Below, piece after piece: positions 1 through 64,000 of a stretch of 64,000 nt of DNA. The notes under the pieces are model-generated. The model was not told where the DNA came from, did not search any database, and saw only the letters and a list, made by a program, of their open reading frames with translations. The translations under genes were made by a program, and so were the position numbers. The stretch comes from Octopus vulgaris. Its lineage: Eukaryota. Position 1 is the first letter of the stretch, and each line of letters begins with the position of its first letter. Location of the stretch: the NCBI GenBank assembly GCA_951406725.2, contig OX597824.1:98890001-98954000 (forward strand), in the 5' to 3' direction.

Positions 1-25
1 GTCTTTCATAATGGCTTCTCCAAGC

Positions 26-314
<289 letters not shown>

Positions 315-628
315 CAACGTTATGGAAAAAAAATGGCCTAATTATTGAAAAAGAAAAAGTGTAACACAATTAGATAGAGCAAAAAACGGGCTTTAAAATG
401 ATATATGAAGTCAAAGTAATTTAACGAAAATTAATTTGAAAATACATCATTTAAAACCAAAATTAAAAATCCCGCAAGAACTTTTTGACAGCTCGGGGCC
501 AGCTAGTCACATATATATATATTGAGAAAGAGGAGGCTGTCAGAATTTTGGATAAGTCTTTAACACTTTTGTTTGTTTTTCAAGACAAAATCAAAATCAA
601 AACAGGAAAAACAGAACATTTCGTTGTT

Positions 629-1018
629 CTCTTTACTCTTTTACTTGTTTCACTCATTTGACTGTGGCCAAACACATCGACCACAGGACTTATTCTTTGT
701 AAGCCTAGTACTTATTCTATCGGTCTCTTTTGCGGAATCACTGAGTTACGGGGATGTAAACACACCAGCATCGGTTGTCAAGCTATGTTGGGGGGGAGGG
801 ACAAACACAGAAACACAAACATATACACACACATGCATATATATATATATATACATATGCATGACGGGCTTCTATCAATTTCAATCTATCAAATCCACTC
901 ACAAGGCTTTGGTCGGCCCAAGGCTATAGTAGAAGACACTTGCCCAAGGTGCCACGCACTGAATCCGGAACCATGTGGTTAGGAAGTAAGCTTCTTACCA
1001 CACAGCCACTCCTGCACC
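629..1018 (-). mobile_element. tRNA-derived octopus-type SINE
   Basis: Reverse complement of the consensus ggcgcaggagtggctgtgtggtaag...gactgaaacaagtaaaagag with an internal (TA/TG)n. Confidence 0.9.
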
Positions 1019-1203
1019 TACATGAATCAGGTAGTTTTTTGAATGAATGAATCAGATATTTATTTTTGTTTTGTTTAGAAGGGGAGAATATTGTTTTTGT
1101 TTTTGGGGGGGAAAGGAGGAGAGAGGAGGAAAAGCAAAGAGGGGGAAATAGACAGAGAGAGTGGTTTCAGGACAATCAAGAAAGAAGAGAATAAATAATA
1201 AGG

Positions 1204-1353
<150 letters not shown>

Positions 1354-1569
1354 AACTGAGAGAAAGAAAGAGATTTCTTTTCAATTTGATGTGGCCAATT
1401 CATTGAAATTTCATCACAAAGCATTTTTTTTTCCCTTTCTACTTTCTTTCCATTGTATACCTATCAACATATTTGTAAATAAACACGTTTTCTCAAAAGG
1501 GCTGGTGACCTTTCAAAGATGTCGCTTTTAAGAAGTAGAATGGAAAAAATAAGAAACGGGGAGGGGTGG

Positions 1570-1662
1570 TGCGGTCATCACTGAAAAATTATAAAAAAGA
1601 AGTTCAGTTTCATAGGACTTTGAAATTTGAACTCTTTTTAAAATGTTTCAGTGATGACCGCA
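1570..1662. repeat. 93-bp near-perfect hairpin / inverted repeat
   Basis: tgcggtcatcactgaaa (1570-1586) and tttcagtgatgaccgca (1646-1662) pair perfectly. Pairing continues imperfectly to an ~8-nt loop. Confidence 0.9.
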
Positions 1663-1699
1663 ACTCTTCAAACACTAAACACACATACACCCACACACA

Positions 1700-1904
1700 C
1701 ACCTGTTTGCGTGTGTCGGTTGTAGTGAATGTGGAGTGACGTCACAGCTGACTTCCACCTCAAACACGAAATCCTGTCCAGTCCCATCCCATCCGCCTCA
1801 CCTGTCACTCACACCTGCGAAGACTTCCTCTCTCTGGCAAATTGACTGACGAAACTTTTTTCAAATTTCATTAACGGTAGCGCATTTACAGACCTCAAGT
1901 AAGT
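1700..1904 (+). promoter_or_regulatory. Candidate distal promoter and non-coding first exon: palindromic CRE, E-box cluster and 5' splice site
   Basis: TGACGTCA at 1737-1744, CAGCTG at 1745, several CACCTG in 1700-1818, local CpG enrichment, and donor GTAAGT at 1899. Confidence 0.5.
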
Positions 1905-1924
1905 AAACAATCCATCTCTCTTCC

Positions 1925-1968
<44 letters not shown>

Positions 1969-2133
1969 AAGAGCTAAGTAAGTGTAATGCCGTGTCTATT
2001 TGCTCTGTCCGTTCTCTATTGTTTCATGGTGACTTAATCTGACATATTAAGCTTTGTTTCAGAAACAAAGTATTTTGCTGTCCTTAAAAAGTCTACCTTC
2101 AGCTTCACTGAAATCGGACCATGTGTATATATA

Positions 2134-2169
<36 letters not shown>

Positions 2170-2846
2170 AGCAGAAATGCCTCGCTAAAACCTTACCTAA
2201 CTTACTTTCAGATATTTTCTATAGTTAGTTGTTAGTTATATAGCACGTACGCACATTGGTAGACTACAGACACACAGATATGTAATTTAACTACACACCT
2301 GCACACGTATTCATTCACCTGTAAAGAATGTGAGGTTAACGGAGGCCGTGATGGTGGCCAGGTGTAAGGAGCGACTATTATTGCTCTGAATTGACACACT
2401 TTCATTCTGCCTTTCTGTTATTCACATATTGTAACGTTGTCTTCTTTTCCAGTAGATACAACATTATTATCAATGATGTTGATATCACAACACAATATAC
2501 TTTTGATATAACTTCGTTGGATTGGGTTTCTCATTAACAATAGAAAACTTCCGTTTATTACATACCGTATCATTTATTAACACACACAAATATACACAAT
2601 ATATTTACTATACACTCACATATAGTATACATATACACAGTGTGTATGTATATATATACACACACATGTCGCTATTTCTGTCAGATTTCAAATGTCCTTT
2701 TTGATGAAAGTGGACAAACCAGTCCATTATATTTACCTGTCGCTCTGCTGTCCATATAAATAGATGTATATATATATAATGTCTGTATAAACAGTTGAAG
2801 CTGTCCCTTATCCGGTAGACCTACCAACAAAGTCTGCCAATGACCA

Positions 2847-3185
2847 GGCGCAGGAGTGGCTTGCTTACCAACCTCATGGTTCCGGGTTCAGTCCCACTGC
2901 GTGGCACCTAGGGCCTCGGACCGACCAAAGCCTTGTGAATGGATTTGGTAGACGGAAACTGAAAGAAGCCTGTTGTAAATGTATATATATATGTGTGTGT
3001 GTGTCAGTGTTTGTCCCCATCATCGCTTGATTAGCTATGTTGGTGTGTTTACGTCCAAGTAACTTAGTGGTTCGGCATAAAAGACCGACAGAATAAGTAC
3101 TAGGCTTACAAAGAATAAGTCCTGGGCTTGATTTGTTCAACTAAAGGTGGAGCTCCAGCATGGCCGCAGTCAACTGACTAAAACA
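2847..3185 (+). mobile_element. tRNA-derived SINE (internal deletions)
   Basis: Same consensus as 14095-14503. Confidence 0.88.
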
Positions 3186-5583
3186 AAAAATTAAAAGGTG
3201 ACCACATTGTAGTTTTCTCTCTCTTTTTTTTTTTTTTTTTTGTTAGGCAGGAGAAAGTGATTTCTGTGAGATTTCACTACTGTTTCTAGCAGGTCAGCCG
3301 ACCATTTAATGACTTCCTCGTTAGTTTGGAGGGCTTTTGATATGTATTTGTCACCTGAAATTGCGTCCCACGCAGAATATTTCAGCATTTGGGTTGAGGA
3401 TGGGAGTGAACCCTTGCCAGAGTATTTTGCCAATTTAAGAGAGAGGTGGCAGGGAGCTACATGGTTGTTTGATCTTCCAGAAATGGCAGTCAAATATTTT
3501 GAAACCTCAGTTACATCTTTTAAAAAGAGGAAGGACAAACATATTGGATATTAATAACCTTAGATATACACTACCCAGAAGAAAGACAGGGTGGTCACAG
3601 TTGGAATGTATTTTCCTAAATCTGCAGTCATCTCTAATAGAGAGCCAGGCAACAACTTGTATCAGTTTTAGGGGTTTTAAGCCAGTTTTAGGAGTTTTAA
3701 GCATGGACCTGAGAGGTTGCTTGGAGTAAAAATGTAAACATCATCAGGTATTTGAAGAATTATTGTTTTGGTTGGGAGGGGGGCATTGTACAGTGATAGG
3801 ATTGAGTGTTGCAGGAATTGCCCTGCAGGGTCATAGATAGACATGGCAGGGTGGCCAAGAAGTTTGTGATAATGAAGTCCTGGGTTCAATCTCATCCTGT
3901 AGCAGTTGGGGGCAAGTATTTTGTACGAGAGCATTGTGAAGGAGACTGTGAACAACAACAAATGGAGTGGATTTGTGATTCAAAGAGTCCAGGGTTTGTT
4001 AAGTTTATTCTGTCCGAGAATTATATTATGGATACAAATGTCTGTGGAATACTCAACCACTGATACTCTTGTTTAAGGATTTGGTTGTTCTGCCTACAGG
4101 TTAATAGTAAAAGGACTGGTGTGGTTGGCCATGTGAATAGTTGACATCTTTCAAATTTATTGATGTTGACAAAGAATGAAAGGAAAAATGGCCTTCATCT
4201 GCAAGTTGTGTTTCATTGACCCTGAAGGGATGAAAAGCAGAGTGAGCCACAGTGAGATTTGAACTGAAAACCCATGGTCATTCTATATTCAGCATTCTGG
4301 TGACTCTGCTTGACTCAATACTTTTTCTGTTGGATGACTTGGAATTATCACCATCCAAATTGATGGATGGCAAGGGTCTCCATCCAAATTGATGGAGAAC
4401 CATTTAACATATTGTGACTTACCCCTACCATTGTAAGTTCAAAACCCACCAGAGTCAACAGAGTTTGTCTACCTAGGAATGATGAAGGACAAAGCACATC
4501 ATTTACTTAAGGATCCCTCACAACTGGTTGCTACCCCTCCCCTCCAAATATATTTATGGTGTTGTATCTGTTTTAGAAATCCTTGTTGTACTACAGTGGT
4601 GTGTCCATTAAACTTCAAATTCTGCCAAGGTTGACTTAGCCTTTCTTCCATCCAGAATGGGTATCACTTATGAAATTGGGAGTAAACCAACAGGGCCCTT
4701 CTTCCAAATGTAGGATCATAGATATGGTTAGATTGGCACCATGACTAATAGCTGCATAGGGAACCTCTACATGCTTACTTTACTTGCTAGAAATAGCAAC
4801 TAAATCGCTCTCAAATCACAATGTGAGGCTGTGCAATTTTTTACTATTACACTTGCTTCCAATCTCCAATCAATGGACTTTCAGAATACCTATTCCCTAC
4901 CCCATGGCGATGGATAAGGCCAAGAAATTGAGGGGTTGTTTCTTTTGGTGAAACAATTTTTTGTTCTTTTCCTGTAAATTTTTACTCTTACACCTGTCAC
5001 ACAAGACAGGTGTAAGAGTAAAAAAGTATCAAAACAAGGAACATATTGGATTGTAGAATAGGGTACACTATGCCAAGCAAAAGAGATGGTCATGGCTAGA
5101 AGGCTTTTGATCATAGTTCTGCTTAATCAGTTTTATTCTGGAGCTAATCAACAACATTCATTTAGATTTCCAAGAAACCCCTGTTAATATTGCCCCTATC
5201 ACTGCCCATACACTAAACTGTATCAAAAATAGAGGAATGTGTCCTAGTTTTGGATGTTCAACCCTAGGTTATCCCCGACCAGGCACACTTATGATTAAAA
5301 GTTTCCTCTCTTAACATCCTGTCTGTTTATTCAAACATAGTGTACCTAAGAGTACATTTTCTATTTTGTCCTTCATATTTTAAGACTGTAAGTTTCGAGT
5401 TGAAGTGAATTAGGCTGCTATCTCTAGCACAACGAATGATCAGGAGAAGGTGCGTTGGCCAGTCTGACCTACTTTACGAGTGGTAGATTGAAAACACAAA
5501 AGATAAACATAGGGCTTATCTCCATGACTGGAATAGGAGAGGATGGGGGGGGGGGGGGAAGAATGTTTTACAGGTATGCATGC

Positions 5584-5618
<35 letters not shown>

Positions 5619-5764
5619 CATGACCTTGTGTAGCCATGATAGTATGGATGTGTGAATGTAATAACATGTGTGGGACAGTGTAGTGTGTGATTTGTAGAAG
5701 TAAACATTGTTAATTAATAATTAATTGCTCTGTTTCTAATGAAAGGCTCAACATCAGTGGTTAT

Positions 5765-6142
5765 CTTATTTATTCCACTCTTAGACTGCGGCCATGCTGG
5801 AGCACGACGTTGAAGAGGTGTTTTTTTTTGTTTTTTTTTTAGTCAAATGGATCAACTTCAGTACTTGGTTTGTGTAAGCTTGGTGCTTATTCTGTTGGTG
5901 TCTTTTGCTGAACTGCTAAGTTACAGTCATATAAATACACCAGAACCAGTTCTCAAGCAGTGCTGGAGGGACACACACACACATACGACAGGCTTCTTTC
6001 AGTTTTCATCTACCAAATCAACTCACAAGGTTTTGATCAGCCTAAGGCCATAGTAGGAGACACTTGGCCTAGGTGCCACACAGTGGCACCAAGCCTTGTG
6101 GTTGAGAAGCAAGCTTCTTACCTCACAGCCACACCTGTGCCT
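5765..6142 (-). mobile_element. tRNA-derived SINE (diverged)
   Basis: Same consensus, reverse strand. Confidence 0.85.
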
Positions 6143-6189
6143 CCTATGGCTTATTTTTCAGTTGCAATTACTACAGATTCTACAATCCA

Positions 6190-8610
6190 CCCTTCCTAAC
6201 GCCAACCACTCCACGAGTGTAGTGGGTGCTTTTTACATGCCACTGGTACAGGTACCAGTGGAGTCTGGCAATGGCCACGATCAGTTAGTGCTTTTTACGT
6301 GCCACCGGCACCGAAGCCAGTCAAGGTGGTGCTGGTATCGGCCATGTTTGGACGGTACTTTTTATGTGCCACCTGCACAGGTATCACAACTACAATTTCC
6401 ATTTGATTTTATTTTGATGTTGATGTACTTGACTCAATAGGTCTCCTCAAGCATGGCAGGTTGCCCTATGATCCAAGGTAAGCACAACAGGCCGTCCTGT
6501 GATCCAAGGTACTTTGGATGGGCTGGGGCTGCTATGTAAAGTTGGTGCAGGAAACAGCCATGGACTCACATTATTTGTCGGGTCTTCGCAGTCACAACAT
6601 ATCTCCAGAGGCCTCAGTCTTTCGTCATTGCCTCTGTGATACCCAACATTTGAAGGTTGTGCTTCACCACCTCATCCCATATCTTCCTGGGTTTCCCTCT
6701 ACCTCGGATTCCTTCAACTGTTTGAGAGTGGCACTTCTTCACACAGCTCTCCTCATCCATCCATAGTACATGACCATACCACGCCACATCCGATGCTTCT
6801 TATGTCCAGCATTTCTCTCAGGGTGCTTACACTCTGTCGTGTGTGCACACTGACATTACACATCCAGCAGATCATGCTAGCTTCATTTCTTTCAAGCCTA
6901 CATGTCCTCCGCAGTCACAGCCCATGTTTCACTACCGTGAAGCCTGGCAGTTCGCACACATGCGTCGTACAATCTACCTTTCACTCTGAGTGAGAGACTC
7001 TTTGTCACCAGTAGGGGTAGGAGCTTTCTAAACTTTGCCCAGGCTATTCGTATTCTAGTGGTAACACTCTCTGAGCATCCATCCCAACTACTAACTTGGT
7101 CACCTAGGTAGTGGAAACTATCAACTACTTCTAATTTCTCCTCCAGGAGTGTAATGGAATCTGTTTTCTGAGTATCAATGGTTTCTATTACCCCTGTTAA
7201 TCTGCCACACACGAAAGCTATCTTCTCGGTTAATTTTCCTTTGATGTTGTTGCACCTCTTATGTGTCCATAGCTTACACTGAGTACATCTTATGGAGTTT
7301 CTACTTACACCTTTTCTACAGATCGAGCAGGACCACCTACATGAAGGGGTGTGTGGTGTGTTTGCCTTCCTACTTACTAGAACTTTGGTCTTTGCTTCAT
7401 TGACTCTAAGGCCTTTTGATTCTAAACCTAGCTCCCACACCAGAAATTTCTTTCCGGTAGTGATTCTGTTATGAGGGCCAGGTCATCAGCATAGAGGAGC
7501 TCCCAGGGGCAACCCGTTTTGAATTCCTCTGTTATTGCCTGGAGGACTATGATGAATAAAAGGGGAATGAGGGTTGAACCTTGGTGGACGCCTACTTCTA
7601 CCCGGAATTCTTTACTATACTCATTGCCAATCCTAACCTTACTAATGGCCTCTCTGTATAGGGCCTGTACAGCCCTTATTAACCACTTGTCAATCTCCAG
7701 TTTCCACATCGCCCACCAGATAAGGGATCGGGGGACCTTGTGAAAGCCTTTCTCCAAGTCCATAAAAGCTATGTAGAGGGTTTTATCTTTAGCTAGGTAT
7801 TTTTCCTGCAGTTGTCAAACCAGGAATATGGCATCATTGGTGCTTCTACCCGGCACAAAACCAAACTGCATCTCATCTAAGCAAATTCTCTCCCTAATGA
7901 AATGGGCTATGACCCTCTCTGTGACCTCCATCACCTGATCCAACAGTTTAATACCCCTGTAGTTATTTCTATCTAGAGCAATGCTTTTCAACCTTTTTGC
8001 TGGAGCGGAACCCCAAGAAAACATTTCACTGGCTCGAGGAACCTCTGTGCAATAATTTGTCTAATGCACACATATCTGCACAGGAGAATTAAAAATTACT
8101 GTCGATTTTAGCATTTGTGTAACTACTTGCGGAACCCGTGGACTGTACTGGCGGAACCCTGGTTGAAAACCACTGATCTAGAGCATCACCTTTACCCTTG
8201 TAGCAGTTGACTATGGTGCTGCTACGCCAGTCATTGGGTATGACTCCTTCATGAACTACCTGGTTTACAACGCGGGTGACTAGGACATAGCCCACACCAC
8301 CAGATGTTTTAAGCATCTCAGCAGTGATTCCTGATGGGCCGGGGGCTTTTCCTGATTTCATACCCTTAATTGCTTTATCTACTAGGGAGCTGTCTATTGG
8401 GATAGCTGGTCCCTCTACTGGGTCAACATTTGGCAGGCTCTCCTCCTCCCATTCATTTTCCACATTCAGCAGTCTCTCATAATGGCTTCTCCAAGCCTTT
8501 TTCTTTTCAGAAACATTGAAAGCAAGTGCACCATCATCCATGCGGACGCATTTCTCTCTTGTGACATCACTATTTTCTCTCACACACTGTCCAGCAACCG
8601 AAATATCTCA
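6190..8610 (-). mobile_element. 5'-truncated RTE-clade LINE (RT and PHD-like region, repetitive 3' UTR), frameshifted
   Basis: ORF pieces with GKAPGPSGITAEMLK, QFGFVPGRST, GVHQGS, ELLYADDL, CSICRKGV...CTQCKLWTHKRC and HGSETW. Confidence 0.93.
7979..8175. mobile_element. hAT (Charlie-type) MITE inserted in the RTE ORF
   Basis: TIRs caatgcttttcaacc / ggttgaaaaccactg (13/15 match). Exact 8-bp TSD ATCTAGAG at 7971-7978 and 8176-8183. Confidence 0.92.
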
Positions 8611-9530
8611 TTTATAGAAAATAACATTTGACCAAGATGTCTCCCAAGCCATTTGCTTCTACCTATTCCTAGATTTACTTATCCATCTGCTCAGTTCATG
8701 TCATGATCCTAGGTGAGACACACACGTTCACTCGAGCTGCTAAAAATAGCAGCTAAATATTTCTCAAATACCTTCTGTCTTACAAAAAGGAAGAACATAG
8801 TTCTATAAAGTAGACCTATACCTGAAAGGAAGACAAGACGTCCAACAAAGATGGCAAAGTCTTTGATTTTCTTGAGGGATTGCACCAAAAAAGTAAAACA
8901 AGTCAATTAAAGAAGAATTTAGTACATTTATCGAGGAGAGACTGTTAAGGGTTGCCAGAAAGATGCTTGAGGTCTGTGTGTGGCCCTGGGAGCCACTACT
9001 CTTCTTCATATTATTCCCTCTTCATAAAAGACTGCAAAGAAAATGATTCTGTGACTTGGTTGCCAACTTGGTTCCACTGGATAAAAGTGAAAAAATGTCA
9101 TCACAGGAACGCATGGAGACTTTTTAACATTTCATAGAAAACGGATGAGAAATCTGGTGACTGGAATTGTTTCTGGACAGTTTCTTGTCAACCCAGTACA
9201 ACTTTGATCTTTGGTTATATTATTCTGTTGGGGTACTGTATGGAGGGTCAATAAGGAGTAGAAGGTCAGCCGGTACATCTGTCTGGAAAGGGCAGAAGGT
9301 CAAAGAGGGGTATGTGAATATCTCCCTCGAAAACAAACAAACAAAAAACCCCATGAGGTGGGTGGGGTGGCTTTGAATTTCTCTCCCTACCAATCTTTTG
9401 GGCCTGGAAGCAATCTTGGGTTTCACTTTGGAACATTTCTGAAGGCTCCTCTCCCAGCAAGAATATCTGTTTATTTGACCAGGTCATTACATCTGTCTAT
9501 CGATTGGGTGAAATCTCTGATAAGGTCACC

Positions 9531-9571
<41 letters not shown>

Positions 9572-9574
9572 ATG

Positions 9575-9732
9575 TTCAGGTTGACTGTGTGGTAAGAAGC
9601 TTGCTTCCCAACCACATGGCTCTGGGTTCAGTCTCACTGTGTGGCACCTTGGGCAAGTGTCTCCTTATTATAGCCTCACGCTGATCAAAGCCTTGCAAGT
9701 GGATTTTGTAGATGGAAACTGAAAAAAAGCCT

Positions 9733-9736
<4 letters not shown>
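9575..9736 (+). mobile_element. SINE 5' half
   Basis: tgtgtggtaagaagcttgcttcccaaccac...ggaaactgaaaaaaagcc followed by (TA)n. Confidence 0.85.
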
Positions 9737-9794
<58 letters not shown>

Positions 9795-9854
9795 AATGCA
9801 AGCACATAAATGTGAAACAAGGTTCGAAAAATAGCAGAGATAGAGTAATATGTT

Positions 9855-9997
9855 TTATTATTAAAGCTGCAAAAACATCACAAAAATCTGCTACTCAGAG
9901 TTTCACATTCCTGTTCTTAGTCTAAATTGTCCAACAAATAGGAACGTGAAACTCTGAGTAGCAGATTTTTGTGATATTTTTGCAATTTTAATAATAA
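9855..9997. repeat. Long imperfect palindrome with decayed hammerhead-like arms (Penelope-like remnant)
   Basis: ~60-bp arms (..aaaaatctgctactcagagtttcac.. / ..gtgaaactctgagtagcagattttt..). Each arm reads GAAAC-tctga-GTA; the CTGANGA half is degraded. Confidence 0.6.
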
Positions 9998-10594
9998 TAA
10001 TAATAATAATGTGTGTGTGTGTGTGAAGCATTCCATTATCCAAGCTTTTTCTGTTGTTTTTTTTTTAGTTATTCTTTAGTTAATGTTGTTTGTGATACAC
10101 TGAACCTTTCGCCACTTTCTCTGGTTATTCAAATCATTTTTTGTTTTGTTATTTTTACATTTGTTGTTCCTAACACTGTGTACACAAACACACACCCATC
10201 CCATTGTATTTAAGTCCTTTCAGATTGTCACAATATCCTCCAGTTTTTCTCAGCAAACCACTCCCTTGTTATTTTAATGACAGCTTACTCAGGTTATGTC
10301 TAAACAAATATCTTATATCCTCTTTAGCCTTGCTCTCCTCTCTAATCTCTATCTCAAACCATATCCAGCTCTCCCCTAAAATGCTGAAAAATTCCTTAAG
10401 ACATACCACAAAATACCTTGGAACTTTTAGATCTGGCTTTCACATTCTGAATTCAGATCCAGCAGAGCTTGGTCAAAAATTAAAATACCATCCAAATACT
10501 CAGATTAATATATATAATTAACTACACAATATAATTAATATAGTTGATATAATTAACTATACTCCATCTCTAAATTTGGGATCCTGATGAAAAC

Positions 10595-11158
10595 ATTATT
10601 ATTATTATTCATTTGGTAGTTTCAGGCAAATTTCTACTCCATCACCTGCTGCACTTCCGTACTGCTGGAGTGCATACAGTAATGTGTGTTCTTTTTTTGT
10701 TGTTGGGAGTGTACAAACTCTTCCGGTATTGTATCTGTTGTTTTCTTTTTTTTATTTTAGGTGTGGTGTATTCTATTGCTGTGTTACTGTTTGTATTGTG
10801 TTGTGTATGTAATGCGTTGGGTACCTAGCTTGCTGGTGGAAGTTTATTTCAGTGGATAATTGCTGTATAGAGAGTCTCTTGTATTTGTGGATTGTTTTGT
10901 TTAGGTTGTATAACTGGATAGTATCTTGCGTAGGGTGTCGGCTGTTCCTAGCAGGGTTAGTTTTGTGATAGTGTGTAGTGTTGAGGGTCCAGGTTTTGGT
11001 TCATGTTTTTATCATGCCCAATGCACCGACTATTACTGGTATTGTTTTTACCTTCATGCCCCACATCTTGAATACTTCAGTTACAAGGTCTTTGTACTTT
11101 GACAATTTCACCACTTCTTTTTGGACAATCTTTTGGTCAGACGGGACTGCAGGTACTT
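10595..11158 (-). mobile_element. 3' end of an R4/Dong-like RLE non-LTR retrotransposon ending in (TAA)n
   Basis: - strand reads AVPSDQKIVQKEVVKLSKYKDLVTEVFKMWGMKVKTIPVIVGALG...LLGTADTLRKILS (restriction-like endonuclease C-terminus), then a 3' UTR and aataataataat. Confidence 0.85.
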
Positions 11159-11603
11159 TATTTCCTGTAAGCAGGTGTTGTTGTTGTTATTATTATTATT
11201 ATTACTGCTACTACTACTACTGCTTTGTTTTATATGAGCTGTTCCAAATTCCTTCCCTAGACAGCCGGTCATTTTAATACGGGTGTTATTTATAATTAAC
11301 AATGATAGATTATATGGGAAGGAGATCAGAATTGGAGAACGAAAATTGCTAAACTTCAGTTTTGAAAGGGTTTCAAGAGAATCAGGTGTTTTCAAGTTGA
11401 CAATGTACATCGGTACTACATTGGTACTACAGACTAAAAGGGAGGGGAACATCAGTCCAGTGAAGCTGATGGTCTATAGGTACGACACTAAGGTTAGGTT
11501 ATGTTAGCAGTGGCTAATATCAACAATTTCATTACGAAAGACAGAGGAATAAATAGAGTACTGTGCTTTTAATCAAGCCCACTATCCAACCTGACAGTGT
11601 CAA

Positions 11604-11691
11604 ACACCTGTAAATATACACTGTTTACACCTGTAAATATACACTCTTTACACCTGTAAATATACACTCTTTACACCTGTAAATAAACACT
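11604..11691 (+). repeat. 23-bp minisatellite, 4 copies, each containing CACCTG
   Basis: Unit acacctgtaaatatacact(g/c)ttt. Confidence 0.9.
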
Positions 11692-12558
11692 ATAATACAG
11701 GAAATTCAACATTTTAAATTTAAAATCAAACTCCAGATTTTGTCTGCTGCTTCTGAAATCTGTTGAAGTCCGTAGTACCGAGGTATGAGTGTCTTGTTAT
11801 CATTATGGCACCTCAATTGCTGGCCTTGTGTCTAAACAAAATTAGAACTATCATCATCATCATTGTCATGACAAACATTGTCAACTCACCAACCTTAGCT
11901 GCAGCTCTGAGAATTTTCACTGAATATGACCCCGCATCCCCTCTTGACAGGAGTTTGAAAATGGATAGGGTGGGGGGCGACCGGTAATTTTTTGATTTTG
12001 AATTAGTGGTAACAAGTTTTTGATTTCAATTAAAAATAATGCCGAATAAAAGCATAATAATAATGTTCACAAGACAAAAAGAGGAGGAGGAGAGACAGTG
12101 TTTGTCTCTTGGCAGCTGCTGTTGAAGATATGAATACACTTGAAGATGAAATTTATATGATCATCAGTAATGACTAGAAAATCATTAATGAATATCAGAA
12201 TTAATATGAAGAAATTAAATACAACAACAACAACACAAGCAACCCCAGCATGACCACCACCACCACCACCACTTACATTCCCAACAAAGTTGAGTGCATT
12301 TGTGAATATCACACAACAACAGTTGAATATGACCTTGATGGTGAGTTCTTTCCTTGAGAAGAATAAATTTTCTATCCATTCCAGGAGGAGGGAAAGATTA
12401 GAAGTGGACAATCTCATCCCAGTAGGATAGGGAAAATGCTTGAGAGATGTCTGCAGTCTAAGGAAAAGAAGCCAGTTGACCCTCAGCCTCAGTGAAGGCA
12501 GCAGAGGTTGAGGCAACAGCCACAAATACATACTCTTTGGATGAATATTTATTTATAT

Positions 12559-12855
12559 CAGGGGTTCTCAAACATTTTTCACCTTTGAAACCCCTTTCAT
12601 TACTATTTTACTCTGATGGGCCCCTACTGCCATTCAATGTCTAAAACCTAGTTTTTTAGAAATTTCCTTCAAAATTCCTATTTTGTTTTTCTCACATTAA
12701 CTTTTCGTAGGTTGAACTGAGTAAAATGTTGGAGGAAGAAACCCAACTGTTTCTTGCAATACACACCAATACATACATCTAAAGCAAACTTTTTTCAGGG
12801 GCCCTTAAAATACCCTTGTGGATCTCCAGTTTACTATTTTGTTGCATGGACCCTG
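12559..12855. mobile_element. hAT MITE fragment (left end only)
   Basis: Begins CAGGGGTTCTCAAAC with internal gggcccc/ggacccc motifs like the other hAT MITEs. The right TIR is not seen. Confidence 0.55.
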
Positions 12856-13592
12856 ATTTAGATCAACGTATCTGGGGAGATGTAGATACGAATGAATGTA
12901 ATCTTTCAAACATACTAAGAGAGTTGACTACTAAATAAGTCACCAAGATATTGGACTGGTTTGGCAAAATAATTTCCCCAAGATCAAGCTCCCTTCCTCA
13001 GAAGAACTAATCAGGGGTCAAAATGGAGTTGGAGATGCTGCTGACACATGAAAGGTTTCAGAGGATCTTCAATCTAATCTATATTGAAATTTTAAAAATA
13101 CCAGGAGAACCAGGTGTTGCTTATGTGGGAGCACCAATCATCAAAAAGCTTTCTACCTTCTGGCAAAGGGGCTAAAATCCCCTTTCCATAACAGCAACTA
13201 TTGCCAAGGCAGCAAAGAGGTTTACTGCCATCACCCTCAAAAGACAAAGTCTCATAACGGTGCTCTTCTCCTCAAACTGACAACTTCCTGACACATGTGA
13301 CAAAAACCTACATGAATCACTCTTCATCTCCCTCTGATTATCCAGGTCGGAACATGGCAAATAGTCATCAGAAGGATCAACAAAAGGAAAATACCATAGC
13401 CCTGTTACCACAACCTTCCTTCTCCCTAGAAAAGTGAACAGAATACCAGCCAAATTGTCAGAAATTGGCACAAACTTTAGAAGGGACAACAAAACCAGTC
13501 CAACTCTCAAGCAACAAACCCCATCCACTTCATCATTATAAATATAAACACACACACACACACACTTTAATACACACATACTTTAAATATAT

Positions 13593-14008
13593 ATATATTT
13601 ACATTATTTACATTTGAGGGATATTTGTCCTCATCTTGTTTATTGTTAACACAATGTTTCGGCTGATATACCCTCCAGCCTTCATCAGGTGTCTTGGGAA
13701 AATTTCGAACCTGGGTTCTCATTCCTAAGGTATTTTTCGATATTATTATTATGACCATGGGCATATGGTGTAGTTGTTAAGAGCATGGGCTACTAACCCC
13801 AAGATTCCGAGTTCGATTCCAGGCAGTGACCTGAATAATAATAATAATAATAAATAATAATGTCGAAAAATACCTTAGGAATGAGAACCCAGGTTTGATA
13901 TTTCCCCAAGACACCTAATGAAGGCTGGAGGGTATATCAGCCGAAACATTGTGTTAACAGTAAGCAAGATGAGGACAAATATCCCTCAAATGCAAATAAT
14001 GTACATAA
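13593..14008. mobile_element. Composite repeat: inverted Penelope-like hammerhead-bearing arms flanking a tRNA-like head
   Basis: Arms ~13593-13750 and ~13835-14008 are reverse complements. Each carries acac-CT(G/A)ATGA-aggctg...cagcc-GAAAC-att-gtgt (13649-13692 on -, 13911-13954 on +). The centre (13759-13832) has A-box-like TGGTGTAGTTGTTAAG and B-box GAGTTCGATTCC. Confidence 0.75.
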
Positions 14009-14094
14009 TTCCTCATCTCTTAAATATAGACTGCTCTGCTTCTTAGAATGTGCTTCTCCAAATTTGTTTTTCTAAAAAAAAATATATATATATA

Positions 14095-14255
14095 GGCGCA
14101 GGAGTGGCTGTGTGGTAAGTAGCTTGCTAACCAACCACATGGTTCCGGGTTCGGTCCCACTGCGTGGCATCTTGGGCAAGTGTCTTCTGCTGTAGCCCCG
14201 GGCCAACCAATGCCTTGTGAGTGGATTTGGTAGACGGAAACTGAAAGAAGCCTGT

Positions 14256-14296
<41 letters not shown>

Positions 14297-14503
14297 GTGT
14301 TTGTGTGTCTGTGTTTGTCCCCTTAGCATTGCTTGACAACCGATGCTGGTGTGTTTACGTCCCCGTCACTTAGCGGTTCGGCAAAAGAGACCGATGGAAT
14401 AAGTACTGGGCTTACAAAAGAATAAGTCCCAGGGTCGATTTGCTCGACTAAAGGCGGTGCTCCAGCATGGCCGCAGTCAAATGACTGAAACAAGTAAAAG
14501 AGT
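14095..14503 (+). mobile_element. Full-length tRNA-derived SINE
   Basis: A-box-like tggctgtgtggtaag, B-box-like ggttcggtccc, central microsatellite and aagtaaaagagt tail. Confidence 0.93.
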
Positions 14504-14524
14504 ATATATATATATATATACATA

Positions 14525-14738
14525 CACACACACTTGCCTATACTAGCATTTATGCAAGGCTGTTATATGTGTGTGCACGCGCGTGTGTATGTATATGTGT
14601 GTGTGTGTGTTATATATATATATATCATCATAGCATCATCATCTAAACGATGATGATGAGATATATATATATATATATAACACACACACATATAACAGCC
14701 TTGCATAAATGCTAGTATAGACAAGTGTGTGTGTATAT
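14525..14738. repeat. Fold-back inverted duplication (~215 bp)
   Basis: cacacttgcctatactagcatttatgcaaggctgttatatgtgtgtg is mirrored with one mismatch. Centre: catcatcatc-taaac-gatgatgatg. Confidence 0.9.
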
Positions 14739-15494
14739 ATATAGATACATATATGTATCACACACACAATAATCTATATATGCACACACACACGTGTGTG
14801 TATGTTTATGTTTTTCAATTGCAAGAGATCAAATGATTTGTCCCACCCAGTTTAACCCTATTAATAATTCCATCATCATAATCATCCAGTCGTTACACCA
14901 GAGGGAGCCAGACAAATCGAATGCGTGGCTATAGAAATATATGTTCCATAAACCAAGCAAATTGTGGATTTAACTGCTTTAATCTGTTTCATCACAATAA
15001 TCCCCGCTAATCTCCACCTTTTTCGTTTCTTTGTGGTATTTCTGCCTCTTGGTTGACCATTTCTAATACTTTGATTACTGCAGAATTAAATAGGAGTATG
15101 GGTGATAGTATTGGTGGTAGGTCAATGAGTGGTGGTGTACCCTAGTGACTTGTTCAGAGACCATCTTCAAATGTTGGAACCTGAAATATTTTCAGGGGTG
15201 TGTGTGTGTAACTTTTGAGATGCAACATTGATAAAGTAGCAGAGATGTGGTGGTGTTCATGTCTTTTTTTTTATTAAACATTAATGATGTTAACCTTGAT
15301 CCAATAGGCCTAAGATCAAAAATGTTCCACACATGACCATCCAGTCTTTTAAGAGGATTTACATTGTACATTGTGGCCTTCATTATTTAAACGACTCCAG
15401 TATGGTTTGGGATAGCATTTGACTGCTGTTTCTAGCAGGACAATGACCTTATAGCAGCTACATTGTTAGTAAGATGAAGTGGAATTAACTTCGT

Positions 15495-15780
15495 CTGGGA
15501 TGGAAAACCAACCAGCTTTATGAGTGAATCTGATAGATAGAAACTGAAAGAAGCCTGTCATATACATGTGTGTGTTTGCCCCCCCACCCAATATTACTTG
15601 ACAATCAGTGTTGGTGTGTTTATGTCCTTGTTACTTGGCAGTTCGGCAAAAGGAGATTGATAGAATAAGCACCAGACTTCGGAAAAAAGAAAAGCGAAGT
15701 ACTAAGGTTGATTTGTTTGCCAATTCTTCAAGGTAGTGCTGCCCCAGCATGGCCGCAGTCTAATGACTGAAAGTAGTAAA
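15495..15780 (+). mobile_element. SINE 3' portion (diverged)
   Basis: gaaactgaaagaagcc...cagcatggccgcagtctaatgactgaaag. Confidence 0.8.
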
Positions 15781-17176
15781 TGTGTGTGTGAGTCAGAAGA
15801 GCTTCCTCTCCAGATCCCATCCTGCTGATGTTTGTTGCTTTTTATAATTAATAAGTTAATTAATCTGATTAACATTTTGTTTACTACAAACACATTGTTT
15901 ACCACTTCCTCAGCATTAATTATTATTTCTGTTGTTGAAAATAATTAGCTGTGGCTCAGCCTTGATTGACTGCACCCCCCCAATCCCCGTTGCCTTCCCC
16001 AACCTTTTTAGGGTTCTGTGCAACTACCTTCTCGTGTAACCTATATTTAAGGTTGTAAGATAGGAGTTAAGAGGGATTTGGGTGTTATTTCTAGCAAGCT
16101 AAGCAACCACATACAGGCACTCATGGCTTATTTGATGTTGCTATGGTAACTCCATTTGGTTGTTTGACTGCTTATACATAAATTATCTCTGCGTTGCTCC
16201 AGCTGGTCTTTACTCTGACAGATTGGACATGTTGGAGTGTCCAGTGTATAGGTATTGGTCTCAGCTCTGAAAGTGACCACAGCCTTGGCTGTTCTGGCAG
16301 TGTTCACCCCCCCCCCCACCACCACCACCACAGCACTGACTGTTCTTAGAGAGCAGGGGTGATGGAAGCTGACGGCATATTTCCCCATCTGCTCCCTTGG
16401 CTGCCCCCCCCCCCCAGTTACCATTATCAACTGCCTCCGTGATTCCCTGTGCCATGTCACTTGTGAAACAAAAGGAAATCACTGGACCAAACCATACTCG
16501 ATCCCTCTCCTACCCACCCATCCGTTATTTGCTCCCCCCCCCGCTTCCTTTATCTTCTGAATCTGATACTTAAGTGAGGAAAGATGTTGTAACTATTGGT
16601 TGTTAATCCATCCCTGTTTTCCCTCCTCAGCTGCCCATCATCACTCTCTCTCTGCTCACTCTTTCATTGATAGCCTTCACCTTGGCTTTATAATACCCAC
16701 ATTCTTCTTTATTTTCTAACATTATTCCCACCCCCACAACCCCCACCACCACCAATCCCTCTCTCCCCAAGTCCCTCATTACTGACATCCATTACACTCT
16801 CTTCTTGCTCACCATTCCTATAACTATCTGATATTCTCTTTTTCCTTTACCTGCAACCATGTTGCTACCATTAGTGCCTCTCTTCCATTACTCTCTCTCT
16901 CCCTTATCATATTCTGTCTTTCATTCTTCTCATTACACCTCTAAGTGCTGTCTCTTCCATCCCTCCTGCTTTTACACCATCATTGTTTGAAGAATTAGGA
17001 GAAATATTACCTTATTTGGAAACAGGTGAAGCTTGGTAGCAGGAGAAGCCTCTGGCCATAAAAAATCTGCCTCAATAAGTTTTGTCTAATCTGTGGATTT
17101 AAGTCAGACAAAACTTAGTGAGAAAATCGAAATGGAAGCAAAGATGGTATTGATGGATGGGTGTGTGTGTGTATTG

Positions 17177-17211
<35 letters not shown>

Positions 17212-17884
17212 CGTGAGCATACACTTGTGATTGTGTGAGTGTTGATTTTGTGTGTCTTCATTAATATTGTTTGAGCAAAAATATTGATGTTTACATTCTG
17301 CAGCGAACAAAAGCTCCCACGTTCTGCCAGTTTTAATGCATCGGGGCCAGTAGAATGTGAAAACATTTTGTTTGAGAAACAAAGGATGGAGAAGGAAGAA
17401 CTTCATTCTGAAGAAAATCTGCCTCCGCAGATCCTGTCTGAGGCCAGCAGAGAGCTTTCTTTGGCTGCTGCATTATTATTATTACATTTGTAAAGACTGT
17501 ATTTTAAGCCAGCATTTTTTAAACTGTGGGTCGCAAGATAGATAAAATTAGTTGTGACAAAAATGTTTGAAAATCTCTGTTTTAACAGGGCTGTGGAGTT
17601 GGAAACAAATAAGGGGTAGCTTGAGTTGGGGTCTGTACCAACTCCCACTTCAAAATATTCTTTAATATGAACCAGTTCTAACCTCTGGGCCGACTCAAAG
17701 TACAAGTGTATGCATATGCTTTATGAGATATGTAGACCACAATCACTTGATTACATAAAGAGGAGTCGGAGGTGCCAACGGTAAAGTTGGGGTCAGAATC
17801 GAAATTTTCTTGTTTCAACTTCCCAGCCCTGGTTTTAACCAACTGGATAAAGAAAGCAATTCTAAAAATTGTGGACCTGCTTAC

Positions 17885-18187
17885 AAAATCAAAATTCAAC
17901 ACCCATGACTTTCAGAAACATTTTTTCACATTCAGAATTACTGAAGCATGGAATAAACTATCCACATCAATTGTTAGCTGTCGGGACACTACATCCTTCA
18001 AAACTTCCATCCTTCCTGAAATTTGCTAACAGTGCACCCGATGGCCCCCATCCCCGTTTTTGTTTTTTAACCACACATTCACTGTTCACTTTCTGTGCAT
18101 TATTCCATGCCCTGCACTTTTGGCTACCTTTTCTAATGAGCTGAACTGCACCTGAGCATGGTATACAATAACTTCATTATTATTATA
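17885..18187 (+). mobile_element. CR1/L2-group LINE 3' fragment
   Basis: HDFQKHFFTFRITEAWNKLSTSIVSCRDTTSFK* followed by a 3' UTR and (TTA)n. Same family as 54014-54345. Confidence 0.8.
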
Positions 18188-18986
18188 TAATTCTGGAAAC
18201 AAAACTTTGAAGAAAATAAAACAAGAATTTGGTAAAATATGACCAGAATTCAAGGTTTGAAATTGTTTGTCATTGTAGGACGTCTGTTACTGTGTCTCTC
18301 CCTCTTTGAACATATTTCAGTGTCGGCTGTCTGTTTGTCTTTTGAAATGTAAAAATGTTGGGGCCATGCTCCCCATAGAAAATCCAGCTCCAAATAAGCC
18401 TCGTGATAGCAAAGGAGAATGGGCACCAGCCAGCCAACCCAAAGGTTGGGGTGGGATGCATCTGCTTACCTCAGTTGCTATGGCAGTGAGGCAGATCTGG
18501 CCACCCCCGTTCACGGGAACAAAACCCAGATTTAAAATACTGAATGATGATGATGATGTAAAACATCTGCAGCAGATTGAAGCTGCTTTTAATGAGTTTG
18601 TGGCATTTGGGTTTGATGCGAGGAGACTTCAACATGGGATAGTACACTAGTCTATTGAAGAGGACTTCCCCCCACATATCTATAGGTGAGGAGGAGGGGA
18701 TAGTCTCATGGAGATTTGAGTGAAGTGTTTGAGGAAGACGAGGGAAGAGATGAGGTGGGTGGAGTGTTGGAAGTTACTATTTCAGGGTAGCTGGGTCCTT
18801 ATTACAATGGTAATGGAAACTGCCAAGAAATGGAACTGGGTCTGGAAGTTAATATTTGTATAAGGGTTGCAATGTGAACCTTTGTTAATCAGTCATGGCT
18901 GATCTTTCTTTTGTCTACATTTTAGAATATTTGATGCATGTGTGTGTTTCATGATGCAAACAGGAAAAATAGAACTCAAAATAAGA

Positions 18987-19049
<63 letters not shown>

Positions 19050-19734
19050 CGTATATATTTTATTAATATTTAGTAGAAGCAACAAAGTAACTGAAGGGCC
19101 AAAGGTTTTGTGTGTTAGCACCTATCAAACTAGTTAGATTGATGGGTTGTAAATTTATACGCCGGTGATAATAGTATTTCTCTTGATAGTTCTGGTGCTG
19201 AAGAGGAGATAACCACTCTGAAATGCATGCATCCAACAGTCTGGTTAGAGAGCACTCATTTGGTGTGTTTACACCTTTCTGTCTACAGTGAGAAATTTCC
19301 TCCATCACAAAATACAGTGAATGGCTATCTTATGAGTTTGAATATACCTCAAGCATATTTAAACTGGCAACAAGCCTCTGTGTGTGTGTGTAATTTTGTG
19401 CATACAATATGACATAAATATATAATGTTGATGTCAACTTATAAACTTCAAGACAGCCTGAAATAATTTCTTTTTGGAACAGTGGATCTTGAAACACATA
19501 CACACATGCATGCATACATACATACATATGCACAGACATACACATGGGTTTCTTTCGGTTTCTATCTACCAAATCCACTTACAAAACTTTGGTTGGCCTA
19601 GGGCTATAAGTGGAAGACACTTTCCCAAAGTGTCATGCTGTGGGACTGAACTGAAGCCTACATGTGTATCTATTATACATGTGAAGGCGACTGAGTGACA
19701 TGCGCCTCCACTCTTGCCACTCAGACAGCCAAGG

Positions 19735-20660
19735 AATTTCATCAGCATGAAGATTTGTCTTTGTATATTTCGGGATCCAGCTGCATTTTGTCACACAGAT
19801 AGCTTTCTATAATTTCAGAGCAGTCTGTCACCCTCCCACTTAGCAAATATTTAAGTTGTTCATTGTAAATTGCCAACACCCATTAGTTTTATGTCCAGCA
19901 AATCCTTTATTAAATGTTTGCAGGTTTGTTTCACTTATTACTCTTGCAGCCAATGAAATAAAGCTTCATTGATTGGCTCCACATTTGTAGCAGCCGAACC
20001 ATCAAAGCGAAAACAGTTCAATTTCATGTGAAACTATTATATTGTAAGGCATCCTAGGACCTGTGTGTCTCATGGTTTTGGTAGAGGTGTCTTTATGCTT
20101 CCGAATGACATCTCTTTTGCAATGGGAGTTTCTTCTCATGATGACAGTAACTATTTGACATTCAGCAGCTCAGAAACAACCTGCGTGTTCTCTAGATGGC
20201 TCCTTATATTCATCAGTGGCAAAATTGAAACTCCAAACTGGCTGCAAACTCCAAGATATACCTGAAACTCCTGACATGGCTGTTCTATACATGGACCATC
20301 TCTTGAAGTTTAAGAAACGAGCCACGTTTTGTGCCTGGTCAGATGGCTTTTCTATTAAGAACTTGTCTCCTTCAGTGCAGCTGCAGAAATCAGGGGCCTT
20401 CATTGTACAAGGGCAGAAGTGAACCAACGTCTTGGGAGATTTGTCCTTCTACTCCAAAAGCTGGCATGATTTCCCCTTAACTGATTATTATGTTGGCTCT
20501 AAAGAAGTCGTTTGTAAAACAGTTATATTTTCTGACATTCTTCAAATAATACATGGATTTCTTAGCCGAGGCATTAAGAAGCTGCTTTGGAGACTCTGAG
20601 GGATCAACAAGAATGGATAGATTAACTTTACCATTGGAACAATACACTACATCTCTCTCT
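19735..20660 (-). mobile_element. Helitron RepHel N-terminal fragment (decayed)
   Basis: Frameshifted segments CSNGKVNL..PKQLL..YLKNVRKYN, MPAFGVEGQISQDVGSLLP..FLQLH, KLQEMVH, KRDVI and ETHRS*DALQY, typical of the Helitron N-terminal region. Confidence 0.75.
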
Positions 20661-21207
20661 TTCTCTCTCTCATATGTCTTAGTCAAACCTTTATCACAAA
20701 TATTGGTCATGGTACTAATTGAAACTATTTTTCAGAAGTGTAGTCATGTCCAGGATCATGGCTGAAGGTACCTCTGTTCTTTGGTTCATGTGTGTATTGA
20801 CAGGGTCTAGTCTCTGCTTGTCATGCCTGGCCTGATACTGTTGTGGGGTTTCATGGCATCTATGTGCTGTCTGTCAGTCTGTCTGTCGAAAGTAAGCCTG
20901 TTGTTCATCAGGTGTCTCCAGTTGTCTATAGACAGCTGGTCTGGTTGCATTGTTTATGGTGAATGTCCCTATTGAGGGAATTCTCTTTGACTTGCCTGTT
21001 GCTTGGTAACATCACTGGTGCTGGTGCCATAAAAAAATAAATAAAAAACATCCAATACATTCTTACACTCTAAAGTGGTTGGCATTTGGAAGGGCATGCA
21101 GGTGTAGAAACCAAAGCAAGCATTGGAGCTAAACCAAATCCTCTAGTTTGTCAGGTTCTGTTGATTCATTCAACCCTTGCCAACATGGAAGCCATTTGAT
21201 GATGATG

Positions 21208-21276
<69 letters not shown>

Positions 21277-21524
21277 CACATAATCCACTTTTTCATGGTT
21301 GTGTGGGTTAGACACAATTCGTTGAGGTAAATTTTCTATGTTTGGATACCTTTTCTGTCAGCAAGCCTCATGCATTTTCAGGTAAGGTAATATACTTCTT
21401 GGTTTCACATATTTCTACAAACAACTGGAAACAAATGACACTGCTTGTATGACAGTGATGCTTGTTTACAACTGTCATGTGATGTCAAGAGTGGGGAGAG
21501 GGGACACACACACACACACACACA

Positions 21525-21681
21525 CAGAGGCTTCTTTCAGTTTCTGTCTACCAAACCCACTCTCCACGTTTTGGTTGGCCTGGGGTTATAGAATACAATT
21601 GCTCAATATGCCATGCAGTGGGACTAAACCTGGAACCATGTGGTCAGGAAAGAAACTTCTTAATTGCACAACCATGCCTGT
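21525..21681 (-). mobile_element. SINE 5' half (a further partial copy lies at ~19545-19655)
   Basis: ggcttctttcagtttc...ggaaccatgtggtc, reverse strand. Confidence 0.8.
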
Positions 21682-21809
21682 GTATATATGTGTGTGTGTG
21701 TGTGTATACACACACATACACATATATTTGAAGCTCCAATACATCTATTGGGTGACACCCAAGCATTCAACTATGAATGTATTGCATCTTACAGCAGAAA
21801 CAGCTGTAA

Positions 21810-21988
21810 TCTAACAAAGTTCCTGACGTAATTCCTCACCTTGCTTTCTTCTTTGCCATTCTTTCTTCTTATTGTTCCAAGTGAAATACCTGGGTACTTC
21901 AACATGTAATGTCTTTGCAAAGTCATCATTGATGCACAATGAAAAGAATTCTGTCAATGTTCTCATGTGTCGTTCATTGACAGCCATG

Positions 21989-22029
<41 letters not shown>

Positions 22030-22230
22030 TCATTATTTCTGAGCAACATTCTTTGTTCATATGGTAGATGAACTTGCAGTCTCACTATTGCAGGTTCTCT
22101 TTCATGAATTGGAAATCCTAAAATGGATGCAACTGGACGGTCCAATATACCTGCCCATTAGATATTGACTATTGTTTATTTGAAAAGCTGCTTTGACACT
22201 CCCTTTCTGTATATACTTGATGATGTACTT
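21810..22230 (-). mobile_element. Helitron Rep (HUH motif 3 and downstream) fragment interrupted by (TA)n
   Basis: KYIIKYIQKGS, YLMGRYIG, ILGFPIHEREPAIVRLQVHLPYEQ and TLTEFFSLC..DDFAKTL..EVPRYFTWN..KKEWQRRKQG. Confidence 0.88.
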
Positions 22231-22370
22231 AACTGACCTCAGTTAAGTGCAGTAGCATTTGAATGCTCTTAAAGGAGTTTAATGTAAGGTACAACCCATT
22301 TGTTTGTTTTTCCATTTTTGTGAGATTCAACTCCTCCCTTGGCAGCTGATCTTCATCGATAAAGAAATGG

Positions 22371-22404
<34 letters not shown>

Positions 22405-22850
22405 TGGTGCTACTTTTAGCATGCATTCTACCACAGTGTCTATAGTCTATGCTGTGAAATGACCTGATTTAAGTTAGGAATAGAGTTCGGATAAGGCTAC
22501 ATGGTGAAGTGTAAATGGCCAAGAGGACTGCACACTAAAGTGGTGCACACATCAAGACTGTTTCTTTATGTAGAGCACTGGTTCCCAAACTGTGGTCCAT
22601 GGACCCTTGGTGGTTCACAAGGGTAGTACTGCAGTAGGGTTTGTGAACTAAATTCAAATTATATATATATATAATATATATAAATCGTGAAGTATATTTG
22701 CTACTTAAATGTGGCTAACCCCTAAGGGTGGATGCTACTGTACCTTGTAGCCCCAGGAGGATACCTCCTCCAGCTGGCTATTGACACACTTTCTGTACCC
22801 TATCAGTATTTGCAAAGGGAAGCCATCCCTCCCGTCTTCAACCTATGATA

Positions 22851-22895
22851 CACACAGACTCGAGTTTCTGGGTATTGACCCTTCATAAGCGTGTG
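22851..22895 (-). ncRNA. Minimal hammerhead motif with one core substitution
   Basis: - strand: cacacg-CTTATGA-agggt-caat-accca-GAAAC-tcga-GTC-tgtgtg. Palindromic stem III ACTCGAGT and GUC triplet. Confidence 0.72.
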
Positions 22896-23144
22896 ACAAT
22901 CACTGGCTGTCGATGAAAAGTAGGCCTCCCTTTGCAAATATATATCCTTTTTCCAGTGACGAAGTAATGTGTAAACAAGGTGTAAACGAGGTAATGGGCT
23001 GAGTAAGTGATATGGATAGACAATTGTTAAGCTCCAGGTTCGGTGATTATGCGAGTGAGGAGTTCAACGTAATATATAAATTTTTTTGTTTAGAATGAGA
23101 TAAAAAAGCCAAGGCTGTGAAGATTTTAGAACATTTATAAATAG

Positions 23145-23192
23145 GTCTTACAGCTGTTTCCAAGATATTTATTATATCCCTTCATCAGAGAC
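23145..23192 (-). ncRNA. Minimal type I hammerhead motif in the left arm of a Penelope-like inverted repeat
   Basis: - strand: gtct-CTGATGA-agggatat-aataa-atatcttg-GAAAC-agct-GTA-agac. Confidence 0.8.
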
Positions 23193-23561
23193 GGTGTGAG
23201 GAAATGGTTTTTCCTGTTTTTTCTTTTCTTCTCTTTTTTTTCCTTTTTTTCTTCTCTTTTCTTTATTCCTCTCTTCCTGTTTTCGATTTGACCTTACAAA
23301 TACATTCCCAATTTTAGGTCCCTTTAAATAAGACCCTTGATTCAATAGCACTCTGTACAAACTCTATACTTGGAATGACCAACTTTAGATACTATTGGAT
23401 TTTACTCACAAGATATTGGAATCTTATATGTATACCATTCTGCCTAAATAATGGGTCTACAAATGCAATATCCCAGCATATCTCACCTCTATTTTCATTC
23501 CTTCACTTCACTCTCTATTTCATATCTTATCTAGAGTAACTATTAACCATTTTCTCACACC

Positions 23562-23609
23562 GTCTCCGATGAAGGGATATAATAAATATCCCGGAAACAG
23601 CTCTAAGAC
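23562..23609 (+). ncRNA. Mutated hammerhead motif in the right arm of the same inverted repeat
   Basis: gtct-CCGATGA-agggatat-aataa-atatcccg-GAAAC-agct-CTA-agac. The core carries U>C and the cleavage triplet G>C. Confidence 0.7.
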
Positions 23610-24004
23610 CTTCTCTTTATAAATGTTCTGAAATCTTTCACAGCCTTGGTTTTTTTATCTCATTCTGAAAGAATATTATATATATACAAACACACACACA
23701 AGGATAAGCATATTAAAAAGGGGCCGTGGGAAAACTCATTTAAATAAAAGGGGCCCTAGTAGAGAAAAAGTTGGGAAGCACTGATGTAGAGAAAAGGTTG
23801 CTTTGACCCTGTTGAAAAGAAGACAGGGGGAAGATAATGGTTAACATTTTTAGTGTTTGTCTTAAACATAATAACTACATAAATTACCAAGTACAGTTGC
23901 TTAGCACCGTTCCACTGGACAATCTGACACAAGAAAAGTATTGGATATGTGTACCTTACAGGTGTATTGTATTGGAAGAGAGAGAGAGAGAGACTTGTTG
24001 TGGT

Positions 24005-24117
24005 GGGACATGACGTATCAATATAAAGTTTTGTGAAACGTGTATGGCGACTGCTTTCTGGTGACCTAATATCTTACAAACTTGTTCGGTGGAAATAACG
24101 ATGAGGGAAACGTAAGT
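24005..24117 (+). promoter_or_regulatory. Candidate proximal promoter and non-coding exon of the dispanin gene
   Basis: CRE-like TGACGT at 24011, TATAAA at 24022-24027, donor GTAAGT at 24112, and an acceptor at 24305 (194-nt intron). Confidence 0.55.
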
Positions 24118-24463
24118 AAACATTGAACTAGGTTAACACTACTGACTTCATATCAGTTGCCCACCGTGGCCACAACTATTACATTCACTTCCTTTTAAAG
24201 ATCTTAGTCATAAAACCTGACTGTTTGCCGTGGAGGGTGGGGTAGTAGTCGTGTGGTTGTGTTTAAGATTAGCAATCAGCTCTTTTCTTCTCTCGTTTAT
24301 TGTAGTTATGTGCCAGGTGTGTATTGACATCATTGTGTAACAAATATATCCAACTGTTCAACAGACTGGCACACATGCTTTTGTTTCACACGTCTTCGAA
24401 TATCTGATATCTTACTATCCTCGTTCTCTCTTCACACGAACTATTACAAACTTAAAGGACAAG

Positions 24464-24543
24464 ATGTCCAATACAGACAACATTGAGGACCAGGGTTCAG
24501 ATGAAAAACCGAAATCTTTAAACAAAAGTTATTCGTTGATAAG
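24464..24543 (+). CDS. CD225/dispanin-family gene, coding exon 1 (MSNTDNIEDQGSDEKPKSLNKSYSLI-R)
   Basis: ATG at 24464 (aagATGt), open to the donor AG|GTAACT at 24544. Its phase-2 end joins in frame to the acceptor at 29946-29947 (AG+A=Arg, then MTTEN). A polypyrimidine/TAG acceptor at 24281-24305 suggests the exon starts at 24306. Confidence 0.75.
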
Positions 24544-25784
24544 GTAACTACTGTCACATTTACTCCCCACCAGCTTTTAATTACCTTTTGAATACCATCG
24601 TCTCTTCTCTCCACCTAAAATATTTCTCGGTTACTTGATAATCTCAATCACATTTCTCCCAATCTCACCTGGCGGTAACATATTATGGTCAATGAAAGCC
24701 TCACATTTCATTACAGGGCATTCCTGTAGAAAAGCGTCAGAAATTATTTCATTGATCGCCAAACCTTAATTTTTCTGCTTTTTTTTTGTTTTTGTTTTTT
24801 TTCTGGACGTTTATATTTTAAGCATCTTAAATTAGGATTCTGAGTTGGAGGGGGCCCCGCTTCTGTTTTTGCAATTTCGAAAAATGTTTTCAGATTTAAA
24901 ACCCATGATCAGAGGTGTTCCAGACATGACCATCCCATTTGATATTGTGTATCTAGGCTTATTCCAAAGTATACTTTGACAATAGGCTATACTTGGATGG
25001 TTATTCGAGTGTTATTTCTAGCAGTTTATAAAGAACAAATTTTGATCGCTTTAATTCAAGTGTCTAGAAAATATTACAAGGAAACTCATTTAACAAAACT
25101 TTGTATGAATATGTCGTTAGAAGAAGAAAACAGGAAAAGTATTTTGTAAACAGTGGTTTCTGGCATAAGTAAAGAATATGTACACCACCTATTTTCGGCG
25201 TAACAAAAACTCTAACCCTGATACTAACCCAAAACCTAAACACCGGGTGTGCGTATTCTTTATTTTCGCTGTAGTTACCGTAGTATGTGTTGCTATGGGT
25301 GTTTTAAATGAAAGATTCTGTTAACAGTGGCCATTCCCCTATTTTATTTCATCAGTCTACGATGTATCAAGTACGGATACAATGTGGTTACCCAGAGGTC
25401 ACTGTTTCTGGGAAGTGGCTTACTGCATGGTCCCATGTGTCAAGGACTTCACCCAATCACACAGTTCCCTTTCGACCTCAAGTTCCTTACATGGGAAGCA
25501 TGACTTTCCAGACTTTGTTGTCGTATTGTTTGTTGTAAAAGGGGCTCTAATAACGGTTCAAGTTTCAGGGACCCAAAATTGTAGGTCGACCACTGATGTA
25601 GTGAAGGTAAAAAGGCTGAAAGATAACCAAGGGTTGTCGAGGTAGGCAAGAGGAGGTAACCTGAGAGATAGTGTGCTGGGCAAGTTTAATGAATGAGATG
25701 GGGACAGTCTACGAGTGCTGAAGAGCCTGGAATCACAGAGGTGGAGAGATGATCGAGAGGATATATTGTGAGGGGGAAGGACCG

Positions 25785-26250
25785 TCGTTCGTCGTCGTCG
25801 TTTAACGTCCGCTCTCCATACTGGCATGGGTTGGACGGTTTAACTGAGGACTGGCGAGCCAGAAGGCTGCACCAGGCTCTAATCTGTTCTGGCAGAGTTT
25901 CTACAGCTGGATGCCCTTCCTAACACCAACCACTCCGAGAGTGTAGTGGGTGCTTTTACGTGCCACCAGCAAGAGGGCCAGTCAGGCGGTTCTGGCAATG
26001 ACCATGCTCAAAAGGTATTTTTTTCCATGCTACCTGCACAGGAACCAGTCCGGAGGCACTGGCAACGACCACCCTCGAATGTTGCTTTTTACATGCCACT
26101 GGCACAGGGAGTCAGTCCGGCGGCACTGGCAACGACCACCCTCGAATGTTGCTTTTTACATGCCACTGGCACAGGGAGTCAGTCCGGCGGCACTGGCAAC
26201 GACCACCCTCGAATGTTGCTTTTCACGTGTCACTGGCACATGTGCCAGTA
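25785..26250 (-). mobile_element. RTE 3'-UTR-derived element with three 67-bp tandem units
   Basis: Reverse complement of the RTE 3' end. Units start at 26055, 26122 and 26189. Confidence 0.85.
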
Positions 26251-26629
26251 AAAAGAAGTATATTAGTAATCGAAAATTAGATGAATAAATAGAAAAACTG
26301 AAGTAAAAAATGTGGTGTTTTGGAAAATAAGGTGGGAAAATAAGGTGGGCTTGGCAGGGAACGCGCGCGCGTGTGTGCATGCTTATAATATAGGCACATA
26401 TATCACAACTTGTTAAAGCCAACCGTTGCCTTTAAAGTGTGTTTTGTGAGGGGTGAAGAGAGAACTTCAATTGTAAAGTGTATTGTTAGTGAGTTTGGTC
26501 TTTTGTTATTTCCATAAAATGGAAATAACAAGTCTTCTTTGGTCTCTCTCTTCACAGATTCCATTAAGTTGGAGTGCTCGGAAATTCTTTGTAGAAAATT
26601 CTTAATTTTGGGGTCATATGAAAAGTAGG

Positions 26630-27135
26630 TATTTTGAATGATATTTTGCCGCGTGAAAACATTGGAAGTGTTTCATCAAAGATGTCTTCGATGTATCCTG
26701 AACTTCGGCTGAGAAGACAGAACAACAACCATCAGCATCTTGAAAGCAGTGAAAACAACAAGCATTGAAGCTCACCTCATCGTCAACTGAGATGGAGTGG
26801 ACATGTTGTTTGAATGCCTGATGACCATTTACCAAAGCTGAAAGGAGGAGGACAGAAGAAGGGATCTGTTGAGGGGCCAGTCTGAAAATCGACTTCAACA
26901 ACTGGGAAGAAAATGCAAATTGACCAAAACCTCTGGAGACCCATCGTCCATGAAGGAACAACTATATTCGAGACAAAGAGATGTGAAGAACTGGAAGAAA
27001 AGCGAAGGAGGAGGAATGAGATGCAGCTCCAATCCAGAGTAGACCTCCTCCAATGAACAACTTGTCCAACTTTCAGAAGATCCTTCAAAGCCCGACTTGG
27101 ACTGTTCAGCCACCTTCGAGTGCACCGACAACCCA
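26630..27135 (+). mobile_element. RTE (BovB-like lineage) LINE 3' fragment
   Basis: LEVFHQRCLRCILN, QLRWSGHVV*MPDDHLPK, LWRPIVHEG and a terminal CPTFRRSFKARLGLFSHLRVH zinc-finger-like motif. Confidence 0.85.
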
Positions 27136-27435
27136 ACATGGACAAGAATGAAGACCATCACCCTCTGAAGAAAGAGGGAGAGCCACAATGGCGATTTTGA
27201 ATGAAACATAAGACAGAAGTAAGGTTCAAGGGAAAATTTTAAAAGTGCATGCACAAAACGCACGCATGCATAGACGCGCATCTGTGTCAATGTGTGCGTC
27301 AACCAAGGGACATAACTCCTAAACTAATCCCCTGGCCCCTTTTTTGTTCCTCCATGTTTTTCACAGCAGCTACTGACTGGTTGTGCTAATCCACCTCCGA
27401 CACTAGAGAGCAGTTGCAATATTCCCTTCCATATC

Positions 27436-27527
27436 GGCTGACTCTGATGAGCATAAAGTTATACAACTTGTTTGTTATCTAACACTCCATTGTATTCTTT
27501 ATGCGAAACCAATTGGTAAGACCAGCC
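27436..27527 (+). ncRNA. Type I hammerhead ribozyme motif with intact core (Penelope-like minimal type, extended stem II)
   Basis: ggctgact-CTGATGA-gcataaag...ctttatgc-GAAAC-caattg-GTA-agaccagcc. Perfect 8-bp stem II, palindromic stem III ACCAATTGGT, GUA cleavage triplet, and a stem I with an internal loop. Confidence 0.85.
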
Positions 27528-27632
27528 ATGATAGATATTTAATACATTTCAGATAATATACCCATTCTACTGACAAATATACAAGTGCATCTTTTCCCTG
27601 ATTTATGGTCTCTTAGACGACTTACATCTATC

Positions 27633-27664
<32 letters not shown>

Positions 27665-27666
<2 letters not shown>

Positions 27667-29371
27667 TTTTTGTTGTTGAAGGTCTCCCCTTGTGGGTGAA
27701 CCACATTTCTTTCCTGTTTAAAATTACTGTTTGTTCTCACAATTATTTTTTGAACTGTCTTTTTTCTTCCCATTTATGGGAGAAGCAACAAGCAGTGCTG
27801 TACAAGCTGAACCAGCCAAGAGCCACAGTTATGCGGCTGCAACTGGAAAAGGTGTTGAAGTACGAGAAGTGAAAATCGAGCCGGAAAGGTTGAAGGAATG
27901 CAGCAACCTTTTAGAAAAAGAAGGCCACAACCTGAAATTGACCCCTCCACTCGATGTAATATATAGTGTCAAGAGAAAGAGCATAATTTATAAAACTCTG
28001 AAAGTATTGTCAAAGAAAACTGAAATAGAACCAATTGAAGAAATTGAGAAGCATTTACAAGTAATTAAAAGAAAGATGACATTTGTAACAAGAGGAAGAA
28101 AATATGGCACAGTGGAGGTGCGATTCGATAGTGATGTCGAAGCGGTATTGCATTCCACTGATGCCACAAAATTGGAAGAGTGGGTTTTCCTACCAACTTA
28201 CTGTGGCAGAGGAGTTGTCCGAGTGAGGGTAGGAAAAATAGCACTGGAATTAGAGGAGACATGGCTGGTTGCAGCGATATTACACAATATGGAAGATGAT
28301 GCCAGGATACAAAGAGTGACAAGAAGAAGAAAGGTGGACTGGTGGGGTCATGGGGTCGAGATGCCACTTCAGACAACAGATAGGGATATGATCAAAATCC
28401 CAGAAGAAATAATCCTACCAGAAGGTGTGAGGTTGCGAGTAGTGGTGGAGGGCAGGCCTCGCAGATATTGTGTGGCGAGAAAGGCGACATGAAGGCAAGG
28501 TGCCTCCAGAGAGAAGAAAAAGAACAAGAAATAGAAGAGTCGGAGGAGTAGGAGGTACAGGAGGAGGAAGAAGAGGCAGAGGAAGGATTCGAAGTGGTTA
28601 AAAAAAGAAAAAGAAAAGGCTCTCCGCTGGAGAAGAAAAAAGAAACAAAGGAGATAGAGAGAGAGGTGGAAAAGGAGGTTGAGAAAGAAGTTATGGAGGA
28701 GGAACAGATGGAAACAGGCAGACTGGAGGGTTGTGTAAGCCATGAGGTGGAGCAGCAGCAAGAGGAAGAAGGGACAGCAACAGAAATGGGTCGAGTGATG
28801 CCAAGAGCAGAACTCGGTGAGCGAGAGCGGAGAAAGCAGAATTGGTATTTTGTAAAATATGACAAAAATGTGTTGAGGGCAAAGATGGTTGCGAAGATGA
28901 AATCGGTGATAGGGGTGAAGCTGCGAAAGGACAGTTACGCTAAGAATGTGAAGGGGATTCTAATAGACAAAGAAAGATGGAGCAGGCAGAAAGAAAAATG
29001 CAGATTTGAAGCACCAACTTTCCAGGTAGAGTTCGACGATCTACCATCAGTGGTCAAACGAAATGAATTAAGGTCATTATATAAAAGGAATTCAAAAAAA
29101 GAGAGAGTAACTTGTGTTCATGAAAGAAAAAAACCAAAAAAATAAAACAGATGCAAAGAGACTAAAAACATGGATTATAAAAAGGGAGAGTAAGAACGTT
29201 TAAATGGTACTACATGTGAGTGGGCACATGTAGCCATTTCATCTCCATCAATTTCATTGTATGTATTACCATTTTACATTCGTTTTATGTTTTTGTCCCC
29301 ACTGTGCTGGCCTGTCTGTCTTTGTTCTGTGTCCCCTCTGTGTTAGGCCCTTGTGGCTGTAATAAAAATCT
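27665..29371 (+). mobile_element. ORF1-only (HAL1-like) L1/Tx1-related retroelement inserted in a (TA)n tract
   Basis: ORF from ATG 27776 with SYAAA, an RRM-like region, VVEGRPRR and a frameshifted zinc knuckle (CGEKG[D]MKARC), then an acidic/basic tail to 29145. AATAAA at 29361. (TA)n on both sides and no ORF2. Confidence 0.7.
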
Positions 29372-29413
<42 letters not shown>

Positions 29414-29947
29414 TCTCCAAACAAAAAGGAATTCATGAGGAATTAGTAACCCAAGCAAAATACTTAATCAGCTCCCTGCAGATAAAAATCTACCAGACTA
29501 ACTAAAAACTCTTGTTCTCCTGGGAATCCGAAATCAAAGTGCAGTCACATGTGTAAATCCATGGTTCCACTACCATTTAAGATGCTTTTTATAATGATAC
29601 ATAAAATAGACATAAAATTGGGTTATGTACATTTATTTATTATAGGCTTACAGCTGTTTCAGAGCCATTGCTGGCTCTTACCAGTATTGATCGAGGAAAG
29701 AAATCTGATACCCTAGAAGCTCTTTCTGATCAGTGGCCGGCTGTTGGCGATTACTACTATATTACTGTAATCAGACATGCTAGACATATTTTAAACGGAC
29801 AGGGTATGAATTGAGGGAGATGTCATTGCTATTTCTCGTTGGCCCAATGGCCACATAGGGGTTCCCTCAATTCATTAATATTGCTGTTTCATTATCTCAT
29901 TAACACACTTGCATTAATCATCTGACTGTTTCTCCTTCTACTTTCAG

Positions 29948-30141
29948 AATGACGACTGAAAACTCTGATTTGTACAGGACTAATTCCAAGATGATATTGG
30001 TCACCCGTGATCCAGTTTATACCAACAAAACCATTGTACAGGGCCATTATATTGGACCAAAACCTCACAACTATTTACCTTTGGCTATTTTTGTGACTAT
30101 TATCAACCCCTTACTCGGTCCAATTAGTATAATGCTTTCAG
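29948..30141 (+). CDS. CD225/dispanin-family gene, coding exon 2 (..PKPHNYLPLAIFVTIINPLLGPISIMLS)
   Basis: Acceptor ttctccttctactttcag|, donor G|GTGAAT. Encodes the P-x-x-Y-L motif and first hydrophobic segment typical of CD225 domains. Phase-1 end. Confidence 0.9.
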
Positions 30142-30630
30142 GTGAATATATCTTGATTTCTCATTAATATTTTACATCAAAAATAACAGAATCACTTTGA
30201 AGATTCTCTTTTTTTTCCTTGTTTTGTTGTTGGAATAAGTTTAAAGAACGAGTTTTGGTAAGAAATAGTTAATCTCTCTGTGAAAGTTTGACTGAATGAG
30301 TGTTGTCTGCAGATTCTCAGACATGGAATTTGGAATGGAAAATGTCTTCTGTGGAGTTCTAGGGGAGAATTGGTTGGTTGTTCACTGATGGTGTTGGTGA
30401 TGAAGAAAAATGACTGCTTGGGTGGCAAATGAGAAGAATCAGCTTCCAAGATGTTTCCAGTTTCTGCCAGACAAGCAAGCTGATGCTGGAAGTCAGATAT
30501 AAGAACAACTGACAGAATTCGATCTTAAAACATTGGACTTTGTGGATAAACTAGTAGCACTGTGTTGCCTAGCATTAAGAAACCACTAGGTTTTGAAGGG
30601 TTGACTACTACTACTACTACTGCTGCTGCT

Positions 30631-31157
30631 TTGTTTGTTTGTTGAGCGAAGCAGTCTTCGTCCCAGAGCTCACAAGATCGTGCCTCAGGATTGTCTGTAG
30701 TGGGAGAAGTCCGAAACGTGGTCCTTTGCTATTCGTAAGACCTGTAAGAAGAGAAAGCAGGTCAACCCCTCGACACCAAGAGCATCAACAGATGGATGAA
30801 TGTGCATCCAGGCTCAGCAGTTGCGTAGGGGAGGAGGTACGCCCATCATGCACTGAGGAGTAGTGTTCGAACATGCTTGAGGTAGCTTGCTGTCCTCTCT
30901 CCATTTGTGAAGGCCGCATCTCCCACCGCCCCTGCTTGAAGATTCACCATGATGCAGCCAAGACGACCAGGAGCTGCTGTTTCCTGATGACGACACCTCC
31001 TGGATTTTCACCAGAACCCCGTTGGCCGAGTTGCAGCCCTAATACCACTGGGTGGCAGGCCAATCTGCCTTGGGTGGCCCTACCAGGAACCGAGGTTCCC
31101 GAAGGCATAACCCTGACACACCCGTTCACTGCCCTACCACGATGACTTCTAGGGCAG
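30631..31157 (-). mobile_element. Short non-autonomous RTE-related retroposon with TSD
   Basis: 13-bp direct repeat TACTGCTGCTGCT at 30618-30630 and 31158-31170. The - strand starts with RTE-5'UTR-like tcgtggt...ggtagggccacccaag and ends in (AAAC)n. Confidence 0.7.
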
Positions 31158-31749
31158 TACTGCTGCTGCTGTTACTATTACTACAAGATACATCAATATT
31201 TTGAGGTTATTTGTATGACTTTATCCAAAGCTAGGCATAGGTCATCCAAGAAAAGTGACCCATCCATAGCACATACAGCTTGAACCAGATGTCCTTATGC
31301 ATTCTGAAACTTTGATGTCCTTTGTAATGGCTCTGATTGACTCGCTGGAATTTTTATTGATTATTTCTTGGGCTTTTTGTACAAAGTTGTATGTTCTGAT
31401 GGTATTCGGATCCTGTGGTTACGTGTTGCATTGAGCTGCTGACATTGTTGGATCCCCATCAGCTGATTCCATTCCTTTTTGAATTTCGACTCTGAAGGAT
31501 CGGGCAACTTTCAGCAAGCAAGCTAATTCTGAATCCCTTTGCTGCCCCTTTTAAGGCAACGAGTTCTGCCTGCCTTTTCATTTGCTGAGTCAAAAAAACA
31601 AAGAAGGAAGTTGGCGCTCTCAAAAGAGGTTTCCTCAAAAACTTGATGCACCCTGCACTACAGCTACTACTGTTACTCAGGATTCTTTCTGCTAGTACTC
31701 CGTTTCTTGTTATTTGAGAGCTTTCAGGCAACAAAAAGAATGGAAGGAC

Positions 31750-32250
31750 TTGACTTAGTTTTTCTGGAAAAAAAGTCACAGCAGAAGTCAAGTGTCAATG
31801 TAACGTGCGAAGAAGCACAGCAAATCGAAGTTGGATGTTCTTATGTTCATAACTGTGTTGTGGCTGCTTAAATAACTGCATTTTGAATATCCAATCACAA
31901 AGAAGATTATAGAATTATAAGAAATATCCACACCGCATCCACCAGAATGCAATGGTAGCAACAGAATATCCTAACTATTTGATGGCAAGTTGCTCAGAAA
32001 GATACTATCTGCAAGCACTTAGTGATTGCAAATGGTAAAGTGAAGAGCTCCTTAAGATTAATGGAAAGTACTTTCAAAGCCAGAAACACACAACATACTT
32101 ACCACTTTTGGATCAAAGATAGCAATGTTTCCAGCTCTCCATGCTGTAGACCTCAACATGGAAGAACAGTGGTATTATTTGGAGCATCTTTGCAAACACA
32201 TTCAAATGGTTCTAAGACATTCAATCTTCACACTTGTAGACTTGGGTAAC
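31750..32250 (+). mobile_element. Very decayed LINE (probably RTE) 3' fragment
   Basis: Scattered remnants (CILNIQ; RM..NR..P..LFDGKL) only. Confidence 0.35.
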
Positions 32251-32724
32251 AATCCCATCTGTGCAGATTGTTGACTAAAATGTCCCTTGCAATATCCACA
32301 CAAAAGTAATTCTTTTCTGCACAGATCACTTGAGCAAAACCAGCTCCCTGACACTAGCCGTTCCTATTCTTATACAAATGATGTGCTGACTGATACTTTC
32401 TCTTGAAATCTTTGCTCATCTGCCCTGTTCTGTGTGGTCATACATCCAATCAGCTCCCCCCTCTTCCTTCCTCCTCCTCCTCCTCCTCCAAAATCCATTT
32501 TCTCTGACAGCATGGGGTGGACAGTTTGACAGTATCTGGCAACTCTATGTGTGTGTGTAAGAAAGAGAAATGTTGCATGGTTGTGTGAACATGGAGGTCA
32601 CTTTCTAATCATGACTTCAAGTTTTATCTCGCTTCATGGCAATTGGGATGAGTGCCTTCTCTGCTAGTCTAGGTCTGAGCAATGTCTTGTAAAGAGAATT
32701 GGTATGTGGAAATTATTTGGGCAT

Positions 32725-33899
32725 CCATGCAGAGAACAACTTCTGCCACATTCCAGGGAGAAAAACTACAAGTAGTTGATAGCTTCCGTTACCTTGGTGA
32801 CCAAGTCAGTAGCAGGGGAGGGTGCGCTGAAAGTGTAGCTGCTAGAATAAGAATAGCTTGGGCAAAGTTCAGAGAGCTCTTACCTCTGCTAGTGACAAAG
32901 GGCCTCTCGCTCAGAGTGAAAGGTAGACTGTATGATGCATGTGTACGAACAGCCATGCTACACGGCAGTAAAACATGGGCTGAGACTGCTGAGGACATGT
33001 GTAAGCTCGCAAGGAATGAAGCCAGTATGATCCAATGGATGTGTAATGTCAGTGTGCATACTCGACAGAGTGTAAGTACCTTGAGAGAAAAGTTGGACCT
33101 AAGAAGCATTAGATGTGGTGTCCAAGAGAGACGACTGCGCTGGTATAGTCATGTGGTGAGAATGGTTGAGGACAGCTGTGTGAAAAAGTGCCACATCCTA
33201 GCAGTTGAAGGAACTTGTGGAAGAGGTAGACCCAGGAAGACCTGGAATGAGGTGGTGAAGCACGACCTTCGAACATTGGGTGTCACCGAGGCAATGACCT
33301 TTGGAAATATGCTATGCTTGAGGAGACCTGGCAAGCCAAGTGAGACCATAACCCATGGCCTATGCCAAGAGTGTAGCCAGCCCACTTATGATTACCTCTC
33401 ATTCATTGGATGATAAACTCTGCTTGTGAAGACCTATTGAGGCAAGTGAAATCAAAATCAAATTTGATGACTGGCATCTGTGCTAGTGGAGTGCTAAGAG
33501 CACCATCCGAGTGTGATCGTTGCCAGAGCAGCTGACTGGCTTCCATGCCAGTGGCACGTAAAAAGCACCATTTGAGTGTGATCGTTACCAGTGTTGCCTT
33601 ACTGGCACGTGTAAAAACATTCAAGCGAGATTGTTGCCAGTGCTGCTGGACTGGCTCCTGTACAGGTGGCACATAAAAAACACCTTTTGAGCATGGCTGT
33701 TGCCAGTACCACCTAACTGGCCCTCGTGCCAGTGTCACGTAAAAGCACCCACTTGGCATTAGGAAAGGCATCCAGCTGTAGAAACTTTGCCAGATCAGAT
33801 TGAGCCTAGGGCAGCCATCTGGCTCGCCAGTCCTCAGTCAAACTGTCCAACTCATGCTAGAATGGAAAGCTAACGTTAAACGATGATGATGATGATGAT
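32725..33899 (+). mobile_element. 5'-truncated RTE LINE with complete repetitive 3' UTR and (GAT)n tail
   Basis: GEKLQVVDSFRYLGD...LYDACVRTAMLHGS...RRLRWYSHVVRM...GRGRPRKTW. Ends cgttaaacgatgatgatg. Same family as 6190-8610. Confidence 0.93.
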
Positions 33900-34294
33900 A
33901 TATATATATATATCGAAGGGTGTATGTGTTAGTCCCCCCCCACTTGACAACTGGTGTTGGGGTGTTTACATCCCTGTAACTTAGCTAGTTTTTTTTTTCC
34001 TTTTTAAACCTCGTTCTTATTCTATCAGTGTTTGTTTCCTGAACTGCTAAGTGCCAGGGCCAATTCCTTTGACTAAAATTCCTCAAGGTGGTGCCCCTGC
34101 ATAGGCATGAGAGATGAAGGAAAAAACGATGTGTGTGTGTTCGTATGAAACGTCGGACAGTGATATTGCTCTTGGTTTCTTAATTAATTTGTTGGTTTGC
34201 ATTTTCCCAAACAACTGGAACGAGAATTCTATGGTGCCTGAGTTTAATGTCACAGAAATCTCAATAAATATTTGTCTAACCCATGCTAGAATGG

Positions 34295-34333
<39 letters not shown>

Positions 34334-34387
34334 TATGCCTGTCCTACTGCAAGTGTATAAATGTATGTTTGTTTACACATGTAAACA

Positions 34388-34793
34388 GGCACAGGAGTGG
34401 CTGTGTGGTAAGTAGCTTGCTTACCAACCACATGGTTCTGAGTTCAGTCCCATTGTGTGGCACCTTGGGCAAGTGTCTTCTACTATAGAACCGACCAAAG
34501 CCTTGTGAGTGGATTTGGTTGACGGAAACTGAAAGGAGCCCGTCGTGTGTGTATATATATATATATGTGTGTGTGTGTGTATATGTTTGCGTGTCTGTGT
34601 TTGTCCCCCCCAACATCGCTTGACAACCGATGCTGGTGTGTTTACGTCCCTGTAACTTAGCAGTTCGGCAAAAGAGAGCTATAGAGGTACTAGGCTTACA
34701 AAGAATAAGTCCTGGGGGTCGATTTGCTCGACTAAAGGCAGTGCTCCAGCATGGCCGCAGTCAAATGACTGAAACAAGTAAGAGAGTAAAGAG
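34388..34793 (+). mobile_element. Full-length tRNA-derived SINE about 60 bp upstream of the last dispanin exon
   Basis: Matches the 14095-14503 consensus. Confidence 0.93.
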
Positions 34794-34852
34794 TATGTGT
34801 GATTAATGCAATAATTCTTTTTCTCAGCATCTTCCCTTCTTTTCTTTTCCAG

Positions 34853-35022
34853 TGATGTCAAACCGTGCTTATGCCCAAGGAGACACCAAATATGCCCTCA
34901 AGTGGAGTTTGAACTCATTCTTCTGGAGTGTCATATCCATTGTGGTTGCTATTGTGGTGTATTTAGCCATTGGTTTCTCCCTCAGCAACATCAGAACTCG
35001 TGGTGGCTATATTGGCTATTAA
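34853..35022 (+). CDS. CD225/dispanin-family gene, terminal coding exon (VMSNRAYAQGDTKYALKWS...VISIVVAIVVYLAIGF...GYIGY*)
   Basis: Strong acceptor cttcccttcttttcttttccag|, phase-compatible with exon 2 (G+TG=Val). Encodes the CD225 intracellular-loop motif GD-x-x-x-A and a C-terminal TM helix. TAA at 35020-35022. Total protein 147 aa. Confidence 0.9.
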
Positions 35023-35510
35023 AACAACAACAATAAGGAGGCTAACTCTAATGCCGATGGTCAAAGGATGACCACTTTGTAAGAGTTGCTGCTCTCCTTC
35101 TCTCCCCCCCTCTCTCTTTTTCCTTCCTTCCAGACATCATCAACTAACATCTTTATATATTAAACAGCTTTAAAATTTAAAGAATTATTTTTCTCAGGAT
35201 TTTTACATGATGATGACGATGATAATGGTGATATTCTGATTTAAATGATTTTTACGAATTGTATATAGAAATGTGCGTGTGTATGTATATATACTTTGAT
35301 ACTTTGATAGGTTTTGGCCATTATTGGCCCAGGCCATGTCTAACTTAATAGCACATATATGCATATACATATATATAATATATAGTGTGTGTATATATAT
35401 ATATTACATATACTATATATATGTATATTTAGATAGACAAGTTTCAGCCAGTATTGGCTCAGGCCATGCCTAACTTATTGCACCGCTTGGAAATACTGTA
35501 TATTTAACTA

Positions 35511-35551
<41 letters not shown>

Positions 35552-36569
35552 TATATTTAAATATGTGTGTGATATGTATCTAGAAGAAAGAAAAGATCTG
35601 AAGGCAATAGATTCAAAACTATTTTTTCTCAACCTGGAAAACTAATCCAAGAAAAGCTACATGGTGTTCACATGTAGACACACACACACACACACATGTA
35701 TAGAGAGAGGATCATCAAATAGATATTACTCACGTAAATGGAAGCATAGAAATGCACCTAACTTGTAAATATGCACATTCTTTCATACAATCACACATTC
35801 ATGCAGGCATACACTTGCATAAACATGGATATGGACATGTATGCAGTACTTGTACACCCAGAAAATTAGTGCACACACACACATATATATATATACAGTT
35901 AAAAGTACATAAACTGTATATGTCTCAGCACTCATTTCTAAATCGGTTTTACCATTTGCAATATCTGGCTTATGGCTGGTGGAATTGATGCAGTTATGTA
36001 GGAGGATGTCACTGACAGAGAAATAGAGAAAGAAGATTAGCTGTAACTGCAGCGCACACTAGGAAGAGGTACCAAGAGATATATACACACCCACACACAC
36101 CCACGGATACATCACCTGACAATGCCTTGCCAATTATCAACAATTAATTCAATCAACTGCTTTTCTTCATTAAAAACAATCCCATTTTTTTTCTTTTTGT
36201 TGGAAATCACTTTCTTGTGAGAGGATGGGGAATCTGTGGGCAACTTTTAATCCCCACTTTTACTGTATACAAACACACAGACACTATGTGTGTGTATATA
36301 TATATATTTATAATCAAATAATGACCTTTGGTTTCTGCTCATTCAGGAATCTTCATCCTGATTATTCTGAAGATTCTTCACCAAGTTGTGACCACTGGTC
36401 ACTGCCAGTCACTGGACATTCCACTTATTACAGTAAATTTTTAAAATTGAATTGTATTAATTCTACCTTAGAGGTAGGAGTTAAGGGCTGAAACATTTGC
36501 CTGAAATGGGGCTTCTCTGAAGACCCTCTGCTGTTCTGCTCTCTAGACTTTCCTACCATCTCTCTTTCG

Positions 36570-36628
<59 letters not shown>

Positions 36629-37957
36629 ACGTTTATGAATGTGCCTCATTAATTTGTTAACCCACTGGCCAACAAAAAAGAAAAAAACCCACATTAGATA
36701 TTGTAATTAAATGTTGGTGTTTGCCCATAAGCAGCAATGTATGTCTGATGGTGAAGTTTCTTCAATTGCAACCGTGATGCTTATTAAAACTCCTTGGACA
36801 ATCACAAATGCAAAACTTACTCTTTCTCATCACAAATCCATTTATTGATTGATTCCTGCTTTACACTTGTTTTTCAAGTGGCAACTTCAATCAGGTTTTG
36901 GACTGAAAACCTTCCCATCCTTGTAACCAGGGTAAGACAACACAAATATCTCTTTGAGGAGGCTTTTTTTTTTGTTTGTTTCAAGCCATACTGATAATGT
37001 CTTGTCTGTCTGTCCGTCTTATTCTCTCTCTTTTTATATATGTGTTCATTTATGTGTATGTATGTGTGTATATATATATATCATGGTATTGACCAGACAA
37101 TTGGATGTTGTTATACACCACTGGTCACAATGCACTTCATCTCACTTTAGATTTTGAATGATGTCACCCCACTGGTTTTGGGAGCAAACCAATGTATATA
37201 TATATATATACATATATACACACACACATCACACAAACGTGTAATTTCTGTCCCTTTCCTTTCATCTGCTTTTTCCCCTTATTTGTCTCTCTCTCACTCT
37301 CGCTACACTCCACCCCCCACCCCCTCGTGATGAACAACGAATGTCTGAAATGTTAAAACCTAATTTGCCAAAGTTTGTTCATCTTGTGTTGACCTTTGTA
37401 ATATCCATATATCCACATATACACATTCACCAGTTTTATCCTGGTAAACATTGTAGCCATTAAAAATACACACACAAAGTTATATTCACTTTTAAACAAT
37501 AACAACAATGAATAATAATAACAACAATAATAATAATAAAAATGATAATTTGATATCAGAGTGCTTTGTCCTCCATTTCTGACTGGACCAGTCTTCTACT
37601 GTCTATTTTTGGTCAGTTGTGGATCCACCAAAGATCACGGGCTGGAAGAACTGACCCATAGTGAAATGGAATATTAAGGATTTTACTGTATTGTAATTAG
37701 AGGAAGATAGTGTTTTAGTTAATTAAACCCATTGATTTCTGGCTTGTATAATTTCATATTGTCTGTTGAAAGATTTGAACTTAAAAATAATTGTTTCTGT
37801 TTTTTGTTTCAACAGGAATAAATTCAGAATTACACACACACACACACACACACACTGATAGAGTTGATGGGATTAAAGGAATGTCAACCAGAGTTTGTCT
37901 CTTTTTGAGATTTCTTGTATGTATTAGGAGCCTGATCTGTCATTTTTACACCCCACA

Positions 37958-38001
<44 letters not shown>

Positions 38002-40653
38002 GAGACGAGAAAAAGATCTAAGATGTGACTAAGTACCATACTTACAGTCTAAATGTAGCAAACAAAAAGGGTTTTAGTGTTATAGGACCTAAGATTAGCT
38101 TAAGTCCTATGATTAAATATGTTCCAGCCATGAAGCATTCTGTCCTGTTGGGCATTGTGTATCTAGGACTACGTTATCCTATGTGCCTTTCCTTTTTCAA
38201 AATAATTGAATTTTGAGGAAGATTTGACTATTATTTTTAGCAGATCAGTTAAGCCCATAAAAACTCTGTTGGTTCATCTTTTATCTATGTTAGCTGGTAA
38301 CACAAACTCCCGCTTCAATTGAAATGTAGGAAGCGGGTGTTTGTGAGATTTTTTTTTCAATTTGATTTTATTTCAAAATATTTTCGTATTTTTCTTTTTC
38401 TATTTTATATTTTTTGTATTTTCTACATTTGCTGTCTTTTACTCCCCCCTCCCCAACATTCCAGAAATAAAAAAACATATTTTACACATTTCTTTGTTTT
38501 TATTATTTTAAAATTTCAAATGATGCTGTTATTGTTTGGCCACAGGTTAATCTTGATCCAGCAGAACTAGGTGCAAAACTGTTCTGACCATGGCCATTCC
38601 ATCTATATCTATCAAACTATTATCTAACGCATCCTTCCATCTTTAGGACAGTTGAGATTTGGCTCTTGTTTCTAGCAATATGATTAACTGCATAGAGACT
38701 CATTCAATTTGAAATATTTTGTTCTGGTTTAAAGATATTTTTTGTTTGTTTATTGTAAACATTTTGTACCAAAAACCTTGGCACTTTATTAGCACTGTCG
38801 CCCCCCCCTCTCATATTTCAACTGGGAAACAAGTGTTTGATCAAAGATCCAAAATAGCAACATTTTAAAGGAATTAATGGATGTAATTGTGAGGATAGTT
38901 CTGTTTTAGTGGAGAGAGCGAAGTGGTGAGAGGGGCCTTGTAAAGGGTCAGGGATGCTTCCCTGCCATCATTAAAAACCTGCTAAACTATGGTGTTTGTC
39001 TTTCAGAAAACTTCTCTTTGACATGTGCAGTATTAAAAAAAAACCCACATAGATATATTAGCAACAGACAAAAATAGTCTGGCAGCTGTGGTGGGGGTGG
39101 GTTTAATAGGTATTTCTTTGAACTTTGAACTTTGTCAGTAGCAAGGGTCCACATGTCAAGCAAAACATTGGTCACTGACTGATATAGTTAAACAGTGATT
39201 GAAAAGTCTCTGATGTTGCATTCAGCCAGCTGGCAGAATAAAAGTTTATTATCAGCAACAGAAACAATATGGTTCAAAATAGCAGCCTATGTATAATATT
39301 TAAAGTAGATACAATGTTGAAAGCTTGCTAAACTAGAAAGCATCTCGTATCGAGATGTATAGAGTTAAAAAACACAGAAATGTATCAGATGGAAACCTTG
39401 CAGCAATGACAGTGGCAAAGCTAAATATGCATTTCTGTTTCTTTGCACTTCATCAGTAGCAAATATTAACTCTAGCACCACAGCAATGTATGTCAGTTTA
39501 TCTATTTCTATCTGCATAACTATCTGTCTATATATGCTATCACTCTACCAATCTATGTATTTCTGTCCATCTAATTATCAGTCTCTCTCTCTCTTTCTCT
39601 CTCTCTGATTGACTGCTATATGTAAGATGTAGGATTTCCTTTTGACTCTTTCTCTCTCAGCTGCAACGTTTTGCAACCAAGTGTTCTTTAGGTTCAGTCC
39701 CGCTGCATGGCACATTGGGCAAGTGTCTTTCTACAGACCTGGGCCAACCAATTCCTTGTCAGTGGATTTGCGTCTACATGTGTCTTTTGCTCTTACTCTC
39801 CAATAACCAGTGTTGGTTTGTTTATATCCTTGTCAGCTAGCTGTTCAGCAGAAAGAGACCAATATTAATGACTTTAAAAAAGTGACTGGAGTCTTTATGA
39901 TCATTTTTCCCAGCATGGGAGCAATCCAATGACTAAAAGAAGCAAAAAAAAAAAAAGTATATATTTATATAAAATAAAATGTGTGTAAATACGTGTTGAA
40001 TGGAGTTTAGCTGTTAGAGTTGGTCTGAAAGTCTGCACTTGAAAGGTTCTCCATAAGTCAAGGCTGGGCAAAGTTTGTTTTTGTGAAAAACAGAGAAGGC
40101 AGCAGATGAAAAGAGTTGCCAACAATTTCTTGTGTTTGTTCCGATTCCCATTATACTGAGTTCAAAACCCTGCCAAGGGCAAATTTGCTAAATGTAAATC
40201 CCAATGCAGGATAGTGGATTATTGGAACTACTACAACATTGGACAGGATGTCTTCTCTTGGACATCATTGGTGTAGATAGGAAAATGTAGATAGAGGGGC
40301 ACGCAGAGCCTACAAAAGGTGCTTTCCAAGATATTCAGACTCTCTGTAAAGGCCATGTGTGTGTAGAGCAGAATCAGTTTGTGTTACTGAAGGTTTCAGA
40401 ATCACCCAAAGACACCCAAAGTGGAAGAAGAGTTCAGTTTCATTCGAACTGGCCAGACTACTACATTTTCAGTTGAATGTGTGAGCCAAACACAATGCAA
40501 GCCAGATGGAAATAATGTAACCCCCTTGTGTTACCTTTCATTCTGAACTGACTTCATTCTATTACTTGTAAACTATAATGATTGCTCTTTGCTTCCCCAT
40601 ATGAAATTTGCATACCTCTATGCATAGAAGGTTGTGCCTAGTTCTTTATGTAC

Positions 40654-40690
<37 letters not shown>

Positions 40691-40745
40691 CTTGTATATA
40701 AAGACGAGAAGACAGTGGTAAGATAAAGTTGTGGAGATGTTTCAC

Positions 40746-40751
40746 TTTATT
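40746..40751 (-). terminator. Candidate polyadenylation signal for NCKAP1
   Basis: AATAAA on the - strand about 2.3 kb after the stop, at the end of an AT-rich UTR-like tract. Other hexamers are possible. Confidence 0.35.
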
Positions 40752-41035
40752 TAAAAAATAAATAACAGAAATTAAGGAAAAACTTTAAACAAACAAAAAA
40801 GGTGCGAAACTGAACAAAAATTAATTAAAAACAAGGATGTCAAGAAAAAATTATTAATTTTAAACTTTAAATTAATTTTATTTCATCTTCTCAGCATTAT
40901 TATTATTGTTATTATCATTATTATTATTATCATGAGTTTTCTACTTGTTGAAAGTAAGAAATCAATATTATGTATCTTGGTGTAAAAGTAGAGTTGGTTA
41001 GATAAACATACACACACATATTTTACATAGTCAAA

Positions 41036-41072
<37 letters not shown>

Positions 41073-41159
41073 CAGCGGGAGCGTGTGTGTTTACTCACAG
41101 TAGTTGTACTTTCATGAAAAACACACACAAACACTAGACACTTTATACAGATTTTGTTC

Positions 41160-41167
41160 TGATGTAG

Positions 41168-41200
<33 letters not shown>

Positions 41201-41760
41201 GTATCTAATTTAAGCCCAAGGGCAGCAATTTTAAGGGGGAGAGGGTTAATTGATACCACCTCAGTACTTGACTTGTACTTTATTTCATTGCACCAGGAGG
41301 GATGAAAAGCAAAGCTGACTTTGGTGGGATTTGAACACAGAACGTAAAGAAGCAGAACAAATGTTGCAAAGCACTTGTTCCAATGCTCTAACAATTCTGC
41401 CAGCTTGCCACCTTAATAATAATATTAATAATAATAATAGTAGTAGTAGTAGTAGTAGTTTATTTGCCTCAGGGTAGATAAGGATTTCTTGGGTCGGCAT
41501 CAAGACCAGAAATTGTAAAGAGAGGATGTGGGGGTTGAGTGAATCAAGCCCCCAGTATAATACTGGTACTTTATTTTATTGATCTCAGAAGGACAAAAAG
41601 GCAAACTCAGCTGTAGCAGGACTTGAACCCAGAGTGTCAATGTGACCAAATTCTGCAGTTAATCCAGTCTAATGGTACTGCCAACCATGCTCTCATCATC
41701 ATAACATTAGCAATAATAATAATAATAATAATAATGATTTCTAACATAAGCACAAGGTCA
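41160..41760 (-). mobile_element. Cluster of older (TAA)n-tailed SINE-like repeats; related copies near 4215, 10400, 43420-43590, 49155-49730, 54620-54780 and 57120-57300
   Basis: Recurrent ggtactt..ttt..gaccc.gaaaggatgaaaggcaaagtc...atttgaactcag...ccagcttgcc motif bounded by (TAA)n. Confidence 0.7.
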
Positions 41761-42420
41761 GAAATTGAGAGCAGAAGAGAAAGGAGGAGGACAAAACAGT
41801 CAAGATGATAATAATAATAATAATAATATTTTTACCAAAGTAGATATCTAAGAAAAGACAGAGAAAGGAAAAAAGCTATAACTTGGTGAGAATGATACAA
41901 AATATAAAATATTAATTATAATAATTTTTAATTTGAGATGAAAATTATTTCAAGTAATTAATAATAATAATAACAATATTTGCCAATAGTGATAGAAAAT
42001 GGGGGTGGGGGAGATTCGAACTTAGAGAGGGAGGAGGGTGTCTTATCTCTCCTTTACATTCAGACATAAACTGAGTGTTTAGAATGAAAGATGTGGAAAG
42101 AAATAAAAAGATTGTGTATGTGTGTGTGTATATATACATACACACATACATGGATGTATATATATATATATTCACGCACACACTCCAGGATATGCATCAA
42201 GTACTCTTTATCTGTTTGTAATACTACTTTCAACGCACATTCAATATTACAGTTTGTCAATGATGGAACAGAGTACTCAATACATGGTAGAGAGTATAGC
42301 GCTTATTTAAACTGGATGCTTTTTCTTGGGACTTCATTTCACTGTTTGTCAGTTCTTGCTTCTGGTCCACAAGAGATGTGGATTGCCAGAAAAAGAATAT
42401 AGTTTAAATATATTTCACAT

Positions 42421-42427
<7 letters not shown>

Positions 42428-42495
<68 letters not shown>

Positions 42496-42571
42496 GTGTG
42501 TATATATATATATACACATGTGTGTATATATATATACATACATATATATATATATATACATATGTGTGTAT

Positions 42572-42608
<37 letters not shown>
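42428..42608. repeat. Compound (TA)n/(CATGTG) microsatellite in the presumed NCKAP1 3' UTR
   Basis: Direct observation. Confidence 0.97.
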
Positions 42609-42614
<6 letters not shown>

Positions 42615-43064
42615 GGAGATTCTGATAAAGATTTTGAGACTGACTGATAGAGAGGAAGAGAAGCAAAGAGGACAATTAATAACCATAAAGCAGGGATGAT
42701 GATGATGATGATGACGATGATGGTGATGATGATGATGTCAATGGTAATGATGGTAAGGGAAGAGGTGGGGGGGGGGAGATGGTGCAAGACCCTGTACTGT
42801 TGTTTTAAAGGGTTTCAAGTGTTGACGACCAACTGCTATAGCAGAACATCAGTCCTTCCGCTGCCCTCCTGCTAAACCTCAACTGTACAGGAGGAGGAGG
42901 AAAATGGAGGTGGAAGAGGGAAGAAAGAAGCAGAGAGAGAGAAGCATGAGTTGTAGTTGTACCCTCCAACTCCACCCCCAGACAAAAGGTGAAGCTTGGC
43001 CAGAGCTTTGGTATTGAGGACACGTAGTTAGGGGGTGGGGGGTCATGTTGTAGGTGATGGTCAC

Positions 43065-43178
43065 TCAGTGGTCAGCAGCTGACAGTTTGTAGACAGAATG
43101 GTAGGCATTACGGAGCAGAGCGTACGGGAAGCAAGACTCCAGCAGATCCATTGTGAGGAACGGGGACTCTTGGACTAT
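43065..43178 (-). CDS. NCKAP1: Nck-associated protein 1 (Nap1/Hem, WAVE regulatory complex), terminal exon [37 protein letters not shown]
   Basis: Acceptor tttctccctttcag|. The translation closely matches the conserved NCKAP1/Hem C-terminus as I recall it ([15 protein letters not shown]). TGA at 43067-43065. Confidence 0.96.
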
Positions 43179-45114
43179 CTGAAAGGGAGAAACAGAAAGG
43201 GGACAGAATTAGTTGCAGCATTTTATGTTTCAGTTTGGAATATTCCAGAATGTAATCAAGATGCAAAGAATAAATATTGTCCGGTCAATGACCCTCAACA
43301 CAAATATAACAAAAGTATTTAGTTCTTCACTTCAACAACTCACCATCTTTAAGGAGCTCACACTAACATTAGGGGCTGTTTTTACCATAAATCAGTAAGA
43401 ATAGTTTTAGGGAGAGTAAACTAAGTCAATCCCATCAACCCCAGTACATGGCTGGTACTTTACCAACCCTAAAAGGATGAAAGGCAAAGTCGGCTTTGAC
43501 AGGATTTGAACTCAGAAAGTAAAAAGTCAGAAGAAATTCCATAAAGCATTTTGTCTGGCATTGCTAACAATTTGGCCAGCTTGCTGCCTTCATGGTGATA
43601 TTGCTTTGCCACCAGAATGATGGATGGGAGGAATAAGAACAATGAAAAAACAAATGTTTTACAGTGCATGGAGGAGCAATGAAGGAAGCCCCTACATTTA
43701 AAGTCCCTCTGAACACCAAGGGTCAGTGCTCACTGCAGCTGTTGTTGTCAGTCTTACAGTGGTCTTAATACCTTTCAACAACAACAACACATCCTTCTCT
43801 ACCACTGATAAAGATGCTGTCAAGCACAAAGTTTGTTTCTGACATTTCAGTGTTGCCAGCAGACCCCTTCCTGTCAAAAAACTCCACATTCAGAGTTGAA
43901 GTCAAGAATGGATTGTGAGACTGACAACAACCATTATAATAATGAGCTCTTTTACTGGTCACAAGGGCCTCAGGTGTTGAAGACAAAAGACAAATGCACA
44001 ACACAACAATAATGCTTAACAAGAAAAGCACCTGCCCAAAAGGTGAGAGGGAAACCTTTCAGGGCAAGGACTGAATCACTGTGCCATCCTTTTCTACTTT
44101 GTTTCCTCATTTAAAAATGCATTTTCAGGTTAAGCCCATTCAGCCTCTCCAGTCTTGCCACTCTCCATTGAGTGGTATTTGAAGAAGCTGGGCCAGACAG
44201 CAAGATGCCTGTTTACAAACATTTCAAATAAGTCAACCATAACACAGATTAAAGAACAAGTCTTGAAATAATCAGTCTCTCACATAATTTGGCACCAAAA
44301 ACCCACCAACCCCCCAGTTGTAGTTGGGGGTCAATAATAAAGACTAGTCTACTCTGGAAGAGGTGGAACAGGAATGTATGCTACAAAGATGTGCTGCATC
44401 AGTGGACACAGCCTTCATTTAGACATTCCACAAATTGTAATGATATCTATTAACTATGTAATAATTACATAATTATTATTATTATTAGGTTAAATACCTC
44501 TAAATAATTGAGACCAGTTCTTAAGTTTACAGTTAACCTCATCTTTGGAGGAGAAAGGTTTTATCTGCAATTGTTACAAAGGAGTCTTATTGCTGGATTC
44601 AAACCAGGGATCCTTATTGCTAAACTAAGTTATAATGTCTTTAATATGGTAGCATAGACACCTGATATGGTACACCTGATGATGGCAGGAGACTAAACTG
44701 ATTGAAACAGAATGTCCATGTAAGATGATGGTAAAAACTGTTGTCAGAGTTTAGAAATACAAAGTTCTTTGTTGAAATCTCGTCCAAAGACGTCTCCAGC
44801 AATAATGCAAAACAAAGTGAAGGATACATTCTAATGACAACATTAATTATAATTCTGATGATTTTGAGTTCTTAATTAGGTAAATGTTCCATTGTCACTT
44901 ATTAATTAGTCACAGAATACCACATTTATAATGAGTTAACTCCCGTTATATGGGACAATGTATGAAACATTAGTTTCATGTAAGAAGCTATTTTGGAAGA
45001 AATTGTTTACTGCAGAATTTGCAGTTTGTCTCTTAAGGAATTACAACATTCAGGAAAAATTTTACTTCTTCAAAGCAAAAACTCCAGCACAAAAAAAAAA
45101 AAAAATCTTCTGAC

Positions 45115-45204
45115 CTGGTCAAGCAGTAGATAGACCGAATCTCGGTTTTTGATAGCTTCCTTGTCTGTCTCTTGGCCAAGCCGTAACATTGAGGAAGAAG
45201 CAAG
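45115..45204 (-). CDS. NCKAP1: NCKAP1 exon [30 protein letters not shown]
   Basis: 90-nt phase 0/0 exon with CAG| acceptor and |GTCAGA donor. Matches the NCKAP1/Hem LASSSLLxxGQE...NRESxYLLLD motif. Confidence 0.96.
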
Positions 45205-45636
45205 CTGCAGAGAAAAAGATAATAAAAAATGTCTAAATTTGCATAATAACAATTAATTGCTTCAAATTTTGGCACCAAAGTTTGGATGACAATAACAGAA
45301 ATACCAGAATCTCTGGTGTTGCTGCGTTTGTACCATAGAATTAGATTTACTTTACACTTGAGTGTGTTTAAAAGAATATATATTTGTTTCACATAGATAT
45401 ATTGATATTAGATTATTGCATTTCTATTTAATTAGCCAAGTCCATTGCTGCTTTCCATTTGGTCCATTCCGATCATAAACTGCTGTTAAGGGTTGGAACT
45501 AATAAATAACGGAAGACAATCATTCTTCATTTGTTCCTTCCTGGTTGTTTAAAGATTATTTTGGCCATCGAGCTGGCAGAAATGTTGGACTGCCAGGTGA
45601 AACGCTTAATGCTATTTTGTCTCTCTTTATGGTTTA

Positions 45637-45801
45637 GGTGCAAGAGTGGCTGTGTGGTAAGTAGCTTGCTTACCAACCACATGGTTCTGGGTTCAGTCCC
45701 ACTGCGTGGCACCTTGGGCAAGTGTCTTCTTCTATAACCTTGGGCCAACCAAAGCCTTGTGAGTGAATTTGGTAGACGGAAACTGAAAGAAACCCGTTGT
45801 G

Positions 45802-45834
<33 letters not shown>

Positions 45835-46016
45835 ATGTCCCAACATTGCTTGACAATCGATGCTGGTGTGTCTACGTCCCCATAACTTAGCAGTTCGGCA
45901 AAAGAGACCGAGAGAATAAGTACTAGGCTTACAAAGAATAAGTTCTGGGGGCGATTTGCTTGAGTAAAGGTGGTGCTCCAGCATGGCCACAGTCAAAATG
46001 ACCGAAACAAGTAAAG
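45637..46016 (+). mobile_element. Full-length tRNA-derived SINE in an NCKAP1 intron
   Basis: Matches the 14095-14503 consensus. Confidence 0.92.
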
Positions 46017-46289
46017 GATCAAAAGGATCAGCTGCAGTTTGAGGTGATGGACGGAGGCAGCTTGCAAGAGTTTCTGGGTAAGGTTCTCCCTGTTTGGAGG
46101 GGGTCGGTTTCTGCAGTGGGAGGGGGGGGGGGTGATGTTTAGCTGAATTGCTGACACTTGACTAGGAATGGAACCGGACAGTTTCAGTTTGGGGTTGTGT
46201 ATGTGATTTGAAGGAAGAGGTAGAGGGACATTCTTGCTCACCAAAGAAGAGGATTTCAGTGACTCTAAAAAGTTGAGGGTGAAGTAAAT

Positions 46290-48705
46290 AAACACTTCTG
46301 GTGGGCTACATTCTTGCCAGAAAACAGGAAAGATGGCTGCTTATAAATGGCAAAACTTTCTCAAGAGAAGAATGCATACTTCGACATAGGTTATTCGTTA
46401 GTGATTTTGGAATCAGGGCTAAAAGGCTGCCAAGAAGATCCTCTGAATGGTCAGAGGTTTAGAGATATGTTACTTGAAGCATTTGACAAAAAAAAGAGGG
46501 GGATATAGTGACATATAACATGGAGGACAGCTGGAGGTTTCAACAGGACAACCTGCTGAGGGCTACCGACCAAATTTGTGGCTGGTGCAAAGTCCCTTTT
46601 CAACCTAAGATGACAGGGTAGTGGAACAGTGCAGTTGACAGGGCCATTAGAGAAAAGAAACAAACCTGGGAGGACTGGAAATGTGGTGGTAGCAGGGAAC
46701 TGTATCAGATAGCGAAAAGGGAAGATAGGAGACAGATATATTTAGTGAGGGGGAAAAGCAGAAAAGAAGTCTGCCAATGTTCTGCAATGTGATGACCAGA
46801 GACTTGACATGTTCGGATTCCATGACAGTGTGTGAGAGAAAATCGTGATGTCATAAGAGAGAAATTTGTCCACATGGATGATAGTCGCTTGCATTTAGTT
46901 GTTCTGCAAAGAAAGAGGCTGGGGAAATGCCATTATGAAACACTGCTAAATGTGTAGAATGCATGGAAGGAGGAGAGTCTGCCGAATGTAGACGCAACTG
47001 AGGGAGCAGCTATTTGAATCAACAGTAGCTTGGTAGAAAAAGCAATTAAAAACAGGGAAAGCCCCCGGCCCATCAGGAATCATTGCTGAGATGCTTAAAT
47101 ATCTAGCAGAGGAGGAGGCTATGGCCTAGTCACCTGTATAGTTAATCAGTTTATGCATGAGGGAGTCATACCCAGTGATTGGTGTAGCAGTCAACTGCTA
47201 CAAAGGCAAAGGTGTCATATTTATTATGGACATCCATAAACACGTTGATGAAATTGATCTTGCATCACAACATTCGGTTAAATATCTACCTCCTTATTCC
47301 CCAAGGTTTAATCCCGTTGAGGAAATATTCAACGAATTGAAATCTTTCGTGAAGCAGTATCTACTGAGTCTCTACAACTGACCAGAATATTTGCCCACGA
47401 CCATTCACAGAATGAAGATTTTAATAACAGCAATGTAATACAATGGATTCAATGTCTGCATCGAACAGGAAGGATTTGTGAAATATTTATGATTACAAGA
47501 GTTTTAAAATAAATCTAAATCGTTTTAAGTTTAGTTTTTTGTTTATTTTCATTATTCTCGTACTAAGATACTATTTTGTATGTTTGTTTAAACTTATAGG
47601 TGTCTAATTTTTAAATATTTAAGATTTCAACTGGTTTTGATATCAAAGGAACGAATTCAGTCAGAAAATACTGTAGTAAGTAGGAAAACAGGCAAATCAC
47701 AAGTCCTTTCTGGAAGATGGCCCTACTTGATAAGTAAGAAGGGTGTTGGTAGAAACTCCATATGTTGTACCCAGTGAAAGCTTTGGACACATAAGAGGTG
47801 TAGCAGTATCAAAGGAAGGCTAACGGAGAATATAGCCTTTGTGTGTGGCATATGTGCAGATGCAATAAGCACTAAAAATGCGCAGACAGTAGACCCCCTT
47901 AAATGTTCAGGGGAATCGTTAGAAATGGTAGATAGCTTCTGTTACCTAGGAAACCAAGTTAGCAGTGGCGGAGGAAGTTCTGAACATGTAGTTACTAGAA
48001 TAAGAATGGGTTGGGCAAAGTTGAGAGAGAGCTTCTACGTTTGTTAGTAAGTAAGGGCCTCTCCATCAGAGTGAAAGGCAGATTGTATGATGCCTGTGTA
48101 CATACAACTGTGACACATGGTCTTTGACTACAGAGGAGTTGTGAAGGCTTGAAAGAAATGAAGCTGTTCTCATGCTCTGCTGGATGGGTGATGTCAGTGT
48201 GCAGGCATGGCACAGTGTAAATGATTTAAGAGGAAAACTGGGAATAAGGGACATCAGAGAGAAGGAAGACAGCTTTGGTTTGGTCAGGTGATGTGTATGG
48301 ATGAGGAGAGCTGCATAAAAGAAGTGCCAAGCTCTAATTGTGGAGGGAACCTGTGTGAGGGGGGAGACCCAAAAAGACATGGGACAAAGTGGTGACAAAG
48401 GATCTTAGGATACTGGATCTCACTGAGGAGATGACAAGGGACCGGGAGATGTGGTGATTTGCTGTACCTGGATAAGACACATCAAGCCAGGTAAAATCGC
48501 TGTCTTCCACACACAGAGGCTTGTCGTTTCAGGTTCTGGTGCCACATAAAAGGCACTCGTGCCAGTGCTGCACGTGAAAAGCACCCAGCACACTCTGATA
48601 AGTGGTTGGCGTTAGGAAGGGCATCCAGCTGTAGAAAACCATGCCACAACAGACAATTTGAATCCAGACAACTCCTTGGCTGACCAACATTAGACGATGA
48701 TGATA
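46290..48705 (+). mobile_element. Decayed, internally deleted RTE LINE in an NCKAP1 intron (antisense)
   Basis: WNSAVDRAIREKK, RENRDVIREK, GKAPGPSGIIAEML, VNCYKGKG and VDSFCYLGNQVSSGGG segments, plus a 3' tail ending gatgatgat. Confidence 0.85.
47213..47660 (+). mobile_element. IS630/Tc1-family transposase C-terminal fragment nested in the RTE
   Basis: IFIMD...VKYLPPYSPRFNPVEEIFNELKSFVKQ (LPPYSPxxNPxE motif), directly abutting the RTE NCYKGKG segment. Confidence 0.75.
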
Positions 48706-48790
48706 ATATATATATATATATATTATCTCGGCCCTGAACATGGATATCAATTTCTCAATGGCGCAACAACGAAAAGAAGAAAATACTTAC

Positions 48791-48903
48791 AGCCAAAAAC
48801 TCTTTTAATCGTTCCTCCAAGTCTCCAGGACCATAAATGGTAAACATGGCACCAGCAAGAGCGTTGATGGCTTTGGCAAGACAATGGCTATTATTGAGGT
48901 GTC
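48791..48903 (-). CDS. NCKAP1: NCKAP1 exon (G)[37 protein letters not shown]
   Basis: 113 nt, phase 1/0, acceptor ttctctttaacag|, donor |GTAAGT. Conserved GHxNNxHC and EDRxKEFLA motifs. Confidence 0.96.
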
Positions 48904-50114
48904 CTGTTAAAGAGAAGGGAGCAGTTGAGAATCTCAACAACAACATTTCATTGAACAACAGAATTATTGGTTGTGAAGAGACTGCAAATGGTGGTTGGAC
49001 ATGGAACACAGCTGAGTCGTGACTTCTCTTAACATCTTTCACAGACAAATCAATAGACTACAGCATCATCATCATCAACAACAACAACAACACCAACACC
49101 AACAACAACAACAACAATAATAATAGTCGTCGTCGTCATTATTATGATTATTATTATGGCAATGAGCTGGCTGAATTGTTAGCACACTCAACAAGATTTT
49201 ACATTCTGAGTTCAAATTCTGTTGAGGTTGGAATCACTAAAATAAGTACCAGTGGAGAACTGGGGTCAGTGATATTGACCAGCCTCCCCCCACCAAATTT
49301 CAGGCCTTGTGCCTACAGAAGAAAGGATTATTATCACTAAGACAGCAGACCAGGCTAAATGCTTAGCGATATTTCGTCAGTGCTTATGTTCTGAGTTCAT
49401 CTTTATGTGGTCAATGAAATAATACCAACTGAGTAATCAACTAACAACCCCACAAAATTTCAGGCTTCATGCCTTTATTCTTCTTCTTCTTCTTCTTCTT
49501 CTTATTATTATTATTATCAGCAACATGGCAGAATCATTAGAATGTTCGACAAAATGCTTTGCAGCATTTCTACCAGTTCTTTGATATCCCACTGAGGTCA
49601 AATATGCGTTTCGTCATTTTGGAATCAATAAATACCAATTAATTACTAGTGTCAATGTAAGTGATTAACCTACTCCCCGTTAAAATTGCTGGCCTTGTGT
49701 CAAAATTTCAAGTAATAATTGTTATTATTAATATTATTATTCACAAGAAATGGCTCACTTACATGCTCAGCAGTTTAAATCATAAAGATGATGCATTCTT
49801 AGACAAGGCTCATAACTCTATTTCTACCATCATGTCTCTTTGATATGATCAGCAGAAGACATTAGACCAATCCAGGAAATAACTGCAAGAAATTCCCATC
49901 AGCTAAGTTGGTTGTTGGGTCTCATGTCAGTCAGCCTGGCAGGATTGAAGGTCAACTTTCTAGAATATTTTTCAACATTTGCCACAATCAGACCAAGATT
50001 TTTCAAGCCAGAAGCTACAAGTTATTAACAGACTAATGAGAAGTGGCACCAATGTGGCCATTATCCTCAAAACTACTGCATCGTCTCCGTTAGATGATGA
50101 TAAACTGAACTTAC

Positions 50115-50225
50115 CTTCGAGTGAGGCTTTGAAAAAAGAGGTTTCTGATTTGGCAAGCTTGGGGAGTGAAACTGCAACAAACACCATCAGGAGACACGCT
50201 ATGGTGTAAGCATCTTCGGTAAATT
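50115..50225 (-). CDS. NCKAP1: NCKAP1 exon (E)FTEDAYTIACLLMVFVAVSLPKLAKSETSFFKASLE(G)
   Basis: 111 nt, phase 1/1, acceptor cttttgttctcag|, donor G|GTAAGT. Contains the conserved ACLLMVFVAVS motif. Confidence 0.96.
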
Positions 50226-50352
50226 CTGAGAACAAAAGAAGAGAAATAAAAGTTTCAGAAATAAATTCAGAGAAAGATGAAAAATATGTGAGTGTGTGTG
50301 TGTGTGTGTGTATGAAGATAGACACATACATATATTTATATCTATCTATTTA

Positions 50353-51640
50353 CAGGGTGCGATGGGTAAATTGTCACCATTTTATAATTTTAATTTTGCG
50401 CATGTGCATTGCTTTTGATTTTGTTGACTATACAGTATAGTAGGGTCAGTTGGGCACCGTTTGTGAGAAAAACAGCAACATGGTGCAATTCACTCTGCCA
50501 GAAATTTGGAAATGGCATGCTATACTGCTCGGCACATTCGTGCCCGAAGCTCCAATACGGACATTTCAGAGTGTTTGGGTGTGAATCTGAGGAGAGTGCA
50601 GACGATTCAGAAAGAGTTGGATGAATCTAATGGTGATTATGAAGGTGGGGCAGCTCGGAAAACTCACTCTGATCATTCTAAAAAGAACTCCTGAATTTAT
50701 TGGTGAGATCCAGGCCATAAATGACAACCATCCCTCCCAAGTCAATCAGGGACATGGAAGTGTCTGGCTCTTTTATCAGGCAGGTAGTACATGAAGACAT
50801 TTGGTATTCATCATACAAGTTGAGAAAAGGCCGGTTTTTATCCTAAGCCATCAAGGACCCTGAGGAGGGGAGGAGAGAGAACCGTACTACAAAGCTTTTG
50901 AACAAACTCAAGCATCCCCCTCAACCGAACATGCTTTAGTTTTTCTCGGATGAGAATAATATCTGCTAGGATCAGATGGTGAACACACAGAACAACTGTT
51001 GGCTTGGCATGTCCTCGAAACATGGACTGAGACTGATAAAAATCGAACATCCAGTCAACATCATGATGTTTGGAGTGATCGTTAGTAATGGCGATGTTAT
51101 GCCTCCATTCATCTTCCCACACGGCCTCAGATTCAATACGGGAGCCTACATCAAGTGGCTGGAGGAGGTAGTGCTGTCCTAGGTCAAGAAGGTGGCTGCT
51201 GGAAGACCCTATGTCTGGCAACAGGACTCTGCACCATGCCACACAAGCAGGAAAACCCAAGTATGGCTGTCAGACAATTTCTGCAACCACATCACCCCTA
51301 ACATCTGGCCACTTAACACCCTCGACTGTAAATGTGTGGGGTACATTTGAGTGAGAAATCAACAAAACTCCTTGTAATACCAAAGATGAACTGAAGGCAA
51401 GAGTTATTGGCAGCATTCACCAACTTAAACAAGGAGACTTTCTAGGAAAGTTGCAGGAGATTCCGAAGTCGTCTGGAGACCATGGTTGAAGCCAATGGCG
51501 ATTTTATTGAATAAATTTACTCTTTAATATTTCGAGATCCTTTTATTATATAATTTTGGTAAATATATCTGTTAAAATGAGATGTTAGTGTTATTTTCAT
51601 TTCTACATAATTTAGACGACAATTTATTCACCACATCCTG
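50353..51640 (+). mobile_element. Near full-length maT/Bmmar1-type (DD37D-like) Tc1/mariner element, defective
   Basis: TIRs cagggtgcgatgggtaaattgtc / gacaatttattcaccacatcctg (18/23 match) flanked by TA, 1288 bp. Transposase motifs FSDE, NTQNN, VMPPFIF, YVWQQDSAPCHTS and IWP, with stops and frameshifts. Confidence 0.9.
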
Positions 51641-51647
51641 TATATAT

Positions 51648-51682
<35 letters not shown>

Positions 51683-53357
51683 CAATAGCAGTATTACCAA
51701 TATGTAATGTTGGGGCCTTTATGTAACACTGGAGATAAAGGGAATGATATTAACAACAACAAATTCTATCCAATCCACCTACACACAAGTTTCAGGGGAT
51801 CGATTAAACATCTGGCATGTCTGCATGGAATCTTCAGAAGACACACACACACACACACACACACACAGGGTCCACTGAATAAACTGAAAGGGGATCTGAA
51901 GTACAAACTGATGACAATCAAGTCCTGGGGCTTCCACTGTCACTAAACCTCAACTTGTAGAAAAGTTTATGTTTCTGAAGTGACGAAGTTTGAGGTAAAT
52001 ATAGAGGTTGGCTGATGGAGAGAATTAATGGAGTGCTGAGAGATGATTAGTCCTTATCAGTGTAATTAAATATAAACCTGGACTTTATGTGGTTCCCTGA
52101 CAATATCCAAGCTTCAGGTGGAACCATCACTGATATGAGACTTGTGCTCTGTGTAGTTGCACCAACATTTCTAAATCTATAAATTCTATTCAGAGAGCCA
52201 GAGGCTATTTCAGCCACCCAGTGACCAACACTGCAGCCTAACTTTAATTACTGAATGTTAATTAACAGAACTGAAGAAAAATAAGATGCGGGTGTGTGTG
52301 TGTGTGTGTGTGTAAGGTTAACACCTTATGTTGTTTTAATGGTGTTCACAGGTGCCGTGGCTCTGACTGTTTTCAGGGTCTCTATTACTGGTGGGAAGAA
52401 GAAAGTTATGATGATGAATGCAAGGAACATTAAAAAAGGTACTTAGAAAGAATTATGTGATGAAAGAAATAAAAACTTAGTCAATAAGAAATAATGAAGA
52501 AAAAATGTTTTTAAGTGCAAAGGAGAAAGTCTAGTAACTTTTATGAATTTTAGCAAACATGGGCAAATCGTTAATTAACAAAGTTGACATTTTCGTTAAC
52601 GATTTAACCTGTAAGGTAACTTTGGAAATCATTATCGGACAAATTAACTTCCGTTAACTCCAGTTGACTTGAGTTAACGGATTTTATAGTTTTGGCAATT
52701 ATTAAAGGTGTTTTTAGAGCAAAAACGGATTTGGTTTTTTTTTGGGTTTTTTTCTATAATCAAAATTAACTGATTAACAGTTTATTTATTTTTATTTATT
52801 TTTTATTTTATCTAGTTTCAGCTCACAAGCTGTGGCCATGCTGGGGCATCGCCATTAGTTTATTAATAACTTCCATTATATTAGGAAATAATTAACTGAT
52901 TAAGGGTGCCCACCTTTACATTTCAGGCACAACAGAAGATTTAGAAATGTGAGTTTATGTCAATCTTGCCATTTTGGTTGCCAAACGGTCAAGGACCTTC
53001 ACTTTGTCTAGCAACTGTGAACAACTCCTACTATCGCATTTTCTGGTCAAAGTGGGGACATTACCCATTCAACAATCGAAACGGAAGGATTGCCATAAAC
53101 TGACATTTCCAAATCGTTCACTGATGATGATGGGGTGTTTGTGCCTGAAAGACATTTGCTCAAATTTCCCTTTACACATTTTTAGAAGCTCTTCTACTCC
53201 GTTATTTGTTATTTCGTTTCTGTATCACAATGCTTCAAGCAAAAATACAACATTCTTCTTTCTATTCGTTAGGCTTGTTTCAGTTTTATCATGAACTCAT
53301 CAATAAAGCACAAACACTGTCCAGAGTTTGTTAGGGTCTCAGGTTAAAGATACTTAC

Positions 53358-53442
53358 CACTTTTCTGAGCTCGTAAAGCAGCACAGAGCGTAGGATCAAC
53401 TGGACAGTAGAGACCAGAGGCAGCTGCCATATCACTAACAAT
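53358..53442 (-). CDS. NCKAP1: NCKAP1 exon IVSDMAAASGLYCPVDPTLCAALRAQKS(E); upstream exons not found in the window
   Basis: 85 nt, phase 0/1, acceptor tctgttttag|, donor G|GTAAGT. Matches the Hem AAGLxCxVDPTL motif. I recognised no further NCKAP1 exon in 53443-64000. Confidence 0.93.
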
Positions 53443-54013
53443 CTAAAACAGATGGAGAAATAAATATTAAAAAATGTAGGATGAAGTAGGAAGGGACAAA
53501 GGACAAGAGCAACCACAGCGGAGAAAGAGTTTCAAATCAAATTTGAACAGAAAAATAGTGAGAGGGGGGCAAGGGGAGACAACTTCATCTGAAAGTAAAA
53601 TGTTACATTAATTGGGGCTCAACAGCAACAAAAACTGTTAGCTTCAATGGACAATCGATAATATTTCAGATTTGTAATACTGACACAACAATTTTGAAGA
53701 AGGAATTGATAATATTGAGTGTAGTATTTTAATGGTAAAGTCAACCCAAGTGGCATTTAAAGCCAGAATGTCGAAAGAAAAAGAACCAAACAACACAAAG
53801 TTATTCCGTCTGAGAATCTATTGATTCTGTTGTTTTCAGGGTTTGAACAATCAGACATTCTGATGCCTTCCAGATGGGATCAACTAAAGATAAGAGACAC
53901 CTAATCTTTGTTTTAACTCATTAGCTTTGAGATTTTAGTGATTGCCAAGTGCAATCCTCATTCATTAACATTAATTTGAATTAGTCAAGCATTAATTACA
54001 TTATAGCTTTGAC

Positions 54014-54345
54014 ATGGTAAACGCCCACAAAGTTGTCAACCACCTCACCAATAACAACACTGAACACCTTTTTGATCTCCATGTGTCTAACACACATGGA
54101 CATGCCTACAAAGTCAGAAAACAACACAGCTCCCATGACTTTCGGAAACATTTCTTCACGCTCAGAGTTGCTGAAGCATGGAATAAACTGCCTGCGTCAG
54201 TTGTTGACTGCCATGACACTGCATCCTTTAAGGCCCTCATGCTTTCCGAAATCCGTCGAAACTACACCTGATTATATATGCACTTTAGATGAGTTGTGGT
54301 GCACCTGAGCACTGTACACAATGTTTATTATTATTATTATTATTA
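54014..54345 (+). mobile_element. CR1/L2-group LINE 3' fragment
   Basis: THGHAYKVRKQHSSHDFRKHFFTLRVAEAWNKLPASVV...SFK, then a tgcacctgagca 3' motif and a (TTA)n tail. Confidence 0.85.
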
Positions 54346-55292
54346 TGATTGTTATTTTTTAGAATAACATTGTAAGGTGCGTGTGAGAGGCCAGAGCCGG
54401 TCAGTTTGAATGTTTTGACTGGACATAGCCTGTTGAAATGCTAAAGGGTCAATACACTATGGAGAAGCACCAACGGAAGGAACTGTTGTCTGTCAGGATG
54501 CGGATTGCTGGGAGAAAGATGAGATTTATATTGAAGAGACACCATCATGGTCCTCTCAATAACACAAACCCTCAAAAATATTCTGGAAGAAAACATTCAT
54601 TTCAAATTTTGTCAGAAGCAATTTGAGAGGAGGGGGATGCAAATTGATTACATCAACCTCAGCATTCAACTGATCGATCCCGAAAGGATGAGAGGTAAGT
54701 GGATCTTGGCAGAATTTGAACTCACAATGTGAAGACAAGCAAAATGCTGCCAAATATTTTGTCTGACACACTAACTGCATACACACTGCATTGCACAAAA
54801 AAAAAAAGAAAAAAAGAAAGAAAATATTGATAACAATCAACACAAGGAACAAACATTGTCAGTTAGAAATGGTTTCTCCCTGTGTTTTGTAATATCCCCA
54901 GTTCTCCAGGGGTTAGAAATAATAGGGAGCCTTGGCCAAACTGATGACATATTGCTGTGTTTTGGGAAGGTCATTACACCAATAATAATAAACACAGGCA
55001 CTGGTTCTATATCACTATTGCTAGTCAAGTGGTGAGATTTATAATTAATCAATCATTTGTTTAATGTGTTCGTTAAACAATTACTCAGTTGTTTGTCGAA
55101 TTCCTTTCATTGCTATTCTTAATCTCATCAATAATCTACCCTCTCACTTCGAGGTCTGCTTTGAGTCTGTCTGCGAATTAGCCTTATGCTTGTAAGAATG
55201 TAGATGTGTGGTTGTTTACAAGAGAAGAAAGTGTGAACCAATAGATTAAACAAATGACCAGTAAGTTAACTGGTTATTTAACCGATTGATTA

Positions 55293-55620
55293 CATGCTGG
55301 TGGCACATAAAAAGCACCATTCAAGCATGGTTGATGCCAGTACTGCCTCACTGGCCTTCATGCTGGTCCCACATAAAAAGCACCATTCAAGCATGGTTGA
55401 TGCCAGTACTGCCTCACTGGCCTTCATGCTGGTGGCACATAAAAAGCACCTACTACACTCCTGGAATGGTTGACATTAGGAAGGGCATCCAGCTGTAGAA
55501 ACACTGCCAGATCAGACTGGAGCTTGGTGCAGCCTTTTGGCTTGTCAGCCCTCAGTCAAACCGTCCAACCCATGCCAGCATGGAAAGCAGACGTTAAACA
55601 ATGATGATGATGATGATGAT
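55293..55620 (+). mobile_element. RTE 3'-UTR-derived element with 66-bp tandem units and (GAT)n tail
   Basis: Units start at 55293, 55359 and 55425. Ends acgttaaacaatgatgatg. Confidence 0.85.
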
Positions 55621-58399
55621 TAACAATAATGAAGTGATACTGAACCTGTGCATGTGTTGTTATTTATATTGGCGTAATGGCCCTCACAAGATATTACAAA
55701 CCAAATACAGAAACGAAGAATGGTGAAATATTGTTGATGTTATTGTCAATGTAGCTTTTATCATTGGGGTGAGAGTGGAGAGGCAGGTTCAAATATTCAC
55801 TGTTGTAGCATGAATGGCAGGATTCAGGCAAATAACCATTGAAGTAAAAACACCAAATTATATAATCTCTTTGAATAAGAACTACTTTTAATGGGTTGGT
55901 GCTTAAGTCTAGTTGTGTAAGAGGAAGTGAATGAGAGATTAGTTTTATCTCTAGATTTAAACCGACAACTTATGAGTAGGTTGCTCAACAGATTAACCAC
56001 CTGGCTTTCATGTCTCTGTTGCCATCATTGAAGAATTACATAAAGTCCAAAATTCTTACAGAAATAACAATTTCATAAAACTAAAGCACTCTACTTATAA
56101 ATAAATCTGAGGCTATGGCACCCAGAATGATTCCTGTAAGGGAAACAAAACCAAAAATTTGTATTTTATCCACAGTACAACCGAGGGTTTCTACCCAAAA
56201 CACAACAACTGTACATTTGACTGTTCTATGCAGCACACACAGGGTACTGCAATGCCACTGTGAGGCAGTTCAAACCAGTCTGACATCAGACTGGATGTAG
56301 TAATAATAAGTTGATTGTAGCCAAGGCTTCAGCAAGATCCTAGCAATAGAACTGCTTCTGCAATAATATTCGACCAGTTTACATCAATATCTTCTTTTCT
56401 GTGAGATTTGAGTTTTTGTTTTCACCTAAAATTCTCAATTTCAAAGAGATGCTAGTTTGTGTTAAGATGATATATAAATGTTTGGAGGACAGACAAGATA
56501 AAGGTAAACTGTAGCTATAATAATAATAATAATAATAATAATCATATCACAATAAAATCAAACATACTGAAACAATATTGATGGAGAATATTAATAAATA
56601 AAGAAATAATAACAACAATAAACATCTATAAATAAACAAAGTAAAAATTATAAAAAAACAACAACAACAAAATATTAACAAGCAAAAGAAGGTGAAGTGA
56701 ATGTAAAAAGTGCTAAAGTGTGACATCTAAAAGTGCCATGCTACAGCAACAGGAGAGAGAAAAAAAAACTAAAGTTAATTGTAGGTAAATCTAGAAGAAT
56801 TACTGAGAATTTGATAATTGAGACTGTGTGAAACTGATGTCTCTCCTTACACTAATGATGGTCTTAAGAAAGGCATGAACATCACACAATCTTGTCTGTA
56901 GCCCTCTATAAATATGAGGCATGTATGTAGTGTTACTGCAGAGAGTTTGTCAAAGTTATTTAAATATAACAGAATTAAATGGTAGACCCAGACCCAGACC
57001 CACAATGGATGTCTTCAATCACAGACCCAATTTATTTCTAATGAAATCTTTCCTCACAGAAACCTGTTTGGTTTTGTCACAATTTTCCTTAAAAGCCAGA
57101 TTTGATGTTGGAGAAACATTGGTTTCAAATTTTGGCACAAGGCCAGCAATATTAGGAGAAGGGTGAAGTAAATCGATTTATCGACTCCAGTGCTTAACTG
57201 GTCCTTTTTTTTTTATCAACCCTGAAAGGACAAGATGGATGAAATGCTGCTAAACATTTTGCTTCAAGTGCTTAAGGTCCTCTGCCAACTTACCATCCTA
57301 TATTACAAAGAAATATTACAACTTGTCCATTTTGATGTGGATAGAACTATAGTAACTGCCAGATAAACGGTTTGAGTTGAAAGATTCCCTACAATGGAAT
57401 CTATAATTGAAAGGATTGTGTCATGTCTATAGCAGAATAGTGCCATGGTTTTTAGGTTGAGATGAAATTCAGAGATTGTTTTGTAGCTGTTAGGACTGTC
57501 AGACAAAGATTTAAATATTTCTACAACAGCAACAACATGCACAGCAAACATAAATGGAAAGATTTACAAGAATATTGGAGAAACACAACAACTAGACTAA
57601 AATATAAAAAAAAGTGCAAAACTTGGATACCAGTGAATCACTAATAGTTTTGGTTGTTAACAATCAAATATAATCCTCAAAAACATTGATTGTTTATAAA
57701 GAACAACTTCAAAGGGACACTGGTCACTAAGAAGGATCAAAAACCATTCACAGAGTTCATTCTTGTATCCTAATAGAAGTTCAGAAAAAGACCTTTGCTA
57801 AGAAACGTCTTTGAAAGTAAAAAAACTGAAAAGATGCAATTAGATGGAATTAATCAAATTGGATCTACCGATTCTAGTTTGTCAAAAACCATGGAGTTAA
57901 TTTTATTGAAGTAATACTTATAGAATTTTAAAATCAAAATTAGAAATATTTTAACAAAGGTTTTGATTTTTTGAACTTATTTAGCAAAGAAATTTGTTTC
58001 ATTTTAATCATGTAATTTGATTAAATACATTTTTTTTTTATTAAGAAATTATTAACTTTACTTTTACAGTCTAGATATAAATAAATATATGAATAAAATG
58101 TAATTTTCCATAAACTCGATAATAATATTATCGTAAGCCCAAATATCATCATCACCATTATGACATAATTAGGTTTGCAGTTATTACTAAGAATATCTTA
58201 GATTTTCAATATAGAAACTTTCATTTTATATTCCAATTTGGCAATGGTTTGGTTGAAGCAAGTTTTTAGATGTTCATGAAAATGTATGAAGAAATCAAAG
58301 GTTTGAAACCGAAAATCTCTCAGCAGAATCCACAAACTCCTCTCCAGTAGCAACACGTGTTTACATTGATTCTACTTCCTATCATCGCTACAAAGTCCA

Positions 58400-59545
58400 T
58401 GTGGAGTGGCAGCACCTGTTTTACCTACATTTTCTTGTTCTATTCGTTGAACTGGCCATCGCAATATTTGTATGCAGTCACAATGTGTTATCTTTTTGCT
58501 ATTGCATCACTTCAAAGTCCATGTGCCTAATTTGGCACTATAGGAATAAGTGGAAAATGCAGTACATGCGAGGAAAACCTCGCCCTTGGGGCTCCAAGTT
58601 CTGAGCTAGAGTAGGTGTATCAGGCATCCTGTATAACTTTGGTGTCTATCAAGGTTCAGTTGATGGCAAGCGCAGAGCTCCATCTGCACTGGGACCTGGT
58701 GGAGATGTGGTCCTCCAGATGGTCAAGGGACTTGGGAGTGGAAAGAATTAGAAGATCTTTGCAGACCATTTTTTTTTCTAATTTCTCTCTTGTCAAAGCT
58801 CTGAGGACCAGGTCCATGTTTTTTGTTGACACATTTTGGGCCAACAGGCTGAAAGGACGTCAGCTGAAATCAGAGAAAGATCTGAAGAAACTCAGGTGTG
58901 ACTCTTTGAACATGAAAGTGGAATTGGAGTTGGATGGTCATTGCTGTCCATTGCTTTGACAACAGGTGTGTTGATACTCTGTCCTCATATATTGGACTTG
59001 AGCTAGTTGACCAGTTGACCAGGCTGAGAGATACGACAAAAAACGAAAAGTAATAGATCACTATCTCTTGAATAGCTATTTTACAAGAGTACCACAAATT
59101 CATGGAGGTTGGTGTATCTCCTTGACAGCTTTGTACAAGTACAACACAAGATCCCGTCATTGGTATACGTACATCTTTTACCACACACTGACCGTGGCTC
59201 TGGTCAACAGCTGGCTTTGGTATAAACAACATCATGCCAGGTTGTTGGGTTTACAACCAATGAAACTCAGCGTTTTCCAACAGATGCTTGCTGAAGCAAT
59301 GATGTCCATCAAGAAAGTCGGATGCCCTTCATCATGCACTGTGACACCACCCCCAGCAAAGCCCCAGTGGCTGGTGTCCACCTTGATGGGGGTGGGCATT
59401 TGCCTGAGTACACACTTGATTGACAGTGCTACAAATATAAGGACTGCCAAGCACACAGTCAAGTGAAGGGCTGCAAATGCAACATGTGGCTGTGCTTGAA
59501 CAAACAGAAAGATTTGCTCCATGCAGCTCCATGTTTGCAAGTGAC
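58400..59545 (+). mobile_element. piggyBac-family transposase pseudogene fragment
   Basis: QYMRGKPRPWGSKF, ANRLKGRQLKSEKDLKK, SLTALYKYNTRSRHWYTYIFYHTLTVALVNSWLWY and a C-terminal Cys-rich CKCNMWLCLNK. Confidence 0.85.
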
Positions 59546-59899
59546 ATTCAGTGAATCAACTCAGTTTGATTGACATTGTGTTAAATAGTTTGTAATAATA
59601 GTCTTGTTGTTTCATTAATAGTGCTAGATGAAATTTGTACTCTTTGAAATGTTTACTGAAATGCAAAGACTTATGTGCCAAATTCAGACCATTCGGTGAG
59701 TGTCCCTTAATAACCTGTTGTGCCAGATTCAGACCACATCATATTTCATGACCTACTTATGATTTTGAAGGGAATCAACTTTATTTTGTTTTTTCTATCC
59801 ATCTGAATATCGAATTTACACTGAAAATAATTTTTGTGTTGCTGGATGTAGAAGCAGGTTCTAGAGGGATGATGATGATGATGATAAGCTGTCAGTGTC

Positions 59900-61720
59900 A
59901 TCAACAACAAGACAGAAATGGAGAAAGGAAACAAAGAATTCGGACGAAAATGGTGGCCATTTGGAAATACAGGAGAGTATTTAATGTATTGAAGAAGAAC
60001 GATGAGCAGAGCAAATGTTGTGGACCAGGAATGGAAAATACCTGTCCGACTTAGAAATTAAAGAAATACAAAGAATATTGAAGCAGATGGATGCCAATAA
60101 GGTGTCTGAGGATGAGGAGAAAGTAACCATTGGAGCCAATCAGGAAAATACAACATCCAGAGTAGAAAAGAAATTTGTTGAGAAAAAACTTGACGAAGAT
60201 CAAAGTAGAAATCTTTGGAAAACTGAGGCAGAAACTGAAGGAATTGGAGACTCTAGAATCAATGAATATGAGGACAGTGGTTCGAATCAAAGTGAAGGAC
60301 ATAACAACAAAATTAAATAGTGGGACTGATAAGATTATCTGAGAAAACATTAAAGACATCAATAGATCGATATTAGCAGGTGTTAATGGAGTTTGAGAAT
60401 TGTTGGCAGGGAAAGAAAGGACCAGTAGGTACCCTAGTGGAAAAGGTGGATACAAATAACGATTAGGGAGCCTTAGAAAAGATATAAGTAAACTGGGGTA
60501 GAGGCAGTAGGGTAAATTGAAAGAAAGAAGTGAAAGGTATTCTGTTGTGTCTGGGGAGAGTGATTTTCTTTTTGTGCCTTATGATTTAACACAAATCCCA
60601 AAATGAAATAAGTGAAAGGTAGATTACAGGAAATGGTTGATGGACAGAAAAAATATAAATAAAAAGATTGTAGAACAAAAGTAGAGGATAATAGTAAAAG
60701 TTGCCAGGAAGAGAGAATCTGAAAAAAGAAACAACTCACAATACACAGAAACATGCATCCCCCAATCTTATGTGGAATGGTTATAATGGAAAAGAAGAGA
60801 AGGAGAAAGAGGGCTGATGAATGGTCAAAAAGTAGAAGACCAAGTCTAGAAGAGAACGAAAAAAGATTCATTAAGGAGACAGCAATAATTGAAAGATTAT
60901 TTAGAGAAGGTAAAGAAAACAAGAAGAAGATGTGGGAAACAAGAAATGAAACATTAAATAAGAAAATTTCATTCAGTGATTTTTTTAAGGACATAAAAGA
61001 GATATGGAGTGACAAGGTTTGCTGGTTATGATCAAAGAAAGGGATACTGAAGAAGGAAACCAAGGAAACTGTCAGAGAGGAACAGGCCTTGAAGATGATT
61101 AAATCAGGAGGGACGATAAATCAACAAAACTGCTCAGCCAAATGTAGAATGGACAAAGATTTATATGAGAGCAGACCTAATATCCTATAAGAATGTCTGC
61201 AATCAGTTCAGAATCAATACCAAAAAAAATTTAGCCATAAGATTACTGCAAGATTTCACTGGGAAATTTGCAGGGAATTTGGTTTTACATGCACGGAGAA
61301 GAGTTATGGCTATTTTGTGAGAATAAAGATGCAAGCCTTTGAAAACAATGAAGTGGAGTTGTGGAACTTTCCTAAACAAACTGAAAAAGGAACAGAATAA
61401 AATAGGCTGGATATTGTAATCAGTCACAAGAAGAAGAAATTAGGTATTGCGATTGATGTGGTTGGTCTATTTGAGAGCAGAGTATAAAGAAAGACAAAGA
61501 AAAAGTAAAGTGTTATAAAATCTTCAACTGTTGGAAGTGAGGAGTTAATAAAGTTTCGATACCAGCAATTATTAGAAGGAGCTTGGGAAGTGTGGTGAAA
61601 AAAATCTAAGAACAAAGCTTGAAAAACTTGATCGTAACCTGGGAGTAGATGTAGTGCAGAAAACATGTCTACTCAGTTTAGCAAGAATTATCAGGAAAGA
61701 CCTCAACATGACAAGGTAAA
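59900..61720 (+). mobile_element. Highly decayed, internally deleted R4/Dong-like retrotransposon
   Basis: N-terminal NGKYLSDLEIKEIQR segment. C-terminal RLE segments LDIVISHKKKKLGIAIDVVGLFESRV and DVVQKTCLLSLARIIRKDLN. Confidence 0.7.
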
Positions 61721-61844
61721 AACAGAGAGGAAGAAGAGAAAACTCCTTTATATGAAAGATACAAATGGTCCTTATCACAGACCATGAGTGCAACAGGAAG
61801 CAAAGTTAAATTGGACAAAACACCAATCCCATGAAACAACAAAG

Positions 61845-61887
<43 letters not shown>

Positions 61888-63149
61888 CATACATATATAT
61901 ACACACATGCATACATATATACATATATCATTAAGACAGAATTTGAAACAAGTGAAGGTGTTTATATGTGTGAAATTAGGAATATAAAAATGACTGAATC
62001 AAATTGATTTTGACTGATATTCAAAATAGTGGAATTGCCAAGAAAAATGTTTTGAATACAAAAATATAAATCATATAAACCAATTTATCAATGCCACACG
62101 TTTAAATGGTGAAAGTTTCATAGAATAAAGTGATCAAATTACAAATATATTTAATGCTACAGATGATTGATGAATTTCAAAAATTTAGTAAAATTGAGGT
62201 GAAGTAGAATTGCTGTTTATTAAAAACTGAAAGTATATTGTTAATTAAAAAATGTCATTAACAAAACAGTGGTGAATGATGAGTGATGGTGAGTAACAAA
62301 AGGTGATGACGAGTGGTGAAGGCAAGTGATAGATGGTGACAGTGAGTGGTGATGGTGATTAATGAGAAGTGAATGAAAGATTAAGAATTAAACTTAGAAG
62401 TGAGAGGTACCAAATTAGGCCCCGTAAACTATTGAAGCAACAAGTTGACCAATCGATAGCAACAGAATACAGTTTATAACCAAACCTGAATTCATACTAA
62501 ATGTGTTCTCTGGTATTTTAGTTTCTTTTTTTTTTTTTTTACTTTGCAGAATTTAAGCCAGTCACAAACAAAAGGAAGCTGTTGGGCTTTAAGGATCTGC
62601 GAACTGGATGGGGTGCATCTATGGATGTTCAGGTGTGTTTGTGTATATATATATATCTTCACCTGCCCGTTTTAACAATTACCTATTCCTTACCTACATT
62701 CTTCAATGATATTTCCACTAAACTATTTCTCTTTATCTCATCCTCTACCTTCATTTAACTAAACTCCTCTTCCTCTCTTTTCAATTACTTTTCAACAAGT
62801 CATTAATATAATTTAATAATTCCCTCAGCCTACTAATGCCTTTAACCACCCAGAGACCACTGCCACAAATACCGGTCAACAGGTCTCCTCTGCACAAACA
62901 CAGTTCAGTGAGCAGATGATGACCCTTTCTGTTTGGCACCCGTTTTTCAATTCCTTTCATTTCGTTTAAAATTGATTTCAAATTTGGTGAATTGATGAGG
63001 TTTTGTATGTTAATTATGGAAGTGAAATTGCCAAAAATTTAATAAATAAAAAGTTAATAACCTTTAAATTTTGCAAACCTTGGGTAATTTTAGCCAATTG
63101 AAAGCCACAAACATACTGGTGCCTGTTTCCAAAGTAACAAGGCAAGGTA

Positions 63150-63790
63150 TAGTTTGCTGTGAGAAGATTGTTGAGATAGACAAAAGCCTCTTCTCAAAAA
63201 CAAAAATCCAACTGAGAAAGAACGTTAGCTGAAAAGTTGGGTTTTCGAGGAGGTGTGCTGTGAGGCCAGACAGGTTTTCGAGGAGGTCTGCTGTGAGGCC
63301 AGACAGGTTTTCGAGGAGGTCTGCTGTGAGGCCAGACAGGTTTTCAAGGAGGTGTGCTGTGAGGCCAAACAGGTATTCGAGGAGGTGTGCTGTGAGGCCA
63401 GACAGGTTTTCTGTTATGCGGTGCTATGTCAGAATCATTACAACATACTGGAAGAAAGCCTATGTCAGGTGATTCTTTCAGGAACTACAATTTCCAGTGG
63501 CTTGGAGAGAGTCTACTCTCAAATTCCTGAAATTGATGGTTATAATTAGTGAACCACAGCATTAAGTTTATTAACTCGATAGACGGTACCCACATGCAAC
63601 AAGTGGAAAGCACATGGGCCTCTGTAAACAATGCTGTGGTACCCACCGTTCTATGGTTAACTCATATCTCTGTGAGTGTGTGTGGTATAGGAGATATGAA
63701 GATTGTAATTTGATAGACAAACTCCTAGAGTGCATTGCAAACTTGTTTTTTGTTATAGACAGCTATCATGCAGAAAATTCCAGCTTCCAA
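63150..63790 (+). mobile_element. Merlin (IS1595/ISXO2-like DDE) transposase remnant
   Basis: IVEIDKSLF, a WVFGG-like region, VFCYAV, ILSGTTISS, VNHSIKFI..DGTHMQQVESTWASV and SYLCECVWYRRY. Confidence 0.8.
63241..63411 (+). repeat. 33-bp minisatellite, about 5 copies
   Basis: Unit gttttcgaggaggtgtgctgtgaggccagacag with few substitutions. Confidence 0.95.
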
Positions 63791-64000
63791 ATCCTGTATT
63801 CTGATCAGATAAAAATAATGAAACTTTAAACCTCTGAAACATTTTTCTAAAATTTTTCTGGGACAACTGAATAACAACAGATTCAGCATGAAAAATTACA
63901 TAATATACCAAATTTGAAAATTTTCACTTGATTTTAAAATTTCAAAAAGTGTGAACCAAACACAAAAGATCCCAGTGAGCAGCCATAGCTGCTCTACTCT

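Follow-up and report, generated by a model that had tools for sequence, protein, structure and literature searches.

The 64,000-nt stretch of the Octopus vulgaris genome analyzed here (the window; contig OX597824.1, positions 98,890,001 to 98,954,000) contains six hammerhead sites, which lie where the original prediction had placed them, and each falls within a repeat family whose majority sequence carries a type I hammerhead (families A to F, Table 1). The minimal type I design was recognized correctly: the core boxes, three stems and an NUH site are present, the stems pairing through different sequences in each family, and a palindromic stem III is found in the majority sequences. The three inverted pairs are also real (9855-9915/9937-9997, 13596-13750/13853-14007, and 23143-23209/23545-23611).

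Table 1. Features of the hammerhead-bearing insertions in the window
Feature	Position	Strand	Details
Family B inverted arm, long 3' end running into (TA)n	9795..9916	-	hammerhead cut inside stem II
Family B forward arm	9915..10000	+	decayed hammerhead 9924-9967; core CCAACAA 9931-9937; stem III ACTCTGAGT
Family A inverted arm (terminal repeat, short 3' end)	13596..13750	-	core CTGATGA intact, 13688-13682; stem III ACAT not ACGT
Family A tRNA-derived head	13759..13832	+	A box (family TGGCGTAGTGG, +7), B box (GTTCGATTC, +52); putative Pol III promoter
Family A (AAT)n spacer	13833..13861	+	length variable
Family A ORF start, first ~150 nt	13862..14030	+	ATG 13881; contains hammerhead, long 3' end with tail
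Family C, part of 355-nt retrozyme-like unit	22681..22990	-	hammerhead 22896-22850, stem III ACTCGAGT; 3' end in (TA)n
Family D inverted arm	23090..23210	-	intact hammerhead, core 23188-23182, stem III ACAGCTGT
Family D truncated 3' UTR and hammerhead	23210..23670	+	core CCGATGA 23566-23572; stem III broken; 5' boundary approximate
Family E truncated 3' end	27300..27625	+	intact hammerhead 27433-27530, stem III ACCAATTGGT; ends in (TA)n; 5' boundary approximate
Family F remnant	29586..29770	-	only GAAACAGCTGTA and stem I 3' strand left, 29660-29645; boundaries approximate

Hammerhead sites and their origin

Although the families are real, an intact motif survives in just two of the nine arms in the window, and the site at 29.65 kb is without a core. 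A structural descriptor picked out these two motifs (27444, + strand; 23188, - strand), where 50 shuffles averaged 0.04; reading the sequence shows damage in the other seven arms. The same descriptor accepted 13/30 copies of family A, 2/20 of B, 10/25 of C, 11/25 of D, 1/25 of E and 1/20 of F. Rfam did not report a hammerhead anywhere in the window; its matches scored low and mostly concerned microsatellites. In single-strand folding, most arms scored weakly (z 0.3 to -2.7), in keeping with minimal motifs. The hammerheads are predicted to cut solely as dimers or with the aid of a protein.

Six insertions in 20 kb compare with six events per 400 kb of random genome for the same six families, which were picked because they are present in the window; ten families gave 13 events in 400 kb of random genome, and the 200 kb adjoining the window gave one. 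The stretch is thus locally dense in insertions, while its density of intact motifs is no higher than background (2 per 64 kb vs 11 per 400 kb).

A tblastn search with seven baits found no autonomous Penelope ORF within the window, as had been predicted, and the proposed tie to Penelope-like elements (PLEs) was right: A, D and E represent the ends of PLEs with coding capacity. The six sites are very probably separate, mostly decayed insertions of PLE ends. As such, hammerhead-bearing PLE ends are known biology. Hammerheads in PLEs have been published, truncated PLEs being reported to leave dispersed single hammerheads and opposite-strand pairs 100-700 bp apart (PMC4209133), and an octopus family, the Hydra-clade PLE Hydra-1_Obim from Octopus bimaculoides, is already catalogued (PMC8557442).

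The family A unit and its tRNA-derived head

In the family A pair, the core of the right arm at 13.91 kb is mutated to CTAATGA (13915-13921), and ACAT replaces ACGT in this arm as it does in the arm at 13.65 kb. The unusual feature of the stretch is the tRNA-derived head, which the original prediction missed.

The full unit, about 2.6 kb long, consists of head, (AAT)n, ATG, hammerhead, the rest of the RT/GIY-YIG ORF, stop, about 28 nt, and again a head; the ORF is about 2.3 kb, and the hammerhead lies 70 nt into it. The head follows the ORF stop in 30/30 loci selected by the ORF, and the hammerhead tail follows the head in 27/30 loci selected by the head. Furthermore, the repeat continues directly into the ORF start at 7/30 loci, and the upstream repeat begins at the head in both loci that reach far enough (L347 and L356). 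The column majority of 75 fragments gives a 763-aa open frame with RT and GIY-YIG, and a real copy matches Pfam RVT_1; no intact full-length copy of family A was recovered.

On the basis of its ORF layout, motifs and homologue list, family A is assigned to the Penelope/Poseidon PLEs. It has a single ORF with RT followed by a C-terminal GIY-YIG, and the translations of real loci contain the CCHH endonuclease motif and the DKG motif and lack the CX2-5CxxC linker (VYSIPCSCG..YKGE, EH, ADH and ADKG-type motifs). Partial tandem repeats, an inverted 5' copy and a tail at one end are all found, the tail being on one arm only in 47 of 53 head-to-head pairs. A metagenome scan for relatives gave a single, uninformative 12-residue match, and the Phe content of the protein does not differ from that of close homologues.

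Over its full length, the head can be aligned with genuine tRNAs of the genome (48-49 of 75-77 letters, z 7-8). Its A and B boxes stand at tRNA spacing and match the consensus; the acceptor and T stems are decayed. The head is not called a tRNA by default ARAGORN or by Rfam, and matches from relaxed ARAGORN were discarded, as the identical setting gave 61 spurious calls in four unrelated loci.

Transcription of family A

The 5' ends of family A copies were mapped in 90 loci, picked in the order listed by an exact-pattern search that required an exact 24-mer and covered the first 57 Mb of one contig. In this sample, the stop falls within -20..+12 in 39 of the 58 head-reaching loci, at 15-fold the rate seen upstream (binomial P 4e-31). 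At base level, 39/40 short loci start at -7 to +8 or just beyond, and none at -8 to -25. A short 12-bp palindrome spans this start point and might favor fold-back there. Cutting at the head by RNase P was rejected, because copies retain up to 7 nt upstream and the acceptor stem is unpaired. Reads from two RNA runs were unstranded, 91% of them continued into unrelated flanks, and their ends did not pile up at the head or at the cut site.

TTTT is absent from the sense strand of family A, both in the 2323-nt ORF majority and in the repeat. For the ORF, this absence, one observation on one family, has P 0.036 under codon shuffling, 0.002 under free synonymous choice and 0.12 under a Markov model. 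The observed/expected ratio is 0.21 in A copies vs 0.86-1.45 in eight of nine other retroelement groups; a low value was likewise obtained for an RTE-like group (0.32, expected 3.1). Runs of four G are likewise absent from family A.

Starts bound to the head, a majority sequence shared by short and ORF-linked arms (the same letter in 224/224 columns, 62 vs 27 arms) and the lack of TTTT together suggest Pol III transcription of a protein-coding retrotransposon. Judged from these sequence patterns, a Pol III start at the head is probable. The stronger proposal is put forward tentatively, as a serious possibility: family A may be an autonomous protein-coding element whose entire length is transcribed by Pol III, starting at a tRNA promoter that it captured. 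The coding strand would have been purged of terminators, and thousands of short copies would record the start base by base.

One alternative is that the Pol III RNAs made from the head are all short and behave as a SINE that exploits the protein of the element, with the ORF expressed by Pol II or host read-through. Two thirds of the head-reaching copies are indeed SINE-sized and start at the head, they possess the tRNA-derived head with A and B boxes typical of a tRNA SINE, SINE-like repeats joining Pol III and a hammerhead are known in schistosomes (PMC6765202), and the TTTT signal is modest. However, there is no separate short subfamily, and a distinct Penelope-dependent SINE was rejected: the short copies share the ORF-linked majority, their unit includes the first ~50 codons of the ORF, and the upstream repeat has the same start in full-length copies. 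In addition, anole Poseidon is reported to need ORF sequence beyond the start of reverse transcription (PMC11167929), which is absent from solo short copies. We consider this alternative unlikely.

It is similarly improbable that the head is a passenger, the 5' end being set by an internal Pol II promoter or by a fold-back hot spot at the palindrome and the missing TTTT reflecting an A-rich strand. A LINE-like internal promoter has been described in the repeat of Drosophila Penelope (PMC2377424), perfect fold-backs do occur at the palindrome, and the Markov null gives P 0.12 for the TTTT absence, but only about 5/40 short loci are fold-back-like, and the others join different sequence at the same place. 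The A and B boxes, moreover, have kept their match and spacing while the stems around them decayed, and a control PLE frame of 2325 nt with the same T content has nine TTTT runs.

Under the Pol III reading of family A, the captured tRNA-type promoter would transcribe the whole protein-coding unit, with an RNA start about 6-7 nt before the head. As has been shown for anole Poseidon, reverse transcription would then be primed by the protein within the RNA, at two sites located ~130 and ~155 nt from the ORF start. Priming in the 5' repeat would give many short copies reaching the RNA 5' end, and priming in the downstream repeat would give longer, ORF-bearing copies that are randomly truncated; the second arm of head-to-head pairs may be made by fold-back or template switching.

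Other families and comparison with known elements

Linking the families to GIY-YIG and RT ORFs, a check suggested with the original prediction, succeeded for A, D and E but gave no ORF tie for B, C or F. By their sequence features, D (23 kb) and E (27.4 kb) are classed as truncated 3' ends of Hydra-clade elements. Their ORFs contain the CxCX5C linker, no CCHH, and CxxC and CxH around E and N, and the target is (TA)n (L050, L054, L062 and L070); no D or E copy long enough to reach the N-terminal RWK and DKT motif region was recovered. An initial 'Neptune' label was replaced by Hydra, which fits the definitions by CxCX5C and lack of CCHH. The family E hammerhead has an 8-bp stem II with a long loop.

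Among the six, only family C is retrozyme-like in its organization, a short non-coding head-to-tail unit with a type I hammerhead. The unit is 355 nt long with stops in all three forward frames, and 5/25 loci extend past one full unit into the beginning of another. No collinear ORF was found for family C; an apparent link to a nearby ORF in L096 was rejected, as no C sequence follows that ORF within the 6 kb fetched. The core in the window is mutated to CTTATGA. Copies of the unit probably arose through a PLE protein acting on a tandem or circular template.

Families B and F gave no ORF tie in 20 loci each. The family B core is CCGACGA, mutated in the forward arm of the window. At 29.65 kb, family F has lost its CUGANGA box, together with the ~85 nt that make up the stem II region, through an internal deletion, and a neighboring hairpin was rejected as stem II, being upstream family F sequence.

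That all six sites are non-autonomous retrozymes making circular RNAs, a view close to the original prediction, is very improbable: family C fits the pattern, B and F are without an ORF link, and retrozymes are reported to derive from PLE ends (10.64898/2026.07.22.740005), but at other places in the genome A, D and E run on into ORFs with RT or GIY-YIG and belong to protein-coding elements, which refutes the idea for these three and leaves 'non-autonomous' to family C only, two hammerheads occur in 0/25 C loci, and most window copies are mutated. Decayed PLE-end insertions, combined with a likely capture of a Pol III promoter by family A, are in our judgment the probable overall explanation.

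The closest parallel to family A is the anole Poseidon_Ac, whose RT and GIY-YIG ORF starts inside the terminal repeat with a hammerhead in the first codons (PMC11167929). The two share these features, two 3' ends giving the tail, and tandem or inverted insertions; unlike Poseidon_Ac, family A has a tRNA-derived head at the beginning of its repeat and a unit without TTTT. The promoter of Poseidon_Ac is assigned loosely to the repeat, and the available text of that report mentions no tRNA-type promoter. As described for Penelope of Drosophila virilis (PMC2377424), the promoter of family A would lie in the repeat, the upstream copy driving the downstream ORF; the D. virilis promoter is LINE-like (Inr/DPE) and accompanied by an intron, whereas family A has A and B boxes and no evident intron. 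Family A also resembles the schistosome repeats (PMC6765202) in joining a putative Pol III promoter to a hammerhead, but those are non-coding, and in family A the corresponding unit starts a protein-coding element.

Families D and E agree with Hydra-clade PLEs, a clade that includes Hydra-1_Obim, in CxCX5C, lack of CCHH, hammerheads and (TA)n ends (PMC8557442); they are two different families. Family C is like the non-LTR retrozymes in its short head-to-tail non-coding unit (PMC7229834; 10.64898/2026.07.22.740005), but in none of the 25 loci did it show the two consecutive units with complete hammerheads by which the preprint recognizes active ones. The accessible text of PMC7229834 has no match for octopus or cephalopod, and the sampling in the preprint comprised vertebrates, insects and a coral.

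Should Pol III transcribe the family A unit, a SINE-type promoter would be driving the 2.3-kb ORF of a retrotransposon, and this would raise the questions of how such an uncapped RNA could serve for translation and what role a hammerhead so early in the ORF plays. Its short copies are prone to annotation as SINEs, though they are ends of an autonomous element. With one promoter, known boxes, a mapped start and a mechanism known from anole Poseidon, family A offers a simple test system.

Hammerhead families and their elements

Each of the six hammerhead sites matches a repeat family (A to F) of the 2.8-Gb host genome, and the expected design of different stems around a shared core was borne out, the core being common to the families and the stem sequences distinct. 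One exact 24-mer of the family A core occurs 5472 times in the genome, versus 0 for the reversed control. Only two motifs in the window pass the descriptor, versus 0.04 per shuffle (50 shuffles); the remaining seven arms have changes in the core or stem III, and the family F site has lost its core through deletion. In two family F copies elsewhere (L142, L145), loop II of the hammerhead, about 85 nt long, encloses an inner hairpin.

Positions and motifs of the hammerhead families and other features; candidate counts are first-look, genome-wide lower bounds
Feature	Position	Strand	Motif or content	Candidates
Family A	13.6 kb		stems GACAC/GTGTT, GGCTG/CAGCC, ACGT	at least 2325
Family A, tRNA-like stretch	13759-13832		between the two family A arms	
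Family B	9.9 kb		core CCGACGA with ACTCTGAGT	at least 1134
Family C	22.85 kb		stems CACACG/CGTGTG, GGGT/ACCC, ACTCGAGT	at least 2579
Family D	23.15/23.56 kb		stems GTCT/AGAC, 7-bp stem II, ACAGCTGT	at least 4735
Family E	27.44 kb		8-bp stem II with long loop, ACCAATTGGT	at least 1634
Family F	29.65 kb		loop II ~85 nt	at least 94
Descriptor pass	27444	+		
Descriptor pass	23188	-		
LINE 3' end	10590-11180	-	restriction-like endonuclease motif reading TIPVIVGALGMIK; resembles frame in locus L177	
Inverted pair	14504-14575 / 14683-14754		72 nt, without hammerhead boxes	
Broken reading frame	27740-29100	+	purine-rich, adjoins family E	
Exon-like frame	29949-30141	+	AG to GT; CD225/dispanin similarity weak and below cut-off (E 0.0096)	
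CCGACGA/CTGACGA family	L413:8482-8600, L420, L423, L128, L034, others		stem III ACGT, flanked by TA or TG repeats	
TTGAAAA core (U3-A8 variant)	L367:833, L415:6377, L421:2224		stem III AATT; three copies pass descriptor	
Family A crowding	G000:C1:170000-1700000		close to the beginning of C1; 21 exact matches/1.7 Mb vs mean ~2 per Mb	
Young PLE family	L457 (G000:C1:27841500-27851000), L427-L456		intact frames of 775 aa; 150 or more near-identical matches	

Six insertions per 20 kb exceed the background for these families (6 events in a 400-kb random sample of the genome and 1 across the 200 kb adjoining the window), a comparison for which the six families were selected from the window itself; the density of intact motifs equals background. 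A further family, with core CCGACGA or CTGACGA, accounts for 6 of the 13 events sampled at random and is the commonest there; no ORF link was seen for it. The copies with a TTGAAAA core are possibly another family. The hammerhead cluster may lie within or ahead of a candidate CD225/dispanin-like gene.

Hammerhead-bearing retroelements, the finding as first posed, are a known phenomenon; repeats of Penelope-like elements (PLEs) are reported to carry minimal hammerheads, singly and as opposite-strand pairs (PMC4209133), retrozymes are described as PLE derivatives (10.64898/2026.07.22.740005; PMC7229834), and the PLEs of one octopus as abundant and in part young (PMC13282606). As first noted, the window contains no PLE ORF (7 baits). 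The broader claim that the whole set is non-autonomous was mostly wrong, as families A, D and E are joined to PLE ORFs, but it stands for family C, a 355-nt unit without an ORF; for B and F, no collinear ORF was present in 20 loci each.

Upstream GIY-YIG ORFs are joined to family D in 2 of 25 loci and to family E in another 2 of 25. These ORFs are assigned to the Hydra clade because they have the CxCX5C linker, lack CCHH and carry CxxC and CxH close to the end, the features by which PMC8557442 defines that clade; an octopus family, Hydra-1_Obim, is catalogued in the same source, which also attributes canonical hammerheads to the clade. Family C is a retrozyme-like non-autonomous element: a complete unit runs into the beginning of the next in 5 of 25 loci, the 3' terminus lies at unit positions 42-49 in 17 of 25 and at 81-101 in 8 of 25, often with (TA)n after it, and none of the 25 loci contains two hammerheads.

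A tRNA-derived head on a Poseidon-type element

The tRNA-like stretch between the two family A arms belongs to the family A element: 27 of 30 loci selected by this head continue into the hammerhead-bearing tail, and all 30 loci selected by the ORF have the head after the stop codon. Over its full length the head can be aligned with true tRNAs of the same genome, matching 48-49 of 75-77 letters (z 7-8, 200 shuffles), best with Cys and Arg, neither type being singled out; default ARAGORN and Rfam made no tRNA call. The acceptor and T stems of the majority sequence now pair poorly, and it retains TGGCGTAGTGG and GTTCGATTC, 45 nt apart, which we take to agree with the A box and B box consensus.

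The column majority of 75 fragments gives an open frame of 763 aa, RVT_1 was matched on a real copy, and the matches listed (120 of 891) include homologues from lizard, lancelet and insects; judged by its sequence, the ORF is of Penelope/Poseidon type. The repeat is directly continuous with the ORF in 7 of 30 loci selected by the 5' part of the ORF, and in two of these (L347, L356) the repeat upstream of the ORF begins at the head. The ATG lies 20 nt past (AAT)n; the hammerhead core follows at +35, and cleavage is predicted near +70. The 3' ends are mainly of two kinds, with 78 short ones, 66 long ones and 9 others; a short and a long end occur together in 47 of 53 head-to-head pairs. In this arrangement family A matches anole Poseidon, in which the ORF is reported to begin at the hammerhead and reverse transcription at two internal sites, which set the tail (PMC11167929).

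Start sites and a possible Pol III promoter

In a sample of 90 loci (pairs merged; drawn in list order from the top 99 of the 5472 pattern matches), 27 comprise the tail only, 5 begin within the head, 39 begin at -20 to +12 from the head's first G, and 19 extend past the head start (1 to -29, 18 past -100), so that copies stop at the start of the head at 15 times the upstream rate (binomial P 4e-31). At base level, 39 of the 40 loci without a long arm start at -7 to +8, where +8 is the upper limit of scoring, and one at -26, with none at -8 to -25; about 5 of the 40 are fold-back-like. The observed starts are what would be left by an RNA beginning near -6/-7, some 13 nt upstream of the A box. 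That the short copies are a separate SINE is ruled out, because the majorities of 62 short and 27 ORF-linked arms are identical in 224 of 224 columns (lowest Fisher P in column tests 0.002, uncorrected).

RNA reads (about 6% of two 2026 runs, mapped on L347) cover both strands equally, with depth tracking copy number; 91% continue into unrelated sequence and read ends pile up nowhere on this locus, which is consistent with inserted copies being transcribed passively and does not shift the weight of the Pol III reading either way.

Pol III transcription terminates at stretches of at least four T. TTTT is absent from the 2323 nt of the family A majority and from the repeat (P 0.036 by codon shuffle, 0.002 by free synonymous choice, 0.12 by a Markov model), and G runs are missing too. 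Single copies have 7 TTTT against 32.8 expected (ratio 0.21, 69 pieces), versus 0.86-1.45 for all but one of nine other retroelement groups taken from flanks and labelled by motif inspection; the exception, an RTE-like group, has 0.32, with 3.1 expected. As a control, a young PLE family matched to A in frame length and T content contains 9 T runs. This family, with head-to-tail units spaced 4271 bp, is probably still active and shares no ends with families A-F. The TTTT depletion, in a single family, is suggestive of Pol III without being decisive, and we hold transcription of the whole family A unit by Pol III to be plausible, just short of probable.

An internal, LINE-like promoter is reported for Drosophila Penelope (PMC2377424), and a hammerhead joined to a Pol III promoter for schistosome repeats (PMC6765202). 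No description of a PLE with a tRNA-type promoter was found in the literature searched, Repbase and Dfam lying outside that search. The tRNA-headed family A is a variant within known PLE biology.
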